A DNA stretch of 63,980 bases, the filler included, from Ministeria vibrans ATCC 50519 (Eukaryota > Protista > Filasterea), in assembly GCA_943704425.1 (NCBI GenBank). It is 9 parts of 9 records of this genome, joined end to end, with 100 filler letters (N's around TTAATTAATTAA, not from the genome) between each part and the next. Parts side by side here need not be neighbours in the genome. Positions count along the whole stretch, not along the records: positions 11,409 to 23,280 come from CALSCP010001221.1; 8 more parts are not named here. One strand, 5' to 3'. Made by a program: the position numbers and the translations under genes. Below the pieces are notes generated by a model, which was not told the origin of the DNA, ran no database searches, and saw only the letters and a list, made by a program, of their open reading frames with translations. This document shows, piece after piece, positions 1-63,980 of this stretch; the stretch's first letter is position 1; every line of letters begins with the position of its first letter.

Positions 1-107
<107 letters not shown>

Positions 108-115
108 GTACATAG

Positions 116-310
116 GTCAACTCCATCTTCCTCCTAAGCTCGCAAGCGACTAACGAGGCCTTTGAGAACATCCTTACGAGCGCGCGTCCGCCTCGTAAGA
201 TCTGGGTGTGCCATTGGGCTCTGCGACTGTGGGTGTCAGTCTACATGCATTTGCCTGATTCCTTTCAGGAATGGACTGCCCGCTCGACCTTTGGTGTTGT
301 GGGTTCCTAG
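116..310 (+). CDS. 3' end of an unknown protein (2 exons: 116-205, 269-310)
   Basis: Removing GT-AG intron 206-268 gives [30 protein letters not shown]|[13 protein letters not shown]; no family recognised. Confidence 0.5.
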
Positions 311-1196
311 AAGCACCGCAGCACCAGGCTCTGGGTTCTTTCTCAAACGAATTGTAGTCAGTCTTTAAGTCAGATCTCATACATAAACGGGAAAAATGTT
401 CGAGTATAAAAATTAGAAGAAGAAGAAGATTTTATTTTATTCACAATCACAAACGAAAAACTAATAATTGTATAGAACGTTTTGCATCGGCTTTGGGACA
501 GTCTTGCAAATGGCAAAAAAAAAAAAAGGTTCCAATGCAGGTGGAGCGGAAGAGGCCGGACGACGCTCGGGAAAATCAGTGAGCATTAACGCGAAATTAA
601 CGCTGTGTCGCTGGACGCGGGTACGGACGAAGCAGAGCTCAAGCGGGTGCTTGTGTGGCGGTCTCACGCGATTGAGACGAGTGGAGAGGACACTGTAAAA
701 ATTGGCGCGCCAGCACTTGGGCACGCAAAGATGGCGCGCTCGATGTGGTCGAAAAAGTCACGCTGTCGACCGCCATCACCGTATGCAAGGCTGTGTCTGC
801 CAACTCGACGTCAGGGGGCACGCAGCTGACGACCGAGGAGTTGGACCGTGTCAAGGCTGACGTCCCTGGGGGGAGGTCCTTCGAAGGTCCTCCGAAGGTC
901 CCTCTTTCGTCCTTCTGTCGAACTTCTGTCCTGCCTGGCTGGGACATTATTTTCCTTCTGCACGTCTAACCCTATCTCGGACCTCGGTGAGACACTTAAT
1001 TGTCACGGTGTCAATTAAATCCTACGCTAATCGAACTTTTCCGTTGTGTGAGGTTCGTGTGAGGCGCAAAAAAATTCTTCATATTCATAAGTTGTGCACA
1101 CTTTGTGCACACACACAACGAAATAAGCGAATTAACTTCAAATTAAGTTTAGTGCAATCCTTGATTATACAGTGTGGAGTGTTTACTGTGCTCACT

Positions 1197-3123
1197 ATGC
1201 GTTGGCTATTCGTCGCAAGGACTCTATTTTTCATTCTCGTGATGGGCGTCTTTTACATTATTGTGATTGTCCCGTCGCCTCACTCCACGGAGGTCGCCGG
1301 ACAACCTTCACGTCGTGCTGCTGTGACTGAACAAGCAAGCGAGGCTGAGGGCGACGCATATCGTAATGTGGAAACTGAAACTGAAACCGATCGCGATGTT
1401 TTTGGACCTTTTTTTATTCTCGATCCGACCGAGGCGCAATCTGCGGCTGGACGCCTTGAACTGAAGTATCGCAAGTGGCTATCAAAGTCGGAAAGGCTCC
1501 ACGCGTACACACCACCCTATGTCGGATCTTGTTTTGCCTACGTTCCAGAGTGTGCCGCTCTTGCTCGTCACCCGAAATTATGGGAGCTTGCGCGTGCCCA
1601 CATGAAGGATCCACTGCTAAACAGTGTTGAGGTACTTTCATTTCCATTTACATTATAATGATTCTTCTTCTTCTCCTATATAAAAGTAATAATAATAAGA
1701 AGAAGAAGAAATTGATGATACAGTCATAATATTAATAAGAAGAAATTACTGATACAGTTAACGGGTCACAGCCAGACCAATTAAGAAGAATATTTTTATG
1801 TTTTCTCTATCAACTCTTTTCTTATTAGCAACAAATTCGAGGGCCTGGAGCACGTCATCGTTGGCACGGCGATATCGAGGCCTTGTGGTGCCCCGAGGCG
1901 CTTGTGGTGTGGCTTGGGCTAAACAACACACGTGAAGCATCGCCCTACGTTGTACCTGGCAGCTCACAGGATCCCTTGGTACAATTTGAGCCTGGCATGA
2001 ACGTGGAACCACATGAATTAATGTTGGACAAAACGGACACAGAGCGGCTTCAGCGTCAGATTGCCCCCATTCTTCGCTCCGGTCGCAAAGTGCAGCGTTT
2101 TTCACTCGAACCTGGACAGGTGGTCGCGTGGCGCCCAGGCGTGTGGCACGCTACCCTCAACTCACAACGCAAGGCGGTTCGTTCGTCTGTCATTCTCCGC
2201 TTCATGCCAGCCCACTGTGCAGCGCGCTTCACGGACAACTTCCAGACCATCCCTGTCCAACTCAAGTCCTTGCTGATCCCCGTTGCAATCGACATGAACA
2301 CGAACGCGCCGGTGACACGTGCACGCTCCCTTCTGCAAGGACCTCTTGTCGACCTCGAGCAATCTTTCACGCAGTCCTCTGCAGAGAGTGTCGTACTACT
2401 GGATGTGGGACGGGAGGAAAACCACAGTGCGTCACGCTTCCTCTCGGCCGCACGTCAGGGACCGCTGCTTGCCTATCCGCTTGTGACTCGCTACCGTCCG
2501 TGCGAGAGCCCAATGCAAAGTGACTTTAACTACAAGAAGCTCTGCGTTCGCCAGGTTGTCTCCACTACCGCCACTGCAGACAGTCTTGCGGCCATCTCGG
2601 CGCACCGCTCAACGCAGTGGAAGGGCGACACGCCCCACACGCCCCATTCCCACGCCGACTCGGAGATTATCATTGTTCTGCGCGGCTCCATCGTGGTCAC
2701 ACGTCACCCTCTCTCACCAGCACTTACCCCCAATGCGATTGCTCAACGTCATCTCGTCCATGCCCCAGCAGTCATTGTCGTTCCCGCTACGCCCGCCCCC
2801 AACAACTCAACCCCCTACCACACCAACACGGCTGTTTCCGATTCTGCCGAGTACCTTTGCGTTCACTTCCAGGGACGTCCCGCTGCATCAACCTCACACC
2901 CGACTGCACCTTCCTACTGTCACCCGAGTATCTATAATACCATTCTGCCTCGCGATTGGAACAAAACACGCACCATGTCGCATCGCTTCTTTCACCGCAA
3001 GGTATCATTTAAGTCGCAGAAAATAAAAATACCCCGTTATGATAAAAATATAATAATTAAATTAATAATATTAATAATAATAATTATAATAAGAAAATTA
3101 ATAGAAAATCAAGAGCTGTACTC

Positions 3124-3183
<60 letters not shown>

Positions 3184-3483
3184 AGACGTAAACCAATCTT
3201 TTTTTTACAGTGTCGTACGCGCGACTTGTTTACCCTGGAGGGCCACTCGACGGTCCTGGCGCCTGGGACTGGGTATGCGCCGCATCAAGACACGTACGCC
3301 GTGCTCATTGTGATCCTGGAGGGCACGCCGGAGCTCACCCACTCGGGCCCAGGCAAGCCCGAGATTCGCACAACTCTCGCCAAGGGCGACTCAATCCTCG
3401 TTCCGGAAGGCTCGCGTTTTGGCATGTGGAATCGCGCTGAGCTCCATAGCGCACACATTGCTCTTGAGTTTCATGCCAATTGA
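1197..3483 (+). CDS. Signal-anchored PhyH-like Fe(II)/2-oxoglutarate dioxygenase fused to two cupin domains (~626 aa; exons 1197-1631, 1829-3001, 3211-3483)
   Basis: N-terminal hydrophobic helix; spliced frame gives WHGD (HxD), VVWLGL, WHATLN and RSSVILRF; then cupin motifs PHTPHSHADSEIIIVLRG...PYHTN and YAPHQD...VILEG...LAKGDSILVP. Confidence 0.75.
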
Positions 3484-3761
3484 AACTCTCTGACATCTGA
3501 CCAAATTTAATGCAGTCCGAATAATTATCGTACATTCTATTCTTCTTCCATTTATTACGTTTTCTTATAATTATAAATCATGGGTTTTTTTTCTTGACGT
3601 TCTCGTATACCTATGGCGGTCTATTGGTGGAAGTATTTAGTATTGCGCTGCTCTTTGTTTTTCATTTGACTTTTGACATTGAGGACAGCTCTCTACTAAT
3701 GTTCTTTATTACGATTTGAAGTGCTAAAGTGAGTAAAGTACTCTAATTGATCATTTTGAAG

Positions 3762-5560
3762 ATGTTGGCCCGAATCGCGACATTTGCTCTGGTCCTGGTC
3801 GCGTCGAGGGCTGTTCCCGCACCTACTCCCTCGCAACTAGCATTTATGGAAGTCGAGCTGTCTCAGTTTATGCATTTTGGGTAAGACGGAAGCACAAGCG
3901 ATTCATGATGAGCACTGACTGCTCTCGTACGCAGAATACCGACCTTCTGGGACCCCCCGCTGTCGGCTGGAAACTTCACGTAAGATGTAGAGAGTGGGCA
4001 AAGGGGGCGGGAAGTCGCACTGAAGCGCTCGCGTGCAGCTACCACGACTGCTTCAGCACTGCGCCGTACACAAACGACTCGTACGCGCCCTGCCTCAACC
4101 CCGACCTGTTCCAGCCGCGCCAGCTGGACCCGCGCCAATGGATGAAGGCGGCTAAATCCATGGGCATTGGAGAGATCTGTCTGACGGCCCAGCACGAAGG
4201 AGGTGCGCCAAGCTACCTCCTTGTTTATGCGTTGATTCTTATGCATCGTATTGTATACATTGTATAATTGTATAATAGGTTTCGCTCTGTGGCCTTCCAA
4301 CTTTACTGACTACGGTGTTGCCGCATCCTCCTGGCGCAACGGCAAAGGCGATGTGCTCCGTGAGTTTGCCGATGCAGCGAACGAGGCTGGCATCAAAATC
4401 TGCTACTATCTAAATGCCGCTTCCAACGGTACACCCGCAATATTATTAATATTACTTCATTGAAATGGCTGCGTCTTGCTTTATTCCCAGGCTATCTTGA
4501 TCTTGTCAAGAAACTCAATGCAAAAGAATTCCTAAACGCAGAGCTTGGAATGTTGCGGGAGGTACTGACAACATACGGACCTGTGTATCGGCTGTGGTTT
4601 GACGGGACTCAGCACCATCCGGGCGGGAAGGGCCCCGACGTGTTCCCTCAGGCATTTAAGCAGGCAAGCACTGGGGAATAGTATAAGTGTGTGTGTGTGT
4701 GTGTAAAAGGGAGGAGAAGAAAACAAACTTAAACCCTATCCCTTAATCCCTTATTAGGTGTTTGAGACGATCCGGTCTGTGTCGCCCAACACTCTCATTT
4801 CACCCTACCGTGGTGACATATGCACTCTTCAAACGGGCACTGTCTACACCTTTTCAGGCCCTGAGACCAACACAACAGACCCAGGAAAATGTTCCCGTAT
4901 AGACAAGACAGCACAATGTCGTGGAAATCCCTTTTTTCTCACTCCTCCTTCTCACTGTGTTTCTTTGTCCATTTTTTCTCTCTCACTCTTTGTTTCTTTC
5001 TCTTTTTTTCTTTCTCTTTTTTTCTTTCTCTTATTAGAGCCACAGGAAGGAGGAAATATCTTCAAACCCATTGAAGCACATGGAGTGACAATGCAACAAG
5101 GTAAAACACACAGAGACGGAGACAAAAGACGACACCAAATTCTGTGTGTGGTTTTGTATGTGTGTGTTAGGACCGGACGGGCACAGTGACGCACTGCCTA
5201 CCTATTGGTTTTACCATCCGCGAGTGGGCTATGGGAATGCCTCTCGTTACTTTGAAGACTACATTGGCACTCAGGCACACACACACATTAGCGAAACGCT
5301 GCTCTACTCACACTGTGACATGCTGATAGGGACGAGGACAGAACCTTCTGACAAACATTCCTCCGGACCGCACTGGGCTGATCCCCACTGGCTACGCACA
5401 AGTTATGTCGCAGGTGGGGATTGCGCTTAATTCGACGTTTGGCAGTGCCCTGGCTCAGACGACGCACCAGCAGATGGCGTCGTGTGGTGTACTCCCGCTT
5501 GCATTGCCTCGTCCCCTCACCATTGCCGACTTTGATTACATTGTATGCATGTCTGTCTGT

Positions 5561-5614
<54 letters not shown>

Positions 5615-6069
5615 GACTGCACCTGAGTGTTTGTTTTTCTTGTGTATGCATGGGTGATGGACTGTGACTCGATACCCCTTTTTAACCCTCTCTGTGTGTA
5701 GGTAACGCAAGAGGACATGATCCATGGCCAGCGTATTGGCAACTACTCCATTGAGTATCGTGCGTCTCCCTCCAGTCCCTGGCGCACTCTCGTCCCTCCT
5801 GTCCTCCCCGAACCCTCTCTCGTGACTGACCCACCGGCGGGCCACTCTCCTCGCGACTGTACGTGATGTGCCATGTTAAGAGACAGCAGAGCGTGTGTGT
5901 TGATGCCTCTCTCCGTTTTCTAGCGCATGTTGGGTACAAGCGCATCGACACACCTCTCACCACTGTTCATGACACCATCACTGAGATTCGTCTGCGATGC
6001 CTGCGCGCCATGGAGCTTCCCCTCTATATTCGCAACCTTTCCGTGCACAAGAAGAGTGTTCCGTGGTGA
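3762..6069 (+). CDS. Secreted alpha-L-fucosidase, GH29 (11 exons)
   Basis: Signal peptide MLARIATFALVLVASRA; PTPSQL, FMHFG, LTAQHEGGFALWPS, WRNGKGDVLREF, catalytic WFDG, GRGQNLLTNIPPDRTGLIP, QEDMIHGQRI, VGYKRI. Confidence 0.92.
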
Positions 6070-6165
6070 TTGATGTATGAAAATGAATAAGGTTTTTAGT
6101 TTTTAGTTAAATAAATTAATTATTAGTTTTTACTCACAAAAATTTAACAATTTTCGAATTTTACT

Positions 6166-6406
6166 ATGCTTGTCGGGGAAGTAGAGGTAAACCTATACGC
6201 TTCCTGTCGTGTCACCTCACTTTCTGACACTTTCACTTTTGATTTTTTTTTGTTTTTTTCAAATTTTCAGCTCACAGAAGGACAAAAAGAACGTACGTGC
6301 TGTGCTGGCTCAGGAGCGCACGGGCGCCGCGCACGCTTGCCGTGTCGTGTGTGCCGTCCCTGCTCTGACTGCCCCCTTCTCCTCACTCACTCACTCACTC
6401 ACTCAC

Positions 6407-6451
<45 letters not shown>

Positions 6452-6950
6452 ATCTCTCACTGTAGGCGTTGTTTCGCTGTTTGACGATGTTGCCCAAGAC
6501 GGCGGACAAATCAGCGTCGACGACATTGCTCGCTTGATTCAGGACCTCACTGGCGAGGTTCCCCAGCTCTCCTTGCTCGAGGCGACCATTAAGGCTCTCA
6601 GAATTTCAGGTGAGGCGATGAAACAAACACGACGTTTGCGTTGGCACAGACATTCGCGGCGCATCCTGCTCCCCTGGCCCATCCCGTTTGATGTTTTTGA
6701 TGCCATGGGGCTTTGCATGCACGTTTTCTACTTATGCTGCTGTCGATCGTGCGCGTTGCCGCATGAAATGTCTTCAAAAATCCCCTTTGATCTTTTTTTT
6801 TTTTTCGTTTTTTTTTTTTTTTTTTTTTTTTTTTGCTTTATTTTCACCTCGACACACGCATAAAAACGCTCTTCTACAGTGTTTGCCTCAACGACTTTGT
6901 TCCACAAGACACGAAGGTCGCCCATTCGAATAAACTTTACTGATTGATAT
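6166..6950 (+). CDS. Small degenerate calmodulin/EF-hand-like protein; 3' exon uncertain
   Basis: Spliced MLVGEVE|LTEGQKE|RVVSLFDDVAQDGGQISVDDIARLIQDLTGEVPQLSLLEATIKAL resembles a calmodulin N-lobe. Confidence 0.55.
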
Positions 6951-7033
6951 TTGATTGTGGAGTGATTGATGATTGATCATCCATAAGTCATAACTCATAA
7001 TTAAACTTCATTTCAGAATCGAGACATAACCAC

Positions 7034-9985
7034 ATGAGCGAACCCGACTGGAAGGCATTGAAAGTGGCAGATCTGCGGGCCCACGCGCGGGAGGCGGGGG
7101 TCGAGGCGACGGGGCTGAAGACGGCGCTGGTGCAGCGACTTCACGACGACTGGCTGGCGCGCCACGCCCCGCCTGCCGCCCCGCCCGCCGCCTCAGACGA
7201 CCCCCATCCGCCACCTGCCGCCCCCGAGCCCGCCGCCGAAGGTGCCATACACACACAATATCTCTTTTTCTCTCTTTTTCGCTCTCTTTTTTTTTCAAAA
7301 AAAAAACTCAAAAAAAAACTTAATAGAAGATGTAGGAAATGATCCAGAGGGTGTGGAGGGCGAGGGTACGCACGCTGCGGCTGGGGAGAGCACGGGTGTT
7401 GAGGATGAAGCGACCGCGGGAGCGTGTGAGGCGGCTGAGCGCGGTGTGAAGCGAAAGTTGGATGTGAGCGACGACGAAAAAGACGAAAGCGCAACAACGA
7501 CCAGCACAGCGCAAGCAGACACGGGCAGCGACGAGCCGCCGGCGCAGCGGCAGCGAACGGCCGACGAGGCGCCGGTGGACGACGGGGGCAACTCGGGCGA
7601 TGCGAAGAAGACTGAGTCGCTGCGACGTTTCAACCACTTCCGACAGGTGAGGCTGTCGAATGTGCCGCAAGGCACCGAGGCAGCCACCCTTGGCGAGCTG
7701 GTGAAGGCGTCGGGCGATGCCGAGCGGGTCACGGTGGATGGCGACAGTGCAGCGGTGCTCATGAAGACCCCGGCGGACGCAGCGCAATTGTTGCAAGACG
7801 TCAACTCTACGGCACCCGACAAGTTTAAGATGGGTGACGCGCAGCTGGCGGCGGCCGTGATGCCGTTGTGTCGTGAGGCAATCACGTATGTGGGAAATCT
7901 GCCAATCACGGTGACGGACGAGCAGCTGGAGGAGGAGTTTAGCAAGCACGCAGAGGGGGGTGTTGTCGAGCGCGCCTTTGTGGTGCGCTACCAGGACACG
8001 GGCCGCAGCAAGGGCTACGGCTTTGTGGAGTTCACCAAGCTTGAGCATGCCATCGCAGCACGACAAGCTCTCAACAACAAGACACCTTTCCCGCACCACA
8101 ACGACGTGCGTCTCAAGGTGGAACGCAGCGAGTTGGATCTCGTCGACGCTGCGGCACTTCACTCGTTTATTGTCTTTGTCGCTCAATTTCCCATGGCCCT
8201 TCCCACGCCGCAGCTGCGCGAACTCTTTTCGCCATGCGGAAAGATCACCGACTTTGTGATGAACGCACAGCGCAGCTTTGCCTTTGTCGAATACGACTCG
8301 GCCGAGTCAGCCGAGCGTGCCATCCGCGAAATCAACGGGACGACGTTCCACGGCACGCGCATGCAGATCCGCTTTGCACAACCCGGACGTCGCATCAGCA
8401 CCGCCGCTGGACGCACCAAGCGGCCCGAATATCGCGGCGGCAGCGGCGGCGGCGGAAACATGGGTGGTGGGGGAGGGTACTACTCTGGTGGTGGTGGTGG
8501 GTATCCTCCTTACTCGTCGCCGCATCATGGTGGTGGTCCGTACGGCGGTGGCCCATACGGCGGTCGTGGCGGCTACCACCGACCTCCCTTGCACGGAGGT
8601 GTACCCACTTTCCGCCACCAGAGCTACTATCCTCCGACCGGTAGCCATCGGCCTCCACTAAACTCACGTGCGCCCCTCCAACCCCGTCCCTCCGTCGGCG
8701 GTGGCGGTGGCGGCGGTGGCTATGGTCATCAGATGCCAATGATGCGTGGCGGGAACCCATACGCTGGTGGTGCTGGTGGCGGATATCCTCCGCGTGGTGG
8801 TGGTGGTGGTGGCCCTCGAGGCGGCGGCGGTGGCGGTGGTGGTGGCTTTGACCGTCGTGGACCACCCCCTGACAATCGTGCTGGCAACTATTCTCGCCCT
8901 TCTTTTGGCGGTCCCAACCCTCGTATGCCCCCGCCCGCGCAACAACAACAACAACAACAACAACAACAGCAACAACAGCAACAACAACAACAACAGCAAC
9001 AACAGCAGCAGTCGTCGCAGCAGCAACAGCAGCAAGCACCTCAACAATCGCACTCTGCAGCGCAAGGAGCCAGCGACGAAGCATTGCGTCGTGAGCAGCA
9101 GCAGTTGGCGCAGGAGCGTGCTCGTCTCGAAGAACAGCGTGTTCAGCAGCAACGCGAGCTCCAGGCCGCCTCTCTGCGACAACAACAGCAGCAAGCGGCT
9201 GCGGCTCAGGAGATTCAGAAGCAAATGGCAGAGCTCGACCGGAAGCGTGCCGAGCTGGAGCGTGAACGAAGTGCGGGACGCACCGCAGGCGGCGCCACCA
9301 ACAATGGACCTGCCGTGGAGGCCGGCCAGTATGTCGGTTACGCAGGCCACTACTCGCAGCCACAACAACAACAACAGCAGCAACAACATCCGCAGTTTGG
9401 CCAGCCACAGTATCAACCACAACATCAATCACACCAAACCCAGCAGCAGCAGCATCAACAGCAGCAGCAGCAACCCCATCCGGCCGTTCAGGCTGCGTAC
9501 CAACAGTCTCAGTTTGGCGCATCGGCTGCTCCCACTGCCACCTCGACCTCCGCCGTTGCTGGCACGTCCGCAGCCGGTGCTCCCGCTGGTGCTGCCATGA
9601 CGACACAGCAGCAGTACCAGCAGTACGAGATGCAGCAGCAGCAGTACCAGCAGCAAATGCAGCTGTGGTACGCGCAGCAACAGCAACAGCAACAGCAGCA
9701 GATGCAGCAGACACAACAGCATCAGCATCAGCAGCAGCAGCCCTTCCAGCAGCAACCACACCAGCCTCAAATGCACCAGCAGGTATCCAACACGCGCATA
9801 CAGTCTTTTTTAAGACACATTTGACTACACAACATTGCACTGTTTGACTAAGCACTGACCCCTCCCACGTCGACCTCTCTGTGCAGTTTTCGTCGGGCAC
9901 CCCCCGTCCGCCCGCCTCCTTCTCCTATGCCCCCGGCGGACACACCTCGTATGCCGCGTCCCCCCGTCCTCTCCAGTCACACCAG
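7034..9985 (+). CDS. SAP-domain + three-RRM RNA-binding protein, RAVER1/2-like, with RGG/Gly-Tyr and polyQ tail; 3' end uncertain
   Basis: SAP motif WKALKVADLR...GLKTALVQRL in exon 1 (7034-7241); intron 7242-7325; RRM2 YVGNLP...ERAFVV...TGRSKGYGFVEF; linker AALHSFIVFVAQFP like the Raver LLHSRCLCVDRLP motif. Confidence 0.8.
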
Positions 9986-10382
9986 GTACCCTTTCTTTCC
10001 TAATCTTTACCTTTGTCATCTTTTCCTTTTCGTTTCGCCGCACTCGTTCATAACGTTTTTCTCTTCTCTTCTTTTCTTCTTTCGTTTTCCGTTTTGCTCT
10101 CTCTTTCTCTCTCTGTGTGTGATGCGAATGCGAAGAATAAGATGTCCGGTTCTTATCGCGGAGTTTAATTCAATTGTGTCATTTGCGAATCAAAAACACA
10201 AAACACAGAACAATTGAATTTTCAATATAAAATAAAAACCAAATCAGTCAATCTGAAATTGCGCGGAATATAATAATCTTAATCTCACCCTGAAATTAAT
10301 ATTAATACTGATTGACTATTAATGTGAGGTTCGTTTGTACATTTAAACAACATAAAAAAGAGAAGAGAGAGCGAGAGAATCT

Positions 10383-10590
10383 TTACAGAGTTTTGTCGAG
10401 AAAGTCGAAAAGATCCTAAAAAAAACGAATCGTGAATGAGACACAATTGCACACCAAGTACGATTTATACTTTGTAATGGACAGGAGAATTCGCAGCGAG
10501 AGAGGAACTGTACTTCTGGAGAAGAATCACAAGATCTCCTAACAAACCAATGAGAGAGACAGAGAGTAGAGAGAAAGAAACAAAGCGATG

Positions 10591-10629
<39 letters not shown>

Positions 10630-11214
10630 GAGGGAAAGAGAAACAAAATCAATTCGCAGTAATACTTCAGAGCGTATTCAAATCAATCACAAGGAAACAC
10701 AGACTGAACCCAAAAGCACAAAGATTGAAAGCAATTGATCAGAGTTGTGATGACGAAGACTCGACACAAACAGCATGTATATGGAGGAGAGTGAGTGTCG
10801 ATTGACAGTAAATGTTCAGATCGCAACGGAACACAAGCCCAAAGCACGCATCTCATTCTCCCATGGCACATATTGACTGGTGGACACTGAATGACGAATT
10901 CTCACAAAAACGCACAGAAACTGCTTCGTGAGATTGAGTGTGGGTGAGAGAAGTGAAAGAGAGAGAGAGAGAAAGTGACACAGAAAGAGAAACAGAAAAA
11001 AATATGGGAACAGAACAGAGCAGAACAATGAAAATGCACAGTCCACACATTCACAATTGGAATGTGCCTAATTGGACAGTTATGAAAATGCGGAGTGGCT
11101 CTCACCGGCTGATTTGGTCTCTTTGATGCGCTGGTAAATTCGACCGAATCCGTCACGTAATGGAGCATCGCCAAATGTGAAGTATAGCAATTCGCGCTTT
11201 GCTCTGCTCGCAGC
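10383..11214 (-). CDS. PARG: Poly(ADP-ribose) glycohydrolase, last 3 exons (5' lost at contig end)
   Basis: Spliced AASRAKRELLYFTFGDAPLRDGFGRIYQRIKETKSA|GDLVILLQKY...|DLFDFLDKTL*; YFTFGD and GDL are PARG C-terminal motifs; correct frame absent from the ORF track. Confidence 0.8.
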
Positions 11215-11219
11215 CTAAT

Positions 11220-11308
<89 letters not shown>

Positions 11309-11408
11309 NNNNNNNNNNNNNNNNNNNNNNNNNNNNNNNNNNNNNNNNNNNNTTAATTAATTAANNNNNNNNNNNNNNNNNNNNNNNNNNNNNNNNNNNN
11401 NNNNNNNN
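11309..11408. other. Artificial contig spacer (N44-TTAATTAATTAA-N44)
   Basis: Identical 100-bp linker with six-frame stops; recurs 8 times in the window. Confidence 0.98.
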
Positions 11409-11476
11409 TTTTCTTCTTTATTGAAAGGGGGCGTCGTGTTCTCCTTTGGGCTCAAACTTTGTGTTTTTGGTCGTAG

Positions 11477-14400
11477 ACGCACTCTACGACGCTTGCTGTA
11501 CTGCTAGTGGCAGTAGTGGTGAGCATGGTGGCTGCGGACGGGCGTGTAGCGTCCGTGGCCTCGAGCAACAGCCTTTGTGACCGTACGACGGACTTGGGCG
11601 GATTGGTCAGTCTGTCGCGGCCGGGCGGAGAGCGCTCCATGCGCCGTCACTATCGCTCCTGTCTGGAAGTTACTTGCCCCGGCCACCGAGGGTATCTTTA
11701 TATATATATATTATATATTTTTTAAAACCCGTCGCGGGTGTTGATAATTATTTTTGTGATGCTTTTTTTAGAACACCATCTCAGGAGTGTCTTGCGACGT
11801 GCTGCGAGCAAGTTCGTCTGTTTCCGACGCCCATGTGTCCGCCACCTCGCTTTGATCGCATCAAGTGCGCCGAGGCTGGTGGAGAGGAGGAGGTGCGGAC
11901 TCGTCGAAGCGATGACCTGAACGCCATTGACGGAGGAGATATGGATATGGATGCCTCGGATATGGGCAGCTATGAAGATCTCGTTGTCGCTGACGAAGCG
12001 GACATGGACAGGCTGGAAGACGCCGAGACGTCCATGACCGACGTGGGTGTCGACCAGGTGCTCGACGATGCGCCTGCAAACCCCGACGTGTGGGAGACAG
12101 ACTCAGGCTCAGACGTTGCTGTCGACGAGTCGTTGGTGGCGTCTGACGAGAAGATTCTCAGTGACGCACCCGACGTGTGGGAGACAGACTCAGGCTCGGA
12201 CGTTGCTGTCGACGAGTCGTTGGTGGCGTCCGACGAGAAGATTCTCAGTGACGCACCCGACGTTTGGGAGAATGCGGAGCAAAACACTAATGCTGAGGTG
12301 GACGCAAACGCCAATGCTGCGGTGGACGCAAACGCCAATGGCAACGCCGCGGACGTTGACGACGATGAGATCACGGCCGAGGAGTTGGCAAACCAGAACT
12401 ACAATGACGGTGGTGCCTCGAACAACAATCAGTTCATCATGGACGAGAACGCCAACATTGCCCCCATGTCAGGCGATGACGTCGTACAGGACGAGGAGGT
12501 TCTCGCCGATGCGTCGCAGCACGACGATGACGAAGTCATTGTGGACGACAAGAACGACGATGAGGTCATTGTGGACGACGGCAACAACGGCGATGTGATT
12601 GTGGACGACAAGAACAACGACGAAGTCATTGTTGACGACGGAAACAACGGCCAACAAGTCAACGACAATGGTTCCTGGTCTGATGACGTGGCCGACGAGG
12701 AGAGCCTTCTTGAGGCCTCCGAGCAGGTCGCGGATGAGGAAGTCATTCATGACGACGCTTCCGGCCAGAACGACGACGAGGTCATTGTCGACACGAGCGG
12801 CGAGGGCAACTACAACGCCGGCGAGCCTGCTGACGACGAGGAGGTCATTCATGACGACGCTCCCAGCCAGAACGACGACGAGGTCATTGTCGACACGAGC
12901 GGCGAGGGCAACTACAACGCCGGCGAGCCCGCTGACGACGAGGAAGTCATTCATGACGACGCTCCCAGCCAGAACGACGACGAGGTCATTGTGGACGACG
13001 GGGACGACAAGAACGACGACGAGGTCATTGTTGACGACGGAAACAACGGCCAACAAGTCAACGACAATGGTTCCTGGTCTGATGACGTGGCCGACGCTGT
13101 CGACGACGAGAGTCTTCTTGAGGCCTCCGAGCAGGTCGCGGATGAGGAAGTCATTCATGACGACGCTCCCAGCCAGAACGACGACGAGGTCATTGTCGAC
13201 ACGAGCGGCGAGGGCAACTACAACGCCGGCGAGCCTGCTGACGACGAGGAAGTCATTCATGACGACGCTCCCAGCCAGAACGACGACGAGGTCATTGTCG
13301 ACACGAGCGGCGAGGGCAACTACAACGCCGGCGAGCCCGCTGACGACGAGGAAGTCATTCATGACGACGCTCCTAGTCAGAACGACGACGAAATTATGGA
13401 TCAAGTCACGGAAGTTGATAGCGCTGACATTAGCAACGCCGAAACTGTTGTTGACGATACTGCCAACCAGAATGAGGTCAACGACAACAACCAGGACGCC
13501 GACCAGTGGAACATGGGCGACAATGCCAGCGATGAGTCTGTCGTGGAGGACCAGGTGGTGGACATGAGCAAGAACACGCTCCAAGTCAACGACAACAGCC
13601 AGGGCGCCGACCAGTGGGACATGGGTGACAATGCCAGCGATGAGTCTGTCGTGGAGGACCAGGTGGTGGACACGAGCAAGAACACGCTCCAAGTCAACGA
13701 CAACAGCCAGGGCGCCGACCAGTGGGACATGGGTGACAATGCCAGCGATGAGTCTGTCGTGGAGGACCAAGTGGTGGACACGAGCACGAACACGCTCCAA
13801 GACAACGACAACGACGCGCAGGACGAAATTGTCGACACCAACGACCAGTGGGACATTGTCGACGACACGGCAAACGACATGGTGGACGAGACACTCGACA
13901 AGGTCATCGACGACGACTTTGTTAATGACAAGGGTCTCAACAGCGACTCCGTCGACGACGTCTCCGCCGGTGCCAAGAACCAGAATGTCGACTCCAACTC
14001 CAACGTGCTCGTCATTGTGGCATCGGTTGGTGGCTGTCTCGTCGGCCTCATTGCTGTTGTTGTTGGTGTTCTGGTGCGCCGCTCGCGTGCTGCTAGCACC
14101 GCCCTCCCTTTTGACTTTGCCGTGCCCACAAACAAGCGTGGTATGTCCTACAACGACGCCAACAGCGACGACGAAGACGACGAGTCCGAGTCGGACAGCG
14201 AAGGCAACGACCGTGTGGCGCTTCTCCAGTCTGTTGTGGTGGCGCCCTCAACGGTCACCGCGACCGGCGATGACTACGCTGCGCTGTTTCGCGAGCGCAA
14301 AGCGGAGATTGTCGAGAACATGACGCCCACCTCTGTGATCGGCGACGACGTCGTAATCGAGTCATCGCCAGAGCAGAACGCCACTACCTCCGTTGTCAAG

Positions 14401-15670
14401 CCGACTCTCGTACTCGCGACAACACAGGAAGAGTATGTTGCGACTTTGCGCGACGCTGTTCAATCGGGATTGCTGCACGAGCAGTTCCAGACGGTGCTTG
14501 ACACGAGCGTCTCGGTCACTGCCGCGCCCTTCGAGCCTAACGCCGAGCTCAACCGTGCTAACGCTGTTATGCCCCACAACAGCAACCGCGTGGTGCTTGA
14601 CTCGCTCCGAAACAAGTCCAAGCGTGAGTACATCAACGCATCTTTCGTTGGCGGTGCCCCTTCCACTCCCGGCTACATCTGTGCGCAGGTAAGACGAACA
14701 AAGTGAAGAGGGACAAAGAAACAACGCGATAGATAGAGAGGGAGATGCAGTGATGGAGAGAAAGAAGCAAAGTGATAAAGACATAGAGAGAGGGGGAGAT
14801 ACAGTGATAGAGAGAGAAGTCGAAGGAGAAATGATGGAGGACCTCTCGATTCAACTGTTGTCACTGACTATGAACTTTTAGTCGCCAATGTCGAGCACTG
14901 TGGAGGATTTTTGGCAAATGGTGTGGGAGCAGAATGTGTCGAACATTGTCATGCTGAGCAAACTTACCGAAGATGGTACGGCACAATGAAGGAATAAAAA
15001 GCGATGGTCTTTTAATTTATCTTGTTGTGTAGGTGTTGAGTGCTGCGTCAAGTACTGGCCCGAGCGATCGAAGCGAGTGTATGGCTCGTGGGAGATTTCG
15101 CAGGTTGGCGAGAAGAAGAGCGACACGCTCTGTGTGCGCAACTTCATCATACGTGATTGCGAGACCAAGCAGACGCGGTACGAGAGGAGGGAGTCAGAAA
15201 CAAAGTGATAGAGAGATACAGAGAGAAACAGAGAGAAACAAAGTGATAAAGAGAGAGAGAGAGTGTGTGTGTGTGTGAGTGTTATTTAGAGAGAGAACAA
15301 GTGACTTGAGTGTGCGAAGGGTCCGAATTGTGTTTGCTCAATCCTCATTTCAAATCTGGCCTGTAGCTCTGTGACGCAGTTCCAGGCACTCTCACTCCCT
15401 GCGCAGCCAAGCACACTGGCGGAGACGATCGCCAAGGTGGCGGAGAACACAATGGATGAGCAGGGACCCATTCTGGTGCACTGTCACGACGGAAGCGCAC
15501 GCAGCGGTGCGCTCTGCTTGGCGCATCTTATGGTGCGGTCGGCGCAGTCTTCGTCGTTTGTGGCACCCGATGTGCTCCTGGCGCATCTCCGTGAGCAGCG
15601 CTCGGGTGCTGTCGGTGCCTTCCCTGGCTACGAGTGTGCTGTGCGCGCTGTCATTGCCGCGCTCGAGTGA
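11477..15670 (+). CDS. Receptor-type protein tyrosine pseudophosphatase, IA-2/PTPRN-like (start codon upstream, missing); 5 exons
   Basis: Signal peptide LAVLLVAVVVSMVAA; Cys-rich N-domain; RTRR; ~680 aa acidic repeats; TM VLVIVASVGGCLVGLIAVVVGVLV-RRSR; single PTP domain with YINAS, YICAQ|SP, DFWQMVWE, IVML, KYWP, VHCHDGSARSG, LREQR; no WPD loop. Confidence 0.85.
12082..13800 (+). repeat. Coding tandem repeats in the RPTP ectodomain: 87-bp (29 aa), 102-bp (34 aa) nested in a ~400-bp duplication, and 108-bp (36 aa) units
   Basis: PDVWETDSGSDVAVDESLVASDEKILSDA x2+; DEEVIHDDAPSQNDDEVIVDTSGEGNYNAGEPAD x4+; DQWDMGDNASDESVVEDQVVDTSKNTLQVNDNSQGA x3. Confidence 0.95.
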
Positions 15671-15884
15671 CCAACGAGAGAAATTGATTAGTGGGTTTGA
15701 GAGAAAAGATTGAAACGAAAACCCCCAAGAGAGTAGAGAGAGATGGAGAGAGCGAACGAAAAAATGAGAGGCTATTTTCTTGGATTTGAATACACGCAAA
15801 GAACTGAGAATACCTCCACAAAAACATCATAATAATCCAACGAAACGCAAGTCAAATCTCAGAGTGACAATTATAGTTTCATTG

Positions 15885-17676
15885 TTATGAGGCGGTGTGA
15901 GTGCGGACCCACACAACGACAAGGTTTCGGTCATAGGTACCCACCACATACTCATTGTCGTCGGAAATGGCCACCTAAAAACACAAAGACGTCAATCTAC
16001 AGCTTTCTCTCTCACACACCTAGTTTCTCTCTCTCTCGCTCTATGAATGAGTGGTGAGTGTGCATTACCGATCTGAGAATGGAGCGTGCGTCTTCGTGCG
16101 AGTGTTGCGGAAGACGACAAAGGTAGACACCCGAGCGAGAGTGATACATATGCAATGCACCTGTCGCATCGCCGACCAAGATCAAATCACCATCTTCTCG
16201 TTTCGAGTTGGGTCGAGAAAGATTCGTTTGTCAGTTTGTATTTATTAATGAGAGAAGGAATCGTACCTTTTGAGGCCGCGGCTTTGATGAACAGTTCGTT
16301 ATTTTGATGCCACTTCAGCTGAAAAACAACCAAACAAAAAATGAGAGAGAGGAGGAAGAAAAGTGATGGAAAACACAGTGATAGAGAGAGGAACAAAGTG
16401 AAACGCAAAGTGATAAAGAGAAACAAAGTGATACACAAAGTGATACACAAAGTGATAGAGAGAGAGATAGAGCTGAGCGACTGGCGTACCTCTTCCACTG
16501 GGACCTCTGGGAGAGGATTGCGATAGACCGAGTCGGCACTCCACAGCAACAGACGTGCTTCACACGCCGCTTTGGAGACTGGAAAAAAAGGAAAGGTAAG
16601 GATTAGGAGGTTCGGAAAATGAACTGTGAGGCTTACGGAACACATTATCGTATAGATGTACTATAGAATCAACATTTTTGGTGTGGAACGATGTTCCTTT
16701 GAGGTGTTTGGGCTATGTTCAAAAACAAGGGGGGGAGAGGGCGATTTAGTGGCGGCGAAAAACGACGTGAAGTAAAAGGAAGAGGTTACAGAGTCAAGTG
16801 AGATGGAGAGAGATGCGCTGGACGGCGAAGCGAGTTTGACTTTGAAGAGGCGCATTGAGGAGTCGTTGAGACCGACGCAGAGGAGTGAACCTGAGCTGTT
16901 AAAAGCAATGGCATTGATGCGCGACTGACAGTCATGTTTCAGAACCACACTGCAACAAAGAAAAAAAGGGTAAATTGAGCACAATCAACTCGGTGGATTT
17001 CGTACGAGGTGTCAACTTTGTCACCCTTGACACGAATGAACCAGCACTTAAGAATGCCCGACGCACCACCGCCTATCAACACGCAAACGGAGAAAGAAAG
17101 AGTAAGAACAAAAGCAAGCAATTGAATGAGATAGGCATAGCGTACTGAGAAGCAGACGGGGCTGGGTGGGATGGAAGCAGAGGGCGTACACGGCAGAGAG
17201 ACCCGGGGCACCCTCTGCGTGGTGAAGACGTGCAAGAATGGTCTTGCGCGATGGATCCGCCACAGTCACAATGCCCTTTTCACCGGCATGGGCAAACAAG
17301 GAGGAACGAGAGGCCAAGCTTGTAGTTGTAGCAGTAGGAGGGGCGATGAGTTTGGACCATGCACAGGTGTAAAGGGTGTCGGTGGGAGAGGGAAAGCGCA
17401 TGTTGATAGTCGTGCGAGTGAGCTCTTTGAGTGTGCTGCTGTGCCCGCCGGTCGTTGCAAACATCGGAGTCTGTGCTGACGACCCTAAGAGAAAGATCGA
17501 GAGTGAGTGTGATAAGTGTGATAGTGTGTAAGTTCTCGTGTCGTGGATTTGGTGTACCTTCGCTCTGAGGTTCAAAACAGCAGTCAAACACTTGTGTGAT
17601 TGAATTGGTCTAAAGAAAACATCCAACAAAAGAGCGGGTGAGAAGAGTAACACAGAAACAGACAGGCAGACAGGCT

Positions 17677-17707
<31 letters not shown>

Positions 17708-18350
17708 GTAGATAGATGGATCGATATAATTAATTATATTATAGAGAAGAAGCAGACACAAAGTGGTGGAGAGAGAAGAAACAACTGTCGAGAGAGAGAA
17801 ACACAAGATGGAGTGTATGACAGACTGATACCACTGGAGATGAGTCATCCTTCTGATGCATTTTGTACACACTGCGCACTCGATACTCCGGAACTAACGC
17901 ACACGAGACAATGGGTCAGTAAAAACAAACACAAACACACACATATATATAGAGAGAGGGAGAGAGAAATAGTAAGAGAGAGATGAGTCCTACTCTGTTC
18001 TGGGTTGAGTGAGTCTGATCTGAGCAATGGCTGTGTTCTCTCATCACTCTCTTCCCCTTCTCCGTCTTCTCCTTCCTCCTCTCCCATCTGTGTCTTGGCT
18101 TGTCTTTCTTTTTTCTCCTGTGCTTTTGTCTTCTTGGCTTTCTTTGGCACATGTGACTCGCTCTCTTCAGCGCTCGGTTCTTTTCGCTTTTTTGCTCGAT
18201 TCTCTCTGCGTGAACAGAGAGTCAAACACACTCACTCACGCACACACAAAACTGAGTGATACATCAGTACCGATTGTAAACATCGCAAGCAATAACGTCA
18301 TGGAGATGACGAAGAAACTGTGTGTAGGTGGACATTGAGGCGGCAAACGA
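15885..18350 (-). CDS. LRWD1: LRWD1/ORCA-like protein, central and WD40 part (12 exons)
   Basis: Spliced MHQKDDSSPV|TNSITQVFDCCFEP, FATTGG, LYTCAWS, AHAGEKGIV, LCFHP, VDSIVHL...SKAACE...LLWS, LKW, ILVGDATG, YVVGTYDRNLVVVW* follow the LRWD1 WD40 motif order; exon at 18350 has its own acceptor, so it is internal. Confidence 0.72.
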
Positions 18351-18435
18351 CTATAAAAGAAGAATGTACGTCTGAGTCTCACCGCTCACTGCTCACCATC
18401 ACCATCATCATCATTATTATTATTATTATTATTAC

Positions 18436-18544
<109 letters not shown>

Positions 18545-18554
18545 NNNNNNNNNN
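18545..18554. other. 10-N scaffold gap between (ATT)n and (AG)n microsatellites
   Basis: N run without the TTAA linker. Confidence 0.95.
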
Positions 18555-18592
18555 GAGAGAGAGAGAGAGAGAGAGGAGGGAGAAAGAAACAA

Positions 18593-18647
<55 letters not shown>

Positions 18648-18662
18648 GAGAAAGAAACAAAG

Positions 18663-18705
<43 letters not shown>

Positions 18706-18828
18706 TGACAGAAAGAGAGAGTGTGTGTGATAGAGAATAAGTAAAGAGTGAGGAGTGAGTTTGGAGTGAGTGAGAGTGAGTTTGAGGGAGAGAGTGTTTA
18801 GAAGGAAGACTGAATTGTGTGTAAATTA

Positions 18829-19086
18829 CCTCCAGACGCGCTTGTCAAGTAGGCAAACCATCCGACAGGACCTGTTCCGGCTGCAGTCAAGCCCCAGGCA
18901 GACATACAGGTGACTAGAGAGAGAGAGAAAGAAAGAGAAGTTATAACACACACACACACACACACACACAGTGGATTTACCGAATCCTGCGTTACAGGCA
19001 CTGTAACACATGCCGACGGTCACTGGGCCGGCAGTAGCACCACTAACGAGGAACAAGACCAGAAGCAGTGCAGTCGTATTGTTCAT
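18829..19086 (-). CDS. Small secreted cysteine-rich protein (GP..G.C...CN....C family); 3' exon missing
   Basis: MNNTTALLLVLFLVSGATA-GPVTVGMCYSACNAGF|VTCMSAWGLTAAGTGPVGWFAYLTSASG| followed by a GT donor running into repeats and the gap. Confidence 0.7.
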
Positions 19087-19530
19087 TTTGAAGGAAATTC
19101 TGAAGTAGAAAAAAGAAGAGAAAACAAGGAGAAAAAAAGCGGAAAAAAATGATTGTCAGTTCGTTTCGATGGAAGACAGTATCTGAGGCATGCGGTAGAC
19201 AGTAGCACACATGTGGTTATAAGAAATTAAGCTCGGCTGCGCCATGGGAGTGCTCCTGGCTATTTTCATTAATGCGGATGATCATTTCATCAACTCTACT
19301 TCTCATTATTTTTATCAGCTCCACTTCGTTTTTTTTTTATATATATAATTAAAATTTGCTTCCAACAAACGCAAACAATGAGAATATTGCTCCAGACTTA
19401 ACAACATAAGCTCCCTCATTGTACCTTCTTGTTGGTTGTGTTGACTTGTTGGGTGAGTGAAATGTGAACGAGGGAAAAAAATTGACAATATTTGACTGAA
19501 TAAGTGCGTCGAATTTTTTTTTTTTGAAAT

Positions 19531-20480
19531 TTACATCTCCACAACAACCTTTCCAATAGACTTGCGACTGGCAAGAAACTCAAATGCATCGGGGACACTC
19601 TCAATGCCGCGGAAGACACAGTCGTCGCGCACAGTGGGCGCAATGCGACCGTCGCGCACCAGCTCGAGGGTCTCCGCAATGGATCCGCTGACCACACGGG
19701 CGTCGTGTCCGTTGTATCCACCCCAGTACAGCCCTACAATGCTACAGTTTTTCACAAGCACATGGTTGGCCTTGACCTGCAGATAAAATAAAATAAAAAT
19801 AAATATAACCTCTCTGGAAGAAAATTAGAGTAGTACCGTTGGGAGTTGACCCGACGCAAACCCAACGACAAGCAAACGGCCTTCCCAGGCAATGGACGAC
19901 AGGCACTGTGCAAACATATCTCCGCCAACCACCTCAAAGATGACGTCAGCCCCTCGACCGCCCGTCAATGTGCGCATTTCCTGTTTCACTTCGAAACCAC
20001 CACAAGAGTGTGAGATTCTTGCTGTTCGTTTCAAGTCATTTCCATACCGCTCTTCTCTTTGTAATTGATCACGTGCGTTGCCCCACGACTTTTCGCTACC
20101 GCAAGTTTTTCGTCGGTGCTTGCTGCGGCGACAACTGCCTTGGCGCCAAAGACATTGGCGGCCAAATCGACTGCGGCGAGTCCTACCGCTCCCGCTGCCG
20201 CCGTCACCAGCACCACGTCGCCCTTTTTGATCTGCGCGCGGTTCTTCAGGCCCACCAGGGCAGTACCGTATGAAATGGGAAGCGAGGCGGCAACGCGGAA
20301 GGAGAGAGTGTCGGGAATGCGTGTGAGCTGCGACGAGTGCACGACACAGTGTGAGGCAAAGCCCCCACCCTCAATGAGTCCTACAACCCGCTCGCCCGCC
20401 ACCAGACCACCACCGTCCGTCTCAACAACCCCGGCAATCTCCGAGCCAGACACAAACGGCAGAGACGGTTTTTGTTGATA
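19531..20480 (-). CDS. NADPH:quinone oxidoreductase (MDR/zeta-crystallin family); 5' exons missing
   Basis: YQQKPSLPFVSGSEIAGVV, GGFA, YGTA, AAAGAVGLAAV, GRGADVIFEVVGG, GRLLVVGFASG, SRKSIGKVVV*. Confidence 0.92.
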
Positions 20481-20494
20481 CTGTGTGAGATGAG

Positions 20495-20616
20495 AGAGAG
20501 AGAGAGTTCAAGAGAGAGTTCAAGAGAGAGTTCAAGAGAGTTCAAGAGAGTTCAAGAGAGAGAGAGAGTTCAAGAGAGAGAGAGAGTTCAAGAGAGAGTT
20601 CAAGAGAGAGAGAGTT

Positions 20617-20690
<74 letters not shown>
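20495..20690. repeat. (GAGAGTTCAA)-type minisatellite grading into (AG)n
   Basis: Repeated gagagagttcaa units; the reverse complement recurs at 62461-62592. Confidence 0.9.
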
Positions 20691-20692
<2 letters not shown>

Positions 20693-20708
20693 GACACTTG
20701 ACACTTGC

Positions 20709-20914
20709 CTTCCAAATGAACCAAGCGATCAAGGACGGGACCGTTCAGATCGGTAAGCCCATGCGCACTGACACTATAAACGAGAAGGGTTGGCCATGGG
20801 GCGTGCAAGGCGAAGAAGCGAATCGTACTCGAGAGTAGTTACGTCCTTGAGTCGCTTCTGCTGCGCACAAGCCAATGCGATGCTCTCCGTCAGTGTCCCA
20901 CTACTAGCCGCCAT
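20709..20914 (-). CDS. LRWD1: First two exons of an LRR protein, probably the N-terminus of LRWD1
   Basis: MAASSGTLTESIALACAQQKRLKDVTTL|DVSAHGLTDLNGPVLDRLVHLE then AG|GCAAGT donor; LRR N-cap pattern like human LRWD1 RLGKIRSLDLSGLEL...LLCRLTQLQE. Confidence 0.6.
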
Positions 20915-21040
20915 CGCGTGTCACGCTTTGTGGAAGCTCCAGTCAACGTACGATCGATATTTTTTAAGTGATCAAACTCGCGAATTTCATATTCGATCAT
21001 CAAAGTTGAAAGTTGAAAATATTAACTAATTCTTTTAGCC

Positions 21041-22942
21041 ATGCTGTCCATTGCGAGACTAGCCGGTGCATTGCTGCTCGGTTTAGCGCTCGCGCAGTTC
21101 GCGACTGCTGATGAGCACACTCATACCGTATGAATATCGCAAATGAGACATTTGGACGTCCTGCCGTCATTCGTTGCGGGATGCCGCCCTGCGCCACCCC
21201 CGGCCCGGCGCTGCCTGCACCCCGCACGCCTCCCTTTCCGCCACGACGCTGCCGCGCATTTGCCACGCGATTTGACGATTCAGCGCATCTTTCGCTCTCC
21301 TGCCCCTCTGCGGGCCCTCCTGCGCCCCCTACCGCCGCCCACACTGGCCTCTGTTGTGCCACAGCACTCGATGTGGCCCTCTGTGCACATGGCGTTGCGC
21401 ATCTTCAGTCCCTTATAATAATTTCTTTTTTTTTTTCTTCTTTGGCTGTTTTTCTTGCTTTGCCACTCCGCCTGCGCTGCCTGGCAGCTCGCATCGTGTC
21501 TACACTTTTAAATGCGACCCTGTCGTTCTGCTGGCATCGCCTCATATCTCCGTTTTTAACTTACTTTTACGCAACAAACCGTTTTTTTTTTTCGTTTTCC
21601 TCTTTTTTTTTCGCTCTCTCGCTCTGCCGTTGCAAGCCTCCCTCCTTCGCAGGCGCCTGCCTGTGTGGATGCCTTGCACGGGCCCCCTTGCGTGCATGCG
21701 TGTCTCCAAATGGCGCTGGCACTGTCCAATTGAGGATTGACGTGAATGTGCAAAACACGTTTGTCATCGCATCGTTCGTGCTTCATAATTATTTTATAAT
21801 TATTTTTGTGAATAGTATAATAATAATAATAATTATTATATTATATTATCTCATCTTTCTTTCTCTCTTGCTTTTTTTTTGTTCATAGTATTCTGAAGGT
21901 GGAGAAGTTGTTCTTTGGATGAGCGTGGTGGGACCATACCATAATCGTCAGGAGACGTACGCATACTTTTCGCTTCCCTACTGCCGAGGTCCCAAGTCGA
22001 GCATTTCGCACGATCATGAAACGATTGGCGAGGCAATCCTCGGTGTTGAGCTCGAATACAGCGGTCTCGACATTCTTTTTAACAGTACGTGGAATCATGC
22101 TAACTGTATGGATGCTAGCGATCACTCACACTTGTGGCATGAATGTGTGTGTAGGAAAAACTCCAGAGCGTGAGTACTGCTCGGTAACGTTGACTGAAAA
22201 CAAGTATAAGGCGTTTGCGTATGCGGTGCGCAACCATTACTGGTACCAGATGGTAAGCAGAGCCTATGTCTTCCTTCGAGTAACATAACCCATTTTCCTT
22301 GCTTCTCTTTCCCAGTACATTGATGATCTTCCTATCTGGGGTAATGTTGGCGACTACGGCGAACAACTCGGCATGGAGGGTCACAAGGACGTCGTGGACC
22401 CGTCCGCGCCCATGTACATCTTCACACATCGCCGCTTTGACATTGGCATCAATGGCAACCAGATTGTCGACGTGTCGATGGTGAGTGAGCGCCGTGCCGC
22501 TCTCACCAGTGGCACAAAAATTAGCTTCACATACGAAGTCAACTGGATTCAGTCGCGCATTCCTTTCAAACTCCGTTTCGAAAAGTACCTCGACCCGTCG
22601 GTAGGATAACGCCAACACCAGAAAGTCACTGATAAGAGACCTAATTCACTTTTTTTTTTGTATGTGTTGTCTTCTCTCGTCTTGTAGTTTTTCCAACACA
22701 AAATTCATTGGTTCTCCATTTTCAACTCGTTCATGATGGTCATTTTTTTGGTTGGACTCGTCACCATGATTCTGATGCGCACACTGCGCAAGGACTGTGC
22801 GCGTTACGGCAGCGACGAGGACCTGGAAGACCTTGAACGGGATCTCACCGACGAGTACGGTTGGAAGCAGATCCACGGCGACGTCTTCCGTGCCCCGCCT
22901 ATGCGCACCTTGCTTGCTGCCATTGTCGGTGCTGGCTCTCAG
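21041..22942 (+). CDS. TM9SF3: Transmembrane 9 superfamily member 3 (nonaspanin); 3' truncated
   Basis: Signal peptide + ADEHTHT|[70 protein letters not shown]. Confidence 0.95.
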
Positions 22943-23227
22943 GTACCATTGCCGTGTGAATGTGGTGTATTATAACTGTTCTCTTTTGTGTCTTTCTCTC
23001 TCACTTTATTTCTTCTCCTTCCTTTCTCCTCCCCCTTCTGTTTATTTTCTTTATTTTTTCTCCCTCCTTTCTCTCTCACACACTTTGTTTCTTCTCCTTT
23101 CTTTCTCCTTCCCTTTCTTTTATAAATTATTCTTTCTCTCGCATTTTTCTCCCTTCTTTCTCTCTCTCCCACTTTGTTTTTTCTCCCTCCTTTCTCTCTC
23201 TCATTTTGTTTTTTCTCCTTCCTTTCG

Positions 23228-23280
<53 letters not shown>

Positions 23281-23380
23281 NNNNNNNNNNNNNNNNNNNN
23301 NNNNNNNNNNNNNNNNNNNNNNNNTTAATTAATTAANNNNNNNNNNNNNNNNNNNNNNNNNNNNNNNNNNNNNNNNNNNN
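23281..23380. other. Artificial contig spacer
   Basis: N44-TTAATTAATTAA-N44. Confidence 0.98.
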
Positions 23381-23429
23381 GGGATCGAACAGCAACGGGG
23401 AGAGAAAGGCAGCGCGGGACGATGACGAG

Positions 23430-23502
<73 letters not shown>

Positions 23503-23512
23503 CTAAACTTAC

Positions 23513-23554
23513 GCCAACTTGCGCCTCATCGAGGACGTTTTTAAAGCCACCCAT
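23513..23554 (-). CDS. Possible first exon of an unknown gene (MGGFKNVLDEAQVG)
   Basis: ATG followed by a strong GTAAGT donor, then repeats and the contig end. Confidence 0.3.
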
Positions 23555-23675
23555 GGAGTAAATCACAATGGTCTAAACCGAGAGGAGAGGGGGACAAAGG
23601 TCGAAGAAAGTGATTGAAAGTTTTGACTTTTGAAACGTCAAACGATTAATTTTATTAGAAACTTTGAAAAGTTAT

Positions 23676-23825
23676 TCATTTCAATTGATTGCGAATGACA
23701 CTGGCGAGACGCTCAAAGGCCAAATCCATCTGTGATTCGGTAGCAGTGGAAAAAGAAGCACGTACATGCGACGACTTGCGGTTGTTGGCGAGAAATGCCT
23801 CACCGGGAACCAACAGCACATTACT

Positions 23826-23857
<32 letters not shown>

Positions 23858-24004
23858 CGTTAGTAAAGAAATTTCTTATTGTTAGTATGCTTACTTTAAC
23901 TCTGCGCATTGAGTGACAAGTGGCTGAGTGTCAGAGAGAGAGGGAATCTCAATCCAGAAGAACATCCCGGCAGTGGGAACAGACCATTTTGCCAGTGCCA
24001 CTCT

Positions 24005-24053
<49 letters not shown>

Positions 24054-24121
24054 AGTGATAGAGAGAGAGAAACAAAGTGATAGAGAGAGAGAAACAAAGT
24101 GATAGAGAGAGTGAAACAAAG

Positions 24122-24169
<48 letters not shown>

Positions 24170-26212
24170 AGTGATAGAGAGAGAGAAACAAAGTGATAGA
24201 GAGAGAAACAAAGTGATAGAGAGAAAAACAAAGTGATAGAGAGAGAGAGAGTGAAACAAAGTGATAGAGAGAGAGAAACAAAGTGATAGAGAGAGAGAAA
24301 CAAAGTGATAGAGAAAGAGAAACAAAGTGATAGAGAGAGAGAAACAAAGCGATAGAGAGAGAGAAACAAAGTGATAGAGAAAGAGAAACAAAGTGATAGA
24401 GAGAGAGAAACAAAGCGATAGAGAGAGAGAAACAAAGTGATAGAGAGAGATAGTTAGAGAGAGATAAAGAAAGGGAGTTAATATTCGGATATTAGTGAAA
24501 GAGAGAAAAAGAAAAAAATCTTTAGAGAGACAAAAACGAAACATAAACAAAGTGACAGAGGAGAAAAAATGCGAAAAGAAACATAGATGTGTGTGTGCGT
24601 GTGTGTGTGACGGTGAAGAATAAGTTTGAAAAGATGTACCCATTGTTGAGTGGGTTTTGTGCACTGAGATGTTTTTCAGCTGCGTTGCAACAGAGAGTGC
24701 GTTGGTGCTGGTAGAAGGCACAGATGTAGGCACAGTGCTGCTCAAAGCCAGAGAGTGACGACGAAGTGGTGTTGGATTCGTCGGTGTGTGTAGTGGTGGG
24801 AAGAGACCGCCATCGAGCAAAGAGAGACGATGCAATAGCCTGTGTGAGGGAGGAGGCTGGTGGAAGAAAGAGAAAGGGTCAGGAGGGTGTTGTCTTTAGG
24901 GTTAGAGGGAGGATTCCACTCGTACTGTGAAGGGTTGTGGCTTGCATGTGCAAAATAATGCTCTGCACAAACTCAGAGTGTCCTGTGATAAATCCCAATC
25001 GCAACCCGGAGGAGAGCACTTTGGACAGTGAGTCAAATCGCAAAATTCGCTCACAGTTTCTCTCAACTGACAATTCCAACAGGGAAGGAACTTTTTCGCC
25101 ATAATCTGAAACACACACACACACATAAAAAGTGAAAAGTGAGAGGCCAAAATTAAAACAATGATTCGTACTTAAGTAGAAATAAGGGTCGTCTTCAAGA
25201 ACAATCAATGAGTGTTTCTGCGCGAGAGAGAGCAAACGGACTCTGCGAGAGAGAGAGAGGGTCCCGCCATTTGGGTTTGATCCAGTCGGAACTGTGTAGA
25301 GCACACGGGGCTAATGCAATAGAATGAACTGTAAGTGCTTAATTGAGAGTGGCGAGTGAGAGTGATTGTGTGATTGAAAGTGATGGATTGAAAGTGATTG
25401 ATTGGTTGAAGAATTGAGTGTGAGTGAAAATGGTTAGTTGTTTAGATTCATCTTTATCCTTTTCGTACCTTTGGCCCTCTTTTCTGTGGGTTTGAGTCCC
25501 ACTCAGTCAAAATCTGATCCAAAACATCCACTTGCAATCCTAACACGGGAGAAGAACAATTCAAAAACAAAACAAATTCATATGAACGGTGTACCATTTT
25601 CGTCTGTTGGAATGGGCTCCAATTGCGCGTTGTACGGACCGAGAAAGGCCAGCAGACCACAGTACGTTGGATCATCCACTAGCATTGTTTCTCCCGGCGA
25701 AACCAACATTTCAATTGCTCTTGTCAGTCCGTCCTAAACAGTATTAAACAATATTATACAATAATTATATTTTTATGAATATTTTAATTGTACTTGCGAT
25801 CCGTTTGTGACGCAAATTTCCATTCCATTGTTGGGTGATACTTTGTGGTATTTCGATTGGAGTGCCCATAGTTCCTCCACAAGAGAAGGAACACCTATTG
25901 AAATTGGCATTCATGTTGTGTACATATTTTCGCGCATTTTTTATTCGCTAAATTCCAACTGTTACCTGCTGTCGGGGAGTACTGGAGTGCTGATGCAAGA
26001 GCGGAGGTTTCGAGAACAAGAGGGCCTTCGGTGGCGCCGGGGCAGACTGGCTTGAGGTCGACGGTAAGGCGCTGGAACGGGAACAGCGATGCGTTGGGCG
26101 ACCCGCCCCCGAGATTGAGCATGCCGGGACGTGACAGGTAGGGCTGCAGGGCGCGAATGGGCGAGGGGCGACGTGACAGTGACGCGGGCGTCTGGTGCGA
26201 CTGGGGGTGCAT
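23676..26212 (-). CDS. AADAT: 2-aminoadipate/kynurenine aminotransferase (PLP class I; 9 exons)
   Basis: RRPSPIRAL, LGGGSPN..FPF, ALQYSPTAG, VTNGSQ, YTVPTGSNPNG, LEDDPYFYL, RFDSLSKVLSSGLRLG, PTAGMFFW, VLLVPGEAF, VRASFS. Confidence 0.92.
24046..24450. repeat. Intronic minisatellite array, unit ~ (GA)n-AACAAAGTGATA
   Basis: About 17 near-identical ~20-24 bp units in an AADAT intron; dispersed copies occur on other contigs. Confidence 0.95.
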
Positions 26213-26613
26213 GGCGGTGCTCGCAGTCGGCTGTGCGTCCGCTACAATGCCCACAAGCGGTGTGAGTTTTTCTCGACCGCGCATTTCGCATTGGGCTGGT
26301 GCCGAGTGCGCAGAGCAAATCTACACCGTGGTAGCATGCGCTGCTGGAGTGTGGATGGCATTGCATCGCGGGAGTGCGGTGGACGCTGCTGGCAACCCCT
26401 TCTGGTGTTCCCAAGAGGCATTTTTCACATATTGAGTGCGCACGTCACACACAACACAAAGTGCATAAAAACAAAACGGCTTCTGACGACTTGCCCTCCC
26501 TCGCGAGCCATAATTGCACCGTATTGTCAGTACAAGGCAATTGAAGACGCTTGCGATGGCGGCTGTCGACAAAGTCAAAAGAGAGGTCGGAAATTTGATT
26601 CGTCGCACTCGCA

Positions 26614-26660
<47 letters not shown>

Positions 26661-27184
26661 TCTCTCTTTCCCTTGCAATGTCGACGGCGCAGGGCCGGGC
26701 AAGGGCGGTGGGGTGTCTTGGGGCCGGGGGCAGGTGCGGTGGGCGCGTGTGGGAGGAGCGGAGCGAGGGCCCATTGTGCCAGAGGGAGTGCAGTTCAAAT
26801 ATAGACCAGCGCAGCCAATCGCGTCGTCCCTGCGCTTCCTCACGCGCCAGAGGGGCCAAGAGGGGGGCTACACGCCACAAGCACGATGGCCCACTCGGGG
26901 TGGTGGTGCAGCGGCCATCGGATGGCGGTTCTGACGAAGATCTTACTTTGGATTGCGCGATGGAATCGCAACGGAGGCAACGTCACTTTGCGCATGGGGG
27001 ACTCTGTGCTGGCACGCGGCGGCTAGAAGGTTGGCAATGCCGCTGTGGGTGCAGCTGTAGGATAAATGCCGCAGTGAGTCAATGACAGACGACAAAAGTT
27101 GTTTGAAAATTGAATTATTGATTCAAAGTTTCAAAGTTTCAAACCAAATTTAACCAAAATATAATTTAATATTCATTTCCGATC

Positions 27185-29411
27185 ATGTCCGAGTTCAAGC
27201 CTCGGCCAGCGCACGGCCGCACCAACCTCGACGAGCAGGAGGACTTTGAGCAGCCGCCGTACCTGATATCGCTTCAAACACTGCTGATTTACGGCTGTAA
27301 GAACCCTGTGCGCGCCACGATCGCCGTCGCACGCCTTCTCAGTCATAGATATGCCATTGCTTGTGACGTCGTCTGACTGTTGACCGGATTTCCGTCGAGA
27401 TATTCGAAAGAAAAGAGAGAGAAAAAAAAAGCACACTTTTACAAGTCATCCGTCAAAAGCGGTCTTGGTGCGGCGGGGGCGGGCCAGCCGTGCACAGTCG
27501 CATGCAGCATGTGAGATCCGGCCAGCCCGCCGTGCTGCGTCTCGTCCCAGCGCCAAATCAAGCGACTTTTGCCAAACGATACAAAAAAAGATCGCATCTG
27601 TCGTGTTTTTTTTTTTTTTTTTTTTTTTTTGCGCTGTCTCTCTCGCTCACACGCGTTGAACCGCTCTTGTTGCAGTGTTCACCATTATTGGACACATGAG
27701 AGACCTTCTGCCGAGCTTCGGCATCAAGAAGAAGGCGGCTGAGATCCGTTTGGAGCGTCGTGCAATGCAGTCGTTTGCACCGCTCTTTGCCGACTTTGAG
27801 TCCTTCTTTGCTCGCAACATTTACGTGCGTCTGCGCATCTGCTTCAACAAGCCCATCTCGGGCTGTCCCGGCGGCCACGTCATGCTGATGGAGCGCTATA
27901 CCCCCGACCACGGCGAGACGTTCCTTCTGACGGGCCGGTCGCGTCGGGTGCTCAATCTGGCGTCGTACAACTACCTGGGCTTTGCCGAAACCAAGGGTCT
28001 CTGCGCCGACTCGGTCAAGGAGTGCATTGAAGAGTGCGGCTATGCCACGTGCAGCCCGTCGCTGCGCCTTGGCACTCACCAGCTCCACCGTGATCTCGAG
28101 ACGCTCGTGGCGCGCTTTGTGCGAAAGCCGGCGGCCGTCATTGTCGGCATGGGCTTCGCAACCAACTCCACGACCATCCCACTGTTGGCGGGCAAGGGTG
28201 ATCTGGTCATCTCGGACCAGCTCAACCATGCGTCGCTTGTGCTGGGCGTGCGTCTTTCAGGCGCCAAAGTGATGGTCTTCCAGCACAACGACATGAAGGA
28301 CCTGGAGCGCATTCTGCGGCGCGCACACGCAGAGGGACAGCCACGCACTCACCGGCCCTGGCGCAAGATTATCATCATTGTTGAAGGTACTACTATATAC
28401 TCCATTACTCTCTGTGGTTGGGCAAAGCATGACTAAATGAGAGAGATATAAGTGCGTCTGTGTGTGTGTGTGTGTGCGTCTGTGTGTGTGTGTGCGTCTG
28501 TGTGTGTGTGTGTGACGGAGTGATTGAATCAGATTTTGACACAATGTATAGGAATCTATTCGATGGAAGGAGGAATGACGCACTTGCGCGATGTGGTGCG
28601 ACTGAAGAAAAAATACAAGGCGTATCTGTATCTGGACGAAGCACACAGTATTGGCGCACTGGGGGAGAGCGGACGGGGCATTGCCGAACACACAGGTCAG
28701 TGTGTCAGTGTGTGTGTTCGAGTGTTCATGTGCGTGTTATGAGTGTGTGCCTCTGCATGTGTTCGTCGTGTGTGTGAATGAGTCAGTGTGTCTGTGTTAA
28801 GTGTGCGTGTCTGATACGATTGAGTAGGAGTTGATCCAATGGACATTGATATTATGATGGGCACATTCACAAAGTCGTTTGGTGCGTGTGGCGGGTACAT
28901 TGCATCCACACCAGAGGTAACACGCACAGGCCTCTCATTTGACTCAGATCTGAGTGTGATTGACATTGTATACCGATGTGACAGGTGATTGCGTACATTC
29001 GACGAAGACAACATGCGGCTGCGTATGCCGCAAGCATGAGCCTTCCGGTTACAATGCAGGTCAGTCGCACACCCACACACATCTCACGGAGGGAGTCAGT
29101 TGATCATATTCAGTCGCTCACTTCTCACCACCACTTGACCGTATTCGCTTACTCTTGTCTCTATCTTTTGTGCAGACCATCACATCGATGAAGATTATTG
29201 CGGGGGAGCTGGGAGGCAATGAGGGTCGTGTGCGCATCCAACAACTTGCTGAGAACTCGCGCTTCTTCCGCCAGGGTCTCAAGAACATGGGTTTTATCGT
29301 CTATGGAAACGACAACTCGCCTGTTGTTCCAATGCTTATTTTCAATCCGGGTCTGCTGTACGCTTTTGGAAAGGTACCTACTTGTCAATTTCAGTCTCTA
29401 TTCTGTGCTCA

Positions 29412-29444
<33 letters not shown>

Positions 29445-29846
29445 GAGATGGAAACGGCGGGAATTGCAGCTGTTGTGGTTGGGTTTCCGGCGACGCCACT
29501 GATTGACAGTCGTGCGCGATTTTGTGTGAGTGCGAGTCACACGCGTGCGGACTTAGAGCACGCACTGCGCGTCATTGACTTTTTGGGTGGGTTTCTGGGG
29601 CTCAAGAACTCCAATCGACCGCCGGTGAAGAGCCCGACAATTCGGGTAGACAAGCGTGTTGGTGGAAATGCAACGAAGCAGTTGGAAGGGGGTGAAACTG
29701 CAAGTGGGAGCAGCAGCAGTGCGGAGGCCACAAAGGGAAAGAAGAAGACCAAGAAGGAGAAGGAGAAGGAGAAGGAGAAGGTAGAGGAGACAGTCGAGGA
29801 AGAGCCAGTGGCAACGAAGAGGAAGAGGAAGCCCAAGAAGTACTAG
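27185..29846 (+). CDS. SPTLC2: Serine palmitoyltransferase catalytic subunit LCB2/SPTLC2 (7 exons)
   Basis: [50 protein letters not shown]|[18 protein letters not shown]-lysine motif [17 protein letters not shown]. Confidence 0.96.
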
Positions 29847-29997
29847 TGCCGATACCATCAGTGTGTGCGAAAGAGAGACCATGTGTGTGTGAATGAATTA
29901 CTTTTTTTATACGGAAACTTGAGTTCCGCTATTATTATGGATTGAGCCACTTCTATTTTGATGATCTTTTCGTTTCTATACGTTTGCTTTGTACACA

Positions 29998-32900
29998 TTA
30001 CTGCTCTCCGTAAAACCCATTGAAATTGAGCCGAAGTAACAAATCCTCAAATTGAGCCGCTCGCACACTGTTCCTTGCCAGCTTCTTCAACACTACATAC
30101 AAACAAAAGTACTCTGAGTACCAAACACTTTTTTCGCTCCCTCCCTCTCTCTCTCACACATACATACATACACGCACACGCACAAAGACCTACCTTTGAA
30201 GAGAAAGGCAACACCCGAGCGAAAGGTCTCGCGCGTGTCCATAAGACGGGCGTACTGCTCCCCGGTCCATCCCCCACCTGTCTCCTGCGTCGCGCTCACC
30301 AGCTCCAGCTGTGCGCGCAGTGCCACCACACACGAGAGTAGCACTTCCACAACGTCAAGCACTGGCCGTGCTTTGGGCGTGAGTAGTGCTCCAAACAAAA
30401 TAGTGTCGAGATAGTGATGGTGCGCCCGCAACAATCCTCCCACTCCACTCGCCTGTACGAAAAAAAAACAAACAAAAACAAAAAAACGCACACATTCATA
30501 AATTATATGTATGTACAATTAAGAAAAAGCAAGCAAAAAGCCTTTTACGTACTTGTTTGAGATCCTTTTGAAAGACCGCCCATGCAACATGGAGTGTGTG
30601 GTGGAGCACATAGGCATCGAGAACAGAGACGACATGCTCCATTTCGCGACGGAGCATGTCAATAGGGCGCAGTTGGGCGGCAGAGACTGCAGCAGAGAGC
30701 GCACGGCGTTGCAAGTGACGCCGGGTGACCAAAAGAGCGTGACGGGTGGCGCGCAGATTGACAAGAAAGCGGAAGATAGTGTTGTACTTGTCAAGGATGG
30801 TCGCGCCAAAGAGAATGCTGATGGGCCAAGGAGGAGTGTAGGTGAGTTGAAGGTGGCGCGTTGACTCGGCAGGGACCAATAGCAAAGTGGTCTTCTCGTT
30901 GGTGGTGAGGGTCAGTTGTCTGCCGTTGCTATTGCCGGTTAGAGTGTCGCGTTGCCGAGATTCAAACGTCGCGGAAGCTTCGCGGGCACGAGAGAACAGC
31001 CGCGTGAGCACCCCGCGACGACGCTCAACCGCCAAGCGATTGTTGTGGGCATGATAGCCCTGCACAGTCAGCTCCTCGACAAGCACACGAGCATAGACAC
31101 CATCGTGAAGAAGGGCGTTGTCTCGCAAAAGCGACAAATGCGACATGAGGTGGAGTTCGTCGCGAAGAAGCACAGTGCAGGCATGAGAAACGTGTTTTTG
31201 GTGCAAAACAATCATGTTGCGCACACTGCGACGAAGCATCACATCCAAAGTGGGCGCAATCGTAGACTCGGGTGGGCTACTCACAGTAGCACTTACCAAA
31301 GGAGGTGCCTCATCAAAGACGTCTAAAGAGGGTACCTCCCAGGACAATGTCGGGTCCACAGTCGCAACGCTCTCCCCTGTATCAACAACACCATGCTCTC
31401 CAACCAACTCTAGCCTCTCCTCCTCAGCAGGTCCATTTCCATCTTCCTCCTCCTCCTCCTTCTCCCCCTTTTCTTTCTCCTCCTCCTCCTCCTCCTCCTC
31501 CTCCTCCTCCTTCTTTTTCTTGCATTCCCTCTCTTCTTCACCTGCTCTTGCCATCTCTTTCACCTCCTCCACCGCTTCCTCTACTACTTCTTTTTCCACC
31601 TCTACCTCTATTTTCACCTCCTTTTCTTCCTCGTCCTCTAACCGATCTTCAGGCACTGCACCTTCCAGAATCCTCAACTTCTTTCGCTCCAGCGCCTCCA
31701 TCCTCTGTGCATGCTCTTGCAACATTCTCTCTCGTTCCGCATCCACGCGCGCCTGCAACTCCAATGCCTGTTGACGCGACGCAGCCTCCTCCGCGTCCAG
31801 CTGCGCCTGCTCAGCGGCTCGCACTGTGCGCCTCTCCTCAAGATGTGCCTCAATCTCGTCGCGTTGCTCTTGTTTCTCTCGCTCCTGTTCGCGCGCAACC
31901 TGCGCTCGTTCCATATCTATGCGTGCCTTGACACGCGCCTGTGACGCTTCCATCATCAGCGCAATCGACTCTGTCGTGTGCCCAGCCGCACCGCCCTCAC
32001 GAGCACGCACGGCAGCTCGCGCGCGTCGCTCATAGTCAAAGCGCGTCTCACGTTGGAACTGGTTCAGGTGTGCCTCGCAGCGTGCAAGGGCGTCATGGTG
32101 GTCCAATAGCAACATCACGGGTGCATCATGGCGCCAGGCCAGTGGGTGAGTGCTGTCGTGGCGCGTCAACAAATGCACACTGCGACCCACGTCCAACAGA
32201 AGATGCGCAACGGAGCGTAGAAACACGGGAACACTGTCGAGACTCAGCGAGAAGGCTCGCAGCCAGTAGAGATCTGACAATGCGTGCACATGTTCCGACG
32301 CCACACGCACAATGCCACTCGAAGGATCGCCGCGAAAGACCCAGTCGGAGACGCGTTGAACGTACGGCGCAAGAGCGGCAACAAACAGTCGATGGAGAGC
32401 GGGTGCGTCGCGCGCGTTGCAGCACTGGGTGTGCTCGTAAATGCGACTCAGTAGATCCGCGTCGCTCAGCAGGCTCTTCTCTCCAACGGCTGCCAAAAGC
32501 GCGTCAATTTGCTGCGCAAGTGGACGAACCGCAAGAGACAGGTGCAGTGGAGAGGGCCCTCTCGCAAGTTGAGCATACATTTGCTGACGGTAGTGCAGCA
32601 GATAGGCTCGCAATGAGTGAGCCACAGCGCTGCTCACGCCCGCCTGGGGTCGGCCATGCACCGCTTGTCGAGACGCGCGCATGCCGCTCTCCTGAAACTG
32701 CAGCGCGCGACGTTCAAGATGCGCCACAGAGGAACCGCACGAGGCAAACTCGGCGAGAAGGTGACGGTCCGACGCCGACAGAGAGACGTAGTCGCACAGC
32801 TGAAAGGCATCGCGAGACAACGACCATTCAAAACACGCACTGCCCACACCCATGAGCACGTGAACAATGGCACGCAGCAACCCAACGCTGTCGTCTGTGT

Positions 32901-33930
32901 CCAACAGAGAAAAGCCGGTCACCATCGTCCAATGTTCGGCCGATGTTTCGCTCAAAAAACGATTATCTCTCGGGAGGGCGCCGTCGACCTTGACCTCCTC
33001 CCGCATGGGTTGTTGCTGCTCTTCTTCCGGCTGCTGCTGTTGTTGATAATGATGATGATAGTAATGATTGTGGTGGTGGTGAGGGTGCCGTGGGAGTGGA
33101 GGCAACTGCAAGGTCATGAGGTTTGCATCGTCGATGTGCGCACGACGTTGCACCAGTGCATCGAGAAGGAGAGGCGGTTGGTCGGCAAGCCTGGCGCTGC
33201 TCGTGAGTTGAAAAAATGATTTCATGGATGTCAAAGAAGAAGAAGAAGATGTGCGTGCGGCATGGCGCGCTGCATCACCAGAGTCGAGAGGCAGAAGGCG
33301 CGACGTGCCATTCAGCAAGTCGGCGGAAAAAGAGGAGTACACTGGTGCTGCACCGTTGACCAGGGCCAGTCGACGCTCCACAGTCTCCTGGTGAATGCCC
33401 AGTGCAACCCGATCTTCTGGGTTCGTCGACGACGCTCGATGAAAGACACCTTTGGGCTACGCAAAAGGCAGGGTCAACGACACACACACTCGAGTGTGAT
33501 GCACTAATAACTGTTTCTCTTCACCAAAATACTGCCAAGGAGACACTGCTCGTCTTGGTGGCAGGCGTTCTCTTTGGCAACGACGCACGCAAGAAAGTTG
33601 AGAAGGTGCGGGGAGGTGGAGGCGAGACGGTCGGCGAGAATGTCGATACGGTCGGCAGTGACCGTTTGGTTGTGTCGTCGCAAGTCAAACGTTCGCTGAG
33701 TGACTGTGCGGAGAGACGCATCCACATCCTACACGCGAAAGAGCAAGAGAAGAGCCCAAAAGTGAATGGGTAGCGCAGCACAGCAGGTCACGTACGGGCA
33801 GTGGAGGCGTCTGGGCGAGGAGCGAAGTGAACGCCACCGAACGCAGTCTGGCCGACGATTTACCGCCGTTCAAACTTCGCACAAGCTGACGCACCAGGGT
33901 AGGCACATCGTCACACCTATCTGTGACCAT
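29998..33930 (-). CDS. TUBGCP6: Gamma-tubulin complex component 6 (5 exons)
   Basis: GRIP1/GRIP2 motifs separated by a long coiled-coil/E-rich insert; LTYTPPWPISI, KYNTIFRFL; C-terminus FEDLLLRLNFNGFY matches GCP6 LEDFLLRINFN. Confidence 0.85.
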
Positions 33931-33976
33931 CTCAGCTGGACAGCCAAGAGGAAGAAGTGACTGCGATATAAAAAGT

Positions 33977-33993
33977 TTTGAAATTGGCGCCAA
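33977..33993 (-). promoter_or_regulatory. Candidate E2F + CHR (DREAM-type) composite in the 156-bp GCP6/DNA-PKcs bidirectional promoter
   Basis: Minus strand reads TTGGCGC-CAAT-TTCAAA (E2F site, 4-nt spacer, TTYRAA). Confidence 0.4.
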
Positions 33994-34086
33994 GTAAAAC
34001 TCCCAAACTCAGTTCTCATTTCTCACTTGACACTTCCGACTTGTTTGTTCTCTTTCTTCTCACAATTGTTTTTTTTTTTTTGATCA

Positions 34087-37000
34087 ATGGCCGACCATCT
34101 GGCCTCGTTCGTGGCCGGCCTGTTTGAGGTCTCGGCCAGCGCTGGGTCGCTCGATCGACCCCAACAAGCGGAACAGCTTGCGCAGAACATCGCCGAAACT
34201 GCTTTGCGCACCGCGTCTTCGACCGAAGCAGGTGCGCACTACACACTGGGGCGTCTCTATGCCGTCCTCTGCCTTCCGCTGCCTTCCCTGTCTTTTTCGT
34301 GTTTCGCGTTCGTTCGCTCTTCGTTCTCACTATCGTCTCACTCTCCCTCCGCGTCCCAGGTCGATATGCGACGATTCTCTTTGGTGACGACAAGAACATC
34401 CTGCATTATATCTCTCAGAGCACGAAGACGGGCACAAGCAGTCGCGCGGCTGGCTCTGAGAACTACGAAGCGGCCGTTGTTGTCTTGCTGACCTTCATTG
34501 GTCGCTTCACCGAGAAGAACGAGCTCACCATCAAGGATCACGCCGTCGACATTCATGTAGGTGTTGCTCGAGGGTCACAGCCGGAGCGTTGTGGCTCACT
34601 CTTTCTTTGTTTTGTTGTTGTTTTTTTTATGGTTTAGACAACGTGTCGTAACGTTTTTAACACTTCCTGTTCAGCAAAGATCCAAACTGCCTCTCTCAAC
34701 TGCCTCGCTTCGCTGTTCCCCTGTCTCGCCAAGCTGCACGCCTCGGAACTCGAACCGTATAACATCGGCACCACCTTCTGGGACTTTATCAACGCACTCT
34801 ACTCCAAGACGGTCAAAGGTGTTCTCGGTACGACCACTCAGGCGAAATAGTACAAGACGTGATTGAAATGCATTTAGTGAAGCACGCTTTACTCTCCACA
34901 CTCGCTGTCATGGTGGAACACTTCGAAAACCCTGTGAAACCGGCGGGCCGTGCAGACGCTGTGCGTGGCCAGGGCGACGATCGTGTGCCCCAGCCATTGG
35001 CTCTCATGCGCTACGCTCTGAACACCCTCACGACGGAGTTTCAGAAGAACGTCCAAAAAATGGAGCTTAAGCTCATTGCTGGCTGTTTCATTGCTATCAC
35101 CGGCTACATTGTTCGTTACAATCTCGATGGTACACACACACACAAAAAGGAAAGAAGTCTCATCTCTTTTTTTCTCAATTTGTTCCTTCATTTTAGACTT
35201 TCATCAGCGTGACGAGATATTTAAGCATGTGTTCGCAGCGCTGACGCCGCAGGAGATACAAGTGACGCGCTATGACATGCCCCGTGCGGCGCTGAGGCTT
35301 CTTGCCAAGCATGCCGAGCAGTTTGCGTCCAATGTGACAGCCGCCGCGGAGGGTCTTTACTTGCGCTTGCGCAGTTGGTACCTTCACGCGAACAAGGACG
35401 TCAAGTACGACGCTCGCGACGCCATGGATTCAGTGGTCTGCGTGGTTGCTCGTGACATTGCTTCTCGTGCAACTCCCATTGCTCAGGATGAGACCAACTA
35501 CCGCATCTTCATGTCCAGGTTTCAAGCTATCATGGCTCAGTCGGATGCCACTCCCCGCGAAGTCTCACTTGCCATTCGTGGCTTTGGTTACTTTGCTGGT
35601 CCCTGCTCGCGTCTCAATCCTCCCGACCTTGCTGTCATATTTAACGGTATTTCCGGAAAGGTACAAAGCTAATATCCATCACACAATAGCAGAAACAACA
35701 ACAGCAACAAGAACAACACAAGAACAATAATAATATTATAATCATAATGACAATAACATGAACAAGAACAAGAACAACAAGAACAACAACAACAACAACA
35801 ACAACAACACAAGAAGAAGAACAACAAGAAGAACAACAAGAAGAACAATAATAATAATACTAATATAATAATAATAATAATACTACTACTACTACTACTA
35901 CTACTAATAATAATAATAATAACAATAGAAGAAAAAGACCTTTATGTTTAAAATATTATATTTCAACTATGCCTGTATAACGTTTTAGTGGAAAACTAAA
36001 TTATTTTGTGCTTCTTTTTCTCTTTTCTCTTTCTCTTGTTTTTGTTTGTGCTAGGCCGAGCAGTTGTATGTTCGAGCGCGCGACGTGGGACCTGGCGATC
36101 GCTATAGCGACGATGGTGTCGCGTACATTTCGTGCTACCTCGAGGCGCTCGCGAGCATTGTGGCCGTGATGCCAATGCTTAGCGACAGCGCACAACAGTC
36201 ACTCAATCGTCTGTTCATTTTCAGCTTTCACGTCTATCCTCAGTTGGGCACTCAGTCGCAGCGTCGTGACTGTCGAAACAGTCTCACATCACTTCTTGTG
36301 GCACTTCATCGCAGTCAACCCGTGAGCATCCGATCCTTCCTGGAGGATGTTGTCTTCCAGTGTCTCCTACGCTCTTGCTCCTGTCCCTTGCCACAGTCGT
36401 CGGCATCCGAGCTTAACCGCACCAACAGCGACGACCCAACCATTGTTACAGATACACCCACATGGACACCGAGTGATCAGGCGCGCGTGCCCACCCACCG
36501 CGATTTTCTCCCTATGTGGAAGTCTATTCTCATGCCGTACATCAAGCCCGGCACGGGTTTCTTTGCCAACGACATGTCAAATGCAACACGCGAACTCTCA
36601 CTGCTTGCCTTTGAGGTTTACATTCGCTCACTCTTGCGTGTTGTCTCCAAACTTAATCTTCAAGTTTTGGCAGACGGTCAAGTCGAAAACAACACCGACA
36701 ACAACAACAACAACGACAACAACAACAATAACATCAGCAGCAGTCCAAGTGCTGATGTTGCTGCTGACGACTCGACAGCTGACCCGTCCGAACCCACGTG
36801 TCCCGCCAATATCCCCGACTTTGTCATTTTCCTCAACCTGGTGGGCCTCAGTGAGGTGCTTCTCGAGGAACTGCCCAGCGACCGCTTTGAACACCTCACA
36901 CCGATCCTGTGTGAACAGCTCGTTTGTTTGTCCAACACCCATCCACTTTTGTCGGGCTTCTACACCCTTACCTCGATTAGTGTTCGTCGTTGTGGCCAGT

Positions 37001-40000
37001 CTGGTTACTTTGACAATTGCACACTGCCAACGACGCTTGTCTCGGCGACTGCTGATGGCGATGACAACAACAATGGTAGCGACTACGGTGGAAAGGCGAC
37101 TGACAATGCCATGGATACTGACGCACCCTGCGTGCCCACCGAGTGTCTTCAGATGCTCCGTCTTTACATTGTTGACGTGCTCGAGCGTCTCGTCACCTAC
37201 GAGGACGAGCTACTCGCCTCCTGTCTCAAACTTGTTCTGGCGCTGCCGCGTCCTCTGGCGCTCACCATCCATCCTTCCATGCTGGTGCCGGCGGCGCACG
37301 CCGCACTGCGCGTTGGCCTGGGCTATTTACCATTGGCCTCACTTGTTTTGCGCGCCCTCGAGCACTGGCTAAAACTGTTTCCTCTCGCCGAACTCGATTG
37401 CGTCTTTGATCAACTCATTCCGTCTCTCAGTGACTACCTTGTGGGCAGTGGCGATGGCTCCAGCGACAATACCGTGACCGTGACAAAATTAATCAAATCG
37501 CGCTGGCGCAAAACGTACACCAAGCCAGTGCCGTCCAACGACGAGCCCGACTCGCTTGAGTCGGTGCGTGTGCGCATTATTCACTTGCTCGGCATGCTTC
37601 CATCGCGTTTCCACCAACGCATTGCGGGACATTCACTCGAGTCTTTGGTGCGCTGGGATACGCGTGGTGACAAGCTCAACTTTTTCGTGCCCTACAGCGA
37701 CACCAAGACCGAAGTGTACCTTGATAGTCTACTGCCGCGTGTCGTTGAACTTGCCGAAAAGGCCGCTGATCGTCGCACCAAGGTGGCTGCCTGTGAGCTC
37801 TTGCACGCCCTTGTGCTCTTTACGCTGGTGCGCGGCGGCGGCGGCGGCGAGGGCGAACAGGGAAAGATTGATCGACTGCTTGCGCGTCTTGTGCCCACCG
37901 TGTTGCGTCTTGCCTGTGCCGTAGAGGTGGTGGCACGCCAACTTTTTGAGCCCCTCTGCCTGCAGTTGGTGCACTTTTATACGAGCAAGGGACGTCGTGG
38001 CACGGACGAGGCAAAGACCCTTTTCAACGCCATCATGGAGGCACTCACGCTCGATCAACAGAGCCAAGTGCAGGATCTGGCGGCGCGCATGTGTGTGGAA
38101 TATTTTGACTGGACGTGCCGTCTTGCCGACGTGCAAAATCAACTTGTCGAACAGTGTCATCCACTTCTGCTCAAACTGTACACACTTGCTGTGCATCCTG
38201 CCGCACACTGTCGTGCCGGTGCGGCCCTCGCCTTCTGTCACCTCTACCGTTGGTTTCGCCAGCACGACGACTTGGTCGTGGCGATTGGCATTGAATGGCT
38301 CGTCGCCATGCTTGCCAGTGTTCGCCTTGTCTCTGATGTGGACGCCCGCAACAACCCAGATACTCTCAAGCGGCTGCAGTCGTCCATTATGGGCCTTATG
38401 CGTGGCATTTTGAATCGTTCAATGGCGCTCCTGTCCGAATCAGACACACGCAAGATCCCAGCGTCGTGGCCGGCGGCACTTGCGCTGCGTGAAGACAATA
38501 CCAACGAGGACCAATGGGCGCCGTCGTACCGGGGGACGCTTCAGGGTCTCGCAGAGTGGCTGTTTGCTCAGTTGGGGGCCCACGAATCATCGTACCGTCG
38601 TCTTTGTGCAAAGCTATTTGCCCAACTTGTGCCAACACTCAGTGCGCAAAGTTCCTCGATCAATGCCTGGGTGCAGGCGCTCATGAAGGACTACGGCGGT
38701 ATTCGTGTGTGCACATCAGTGGTGGCGCCCTGGTTGCTCGATGTGTCCGAAACGTCGTCTCTTCCCCTGCTCGTCACCATCATCACAGAGGCGTCGCCGT
38801 TGCGAGCAAACCGCTATGCGAAAGGTCTTCTGTGGCTGCGACAGCTGAACACGGCCATCGACGGCTATGTGTACCTTCTCGAACCGGGCGCGGTGCGCGC
38901 GAGCGACATTTCGGGCGACGCGAGCTATGCACATCTCTTGCAGGCAATTGTGTGCGTGTGTAACATGAACACGGAGAGCACTCGGCGCACCGCAATGGAC
39001 ACGCTGCTCCACACGTGTACCACGACGCAACAGAGCACCTGGCGGCGATGCATGGTTTCGCTTCTCGCCCGTATTCTCCACCTGCTCGCCTTTATTGTGG
39101 CCGACAAGAAGACGCTCAACGCGTCCCGTGCCTGTTGGTGCGAGGATGTCTTTATGCTGCTCTTCACCGCAGTTTTTCATCCGTCTCGTCTTGGATTTGA
39201 CCTCATGTCCGACGTTGTCCAGTCGCGTGCGGTCACCTCGCTCACGGTGCGTCTTCTCACCAACTGTGCTACCCACCTTCCGGAGAGCTGTGCGGAAGGT
39301 GCATTGATGCGTCGCACTCTTGCCTCCTATTGCGATCGCCAAAAATGCTCTCCTGGTCGCCTCCTGTCGTTATGCGATGCGTCACGCTCCGGCGACGAAC
39401 ACGCTGGAGAGATTCGAACGCTGGCGGAGGCCATGCAAAAGATTGTGGCGGCCGGACTGCAATCGGCGGTGGGCCTCAACGAAGAAGTTGGCAGTCAGCT
39501 TGTGGTTGCTTTGGCGCGCCCCACTGCACAGCCTCGCACGCCACTGCTGCAAGATGCACACTCGTGTGCGCTTGAAGCGGCCTTTGGTATTGGTTGCAAA
39601 TACGAGTATGTGACCAAATGTGTGCTCGACCGCACCTATGGATTGCCTTTCTTTGCAGACTTTGGTCGTCCATTGCGTGACTTTCTCGTGCGCTACTTTC
39701 GCGATGACAATGTGGGCGCATCCCTGCTAAAACATGCCGCTGGTGGGAATCCTCCACATGCTCTCCACATTGCCATTGCTCTGCTGCGCACATGTGTGAC
39801 CGACAAGCGTTTGGAACCAAAGCGTCTGGCTTTTGTTGAGGTATTCACCGAGCAATTGCGTCAACTTGCGGCCGCCTGGAAGGAACATCGCTACCTGACG
39901 ACCAATGGCGACCATTCGGATGAGTGTCGCCACCAGGCGCTAGACATGATCACCTTGTTGGTGACGGGTCACGCCGAGAGCGCCATCAGGAGCAGTAAGA

Positions 40001-41418
40001 CGTCGGGGGCACTCTCACCTGTGCTCGCCATGCTTGATGATCTTCTCAGTTCGACGTGTACTTCGTTGTCCTTGCTTGCCAGCGCCGTTGCCGTGCTGCC
40101 ATACGTTCTGCCCGTGCTTGAATTACCCCACTTCATTGCCGATCCCGAAGTGCAGGCGTGGGTGAAGCGACTGGAAATTACTCTTGACACCATTGTTGAA
40201 AATCGTCTTCATCTCAGCCATTCCTCTGCGGTTGCAGTCGCCGCCGCCACCACCACCATCACTAGCAGTAGCAGCGGCAGCATTAGCAGCGGCAAGAGCA
40301 CAGATGTGGGAGCAACCGAGCGACTGGCCGTCATCAATGCACTTGTGACGGCACTTGTCGAGTCCTCTTCGTTGTTGTTGCTACCCCCCGTCTCGTCGCT
40401 AGCCTGTCGTGCTCTTCATGCAGCACGATTGGCAGTGCGCAACCAAGCTGCAGCCGACTGTGCCGCACACATCACCGAGTCACTCTCGCTCATGGCGCGA
40501 CACCAGAATGTCGAGCGTGCACTCGGCATGCTTCTTGAGTGCCACTTGCTCTTTGAGCGCTACGGTCAGTACAACATGCGCCGTGCACGAGACTTTATGG
40601 TTGCCGTGATGCTTCCGTTGGCGCGTGGTGTCTCCACTGAGGCCCTCACGCAATTCTTGCGCGAAAAGATGGAGACTATTGTTGTTCAGGTGGGTCTGGT
40701 GCGTGGCACGACACGCTCGCCCGACGTGGTGCTTGTTCGCCAGCTCAACACTCTGCTGCGTCGTCAGTGTTACTACCACCTTATTGAAATTGCCTTTGAG
40801 CGATTGACCATTGCGCGGCTCAAGGGAGTCACAAGTGACTTGAATCGCGCTTTTCGTCGGGCGCTGCGGCTTGAGGGTGAGGACAAGGGCAACGAGTTTC
40901 AGCGATGTTTCACCGAGCTGATGCGAAATGTGTCGCACGAGCGGGTGGACCTGTCGATGGCGAGCAACGAAGAGCGCACCACACGCCTTGAGTATTACCA
41001 GGCGGCGTATTCGGCACTCGTAGCCATTTGCGTGGCGACGCAGTCCAAGGAGAAAATCTTTGTGGGTCTGCTGCTTGACTATTCGACGGACAAGCCGCTG
41101 TGGTCGAACATTGTTGACTGCCACGCCACGCATGAGCTTCGACCCGAATTGAATGAGCCATTTGCCAAGCGAGCGCGTGTGAATCTTTTTGAGCATCGTG
41201 AGCGTTTGCAAGAGGCGCACGTCAAGTCAGGACGCACGCCGGCGTCGTCGCGTCCCCGGAACTATCTGGCATCACATTTTCTTGATGACTCAAGTTTGAG
41301 TCAGGACGTAACCTTCCTTGGCCAGGGGCTCGCGGGTCGTTTAGAGAAGGAGGAAGAGAAGAAGAAGAAGAAGAGGCAGAAGGAGAACTCGTCCTTGAGT
41401 GTGGCCGCTGTGAGCAAT

Positions 41419-41450
<32 letters not shown>

Positions 41451-44400
41451 TGCGACGATACCGATGGATATGGATGTGGACTCGAATGAAGCAGGCTCGG
41501 GTACGCGTGGCGTGGCGACTGCCCTGACCGACGGCGGCGTTGCGACGTACGTGGTGCGTGCAGACGAGCTGGAAGCGGACGCATTTAATGATAATCCGTG
41601 CATGCCATTGTTGCTCATGATGCTCCAGCATGTCAACGAGGAGGTGGTGAAGCCACCGAGTGTGGAAGTGTCGTGGGCGAATCGCAAGCTGCCCGATTGG
41701 ATGATGACGCTGTACAACCTGTTTTGCTCGGCCGACACACATGTGAACGTGCGCCTGTTTGTGTCGAAGATGATTGTCAATCGTCCTGACGTGTTCGCAC
41801 CGTTTGCAGTGTTCTGGATGGAGCCGGTAATGGACTTTGTGAGTCGAGGGGAGACGGGCGGCGTGGGCATTCACTATGTGGTGGCGGATCTCTGCGTGGT
41901 GATTGTGTCATGGATGATGCAGTCGGAGACAGGCGTGCTTCCGCCGGGTCTCGATGTGAGTGAAACGTGCGTCAACCGTTTGGTGCGCTTTCTGGTGGAC
42001 AACTGTCACAGTTCCTTGTCGTCGGTGATGCGCAAAAACATTGAGATGATCAAAGTGGTCGTGGAGTGTTGGCCAGGCGTGATTAAGGTGCCTGTCGTCG
42101 AGCTGATGGGCCGGCTGGCACAGACGGATGCCAAGCGGTTGGAGAATCGCAGTGGTCTACAAGCATTGGCGGTGTTTCTGGCGAACAATCTAGTGCCCAT
42201 TGTGGCGCCCGATTCCCCTGAATCGGAGATTTGGTTGCGTCTTGTGGGCTGCCTTGGCTCCACCGCACGCGCGGTGTACGAAGCGGGGGCCCTTGTGTGT
42301 GGCATGGCTTTGGCGCGTCTCGCAGATGCGTACAGCGACAACGGGTCGCAAAACCCCTCGGCAAAGCGAGACGCTGCCTGTGCTTTGCGAACCCTTACCG
42401 ATGCGCTTACGGAGCAAGTCTTTGCTCTACTCAAGACTCAGGCTCACCAGGCATTTCGCTGCGTGCGCCTACTCACGCGCGAGTACCCTCGCTACCTTGC
42501 CGAAGAGCCGCCTGACAAGAGTGCCATGCAGTTTGTGTGGGACAAACTTGCGTCGTTGAGCGGCCCGCCACAGCACGATGCACTTGGCATCATTCTCCAT
42601 GGCGTGGCGGGCACAGCGCCACCGTGTCCCGCTATCAAAGAAGAGCTTCACAAGTACTTTCGAACGCATCTCAAGCAGCTGCTGCACCATCGTGATGTCG
42701 AGACGCAGTTGCTTATGCTGCGTCTTGTGAACGTGATGCTCTCGGCCCTGGTGTTGGCACCGGAACACGAAAAGGACGTGGCAAGCATGGTGGAACACAT
42801 TTTGACGGTGTTTCCAACGCACTCCAGTGAAGCGTGTCGCCTCGAAATGCTTCTTGCGCTGCAGAAAATTTATGTTGCCGATTTGTGCCAACTCAACGAC
42901 GCAACACATGTGTCGCCGGATATGATGGTCATTGATAGTCCTATGACGGCACACTTGCGTGTTCGCTCGCTCTGTGTTCTGCTTCGGTCGTTGCTCGATC
43001 CCAGTGATGTCGTGCGTGGCTCGGCCTTTTGCTTTTGGCACAGCAACGAACGGCTTGAGCACAAGGCTCTCGAGCGTTTGACGGGCCTTTTACACACCAT
43101 GTACCTACCCGAGTGCGAGCGCGAGTTTCTGTGCTTTGCTCCAGCTCTTTTGTTGGAGTTGACACGCGACAGCATCGACTACAATCGAAGTGTGGCGGAT
43201 AGCAAGTCGGATGCGGGTTTTGTTGCATTGACTATTGACTCGGACTACAAGCGACGTCTCGAGCCTATGACACCCATGTTTTCGCAGGCCATTTCATCGT
43301 CGCAGTTGATGGGGGGGGCTGGAGGGGACGGTGCCGAGGTGCTTGCGACACAGATGGGTCGTCTACGACACTACACGCAGACTCAATTTGGAGAGCGCAC
43401 GGACACCGCTGGCTCCATTGCACCGGGTTATGCGGACACGTTTACACAGCAGAGCGCTGGTGTTGGGCTGACGTTGCATGCGAGTGTTGGCGACGGACTT
43501 GGCTCGTTTGGCAGTTTTTCGGTGGGCACGGGCGGTTCGGAGAAGACGCTCATTGTACAGGGGCCTTTTCAGAAGACGCCGACGTCCACCTCGTCGACAG
43601 CATCATCGTCGGGCTTGTCGTCAGCGGATCGCGAAGCGGTGGCACGTCAGCGGCAGCGAGAGAAGATGCGGGAGCGTGAAGTGGCGCGGTTGAAGCGACG
43701 CTATATCAGTAGCAAAGGGCCATCGAACGAGTCGTCGAGGCAGTTCTTCAAGATTCAGGCCGAGCAGCGTCGTGCCAAGATGGCGCGACAGCAGAAGGAT
43801 GCACGCGATCGACGACGAAACGAAGTGAAAATGTTCCGTCGCTACCGTGGGGGCGAGATGCCCGACGTTGAGATTCACAATTCGGAGTTGCTTCAGTTGT
43901 TGCAAGCGTGCAGCCAGCGCGACCCGGTGCTTGCTCGCGAGCTCTTTTCGCTGCTCTTTGGGGCTATTTATCGGGCTTACTCTCAGTCAAAGGAGACGAT
44001 TCAGCGGTCCAAGATTGTGAGGAAATTACAGAGTCGCATCAGTTCGCTCGTTGACTCCTCGGTGCAGAGCGACACGCACTTTGTGGGCTGGCTACTTGAT
44101 GTGCTGCGTGAGAATCCCGACATTAGCGTGTCGCCAGCGAAAATTGCGGCGTTGTGTGCCGCGAGTGGCAATGTGCAGTCGGGAGTGCATTTGATTGAGA
44201 CGCTGATGCTGCCGAGTGAACGCTCGGGCCCTGTGCTGTCACGCGAGCGGGAAGTGTGGATGCAGCTGATGGAATTGTACCGTCGCATTGGGGAGGCCGA
44301 CTCGGTACTTGGTGTGGTCAAAAGCGGCACCAATGACAATGCGACAAAGGCGTTGGAACTCCACAGGAATGGCCATGTCGATGCAGCTGCCGAGATGCTG

Positions 44401-45501
44401 CGGACGACCTTTGGCGATGGTGTGGCGGATGCACTTGATCTCGAGCAGACCGGCGATGTGGCGGAAGCGCTTGTGAACTACGAAGAAATTGTGACGTACG
44501 ACGAGGACCACAAGAAGCTGTTTCACGATCGCATTCGTGCGTGCAACGAGAAGTTGCTCAAGTGGCACGATGCTCACCGCGACGTACTTGACGATTTGGG
44601 TTTGCGAGATCGGTTTGCGGATCGCTTTGAGCAGATGCGTCGGCAGACTGCCTCGCTTGTGCGAGAGCATCAGCGAACACGACTTGAAGAGAAAGTGGTA
44701 GTGGAGGTGTCAGACGCGGTGTGGCAAGAGCGGAATGTGCCGCGTCAGGCGGAATTGCTGCGAGCGCTTGTGCGAAGCCGCGGACGAGCGTCGCATGAGA
44801 CTATACTTGATGCCAAGCAGGACGCCGGCGACTTTTGGGTGCGTAACACAATGAGCGATTCACTGGAGGAATTTGTGAGGCGCGCTCGCAGTGAAGGGCC
44901 TGAACGAGCGCAGCGAGTGGCACTTCTTGAGAGTACGGTGCCCGATGAGCTTGCCGTGCTGTCATTGGGCGGTAAACAGGTTAATGTGGGCCAAGCCAAG
45001 CACTACGCGAGTCGAGCCATTGAGAACTTTCGTCAAGACTGGAATGCATTGCATCCGCTGTCGACGCAATTGCGACGCGAGCTGTTGGCACGCTTGCAAC
45101 GCATGACGGAGATGCAGGAGTTTTTTGAGTTTGTTGAGGATGACAGTGTCCTGGAGAGCACAACTGGGCTCCGTGCGCTGCTTCAACGTTGGCGTCATCG
45201 CACCGAGCCATTGGACGTGGACGACGGCCGAGCTGGCAGCGAGGAGGGAGATGTGACCAATGACACGCTAGTGTGGGATTCGATTGCGTGGGCACGCAAG
45301 ACGTATCTCAGCGCGATTGAAGGGCGTTTTCTTCAGCGGTACACGGGCGCCGCTGACTCGCTGTTCACGACGAGTGTATGCCCGCTGCTGTATGAAGGCA
45401 AAGTCATGACGCTACTCAATGTGGCTGAACGAGTGCGTCGCATGGGTGCACATGCGGCGTGCAAGAACTACCTTACTTCTGCCCGGAGGCACCTCGAAGA
45501 G
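34087..45501 (+). CDS. PRKDC: DNA-dependent protein kinase catalytic subunit; kinase/FATC part lost at contig end
   Basis: Six exons (last one 36055-45501); RYDMPRAALRLL, SLAIRGFGYFAGPC, DRRTKVAACELLHA, LFEPLCLQLVH, NUC194 region LDDSSLSQ, GGVGIHYVV, ABCDE-like TPMFSQ..ATQ..YTQTQ, RRYRGGEMPDVEI. Confidence 0.95.
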
Positions 45502-45521
45502 GTAAATAATCAGTAGAAATA

Positions 45522-45614
<93 letters not shown>

Positions 45615-45714
45615 NNNNNNNNNNNNNNNNNNNNNNNNNNNNNNNNNNNNNNNNNNNNTTAATTAATTAANNNNNNNNNNNNNNNNNNNNNNNNNNNNNN
45701 NNNNNNNNNNNNNN
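45615..45714. other. Artificial contig spacer
   Basis: N44-TTAATTAATTAA-N44 after an (ATT)n run. Confidence 0.98.
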
Positions 45715-47183
45715 CTCACCAGTGCCGGTACACACACACACACCACAAAGACATACACCACAAAAACACAAAGACACACATACACCATACACCACATGAA
45801 CACAAAGACACACACACACACACACACACACACCGCAAAGACACACACTCACATACGCACGCACACACACACCCATTGTTTCTACTTCGTACGAGTTTGT
45901 CATAGAGCGCTGACCGTTATCTTTGTTTGTATTTGTAGGGTCCGTAAAGTCGTGTTTCACATCGGACGATGGCACTTTTGACTACGTTTTCAACTGTGCT
46001 GGTGAGACCAAGTATGGACAGTCTGATGAGGTGTACAAAGAGAAGACCACCGATCTCACGTAAGACAGACTCACACTCGTACACACACATAAAGATCAAT
46101 GGTGTCTAATTGGATTTTTGGTTTGTTTCCGTTTCAGACTTTTGTGTGCAAAGGAGGTAATAATATAATATTATAATATAATGTTGCTACACTTTTTTCT
46201 TCTTTTTTCTCGTGCTCAATGCATATTTTTACGTTGGCTCGTAGGCTGTTGCAACAAACGTGAAGCGGTTTGTGGAAGTGTCAACAGGACAAGTGTACAA
46301 CGGAGACAAGAAGGCGTCGACCGAAGAGAGCAAGATTTCTCCGTGGACCGGGCTGGGCAAGGCCAAGCGAGCGGCCGAACAGGGCCTGGCCTCCGTCGAA
46401 GGTCTTAACTACGTCATTGTGCGTCCTGCCATCTGCTATGGCCCCAGCGACATTGCAGGCGTCATGCCGCGCCTCATCATGGGTGCCGTCTACAAGCAGC
46501 TTGGCGAGAAGATGAAGCTGCTCTGGACTGATTCGCTGCGTCTTAACACTGTCCACGGTATATACAAGTCAAAGCCTCTGCTTGACTGATTGTGTGTGTG
46601 ATTTAGTGTACGATGTGGTGGCTGCAATGTGGCACTTGCGCGATGCGGGTGCGAGCGGTCAAATCTACAATGTGGCCGACAAGAGCGATTCCTGTACGCG
46701 TGGCATTGCTTTGCATTTCAAACTCGTACTGATTTTTATTCATGTGCTTAGCGCAAGACTCCATCTCAAGCATGGTTGACGAGTTGTTTGGCATTGCGCA
46801 CGGGTACCATGGTACCATCCTGTCGAACCTGGCGAAGGTACCGCAACGAGTGTGCGCCGAAAGGATGAACGTTGGTCGCTGACACATATGAACACACACA
46901 CACACATTTTTAGACGATGATGAAGGCGGCGACGGACGATGCCAACGAAAAGCACATGGGGGCATGGGCAGACATCATCAAGTCGGAGGGCATTGAGAAC
47001 ACGCCGCTGAGCCCGTACTTGGACCAGGAGCTGCTCTACAACAACCACACCAACATGGACGGGTCCAAGGTGGAGGGCACTGGCTTTGCTTACACCCACC
47101 CCAAGATTAGCACTGCTGCCCTCCGTGCCGTCCTCGACGACTACATTGCCCTCAAGCTCTTCCCGGCGAGTGCACTTGCCTAA
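45715..47183 (+). CDS. NAD-dependent epimerase/dehydratase (extended SDR); 5' truncated
   Basis: FDYVFNCAGETKYG, VKRFVEVSTGQVY, KAKRAAE, VIVRPAICYGP, LNTVH, IYNVAD, TPLSPYLDQELL. Confidence 0.85.
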
Positions 47184-47376
47184 GCGCTCCTAACTAGAGT
47201 GTCAAACACAAAGAAGAGAAGGAGAGAGAGAGAGAGCTACCATATTCGATTATAAACTCAACAAGATTATTACAAATGCTACTGCGGAAATATGAAGAAA
47301 CGAAGAGCCACCATATTCAATATTCAACTGCTGCCAATGCTGCTTCGAAAATGTGAGAAGAGTTTGCACTACACAG

Positions 47377-47900
47377 TTACTTGGAGTCCTTGTCGTCGGT
47401 GATGTGAAGAGCGTCGAGGAGCTTTCTGAAGGGATTGCGGTGCGCATGAAGAACATGAGGATCGTGGCGGTGGTGCTTGAGGCGGGTCGACGTAGCAGGA
47501 GAGCTCACAGGCGACGCACTGACACTACTGGAGCAGCTGCTGCCGGTTTCGGTGGGAGCACTGTTCGCGACTGTCGTGTGGTGGTGTGCGTCAATGTCGG
47601 AGATGGACGAGGAGCCCGAGCAGGTGCTCTCGCCTGACTTCATCCGCGACAGCGTCCGTTTAGCCTTGTCTCCCTTTTCCGCCCGCTCTTGTCGCTCCCG
47701 TTCCTCGCGAGCCCGCTTCTCCAAAATCAAGTGATAGATGTTCTGATGCATGTCAAACTTGCTGAGCTCCAGCGCATTCAGTGTCTCTTCCATATGGAAC
47801 CCCATTGCCACCATCTCGTCCACAACCGTCTCGTCAATTCCTGCCGCATGAATGTCCTTCATCGACGGCCTCTGGTGTCGCGCCGGGGCCGAGTGGAACT
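47377..47900 (-). CDS. 3' exon with a UBA domain, likely an AMPK/MARK-related kinase tail
   Basis: IDETVVDEMVAMGFHMEETLNALELSKFDMHQNIYHLIL is a kinase-associated UBA-like pattern, followed by a Ser-rich tail. Confidence 0.6.
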
Positions 47901-47925
47901 CTAAAAAGAAGCAATGAGAAATAGT

Positions 47926-48034
<109 letters not shown>

Positions 48035-48134
48035 NNNNNNNNNNNNNNNNNNNNNNNNNNNNNNNNNNNNNNNNNNNNTTAATTAATTAANNNNNNNNNN
48101 NNNNNNNNNNNNNNNNNNNNNNNNNNNNNNNNNN
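48035..48134. other. Artificial contig spacer
   Basis: N44-TTAATTAATTAA-N44. Confidence 0.98.
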
Positions 48135-48210
<76 letters not shown>

Positions 48211-48264
48211 CTTTGTTTCTTTCTCCTCTCTCTCTCTCTCTCTCTATCACTTTGTTTCTTTCTC

Positions 48265-48311
<47 letters not shown>

Positions 48312-48356
48312 AGACGATGGACTCATTTTTTTGTCTCTGTGTGTTTGTGTTTATAG

Positions 48357-48795
48357 GATGCAGTGGGCACATTTGGTCTTGTAGGGCTGGACAAACTCTA
48401 CTCGTTTATGATTGTGCGGCAGTTGCAGGACTTTACCAAGCGAATGCACTCGATTCAAGTCAGTCTCTTTCTCACAGTAGCATGCGAACTTAACGTCTTT
48501 GTTTTGCTTGTAGCAACTGCGAAAGGCTTTTGCGCCTCTCATTGACGAGTTTACTCCCACCACTCTCATTCCCGCAAACTACCAAAAAATCATCTCAGTC
48601 AGTGACACTTTTGAGATGCTACTATTTTTAATGTCTTTTTTTGTTGTGTAGTCGAGTCTCAAACGTGGAGAGAAACTATGGCCAATTTACCTTGAGCTTA
48701 TGACTCAAATTGGGCATTTGCAGATTCACCGCCGTCTCATTTTGCGCGAACTTCAGGTAAGTTAAAATCCAATGCATAATACTAATAATAATAAA

Positions 48796-48830
<35 letters not shown>

Positions 48831-49796
48831 ATTTTTAATCTTTTTCAGTTCCGTTGTCGTGTCGATTCGTCTGTTCTCCAGAGCACACTGAACGTAAAGA
48901 AACTAATTACATAAAATGATCTCTTCTCGGGGTTTGGGTTTGTATTTATTAGAGACTTTATTGTAGACACTGAACAGTTCGCTGTTGGCGGACATTGACG
49001 AGCATTACAAGCATCCTGAGAAGCCCTATCCCTCCGATGACAACCCGCTTCTTTCTGAGCTCTCAACCTATCTTGAGGTATATATATAAATATATACGTA
49101 CAGTTTCCTCATTGACACTTTCCCTCTCTTTTTTCGTCTCTCTGTCCCGCTTTTATAGACGTCTGGCATTGCGGATCCCTTCACCAAAATCTACATCACC
49201 ACCATCAAAATCCCCGACATCTCTCTGCTCCACTTTCTCTTTGTCCTCTCTCAGATTCCTCGTCTCAAGTACAACCACTCAACAGGTACACACTTCACAT
49301 GCGAAACCACACCACAACAGTCTCATTCTTCCTTCCTCTCTCTACTCTCTCGTCAGCGTGTCTGCTTGCGCCTGCCAAGGACACCTCGCTTGACGGATGG
49401 CCCTTTGTTGTGGGTGTCGTCTCTCTCCTCAAACAGGTACACTCTGCTATATTCTCTTCTTTCCATTGCATTGTCTCACCTCCATATTCTCTTCTCTTTT
49501 TATTCTACAGTTCCACAGTCAGCACACCATCAAGTTTCTGTCGTACCTCGGCCAGTATGTGCGGTCGCAAGTCAATGCTGAAATGCCCACCAAGTACGTC
49601 ACTCCTTTTTCTCTCTCCTTTTTTTTCGCTTCTTTATTCGATTGTGCTACGTTTTTATTTTAGGAGTGGACTCTCCATGGAAACTGTCAATGTGCTGATC
49701 TTTTTGGAGGAATTTTGCAAAGCGAGTTCGATTGATCGGGAGTCCATTGAGCAGTTTGTGCCTGCGTATGTGTTCAACGAGCACGGAGGTCTCTAG
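48357..49796 (+). CDS. WASHC5: WASH complex subunit 5 (strumpellin), 3' part (9 exons)
   Basis: VGTFGLVGLDKLYSFMIV, IGHLQIHRRLI, KPYPSDDNPLLSEL, DPFTKIYITT, LDGWPFVVGVVSLLKQ|FH, FLSYLGQYVRS. Confidence 0.93.
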
Positions 49797-49870
49797 TGCG
49801 ACATCTTTCTTGATCTCTGTGCGTCTGTGTGTGTGTGTTCGTTTATTATTGAACCATTATTTTTTTTCTT

Positions 49871-51139
49871 CTAAAATCTTGAGTGTGAGCGACTGAGGAG
49901 AGGCACTGAACGAGTGTGAGAGAGTGCTGGCTCAATGGTGTAGGTGTGGGCAAAGGAATGTGCACGAGCAACCGTAGGATGAACTCGCATGAGATCCACT
50001 GTCTCACTGAAATGCCTCGTGGGTCTGCGATGGAGCGTGACGTCGCGTGTGAAGCCACTGCCGCTGCTCATGCGTACGGATTCATTGGTGGATGCGCGGG
50101 GAATGCGTGCGGCTGGCACAGCCTGGTGATTGTAGGAGCGAGCATAGACGGTGTCTGGGCGGCTGGCCATGCGAGCGTGGGTCTCGCCAAAGCTGCGCAA
50201 CTCGGTGGCGTGATTACGCGCTGCACCACTAGGCTGACGTGCGCTTGTGAAGTGCAGCAGACGTTCGCAATCCATACGAGCTTCAGGAAGTGGTGCGCGG
50301 TAGTCGGAATGAGTTGTACTTGTGTAGTGGTGAGGCTCTTCAGAGGGAGGGTCGCGCGAACGGTGCTCCAGCGCGTAAATGGAGCTCTTTGGTGGACGCG
50401 AGACGGATGCCTGGGGCACTACGCGAGGCCGTGCCACGGGCGGTGGTCCGTAGCTTGCGCGTGTGACTGTCATTGTCTCTGACGGACCGCCGGCGTTGCG
50501 CAACAGGTCTCGCGTCGACATTTTGTTGTGCACAAATCCTGATGTGTGGGTGCCTGCCGAGCGCATTGCGTACAGTCTCTCGTGGGAATGAGGATGAAAG
50601 CTTTCGCGCGTTTCGCTCAAGTATGACAAGGGAGGATCAGTTGATTTAGACGTTGTGGACCGTGTGCGGACATAGCCGGACGATGCGGGTGTGATGTCGA
50701 ACGACTAACAATGAGATAACATAAAATAATTATAATAATAATTAGATTGTGACGATGAACACTTCTCTCAATAATGTCATGGCTTACAACTCGACGTCGA
50801 GTTCTCGTAGCATTTCTAGGGTTGAATTGTTTGCGTGTTTCCGTTGTCGACGACATGCCGTACTGGGTATACGAAGGCTGTTGAGGGAGAGGGAGTTATT
50901 AAGATGGCGTTAAAATGGTAACGATGGCAACGGCAAAGAATGAAAAACAGATATCGTACCCCTGTGTACCCCACAGCTGGTCGTCGTTGCCAGAATCCTG
51001 TTTGAGGAAGAGTGAAGTCGCGTGTGTGCTGCATGCGTGTGCCGGATTTATTGGGATAGTCAAGGCGATAGGTTGTTGCATAGTGCGACAGTGGCGATGC
51101 ACTCCCGCCCGCGCTGGCCCTCACGTAAGCATTAGACAT
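49871..51139 (-). CDS. PPP1R32: SAXO4/PPP1R32-like ciliary microtubule inner protein (3 exons)
   Basis: N-terminal YVRASAGGSASPLSHYATTYRLDY (human YVKMSSGGYTDPLKFYATSYCTAY), SSGYVR, SGF repeats, T/SxxxxxY/F Mn-like motifs, C-terminal LMRVHPTVAR. Confidence 0.75.
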
Positions 51140-51368
51140 CAAAACGATTAAAGATTGTGCTTTGAATGAAAAAATGTGTGGGGAGCGGGACAGTGAGCTG
51201 TGAACTGTGGACATGAAAACTGAAACGTATTCGTTTCAAGTTTCACAGAACGGTCAACCTCTGACCTGAGTAGTCTCTAAAGTCTAAAATTCAATCATTA
51301 ATTATTCTTTTTCCAATCAGCCATCGGCAAGCATAGTCTGAGAGCTGCTCCGGCGCCAACGCACACCG

Positions 51369-51569
51369 ATGGACACGTTTACGCTCTTCTCCTCGCCGTA
51401 CAACGAACACAGCAGCGACAGCGAAAGCGACGACGACAGCTTCATTGACCTGCGCGACGACAACCGCATCTACCGTATTGGCACCCACCTCTATTGGATC
51501 ACGCTGAAGTTCGTCGGGTAAGCGTCTGGAAGTGCGTCAAAACACACTCAACTTTGTTTTGACACTTTT

Positions 51570-51614
<45 letters not shown>

Positions 51615-53738
51615 TATTGACATCTCGTTCCACCACAAATTCTCTTTATCTCTGTTCGCACACAGCCTCCCGCTGCAGTTGTAGCCGTTGCACTTGACGA
51701 CGACGACGACGAGGCGGAGGAGGCTGTGGGGGCGGCGGCTGAGGCGGCAGAGGTGCCGGACGTGGCGGGCGGGAAGGACCCGCTGCTGGACGACGACGAC
51801 GACGACGATGTGGCCGTCCCCGCGCCGGAGCCCGCGAAGAAGAAGAAGCCGGCGGCGCCTGCCAAGAAGGCCAAGCCACAGCCGAAGGCAGCTGCACCAA
51901 AGCCCGCTCAAGCGGAGGCAGCGGCCGTCGAGGTGTCGCTGGTCGATTCCGATGAGGAGACTGCCGCGCCTGCTGCTGAGGCCGCTGCTGCTCCTGCTGC
52001 TGCTGCTGCCGCGGTCGAGTTGGACGCCGATGTGCCTACCAAGCCTGCGGAGAAGAAAAAGGGGTACGCTGGGAGGAAGGAGAGAACGAGAGATCGTGAG
52101 AGAAATGCGTCTTGACGAAATTTTTTGTGGTGTAGAAAAAAAGTTGCACTTCCGGCGCCCGACACGTTTGTAACAGTGAGCGAGCCAGAGAAGCACGGTG
52201 AAGGATTGACGCCCTATGTGACATTTAAAGTGTCGACTTCGTAAGGGAGAGGATTTCATTCAGCTCGAGTGAGTTGACTCCTACTCAAAATGTTTGTGTG
52301 TGTGTGTGTGTGCGTGTGTGTAGGACCACTCGTGATGCGTTCCCCGAGAAGGAATTTTTTGTGCGTCGTCGCTACAACGACTTTCTGTGGCTGCAAACGG
52401 CGCTGTCGGAGGAATCGCCGTTTAACACGGTCCCACCACTGCCCGAGAAGAACGCAATGAAGCGCCTTGACCGGTTCAAGCCAGAGTTCCTTGAACGTCG
52501 TCGCGTTGGCCTTGAGAAGTTTATCAACCGCGTTGCCCGCCATCCCGTCCACACACGCGCCCCCGAGTTTGTTGCGTTCCTTCAAGCCGCTCAGAGTGAG
52601 GTAAAGACAAGGGAAGGGGAAGAAGAGAGAGAGACAGATACTTTGACTATTAGTGAGTGAGAGTGAGCGTGTGAGTTGTTCGTGCAACTGAGAGTGACCC
52701 AATTCATGAGTGCATATACTGACTCTGTGGTACTCTTCCGCTTCAGCTGACCTCCATGAAGAAGGCCAAGAGCCGCAACCCCTTTCAGCGCCTGTCCAAT
52801 GCGGTCAAGGGCGCAGTGGACAATCTTCTGATGGACAATCGCGATGCGCGTTTCAGTATTGTCACAACGTACATCGAGGATTTGTACAAGCATCTGAAGC
52901 ACCTCGACGGAAGCAACCAGAGCGAACTCAAAGCGTATCGATGTACGAGGAAGAAAGCACCACTCAATGAGTTGTATATGACGACTGATGGATTGTGCGT
53001 GTGTAGCAATGTCTGATGATTATTCGGACACTGGTCCGGTGTTTAAGTTGCTGGAGGAGACCGTGGAAGGGGATCTGGCAGCGTGCTGTGGGGTCCTCAG
53101 CGATATTCACAATAAGCTCAGTGAACTCACACTCGAAAAGGTCAGTGCAACAAGACACAGCTCACATGCAATATAAATATACCACTCACTCTCTCTTTCT
53201 GTCTCACTCGCGTCTCTCTATGTTTTTCCGTCTGTCTCTTTCCTTTTCCTGTGTATCTGTATCAATAGGCGGACAAGCTTGAGTCATCTTGGGAACTGGG
53301 CTTCCATGAGTATGTCGTGTACTGTGAGTCCATTAAGAAGCTGCTCAAGCGACGCGACGCAGCCCAGTTGCACACGGAGCTCAACATTGTCGATTTGGAG
53401 ACCAAGAAAGAACAAAAGGTACTCATGCAACACTCATTCTATATGGCTGACGCATTTGTGTGTAGCAAAAGGAAGAACAGAAGACCCCGATCAACACGCT
53501 GAAGATTGCCAAGCTGGAGAAGCAGATTGAAGAGCTGACGGAAGTGGTGAAGCAGAGCAACGAGGAGTACGTGCGCGCTAACAACACAGTGCTGTACGAT
53601 CTGCGTCTGTGGCACCGCCAAAAGGTCGTTGATATCAAGAGTATGCTCGCCAGTTGGGTCCGCGCCCAGATTGAGCATCACCAGGAGAGCATCAAGTCAT
53701 TGCGTGCCGTCAAGGGAACGCTCGATGACACTCAGTGA
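51369..53738 (+). CDS. PX-BAR sorting nexin (SNX4/7/30 group); first-exon junction uncertain
   Basis: VTVSEPEKHGEG..YVTFKV, VRRRYNDFLWL, PPLPEK, FLERRRVGLEKFINRVARHP, LHEYVVYCESIKKLLKRRD. Confidence 0.9.
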
Positions 53739-53903
53739 GTGATACTAGAGACGGATAGGGGTTAGAGTGAGAGATAGGGCCAGAGAGAGAGTGTGTGTGT
53801 GGTGTGTGGAATGAGAGAAATGAAACAAAAAAATCAATACCTGAATCAGATTTTCATTCTAAGAATGAAGTAACTGTGGTCGCGGGTTGATCTGTGGTGC
53901 GTT

Positions 53904-54003
53904 NNNNNNNNNNNNNNNNNNNNNNNNNNNNNNNNNNNNNNNNNNNNTTAATTAATTAANNNNNNNNNNNNNNNNNNNNNNNNNNNNNNNNNNNNNNNNN
54001 NNN
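53904..54003. other. Artificial contig spacer
   Basis: N44-TTAATTAATTAA-N44. Confidence 0.98.
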
Positions 54004-54402
54004 TGCTGGTCGGGTGCGCTGCTCAAGGCGGAGCACGACCTGGCATTTGCGAGCCCAGTCGCTCAGTATGGGTACTCGCGCCAGCTGCTCGCCAGCTCAT
54101 TGGCGGACACGAGCAGCTACATGTCACACAAGCAAGTGCCATTGACCCAACCTGATGGAACTGTGGAGATGGTCTCCAAGTACACTCGTCTGACTGAGCT
54201 GCTACTGCGCGCGCTAGGACCAACAACACTGGAGGCGTTTTGCGATGGAGGAGAGCACATCACTGCAGTGGGACTGCGGCAGAGACTGCGGGAGATGGAC
54301 ACAGCGAACACGTACCAGGCGATGGTGGTGGGGCGCATTTGGGACGAGTGGCTGGGCACACGCAACGACGGAGACATTTTGCTGTTCAGGGATGGGAAGT
54401 GA
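54004..54402 (+). CDS. 3' fragment of an unknown protein
   Basis: GC-rich open frame from the contig start to TGA at 54402, followed by AT-rich UTR. Confidence 0.55.
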   Translation, partial: CWSGALLKAEHDLAFASPVAQYGYSRQLLASSLADTSSYMSHKQVPLTQPDGTVEMVSKYTRLTELLLRALGPTTLEAFCDGGEHITAVGLRQRLREMDTANTYQAMVVGRIWDEWLGTRNDGDILLFRDGK

Positions 54403-54844
54403 ACCAACAACGATGAAGAGAGAAAGAAGAACAAAGAGACAAGATTTTTGACATGAATTATATTATCGATAAAAATGCAACACATTGATTCAGTATTGAA
54501 TCATTGTTAGACTTATTTTATTTGTATTTGTCGTAGTAATATCGAGCAAGATTCGTTGTTCTCATTACCATTTTAATGTGCGTTCAATCTCGTTTTTATT
54601 TGTGTCCTGATTGATCGTCGAAAGTGTCTTTTCTAACGCTATTCTTCTTTAGTATCTGTTGCAACTTTTTTGAGTCTCAATTTGAACTGCGAGGTGATTA
54701 ACAAGTTGTCTGTTGTCGCGATCATAATACGAATCATTATGATTCAACTTCACATATCCAACATTGATCGCAAATTCGTAATCATGTAACATATGGTCTT
54801 CTTCTTCTTCTTCTTCTTCTAATTCATCTTTTTTGGTTTTTGTG

Positions 54845-55274
54845 ATGTCTGCAACTGAGGAGAGCAACAACTTCATGTTGGTGGACGTGGTGAATTCGAT
54901 GTTCAGCACGGGAGTGCCAGCGGGCGTCATCAAGTTTACAATGATCATATTCGTCGGTACGTCACTACACCCGTTTGGTTGCCGTAACACACATCCGGCC
55001 TTGCTGACACCACGCCCTGCGCGCACCCTCTCTTTCTCCCGTCGCCGCGCTGCCTTTGTTTTGCCGCACAGGTCTGTTTTTGTCTCTGTCGTTCCTTCTG
55101 TTCGTCTCCAATTTCAACATTCATGTCATTGCTCTGTCGGCCATCAGCCTTGTTCTGTTCGCGCTTGTTGTCTGGTATGCCATTGTGCTTGATGAGGCGA
55201 AGCGGGAGATGCGCGAGAAGGCGAAGGCGGCGAAGAAGGAGGAGAGAGAGAGCGACAGCAAAAAAGAGCGATGA
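54845..55274 (+). CDS. PKR1: ER V-ATPase assembly factor Pkr1-like (exons 54845-54956, 55072-55274)
   Basis: FMLVDVVNSMFSTGV..., two TM helices around NIHVIALS, then a charged tail; resembles yeast WESVFEPG...GNIHFYAL. Confidence 0.7.
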
Positions 55275-55287
55275 GCGGCGAGTCAAT

Positions 55288-55385
55288 CACCTGTTGTATA
55301 AGAGAAAGAGACAATATGTGTGTACAGTCACCGAAGAGCCACTTGTTGTATAAGAGAAAGAGACAATCTGTGTGTGTACAGTCAC
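55288..55385. repeat. ~52-bp imperfect tandem duplication between the convergent PKR1 and FDH ends
   Basis: tgttgtataagagaaagagacaat.tgtgtgtacagtcac occurs twice. Confidence 0.85.
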
Positions 55386-55452
55386 AGACGAAAGACACAG
55401 GAGACAGCGTGTAACCGAGAGAGAGGGACGTGTGACTTCATTAAGAACAGGT

Positions 55453-57222
55453 CTAGGACGACGAGAGCACAGTGGCGCGCGACTGGACCTTGTCTGAGCC
55501 GCTGGTGGTGCCGCCCTCGCTGTACGACCGCGTAACCATCTTGCCTTGATCAAGGATCTGCAGCGCACGAGAGAGAAAGAGAAACAAGGAAGGTGAGTGA
55601 TGGGGTTGTTTGTTTTGTGCATACGAGATAGTCTGGACGTTGAGGCTTTGAGTCGAAGAAGTTTGCGAGAATTTCCTTCGTTCCGGCGGCGTAGCGAGCC
55701 TGAGCGTCCAGAGTCGTGCCAGAGTAGTGTGGGGTCATGGCATGACGCGGCATCAGGCGCCACGGGTGATTACGGGGAGCGGGTTGGGGAAACCAAACAT
55801 CGCCTACGCAATTAGGGTTAGGATTTTATTATTCTTCTAATTTATTTATTGGGTTTGAACTGTTAATTTGGTATTGGAATGATGTATTTTGATATTGGGG
55901 TGGTCATTGCATACCTGCATAGCCGGCAATGTGGCCGCTCTCAACGGCCCGCACCAGCGCCTCTGCATCGACAATTTTGCCGCGGGCTGTGTTGACAAGG
56001 AACGATCCTGGTTTCATCTTGCTGATCATGGCCTCGTTGAAGAGGTGCTCTGTGCCCGGGTGCAACGGGCAGTTGATGGTGACGACGTCGCAGTGGGGCA
56101 GCATGGCCTCCACGCTCTCGTGGTATGTGACGCCGAGTGAGCGCTCTTCGTCGCCACTCAGTCGCTGGTAGTCCGTGTAGTGCAGGTCCACATCGAACGG
56201 CTTGAGCCGCCGCAGCACGCGTTGTCCAATGCGTCCCGCCGCCACTGTGCCGACGCTCTTTCCTTCGAGATCCCACGCGCGCGACGCAACTCCCGCAATG
56301 TCCCACTCCCCATTGACAATTTGCTTGTACCCCGGAACGAAATTGCGCACCAGCGCCAGAATCTGCATGACAACGTGCTCCGCGACACTGACCACGTTCG
56401 AGCCGGTCACCTCGCACACAGTCACTCCTGCCGTGGCTGCCGCCCCCAAATCAACGTGATCCGATCCAATGCCCGCCTAACGAAAAAAACAACAAAAATT
56501 GATCATCGTCATGAGTAGAATCGAATGAATACAATAAAAAACTCTCAAACGCAATTTCTTACGGTGATGGCAATTTTGAGTTTTTTGGCCTTGGCAATGC
56601 GGTCAGGCGTGAGGTAGGCGGGCCAGAAGGGCTGGCTGATGACAACATCCGCATCGACAAGTTCCCGCTCAAACACCGAATCAGCGCCATCCTTGTCCGA
56701 CGTGACCACAAAGGTGTGACCTACACACACAGAGTCACGACATGCCGCCCTCCAGAAGCGCTCTAATCAGCTGGAAACGCCCCTACCGCGCTCTTCGAGA
56801 AACTCGCGCAAGCCAAGTTCATTTTCAACACATCCCAACACATTGGGATTCTTCCGACCAGCCTCGCCGCCCTCGTAAAGAACACACAGAACCTAACGAC
56901 AGTCTGTTAGCAAGTAGGCGGATGCGTCAATGACCCTAGCAGTGGTTTTAACGGGTGAACTTGTCCCAATGTTTTTTGTTTGTTTCATTGCTGCAATGCA
57001 CACACAGACTCGAACAGAGCGCGCACTTTTGCAAGTAGCTACTAAGAGCTGGTGTTGAAGTGTATTCCGGGCAGGAAAGGGTGGAAGTGCGAAGTGGGAT
57101 GATTTGGAAAGAGAGAAGTGCGAGTCACAATGCTCAACCTTGTCTGCAGCCACGGGGGTTGCATGGAACGCGCGCGTGGGTAGACGGCCGAGTAGTGTTG
57201 GGAGACGTTTGAAAGCTTGCAT
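55453..57222 (-). CDS. FDH: NAD-dependent formate dehydrogenase with mitochondrial presequence (6 exons)
   Basis: Presequence [22 protein letters not shown]; [65 protein letters not shown]. Confidence 0.96.
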
Positions 57223-57307
57223 TGTTAAGAGAAGAAAAATAATAATCTGATCAATCAAATAAATAAGTAGTCTTAAAGTCAATACTCAGTTACTCTTCTT
57301 TCTTTCA

Positions 57308-57366
57308 ATGGTGTACTGCCACCACTGCGGCACCCAGTGTGACGATGTCGACAACTTCTGCCACAA
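57308..57366 (+). CDS. First exon of a zinc-ribbon protein; truncated by contig end
   Basis: MVYCHHCGTQCDDVDNFCH followed by a GTATGG donor (CxxCG...FCxxC zinc ribbon). Confidence 0.6.
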
Positions 57367-57438
57367 GTATGGAGGGGGGGTTATCTCTTGTCTTGTTTGT
57401 TTGTTTGTTTCTTGACAGTTTTGTATTTTTTTTTTTTT

Positions 57439-57538
57439 NNNNNNNNNNNNNNNNNNNNNNNNNNNNNNNNNNNNNNNNNNNNTTAATTAATTAANNNNNN
57501 NNNNNNNNNNNNNNNNNNNNNNNNNNNNNNNNNNNNNN
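57439..57538. other. Artificial contig spacer
   Basis: N44-TTAATTAATTAA-N44. Confidence 0.98.
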
Positions 57539-57678
57539 TCTTCACTTTGTTCCTTTCTTCACTTTGTTCCTTTCTTCACTTTGTTCCTCTCTTCACTGTT
57601 CTCTTTGTTCTCCTCTATCACTTTGTTTTCCCCCCTGTCCCTCTCTCTTGCTGAACTGCATTTGTACTATTTTCATAG

Positions 57679-59158
57679 ACGTTGATCTTGCGACGGGACG
57701 CATCGTGGCGGCATTTGCAATGCAGGGTCCGTTGGTGGGTGCAACAACAACGAATCATTCTGCTGCTGCCGATCCGGATGTGACCATTTTGTTGCTCGAT
57801 GCCACCAACGGTGATGTCTTCAAAGCGCAAACACTTCTTTCGGCGACCGATGGTTTTACGGAGAGACCCACAGGTGTTGCGGCGCACGCACCTTCTCGAC
57901 GCGCCTATATTTCCGGTACCTCATCGGGCGGCCAGCTGTTTTCGTCAACTCCCACCCTTTCGGGGGATATATTTGTGGCGGTGATCAGTCTTGACACGGC
58001 TGAAGTACTATACGGCATTCAGCAGGGTGGGACCAGCCTTGACGAGGGCGACTGCGTTGCGTGGCACGAACCCGCCGATGGGGGACCCCTCGAGGTGTTT
58101 GTCGGCGGCACCACACGCAGCACTGTCTTTCCTTCGTCGTCAACGTCGCAACAGGGAAGTGCGGGCTACCCTATTCTTCTCAAATACATCGACACGGGCA
58201 CTTCCCTCACGCTCAGCTGGACCTCCATCACCGTCTCGCCAGCATCGCGCTCACAGAGGTACAGTGGTATTGCCATTGACCATGCGCGTCACTTTGTCTA
58301 TCTCACGGGCAGTGGTGGCGCCAACTTTAACGGTGCCAGTGGCTCCAGTTCCGACATAGACGTCATCGTCGCCAAGGTACCTGGGCATTCCCTTTGCTCC
58401 CCCTCTTTCTTTTTTTCTTGCCCTTCTTTTTCCCCCTTGTATTGAGCTTCTTTTTCAAACATTTTATCAGTTCTCAACGGAGAGCAACACGCCTGAATGG
58501 GCTCGTCCCTACGGTTCAACCGACACCAACGGCCTCAGGTTTGACGAAGGCTTTGGGATTTCTTATGTGGCCGAAACAGACACCACCTACATAGCAGGGT
58601 ATACAAGAATGGTGAATGAGGATTGAGATTGATATGGATTGTTTTGTTTCACTGCATGTGTGCAGGTTCAGCAATGGCGAGTTTAATGGACAACAGTCGT
58701 TGGGGCTCAAAGACGTTCTTGTGATGATGGTTGCGAGCAACGGCACGATGACAGCGTCACTGTTGTTTGGGTCGGTAGAAGATGAGATTGGCAACGCGGT
58801 GCAGACCGAGGTGTCTGCGTCGGGCGCTGTGTCGGTACATATAGCGGGAGAGGCGTCGCGTGCCATGGTCCTTCCGGCTGGTGCCACGTCCAATGTCTAT
58901 CAGGGTGGCTTGTCCAATGGGTTTCTTGCTGCTGTTGCTGCGGATGCTGCTACCGCGACGCTCACTCTCTCACAGGTGTTGTACTGGGGCACGGGCAATT
59001 CCGCTGATATCTTTGACGGCCTCGCGCTCGATCCGGCCGCCGGTCGTCTGTATCCCATTGGTAATGTGGCGTCGACAACCACAGGAATCTATGCGGGACC
59101 TTCGCAGACCAATGGTCTTGTGGCGAACAGTGCGGCCCCACAATCAACAGTGTCCTAA
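57679..59158 (+). CDS. SBBP-type beta-propeller repeat protein, 3' part (3 exons)
   Basis: Repeated units of the form D(I/V)FVA..., W/Y..Q.GG...DEG..VA, Y(I/L).G.T/S.G. Confidence 0.65.
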
Positions 59159-59287
59159 AAAAATTAGTAATAATTGATATAATTATATTATTTCAATCTC
59201 TTTCTTCTTCAGTTAAACTTAAAAAATAACTCAGTAATCAGTTTTTTTTGAAGAAAAGTTAGAGAGATAACACGTTATTTAATCAAT

Positions 59288-59718
59288 ATGTCAGAGAAGG
59301 TCTTGTCAGCTGACGAAGAAGCGCGTCTCAAAGAGTTGAAGGTGAGAAAGAGAAACGTTTCCATAGCAACTCTTGTTCAACTTGCGAATAGGGCCTCATT
59401 TGACGCACTTTTCTGAATCACATGTCTTTAGATTGATACACGTTTGTCCAATGAGCGATATCTGCGAGACCATCCCGAGATTCAGCACATGATGAGAGCT
59501 TTCGTCGGAAATGTTCTTGCGAAAAATCCAGACAATTTTGCCTCCTCCGCAGCCGGTATGCCATTCACTCTATCATGGAATACAGGTGCATTGAAAATAC
59601 TAGAACTCAATGTTGTTTGTGTGTAGAATACTTTGCTGACATTGATCGAGTGAAGAGAGACGCAGAGACGACTGCTCAAGGTGAACGCCGTGTGCTTCAG
59701 CCGTCTGACCTCCCTTGA
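59288..59718 (+). CDS. RIIAD1: RIIa domain-containing protein 1 (3 exons)
   Basis: LSADEEARLKELK|IDTRLSNERYLRDHPEIQHMMRAFVGNVLAKNPDNFASSAA|EYFAD parallels human KIQTRIANEKYLRTHKEV...RPDNILEFAADYFTD. Confidence 0.85.
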
Positions 59719-59888
59719 ATTAGGGACTACAGTGTGATATTTTTGCTCACACGTCTCTCATACTGAGATTCGACGAACCGTTGCGATCATTGTGGTTTGT
59801 TTCTTATAACTTATCGCTAACTTATTCTGGATGAATAAACTAAAATTTATTATTATTATTATTTTCAAACTTTTATTCACTCCCTTTC

Positions 59889-60321
59889 ATGTCGACCGCC
59901 GAACAACTCCCTGACTCGGTGCGCCATCTCCGCACCAAGTCAGGAGGCGAAGCATACGTGTGCGGCTGCTGCCACTTCTCGGATGTCTCGTGCGACGAGG
60001 TCGTTGCGATGATTCAACGCGTCAAGCCAACCACTGTGGTGAGCATAAAACGGAAAGAACACCATAACAGAAAAGCATCGCTCTGTCTTGCCTTCGTTTG
60101 CCGCACCACCACCAGCACCACTCTTTCCACTCACGCTTTGTCGTCTCGATGCAGGTTCTCGAGCTCTGTGTCGAGCGCAAAAACCTCTTGCTCGTCGACG
60201 ACAACCTGCCACGTCCCCCGCCCGCGCCCATGACCGTCTCGCACATGATGACGGCCGCCCAACGCGTACAGAGCACACAGAGAATGACACAGACTAAAAA
60301 TACCTTTGCAGTCGCGCATTT
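59889..60321 (+). CDS. TRABD: TraB domain-containing protein, 5' part
   Basis: LPDSVRHL...AYVCGCCHFSDVSCDEV...IQRVKPTTV|VLELCVER matches the TraB GTAHFS...VVVELC motif. Confidence 0.8.
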
Positions 60322-60421
60322 NNNNNNNNNNNNNNNNNNNNNNNNNNNNNNNNNNNNNNNNNNNNTTAATTAATTAANNNNNNNNNNNNNNNNNNNNNNN
60401 NNNNNNNNNNNNNNNNNNNNN
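60322..60421. other. Artificial contig spacer
   Basis: N44-TTAATTAATTAA-N44. Confidence 0.98.
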
Positions 60422-60608
60422 GGTGGGCAACCATGGCGTAGACAGGGGGGCGGGGCGGAGGAGCGAGAGAGGGAGGAGGGAGAGAGAGAGAACGGGCGAG
60501 ACGGGTGAGGCGGGACGAGAAGACACTTACCACTTTGGCATTGTCTTTTCTTCTGGTGCTGCTCCACATGGTCTTTTTGCCTCCTTTCTTTATATCATCC
60601 GAAGACAT
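60422..60608 (-). CDS. 5' fragment of an unknown gene
   Basis: MSSDDIKKGGKKTMWSSTRRKDNAKV then a GTAAGT donor; head-to-head with RBM34. Confidence 0.45.
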
Positions 60609-60787
60609 GCCAACCACACACACACACACAGTGACACACACGGAAGTGCGCGTAACAGAGTAGCTGAAACTTGAGAAAAAAAAAAAGTGAAACGAAATTA
60701 TTAACGAATATCGCATTATCGATATTGATTTGATTCATCATCATTTTTGTTGATTGTGCGCGTGTGGGTCGAGAGCGATAGACGAAG

Positions 60788-62053
60788 ATGGGAAAGAACG
60801 CAAAGAAGGAGAAGGGGACAAAGCGAACGCGCGAAGAGGCGGACATGGGCGAGGGTGGAAAGAAGGCGAGCAAGTCGCCTCGTGCAAGCACAATTGCGGC
60901 TGCGCTAGGCGTCACCACAGGCAGGTCGGGCTTTGATGCAGACCTTGACAGTATGTTTGGATCTGCTCCACCTCGACCGGCGCCTCGAATTGTCTCAGAG
61001 GAGCCGGAGAGCGACGAGAACGACGACGATTTTGAGGCAGGCAGCGACGAAGACAAGCATGAGAGGGCCAGTGACGAAGACGACCACCACGACTCTGATG
61101 CGCACGCCGACGACGACGACGACGACGTCGACGATGATGATGATGATGATGATGATGATGCTAACAGTCAACGGCCGCAGCATGTAGCCGTGGCCGGCGA
61201 CGATGAGACAGAGAAGAAGGCGACGGCGGAGGAGGAGGCTCGTGCCAAGGCGAAGGAGGCCAGGAGAGAGAAACGACGGGCGCAGAAGGAGAAGGAGAAA
61301 CAGGCGCAGAAGACCGACCCGACTCGGCCCGAACGAACAGTCTACGTGGGCAACGTGCCGGTGAAAACGCGACAGCGACGTCTCGAAAAAGTCTTTCGCG
61401 ACTGCGGCGCCATTGAGTCGTCGCGTTTCCGCGGCATTGCGGATCTGGTCAAGGGCGGTACACAAGGGGCGGGACTGAGCGACGAACGGTCCAAGATTGC
61501 CTATGTGGTGTTTAAGGAGAAGGAAAGCGTTGACAAGGCAGTGCTGCTCAATGGGCATGAGCTGGAGGGCCATCGGCTGCGCGTGGACCGCTCTGAAGCG
61601 CAGTCGTTTGACCCAAAGCGTAGTGTGTTTGTGGGGAATCTGGCGCGAACGATTGAGGACCAGGAGGTGTACGATGCGTTTGGGCGGTGTGGACCAGTGG
61701 AGGGGGTGCGCATTCCGCGCAGTGCCGAAGACCACAAAAGCAAAGGCATTGCCTTTGTGCTCTTCCGCGAGAGCTCAGCGGCTCAGCTGGCGGTACAGCT
61801 CAACGGAACACTGCTCAAGGGACGAGCCATGCGCGTCACACGAGCCAAGGGTGTTCCCAAGAAGCAAGTGAACCCCGTGACGCGTCAACTGCAAAACAAG
61901 GTCAAGACCAAGCTTAAGGAGAAGCATTCCAAGCGCAAGACGCTCGCCACCGCTGCGCCCTCTGCCGCAGCAGGAAAAGGCGGCCCGTCAAAGAAGGGCA
62001 AGAAGCACAAGAACAAGTCCAAGTCCGAGATGCGTGTAAACAAGCGAAAATAA
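60788..62053 (+). CDS. RBM34: Nucleolar two-RRM protein RBM34/Nop12, intronless
   Basis: Acidic/basic N-terminus, ERTVYVGNVP, CGAIESSRFR, AYVVF, HRLRVD, KRSVFVGNL, KGIAFVLF, Lys-rich tail. Confidence 0.88.
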   Translation: MGKNAKKEKGTKRTREEADMGEGGKKASKSPRASTIAAALGVTTGRSGFDADLDSMFGSAPPRPAPRIVSEEPESDENDDDFEAGSDEDKHERASDEDDHHDSDAHADDDDDDVDDDDDDDDDDANSQRPQHVAVAGDDETEKKATAEEEARAKAKEARREKRRAQKEKEKQAQKTDPTRPERTVYVGNVPVKTRQRRLEKVFRDCGAIESSRFRGIADLVKGGTQGAGLSDERSKIAYVVFKEKESVDKAVLLNGHELEGHRLRVDRSEAQSFDPKRSVFVGNLARTIEDQEVYDAFGRCGPVEGVRIPRSAEDHKSKGIAFVLFRESSAAQLAVQLNGTLLKGRAMRVTRAKGVPKKQVNPVTRQLQNKVKTKLKEKHSKRKTLATAAPSAAAGKGGPSKKGKKHKNKSKSEMRVNKRK

Positions 62054-62120
62054 TTAAAAAAAATTGAGTGTTTCCTGAAACATTTTTGACAGAGAGAAAG
62101 AGAAAGTTTATTACAAAGCG

Positions 62121-62337
62121 TCAGCTTTCCTCCTCCTCCTCCTCCTCTTCTTCTTCTTCTTCTTCTTCTTGATCGCTTTCGTTCCCAATCATATTCGCAA
62201 TGGCCAATCGCACTGCGTCGTTTTCGGGCTCGAGGTCCATTGCGCGGCGCAGTGTCTCCATTCCCTTCTCAATTAGCGCACTTGCGTCTGTGTCATTGGC
62301 TGCAGCGCTCCCAAAAGCAATAAACGTCTCGCCCAAC
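62121..62337 (-). CDS. Last exon of a TPR-like protein with a polyE tail
   Basis: LGETFIAFG...GMETLRRAMDLEPENDAVR. Confidence 0.55.
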
Positions 62338-62485
62338 TGCGTGTGTGAGTGCGACTGTGAGCGGGTTTGCTTCTCCATCTCTCTATCACTTTGTCTCTAT
62401 CACTTTCTCTCCATCACTTTCTCTCTATCACTTTCTCTCTCTCTCTCTATCTATCTCTCTCTCTTGAACTCTCTCTCTCTCTCTT

Positions 62486-62550
<65 letters not shown>

Positions 62551-62592
62551 AACTCTCTCTTGAACTCTCTCTCTCTTGAACTCTCTCTTGAA

Positions 62593-62692
62593 NNNNNNNN
62601 NNNNNNNNNNNNNNNNNNNNNNNNNNNNNNNNNNNNTTAATTAATTAANNNNNNNNNNNNNNNNNNNNNNNNNNNNNNNNNNNNNNNNNNNN
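62593..62692. other. Artificial contig spacer
   Basis: N44-TTAATTAATTAA-N44. Confidence 0.98.
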
Positions 62693-63018
62693 TTTTTTTT
62701 CTTTTTTGACGACATTTCCTAACACACATCACGACTGCCTCTCCACAAACACGTGTACTGCAACCTCATTGTCATCGTCCAAACAATCCCAACGAGGGAG
62801 AGCGAGCGAGTTCCATAGTAAACGAAAGCAGTTTTTTCTTTTCTTTTTTTTTTTTTTTGAAACATCTTTTGAGTTCGTTCAAACACCAATGTGTCTCAAG
62901 GACATGCCATTCGTTGGCACCAGCAATTGGGCATGCGGGGAAGTGCTCGGCGAGGCGGCAGGCGACGATTCATGCGCCACAGAGAGTGAGCTTGCCATTT
63001 CTTCACGATCGTTCTTAC

Positions 63019-63115
63019 ATGAGCGCACTTTCGTTTCTAACTCTCTATGCTCCAAAAGGCGTTGTCGGTAACCCGCCAGCGCATCCTGTCGGTGTTTGTT
63101 CTCTGCCTCACTCAT
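63019..63115 (-). CDS. PSMC6: 26S proteasome ATPase RPT4, first exon only
   Basis: RQDALAGYRQRLLEHRELETKVR matches RPT4 [28 protein letters not shown] donor. Confidence 0.8.
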
Positions 63116-63343
63116 CTACAATCAGAATTTTACTAATAAGTGATAAGTCGTAAGTCGTAAGTCGTAATAACAGATAACTAACGTACTAATTCACATGTCT
63201 ACCGAATCACAGACAGACTCATCACTCATCACTCAAATCTCAATCACTTTTTATTTATCCACAAGGGGAGAACTCAACTCTCAACTCTCAAGAGTCGCGT
63301 AACTGCATTGCTTTTTTTTTGCGATTTGTCTGCATTTTGCCCG

Positions 63344-63791
63344 ATGAAGCTCGATCGGAACTTGGGTGTGATTAATCTGAACATTACGCTCTATGCGTTC
63401 TGCTTCTGGCTGTGTCAGCCGATGCTGCCGAACTTGACCAAGCAGCTTGGCGCCGATCCCATCACTTTCGGCTACCTGCAGACCACCTTTAGCTTGGTGC
63501 AACTAATCGGTGGACCGCTCGTCGGGCGAGTACGGTGTTCCTGAGACAGCCAACAATCTAACCCTAACCCCTTTCCCGCAGATTGTCGACATTCGCGGCG
63601 CGCGCTTTGCCCTGATAGCCAGTCAGGTACCCTGCAGGGACCCAACCACGCACGTCTCCTCATTGAGTCTCTTTCAGATCGCCGGGGGCCTTGCCTATCT
63701 CCTGCTTGGCGTCTCAGTGCACGCCGGCCTTGTCATGCTCTTTGTGAGTCGCCTGCCAACGCTGATTCAGCACTCCATGCAAGCTGCCCAG
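63344..63791 (+). CDS. MFS transporter, SLC22A18-like, 5' part (3 exons)
   Basis: LGADPITFGYLQTTFSLVQLIGGPLVGR|IVDIRGARFAL, LFVSRLP...HSMQAAQ. Confidence 0.85.
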
Positions 63792-63918
63792 GCAATCACA
63801 TGCAAACACTCTCACCGGCACCCGCACCACCATTGCCTTCCCTTTGTTCTTGCTCTTTCTCTCTCTCTCTCTCTATCACTTTGTTTCTTTCTCCTCTCTC
63901 TCTATCACTTGTTTCTTT

Positions 63919-63980
<62 letters not shown>

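What the first reader, a model, noticed from the sequence alone, without database searches (positions are those of the whole stretch)
11477..15670. IA-2/phogrin-like receptor pseudophosphatase in a protist: possible dense-core-vesicle-type secretion system
Seen: signal peptide, Cys-rich N-domain, RTRR convertase-type site, very long D/E-rich luminal region, one TM, and one PTP domain with every catalytic element degraded (KNRY->LNRA, WPD loop->LSLPA, HCSAGVGR->HCHDGSAR, Q-loop->VGAFPGY). Known: animal IA-2/IA-2beta (PTPRN/PTPRN2) have this layout and an Asp in the P-loop (HCSDGAGR), LSWPA in place of WPD, LVEDGVxxCxRYWP, VRSF..TQETRTLTQF, and a juxtamembrane AT..YQELCRQR motif. Counterparts here are LTEDGVECCVKYWP, VRNF..TKQTRSVTQF and ATGDDYAALFRER. 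IA-2 marks neuroendocrine dense-core vesicles. Inference: a pre-metazoan IA-2 orthologue organising a regulated secretory granule or extrusome.
Basis: partly seen in the sequence, partly recalled or inferred. Interest (0 to 1): 0.82.

Follow-up and report, generated by a model that had tools for sequence, protein, structure and literature searches.

The report
IA-2-like receptor pseudophosphatase, unidentified eukaryote
An expressed gene of an unidentified, gene-dense (probably microbial) eukaryote encodes a membrane protein whose phosphatase-like domain is most like animal IA-2/phogrin, a neurosecretory-granule marker, but nothing else in the protein matches IA-2, so a pre-animal origin of that marker is a supported lead and not a proven case.

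Summary
A gene of at least five exons (11477-15670, +) with GT..AG at every junction encodes, in order:
- a hydrophobic leader;
- an 8-Cys module;
- one RTRR site;
- a 698-aa acidic tandem-repeat ectodomain (32% D+E, disordered);
- one TM helix;
- one C-terminal classical PTP domain.

An environmental transcript confirms three of the four introns. The 5' end lies off the piece.

The PTP domain lacks the WPD acid, the pTyr-loop Tyr and both Q-loop Gln, and has Asp in the P-loop. The CX5R Cys and Arg are intact, so "every element degraded" is overstated.

Three lines of evidence put animal IA-2/phogrin nearest:
- Sequence: 142-143 bits, against 117 or less for any other solved single PTP domain.
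- Predicted fold: IA-2 and phogrin chains rank first to fourth.
- Mixture-model ML tree: sister to the IA-2 clade, support 97/97.

Caveats:
- The branch is long.
- AU tests under a simpler model leave some other placements open.
- Masking the catalytic motifs drops support to 86/96, and another long branch joins the clade.
- No IA-2 ectodomain domain is detectable.
- The juxtamembrane motif match is marginal (p about 0.03).
- The organism is unknown.

Verdict: an R8-like pseudophosphatase domain on a lineage-specific acidic receptor. Whole-gene orthology and a granule role are unproven.

The parts
11477..11691 (+). Exon 1 (5'-incomplete): hydrophobic leader (signal-peptide-like) and first half of the 8-Cys module
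   Evidence: Starts right after an AG acceptor, with an in-frame stop just upstream, so the start Met lies in an exon off the piece. KD hydropathy peak at residues 1-28. No Pfam hit.
11692..11771 (.). Intron 1, 80 nt, GT..AG
   Evidence: Needed to join the two frames. No transcript covers it, so it is unverified.
11772..14688 (+). Exon 2 (2917 nt): rest of the Cys module, RTRR, acidic repeats, TM, juxtamembrane region, first ~90 residues of the PTP domain
   Evidence: Open frame. The 3' part 13477-14688 is covered by transcript L001 at 99.5%. Pfam Y_phosphatase profile positions 1-48 fall at its end.
11896..11907 (+). RTRR, the only furin/convertase-type R-x-K/R-R site in the luminal part
   Evidence: Motif scan. 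Cleavage was not tested.
11908..14001 (+). Acidic ectodomain, 698 aa, built of young tandem repeats
   Evidence: TRF: 87 nt x2.2 (97%), 408 nt x2 (95%), 108 nt x3.1 (96%). 32% D+E, pI about 4, no Cys. The last 180 luminal residues have pLDDT below 40 in AF2.
14002..14085 (+). Single transmembrane helix followed by RRSR
   Evidence: Hydropathy. AF2 helix at 183-212 of P0161.
14260..14298 (+). Juxtamembrane helix ATGDDYAALFRER, a possible counterpart of the IA-2 DYQDLCRQRMA motif
   Evidence: AF2 helix at 272-287 of P0161. IA-2 consensus from 12 animal proteins. Profile score 2.9 bits, reached by 57 of 2000 shuffles: marginal.
14419..14688 (+). PTP domain, part 1 (N-terminal helices, LNRA in place of KNRY, EYINAS)
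   Evidence: Pfam, hhalign to the IA-2 profile, alignment.
14689..14881 (.). Intron 2, 193 nt, phase 0
   Evidence: GT..AG. Absent from transcript L001.
14882..14975 (+). Exon 3: PTP motif DFWQMVWEQ..IVMLSKLTED
   Evidence: Pfam profile 50-78, E 1e-10. Transcript.
14976..15032 (.). Intron 3, 57 nt, phase 1
   Evidence: GT..AG. Absent from L001. Same column and phase as an intron in Trichoplax P0006 D2.
15033..15177 (+). Exon 4: GVECCVKYWP .. VRNF .. TKQTR
   Evidence: Pfam profile 83-129. Transcript 100%.
15178..15366 (.). Intron 4, 189 nt, phase 2, (GA)n-rich
   Evidence: GT..AG. Absent from L001. Present in metagenome contig L002 (98%).
15367..15670 (+). Exon 5: shortened WPD loop (LSLPA), P-loop VHCHDGSARSG (15476-15508), degenerate Q-loop (15590-15634), stop
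   Evidence: Pfam profile 143-233, E 2e-14. Alignments. Identical 72-aa fragment P0001 in an ENA metagenome.
15671..15819 (+). 3' UTR (at least)
   Evidence: Transcript L001 runs on to 15819.

Best explanation
This is a real, transcribed and spliced gene of an unidentified, gene-dense eukaryote, most likely unicellular. It encodes a type-I membrane protein.

Luminal/extracellular side: a leader, a small 8-Cys module, one furin-type RTRR site, then about 700 residues of intrinsically disordered, strongly acidic, recently expanded tandem repeats.

Cytoplasmic side: a disordered juxtamembrane stretch of about 110 aa with one helix, then a single well-folded classical PTP domain.

Shown or supported: that domain is a relative of the animal R8 (IA-2/PTPRN, phogrin/PTPRN2) PTP domains. 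It sits as sister to the sampled animal clade. The rest of the protein is lineage-specific.

Inferred: the domain cannot work as an ordinary phosphotyrosine phosphatase. It has no general-acid Asp and a WPD loop shortened by 5-6 residues. It lacks the pTyr-loop Tyr and the Q-loop Gln residues, and has Asp in the P-loop. The intact CX5R pocket would therefore act as a non-catalytic, or at most weakly lipid-directed, phosphate-binding scaffold that recruits cytoplasmic partners, as IA-2 does.

Also inferred: the polyanionic ectodomain acts as a low-affinity cation/Ca2+ or basic-cargo binder in the lumen of a secretory compartment or at the cell surface, and may be released from the Cys module by cleavage at RTRR.
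For: - Gene model and expression.
- Architecture.
- Nearest relatives by sequence: among solved structures, PTPRN2 scores 142.9 bits and PTPRN 142.0. The next single domains score 116.7 (PTPRA D2), 115.5 (PTPRD) and 114.6 (PTPRS D2).
- Among 150 library representatives, the best per-domain hits (137-161 bits) are proteins named PTPRN2 in tick, mite, aphid, whitefly and amphioxus. Four of the eight top single-domain proteins scanned carry Pfam Receptor_IA-2. All others score 124 or less, except a Ciona tandem protein that sits inside the IA-2 clade.
- hhalign to a 12-protein IA-2 profile: probability 100%, 38% identity over 248 columns.
- Fold: PTP part pLDDT about 90. Foldseek ranks 2i1y and 2qep first to fourth (E 1e-27, TM 0.87-0.89), ahead of PTPN3, PTP1B and PTPRG.
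- Trees: FastTree on 258 rows puts it in the IA-2 clade (SH 98). IQ-TREE LG+C20+F+G4 on 68 rows makes it sister of 10 IA-2 rows at 97/97.
- AU tests: the IA-2 placement is always best (p 0.85-0.96). The D1 clade, the main D2 clade, rodent CD45 D2 and PTPN9 are rejected. PTPN14/21 is rejected on the full alignment (p 0.044) but not with motifs masked (0.066).
- Catalytic motif states.
- IA-2 and phogrin are described as pseudophosphatases, with weak phosphoinositide activity for phogrin: PMC7959691, PMC10815196.
Against: - The terminal branch is long (1.6-1.7 substitutions per site).
- With the four catalytic motifs masked, support falls to 86/96, and a second long-branch, catalytically intact PTP (P0070) joins the same clade. 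This is a sign of long-branch attraction to the IA-2 stem.
- Under LG+F+G4, the AU test does not reject placement with a group of FERM-domain and related single-domain PTPs (FERM3: p 0.06-0.19), with fish CD45 D2 (0.13-0.35) or with P0070 (0.13-0.17).
- The P-loop Asp column alone gives 3.9 of the 10.1 lnL units that favour IA-2 over the FERM placement, and that substitution recurs in many D2 domains.
- In a first tree with poorer sampling, its sister was a cnidarian-type PTPN21-like protein.
- Nothing outside the PTP domain matches IA-2.
- No other PTPs of this organism, no named unicellular holozoan and no identified non-bilaterian IA-2 were in the trees. Several rows from metagenomes or transcriptomes have no known source.
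- All functional statements are inference.
Confidence: 0.55

Rival explanations
1. This is a true whole-gene orthologue of IA-2 that predates animals. It is sorted to a regulated dense-core-type granule or extrusome, cleaved at RTRR by a convertase, and organises granule biogenesis.
For: - R8 affinity of the PTP domain.
- The same overall topology: leader, Cys-containing N-terminus, dibasic site, long luminal region, one TM, one C-terminal pseudo-PTP.
- A possible counterpart of the conserved DYQDLCRQR juxtamembrane motif.
- A granin-like acidic luminal region.
- Prohormone convertases are reported outside animals (PMC9004410).
Against: - No Receptor_IA-2/SEA-like or RESP18-type domain. The luminal segment next to the membrane is disordered repeats.
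- The juxtamembrane match has p of only about 0.03.
- The repeats are evolutionarily young, so the luminal part is not an ancient conserved module.
- The organism is unknown.
- Localisation and cleavage are untested.
- Sister position to the animal clade does not separate orthology from an older paralogue.
Confidence: 0.17
2. An independent, lineage-specific receptor-like pseudophosphatase. An active classical PTP of this lineage lost its catalytic residues. It resembles IA-2 only through convergent pseudo-enzyme substitutions and long-branch attraction.
For: - HCxDG is found in 64 of 257 PTP domains, mostly D2. DFWQMVW is also found in FERM-PTPs.
- The P-loop Asp column carries nearly 40% of the likelihood advantage.
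- Several alternative placements are not rejected.
- A second long branch (P0070) is drawn to the IA-2 clade when motifs are masked.
- No homology outside the domain.
- No close relative in 1.84 billion representatives or in JGI metagenome contigs.
Against: - With all four catalytic motifs masked, the IA-2 placement is still the best tree (AU p 0.94-0.95). On the 92-row set, the D1 and D2 placements become worse.
- The score margin over every other solved PTP domain is about 26 bits and is spread along the domain.
- Similarities shared with IA-2 lie outside the catalytic motifs: EDGV before CxxYWP, VRxF..T.xTRxVTQF and HLR(D/E)QR.
Confidence: 0.25
3. The contig comes from a fast-evolving or early-branching animal, not from a protist. 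The gene would then be simply a divergent animal PTPRN orthologue that lost its ectodomain domains.
For: - Every named relative is an animal protein.
- One intron matches a Trichoplax PTP intron in position and phase.
- Some animals have compact genomes.
Against: - About four genes in 11.9 kb, introns of 57-193 nt and GC3 of 0.75.
- The same sequence turns up at 98-99.5% identity in an environmental metagenome and a metatranscriptome.
- No annotated animal or EukProt protein above 42% identity to exon 5.
- It lies outside all sampled animal IA-2.
Confidence: 0.08

Closest known systems
Animal R8 receptor PTPs: IA-2/ICA512 (PTPRN), phogrin/IA-2beta (PTPRN2), invertebrate IDA-1/ia2
   Same: - Type-I membrane protein with one C-terminal classical PTP domain.
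- That domain is the nearest by sequence (142-161 bits), by predicted fold (TM 0.87-0.89) and by ML tree (sister, 97/97).
- Asp in the P-loop with CX5R kept, no WPD Asp, first Q-loop Gln lost, DFWQMVWEQ, EDGV..C..YWP, VRxF..TRxVTQF, HLR(D/E)QR.
- A dibasic site after an N-terminal Cys-containing region.
   Different: - No Receptor_IA-2 (SEA-like) domain next to the membrane and no RESP18-like N-terminal motif (GCLF..C..C..FG.C).
- The luminal region is about 700 aa of young acidic tandem repeats.
- The WPD loop is 5-6 residues shorter, with Leu for Trp.
- The IA-2 signature LVSEHIWC.DYLVRSFYLKN is mostly absent.
- The second Q-loop Gln is also lost.
- The juxtamembrane motif is only marginally similar.
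- About 36-39% identity to the nearest IA-2 rows.
- The source is apparently not an animal.
PTPN14/PTPN21 (FERM-domain non-receptor pseudophosphatases)
   Same: A cnidarian-type member (P0169, with HCEDGAARSG and FWQMVWEQNV..MLSKL) was the immediate sister in the first tree (95/79). Both are pseudo-PTPs in the same larger clade as IA-2.
   Different: - With ten more family members added, P0169 joins PTPN14/21 (100/99) and the window protein does not.
- AU p 0.044 on the full alignment and 0.066 with motifs masked.
- Human PTPN14/21 score below 95 bits.
- There is no FERM domain here.
Membrane-distal D2 pseudophosphatase domains of tandem RPTPs (e.g. CD45 D2, HCRDGSQQ)
   Same: P-loop Asp and degraded WPD, KNRY and Q motifs. 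Exon 5 alone scores as well against CD45 D2 as against IA-2.
   Different: - Here the domain is single and follows a juxtamembrane region.
- The main D2 clade and rodent CD45 D2 placements are rejected (p 0.0001-0.008 and 0.0016).
- Only a small fish CD45 D2 group is not rejected (p 0.13-0.35). It is vertebrate-specific and therefore an implausible ancestor.
Granins and other acidic luminal polyanions of secretory granules
   Same: Very acidic (pI about 4), disordered, Cys-free luminal sequence flanked by a dibasic site.
   Different: No sequence homology was tested or claimed. Here the polyanion is tethered to the membrane. This is analogy only.

Membership tests
Classical protein-tyrosine phosphatase domain (Pfam PF00102) | Full-length match to the Y_phosphatase profile and the PTP fold | tested here: met
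   Profile positions 1-48, 50-78, 83-129 and 143-233 are matched colinearly by exons 2-5. The AF2 model of that part has pLDDT about 90, and 500 or more PDB PTP chains match.
Pseudophosphatase (catalytically impaired PTP) | Loss of residues needed for pTyr hydrolysis | tested here: met
   From alignments: no WPD Asp and a loop 5-6 residues shorter; KNRY is LNRA; the Q-loop reads VGAFPGY; the P-loop Ala is Asp. The CX5R Cys and Arg are kept. Actual activity cannot be tested with these tools.
R8 receptor PTPs (IA-2/PTPRN, phogrin/PTPRN2) | Type-I membrane protein with a single C-terminal PTP domain | tested here: met
   Two hydrophobic segments only (leader and TM), with the PTP domain ending 4 residues before the stop. 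The N-terminus is incomplete.
R8 receptor PTPs (IA-2/PTPRN, phogrin/PTPRN2) | PTP domain groups with R8 to the exclusion of other PTP classes | tested here: inconclusive
   Sister to 10 animal IA-2 rows at 97/97 under LG+C20+F+G4, with the best AU p in all sets. Against this: a long branch, support of 86/96 with P0070 joining when motifs are masked, three alternative placements not rejected, and no protist or non-bilaterian sampling.
R8 receptor PTPs (IA-2/PTPRN, phogrin/PTPRN2) | Luminal juxtamembrane Receptor_IA-2 domain (PF11548, SEA-like 'mature ectodomain') | tested here: not met
   No Pfam hit at E<=1 in exons 1-2, whereas 4 of 8 animal relatives tested have it. hhalign to the IA-2 profile aligns only the PTP domain. 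The 180 residues before the TM have pLDDT below 40.
R8 receptor PTPs (IA-2/PTPRN, phogrin/PTPRN2) | N-terminal RESP18-homology Cys motif | tested here: not met
   No Pfam hit. hhalign probability is 0.3% (exon 1) and 0.04% (start of exon 2) against the IA-2 profile, whose consensus is GCLF..C..C..FG.C. The test is weak: the two exons were searched separately, and Pfam RESP18 was also not found in the invertebrate IA-2 proteins.
R8 receptor PTPs (IA-2/PTPRN, phogrin/PTPRN2) | Conserved cytoplasmic juxtamembrane motif DYQ(D/E)LCRQRMA | tested here: inconclusive
   DYAALFRERKA matches 6 of 11 positions and lies in a predicted helix. The profile score of 2.9 bits is reached by 57 of 2000 shuffles.
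R8 receptor PTPs (IA-2/PTPRN, phogrin/PTPRN2) | Convertase cleavage of the luminal domain and residence in dense-core granule membranes | not testable with these tools
   Only the RTRR site can be shown.
PTPN14/PTPN21 family | N-terminal FERM domain, and a PTP domain inside the PTPN14/21 clade | tested here: not met
   No FERM hit. The domain lies outside the 100/99 PTPN14/21 clade. AU p 0.044 on the full alignment.

The most novel reading that the evidence does not exclude
The IA-2-type pseudophosphatase module of neurosecretory dense-core vesicles predates animals. On this reading, a unicellular eukaryote uses an IA-2 homologue, tethered to a granin-like acidic luminal polyanion and processed at a convertase site, to build or regulate a stimulus-dependent secretory granule.
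Probability: 0.15. Interest if true: 0.85.

Novelty: new variant of a known kind. Interest (0 to 1): 0.55.

Why it matters
IA-2 and phogrin are hallmark membrane proteins of animal dense-core secretory granules and major type-1-diabetes autoantigens. In the papers I could search, reviews credit only LAR-type receptor PTPs to choanoflagellates (PMC7959691). Surveys of pre-animal neurosecretory machinery do not mention IA-2 (PMC7934909, PMC9004410).

A non-animal protein whose PTP domain is sister to the IA-2 clade would push back the origin of this pseudo-enzyme. It would also give a concrete handle for asking whether regulated, granule-type secretion in protists shares parts with neurosecretion.

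If the likeness is instead convergent, it is still a clean example of repeated evolution of the same pseudophosphatase solution: Asp in the P-loop and loss of the WPD acid.

Tried and rejected
- Exon-by-exon PDB searches do not single out IA-2. Exon 5 scores equally with PTPRG, CD45 D2 and PTPRZ, and exon 3 is generic. Only the whole domain discriminates.
- Word searches found nothing with exon 2. With P0161 they found only 19 distant PTPs and no IA-2.
- The representative search with exon 5 gave one identical fragment and no close relative.
- The metagenome-contig scan found only generic active PTPs at 40% identity or less.
- Motif 'synapomorphies' were rejected as decisive. HCxDG and DFWQMVW recur in other PTP classes.
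- The first tree made a FERM-PTP (P0169) the sister. P0169 proved to be a cnidarian-type PTPN21, and better sampling dissolved that pairing.
- treekit's AU test with the mixture model did not finish. I replaced it with regrafted topologies under LG+F+G4. Fast constrained searches were discarded as poorly optimised.
- Intron positions were uninformative. The only IA-2 gene whose DNA could be fetched (Tetranychus) has no introns in the region where the window gene has its three.
- Organism identification failed. No rRNA, tRNA or Rfam hit. Sample accessions were not found in papers. The ESM Atlas gave only 'Eukaryota'.
- A long antisense ORF (12469-13800) was dismissed as a by-product of the repeats.

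Full report
SCOPE AND RULES FOLLOWED

Only places 11409-23280 were used. Nothing in the piece looks human.

The spliced model was searched exon by exon, by reference. The joined exon 1 + exon 2 N-terminus was never handed to a search or fold tool, so that step is left out.

For the C-terminal 591 residues, the collection itself returned a protein (P0161) equal to the spliced model. I used that protein as the reference.

Inside local scripts, the joined translation was built from window.fa for three purposes only: to check frame and length, for hydropathy and composition, and once for a local phmmer against the 150 proteins already fetched.

1. THE OBSERVATION

- 11477-11691
- 11772-14688
- 14882-14975
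- 15033-15177
- 15367-15670

They add up to 3675 nt, a multiple of three, with one terminal stop.

Exon 1 begins directly after an AG acceptor, 68 nt from the edge of the piece, with an in-frame stop just upstream. The start codon therefore lies in an exon that is off the piece.

Independent support came from the databases. Exon 5 found an identical 72-aa fragment, P0001. Its 90% cluster also holds P0161, a 591-aa 'protein tyrosine phosphatase' called on a 1937-nt JGI metatranscriptome contig. That contig (L001) aligns to the window at 99.5-100% as 13477-14688 | 14880-14977 | 15032-15177 | 15366-15819. Introns 2, 3 and 4 are thus removed exactly as predicted, and the mRNA runs at least 149 nt past the stop.

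A metagenome contig (L002) is a 98% genomic copy that includes the introns. Intron 1 has no such support.

The protein features hold:
- Only two hydrophobic segments are present: the N-terminal leader and a TM helix (window 14002-14085).
- There are 8 Cys in the first ~103 residues.
- RTRR (11896-11907) is the only R-x-K/R-R site on the luminal side.
- The acidic stretch is 698 residues with 158 Asp, 67 Glu, 11 basic residues and no Cys (pI about 4).

That acidic stretch is made of young tandem repeats: 87 nt x2.2 at 97%, 408 nt x2 at 95%, and 108 nt x3.1 at 96%.

Pfam sees only Y_phosphatase, in colinear pieces over exons 2-5, and nothing in exon 1 or the ectodomain at E<=1.

2. THE PTP DOMAIN

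AlphaFold2 on P0161, with a 27-row alignment, gives the following:
- a disordered ectodomain tail (pLDDT below 40);
- a TM helix (183-212);
- a disordered juxtamembrane region with one helix (272-287, the ATGDDYAALFRER stretch);
- a confident PTP fold (320-591, pLDDT about 90).

Alignments show these motif states:
- KNRY is LNRA.
- PYD is PHN.
- The WPD loop reads LSLPA and is 5-6 residues shorter.
- The P-loop is VHCHDGSARSG.
- The Q-loop is VGAFPGY.

The general acid, the pTyr-stacking Tyr and both Q-loop Gln are therefore gone, and an Asp sits in the P-loop. The nucleophile Cys and the Arg of CX5R remain, so 'every catalytic element degraded' is too strong.

A survey of 257 PTP domains shows that the P-loop Asp occurs in 64 of them, mostly D2 domains (CD45 D2 has HCRDGSQQ). 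DFWQMVW also occurs in FERM-PTPs. These motifs cannot by themselves prove kinship with IA-2.

3. WHO IS THE NEAREST RELATIVE?

Single exons do not discriminate. The whole domain does.

Against all solved structures, the best single-domain chains are PTPRN2 (2qep, 142.9 bits) and PTPRN (2i1y, 142.0). The next are PTPRA D2 at 116.7, PTPRD at 115.5 and PTPRS D2 at 114.6.

Against the 150 best representatives of a 1.84-billion-protein library, the top per-domain scores (137-161 bits) belong to proteins that their sources name PTPRN2. They come from a tick, a spider mite, an aphid, a whitefly and amphioxus, and four of the eight top single-domain proteins scanned carry Pfam Receptor_IA-2. Everything else scores 124 or less, apart from a Ciona protein that falls inside the IA-2 clade.

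hhalign against a 12-protein IA-2 profile gives probability 100% and 38% identity over 248 columns.

Foldseek ranks the IA-2 and IA-2beta crystal structures first to fourth (E 1e-27, TM 0.87-0.89), ahead of PTPN3, PTP1B and PTPRG (E 4e-25 and weaker). The model's alignment contained IA-2 homologues, which may favour this result a little.

4. TREES

FastTree on 258 domains puts the window domain in a 22-row clade with all IA-2-like rows (SH-like 98).

A careful IQ-TREE run (LG+C20+F+G4 by PMSF) on 92 rows gave (window + P0169) at 95/79 and that pair + IA-2 at 94/94.

P0169 has FERM domains. PDB and word searches show it is a cnidarian-type PTPN14/21: PTPN14 scores 225 bits, and its relatives are PTPN21-like proteins of Clytia and Hydractinia.

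I then added ten more PTPN14/21 rows plus PTPN9 and CD45, making 68 rows. In that tree P0169 joins PTPN14/21 (100/99), and the window domain becomes the sister of the ten animal IA-2 rows with 97/97.

AU tests on regrafted topologies under LG+F+G4 always prefer the IA-2 placement (p 0.85-0.96). They reject the D1 clade, the main D2 clade, rodent CD45 D2 and PTPN9. PTPN14/21 is rejected on the full alignment (p 0.044) but not with motifs masked (0.066).

Caveats:
- The terminal branch is long (1.6-1.7).
- The P-loop Asp column alone contributes 3.9 of 10.1 lnL units against the FERM alternative.
- Three placements are not rejected: a group of FERM-domain and related single-domain PTPs, a small fish CD45 D2 group, and the long-branch active PTP P0070.
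- With all four catalytic motifs masked, the mixture-model tree keeps the window domain with IA-2, but at 86/96 and with P0070 joining the same clade. This shows that the IA-2 stem attracts long branches.
- No other PTP of this organism, no named unicellular holozoan and no identified non-bilaterian IA-2 was in the trees. Several rows from metagenomes or transcriptomes have no known source.

5. OUTSIDE THE PTP DOMAIN

Nothing matches IA-2:
- No Receptor_IA-2 or RESP18 hit.
- hhalign against the IA-2 profile aligns only the PTP domain.
- It gives probabilities of 0.3% and 0.04% for the two N-terminal exons searched apart.
- The segment next to the membrane is disordered repeats.

The animal juxtamembrane motif DYQDLCRQRMA has a look-alike, DYAALFRERKA, in a predicted helix. 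However, 57 of 2000 shuffles reach the same score in a profile test.

Intron positions say nothing either. The one IA-2 gene whose DNA I could fetch (Tetranychus) has no introns where the window gene has its three. One window intron coincides in column and phase with an intron of a Trichoplax tandem PTP.

6. WHAT ORGANISM?

Unknown. Some features point to a microbial eukaryote:
- The piece holds about four genes in 11.9 kb: the PTP gene, a WD40-like exon, an MDR/quinone-oxidoreductase-like gene and a TM9SF/EMP70 gene.
- Introns are 57-193 nt, and GC3 of the CDS is 0.75.
- There are many (GA)n and (ATT)n microsatellites.
- The same sequence is present in an environmental metagenome and a metatranscriptome.

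I found no rRNA, tRNA or Rfam hit and no close homologue in any named genome.

7. HOW IT MOST LIKELY WORKS

Shown: it is an expressed type-I membrane protein with a folded, IA-2-like PTP domain that lacks the residues needed for pTyr hydrolysis.

Inferred from the established behaviour of IA-2 and phogrin as pseudophosphatases (phogrin has weak phosphoinositide activity; PMC7959691, PMC10815196): the domain serves as a phosphate-binding or docking module, not as an enzyme.

Also inferred: the tethered polyanion binds cations or basic cargo in a secretory lumen or at the surface, and RTRR may be a processing site. A dense-core-type granule role is possible but untested.

8. NOVELTY

The kind of protein (a receptor-type pseudophosphatase of R8 type) is known. 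New here are:
- the combination with a lineage-specific acidic repeat ectodomain;
- a truncated WPD loop;
- the apparent source outside animals.

The papers I could search do not report an IA-2 relative outside animals. That is absence in a limited library, not proof.

VERDICT

- IA-2 affinity of the PTP domain is supported but not secure.
- Whole-gene orthology, the protist assignment and the granule function are open.

Noticed in passing
window 19534-20507 (-): Multi-exon gene of the MDR / quinone-oxidoreductase type. Pfam ADH_N and ADH_zinc_N hits are spread over at least three exon-like ORFs.
   Followed up: partly
window 21889-22972 (+), cut by the piece end: TM9SF/EMP70 (nonaspanin) gene with exons about 21889-22170, 22289-22606 and 22688-22972. 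Pfam EMP70 reaches E down to 3.5e-32, and the ESM Atlas agrees.
   Followed up: partly
window 16664-16984 (-): Exon-like ORF with a weak WD40 repeat match (E about 2e-3). The gene between the PTP gene and the microsatellite block is otherwise unannotated.
   Followed up: no
window 18413-18721; also 20501-20690 and 23144-23280: Large microsatellite block: (ATT)44, a short run of N (assembly gap), then (GA)85. More (GA)n/(CT)n tracts lie in introns and between genes, and may be a useful signature for finding the source genome.
   Followed up: no
window 12469-13800 (-): A 443-aa antisense ORF across the acidic repeats. It is a by-product of the GAC/GAG-rich repeat, not a gene.
   Followed up: partly
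window 14976-15032 versus L016 (Trichoplax P0006): Intron 3 (phase 1, in the Gly of LTEDG|VECC) falls in the same alignment column and phase as an intron in the D2 domain of a Trichoplax tandem PTP. It could be an old PTP intron position or chance.
   Followed up: partly
L001 (JGI metatranscriptome contig) versus window 13477-14688: The transcript differs from the window by six substitutions (one causing Ser/Leu in VIESSPEQ) and by which variant of the 108-nt repeat sits in each copy. These are strain or allele differences in a fast-evolving repeat array.
   Followed up: partly
P0003 (Ciona savignyi), P0166/P0196 (JGI metatranscriptomes): Two odd members inside the animal IA-2 clade. One is a Ciona protein with two near-identical IA-2-type PTP domains in tandem (a possible assembly or annotation artefact). 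The other is an environmental family with QCDDGSSRSG, where His before the Cys is replaced by Gln.
   Followed up: no
P0169 (L003, Logan SRR21102256), P0197, P0198: Hydrozoan-type PTPN21-like FERM-PTPs (about 760 aa, much shorter than vertebrate PTPN14/21) carry HCEDGAARSG, i.e. the same P-loop Asp. This is another independent case of that pseudophosphatase substitution.
   Followed up: partly
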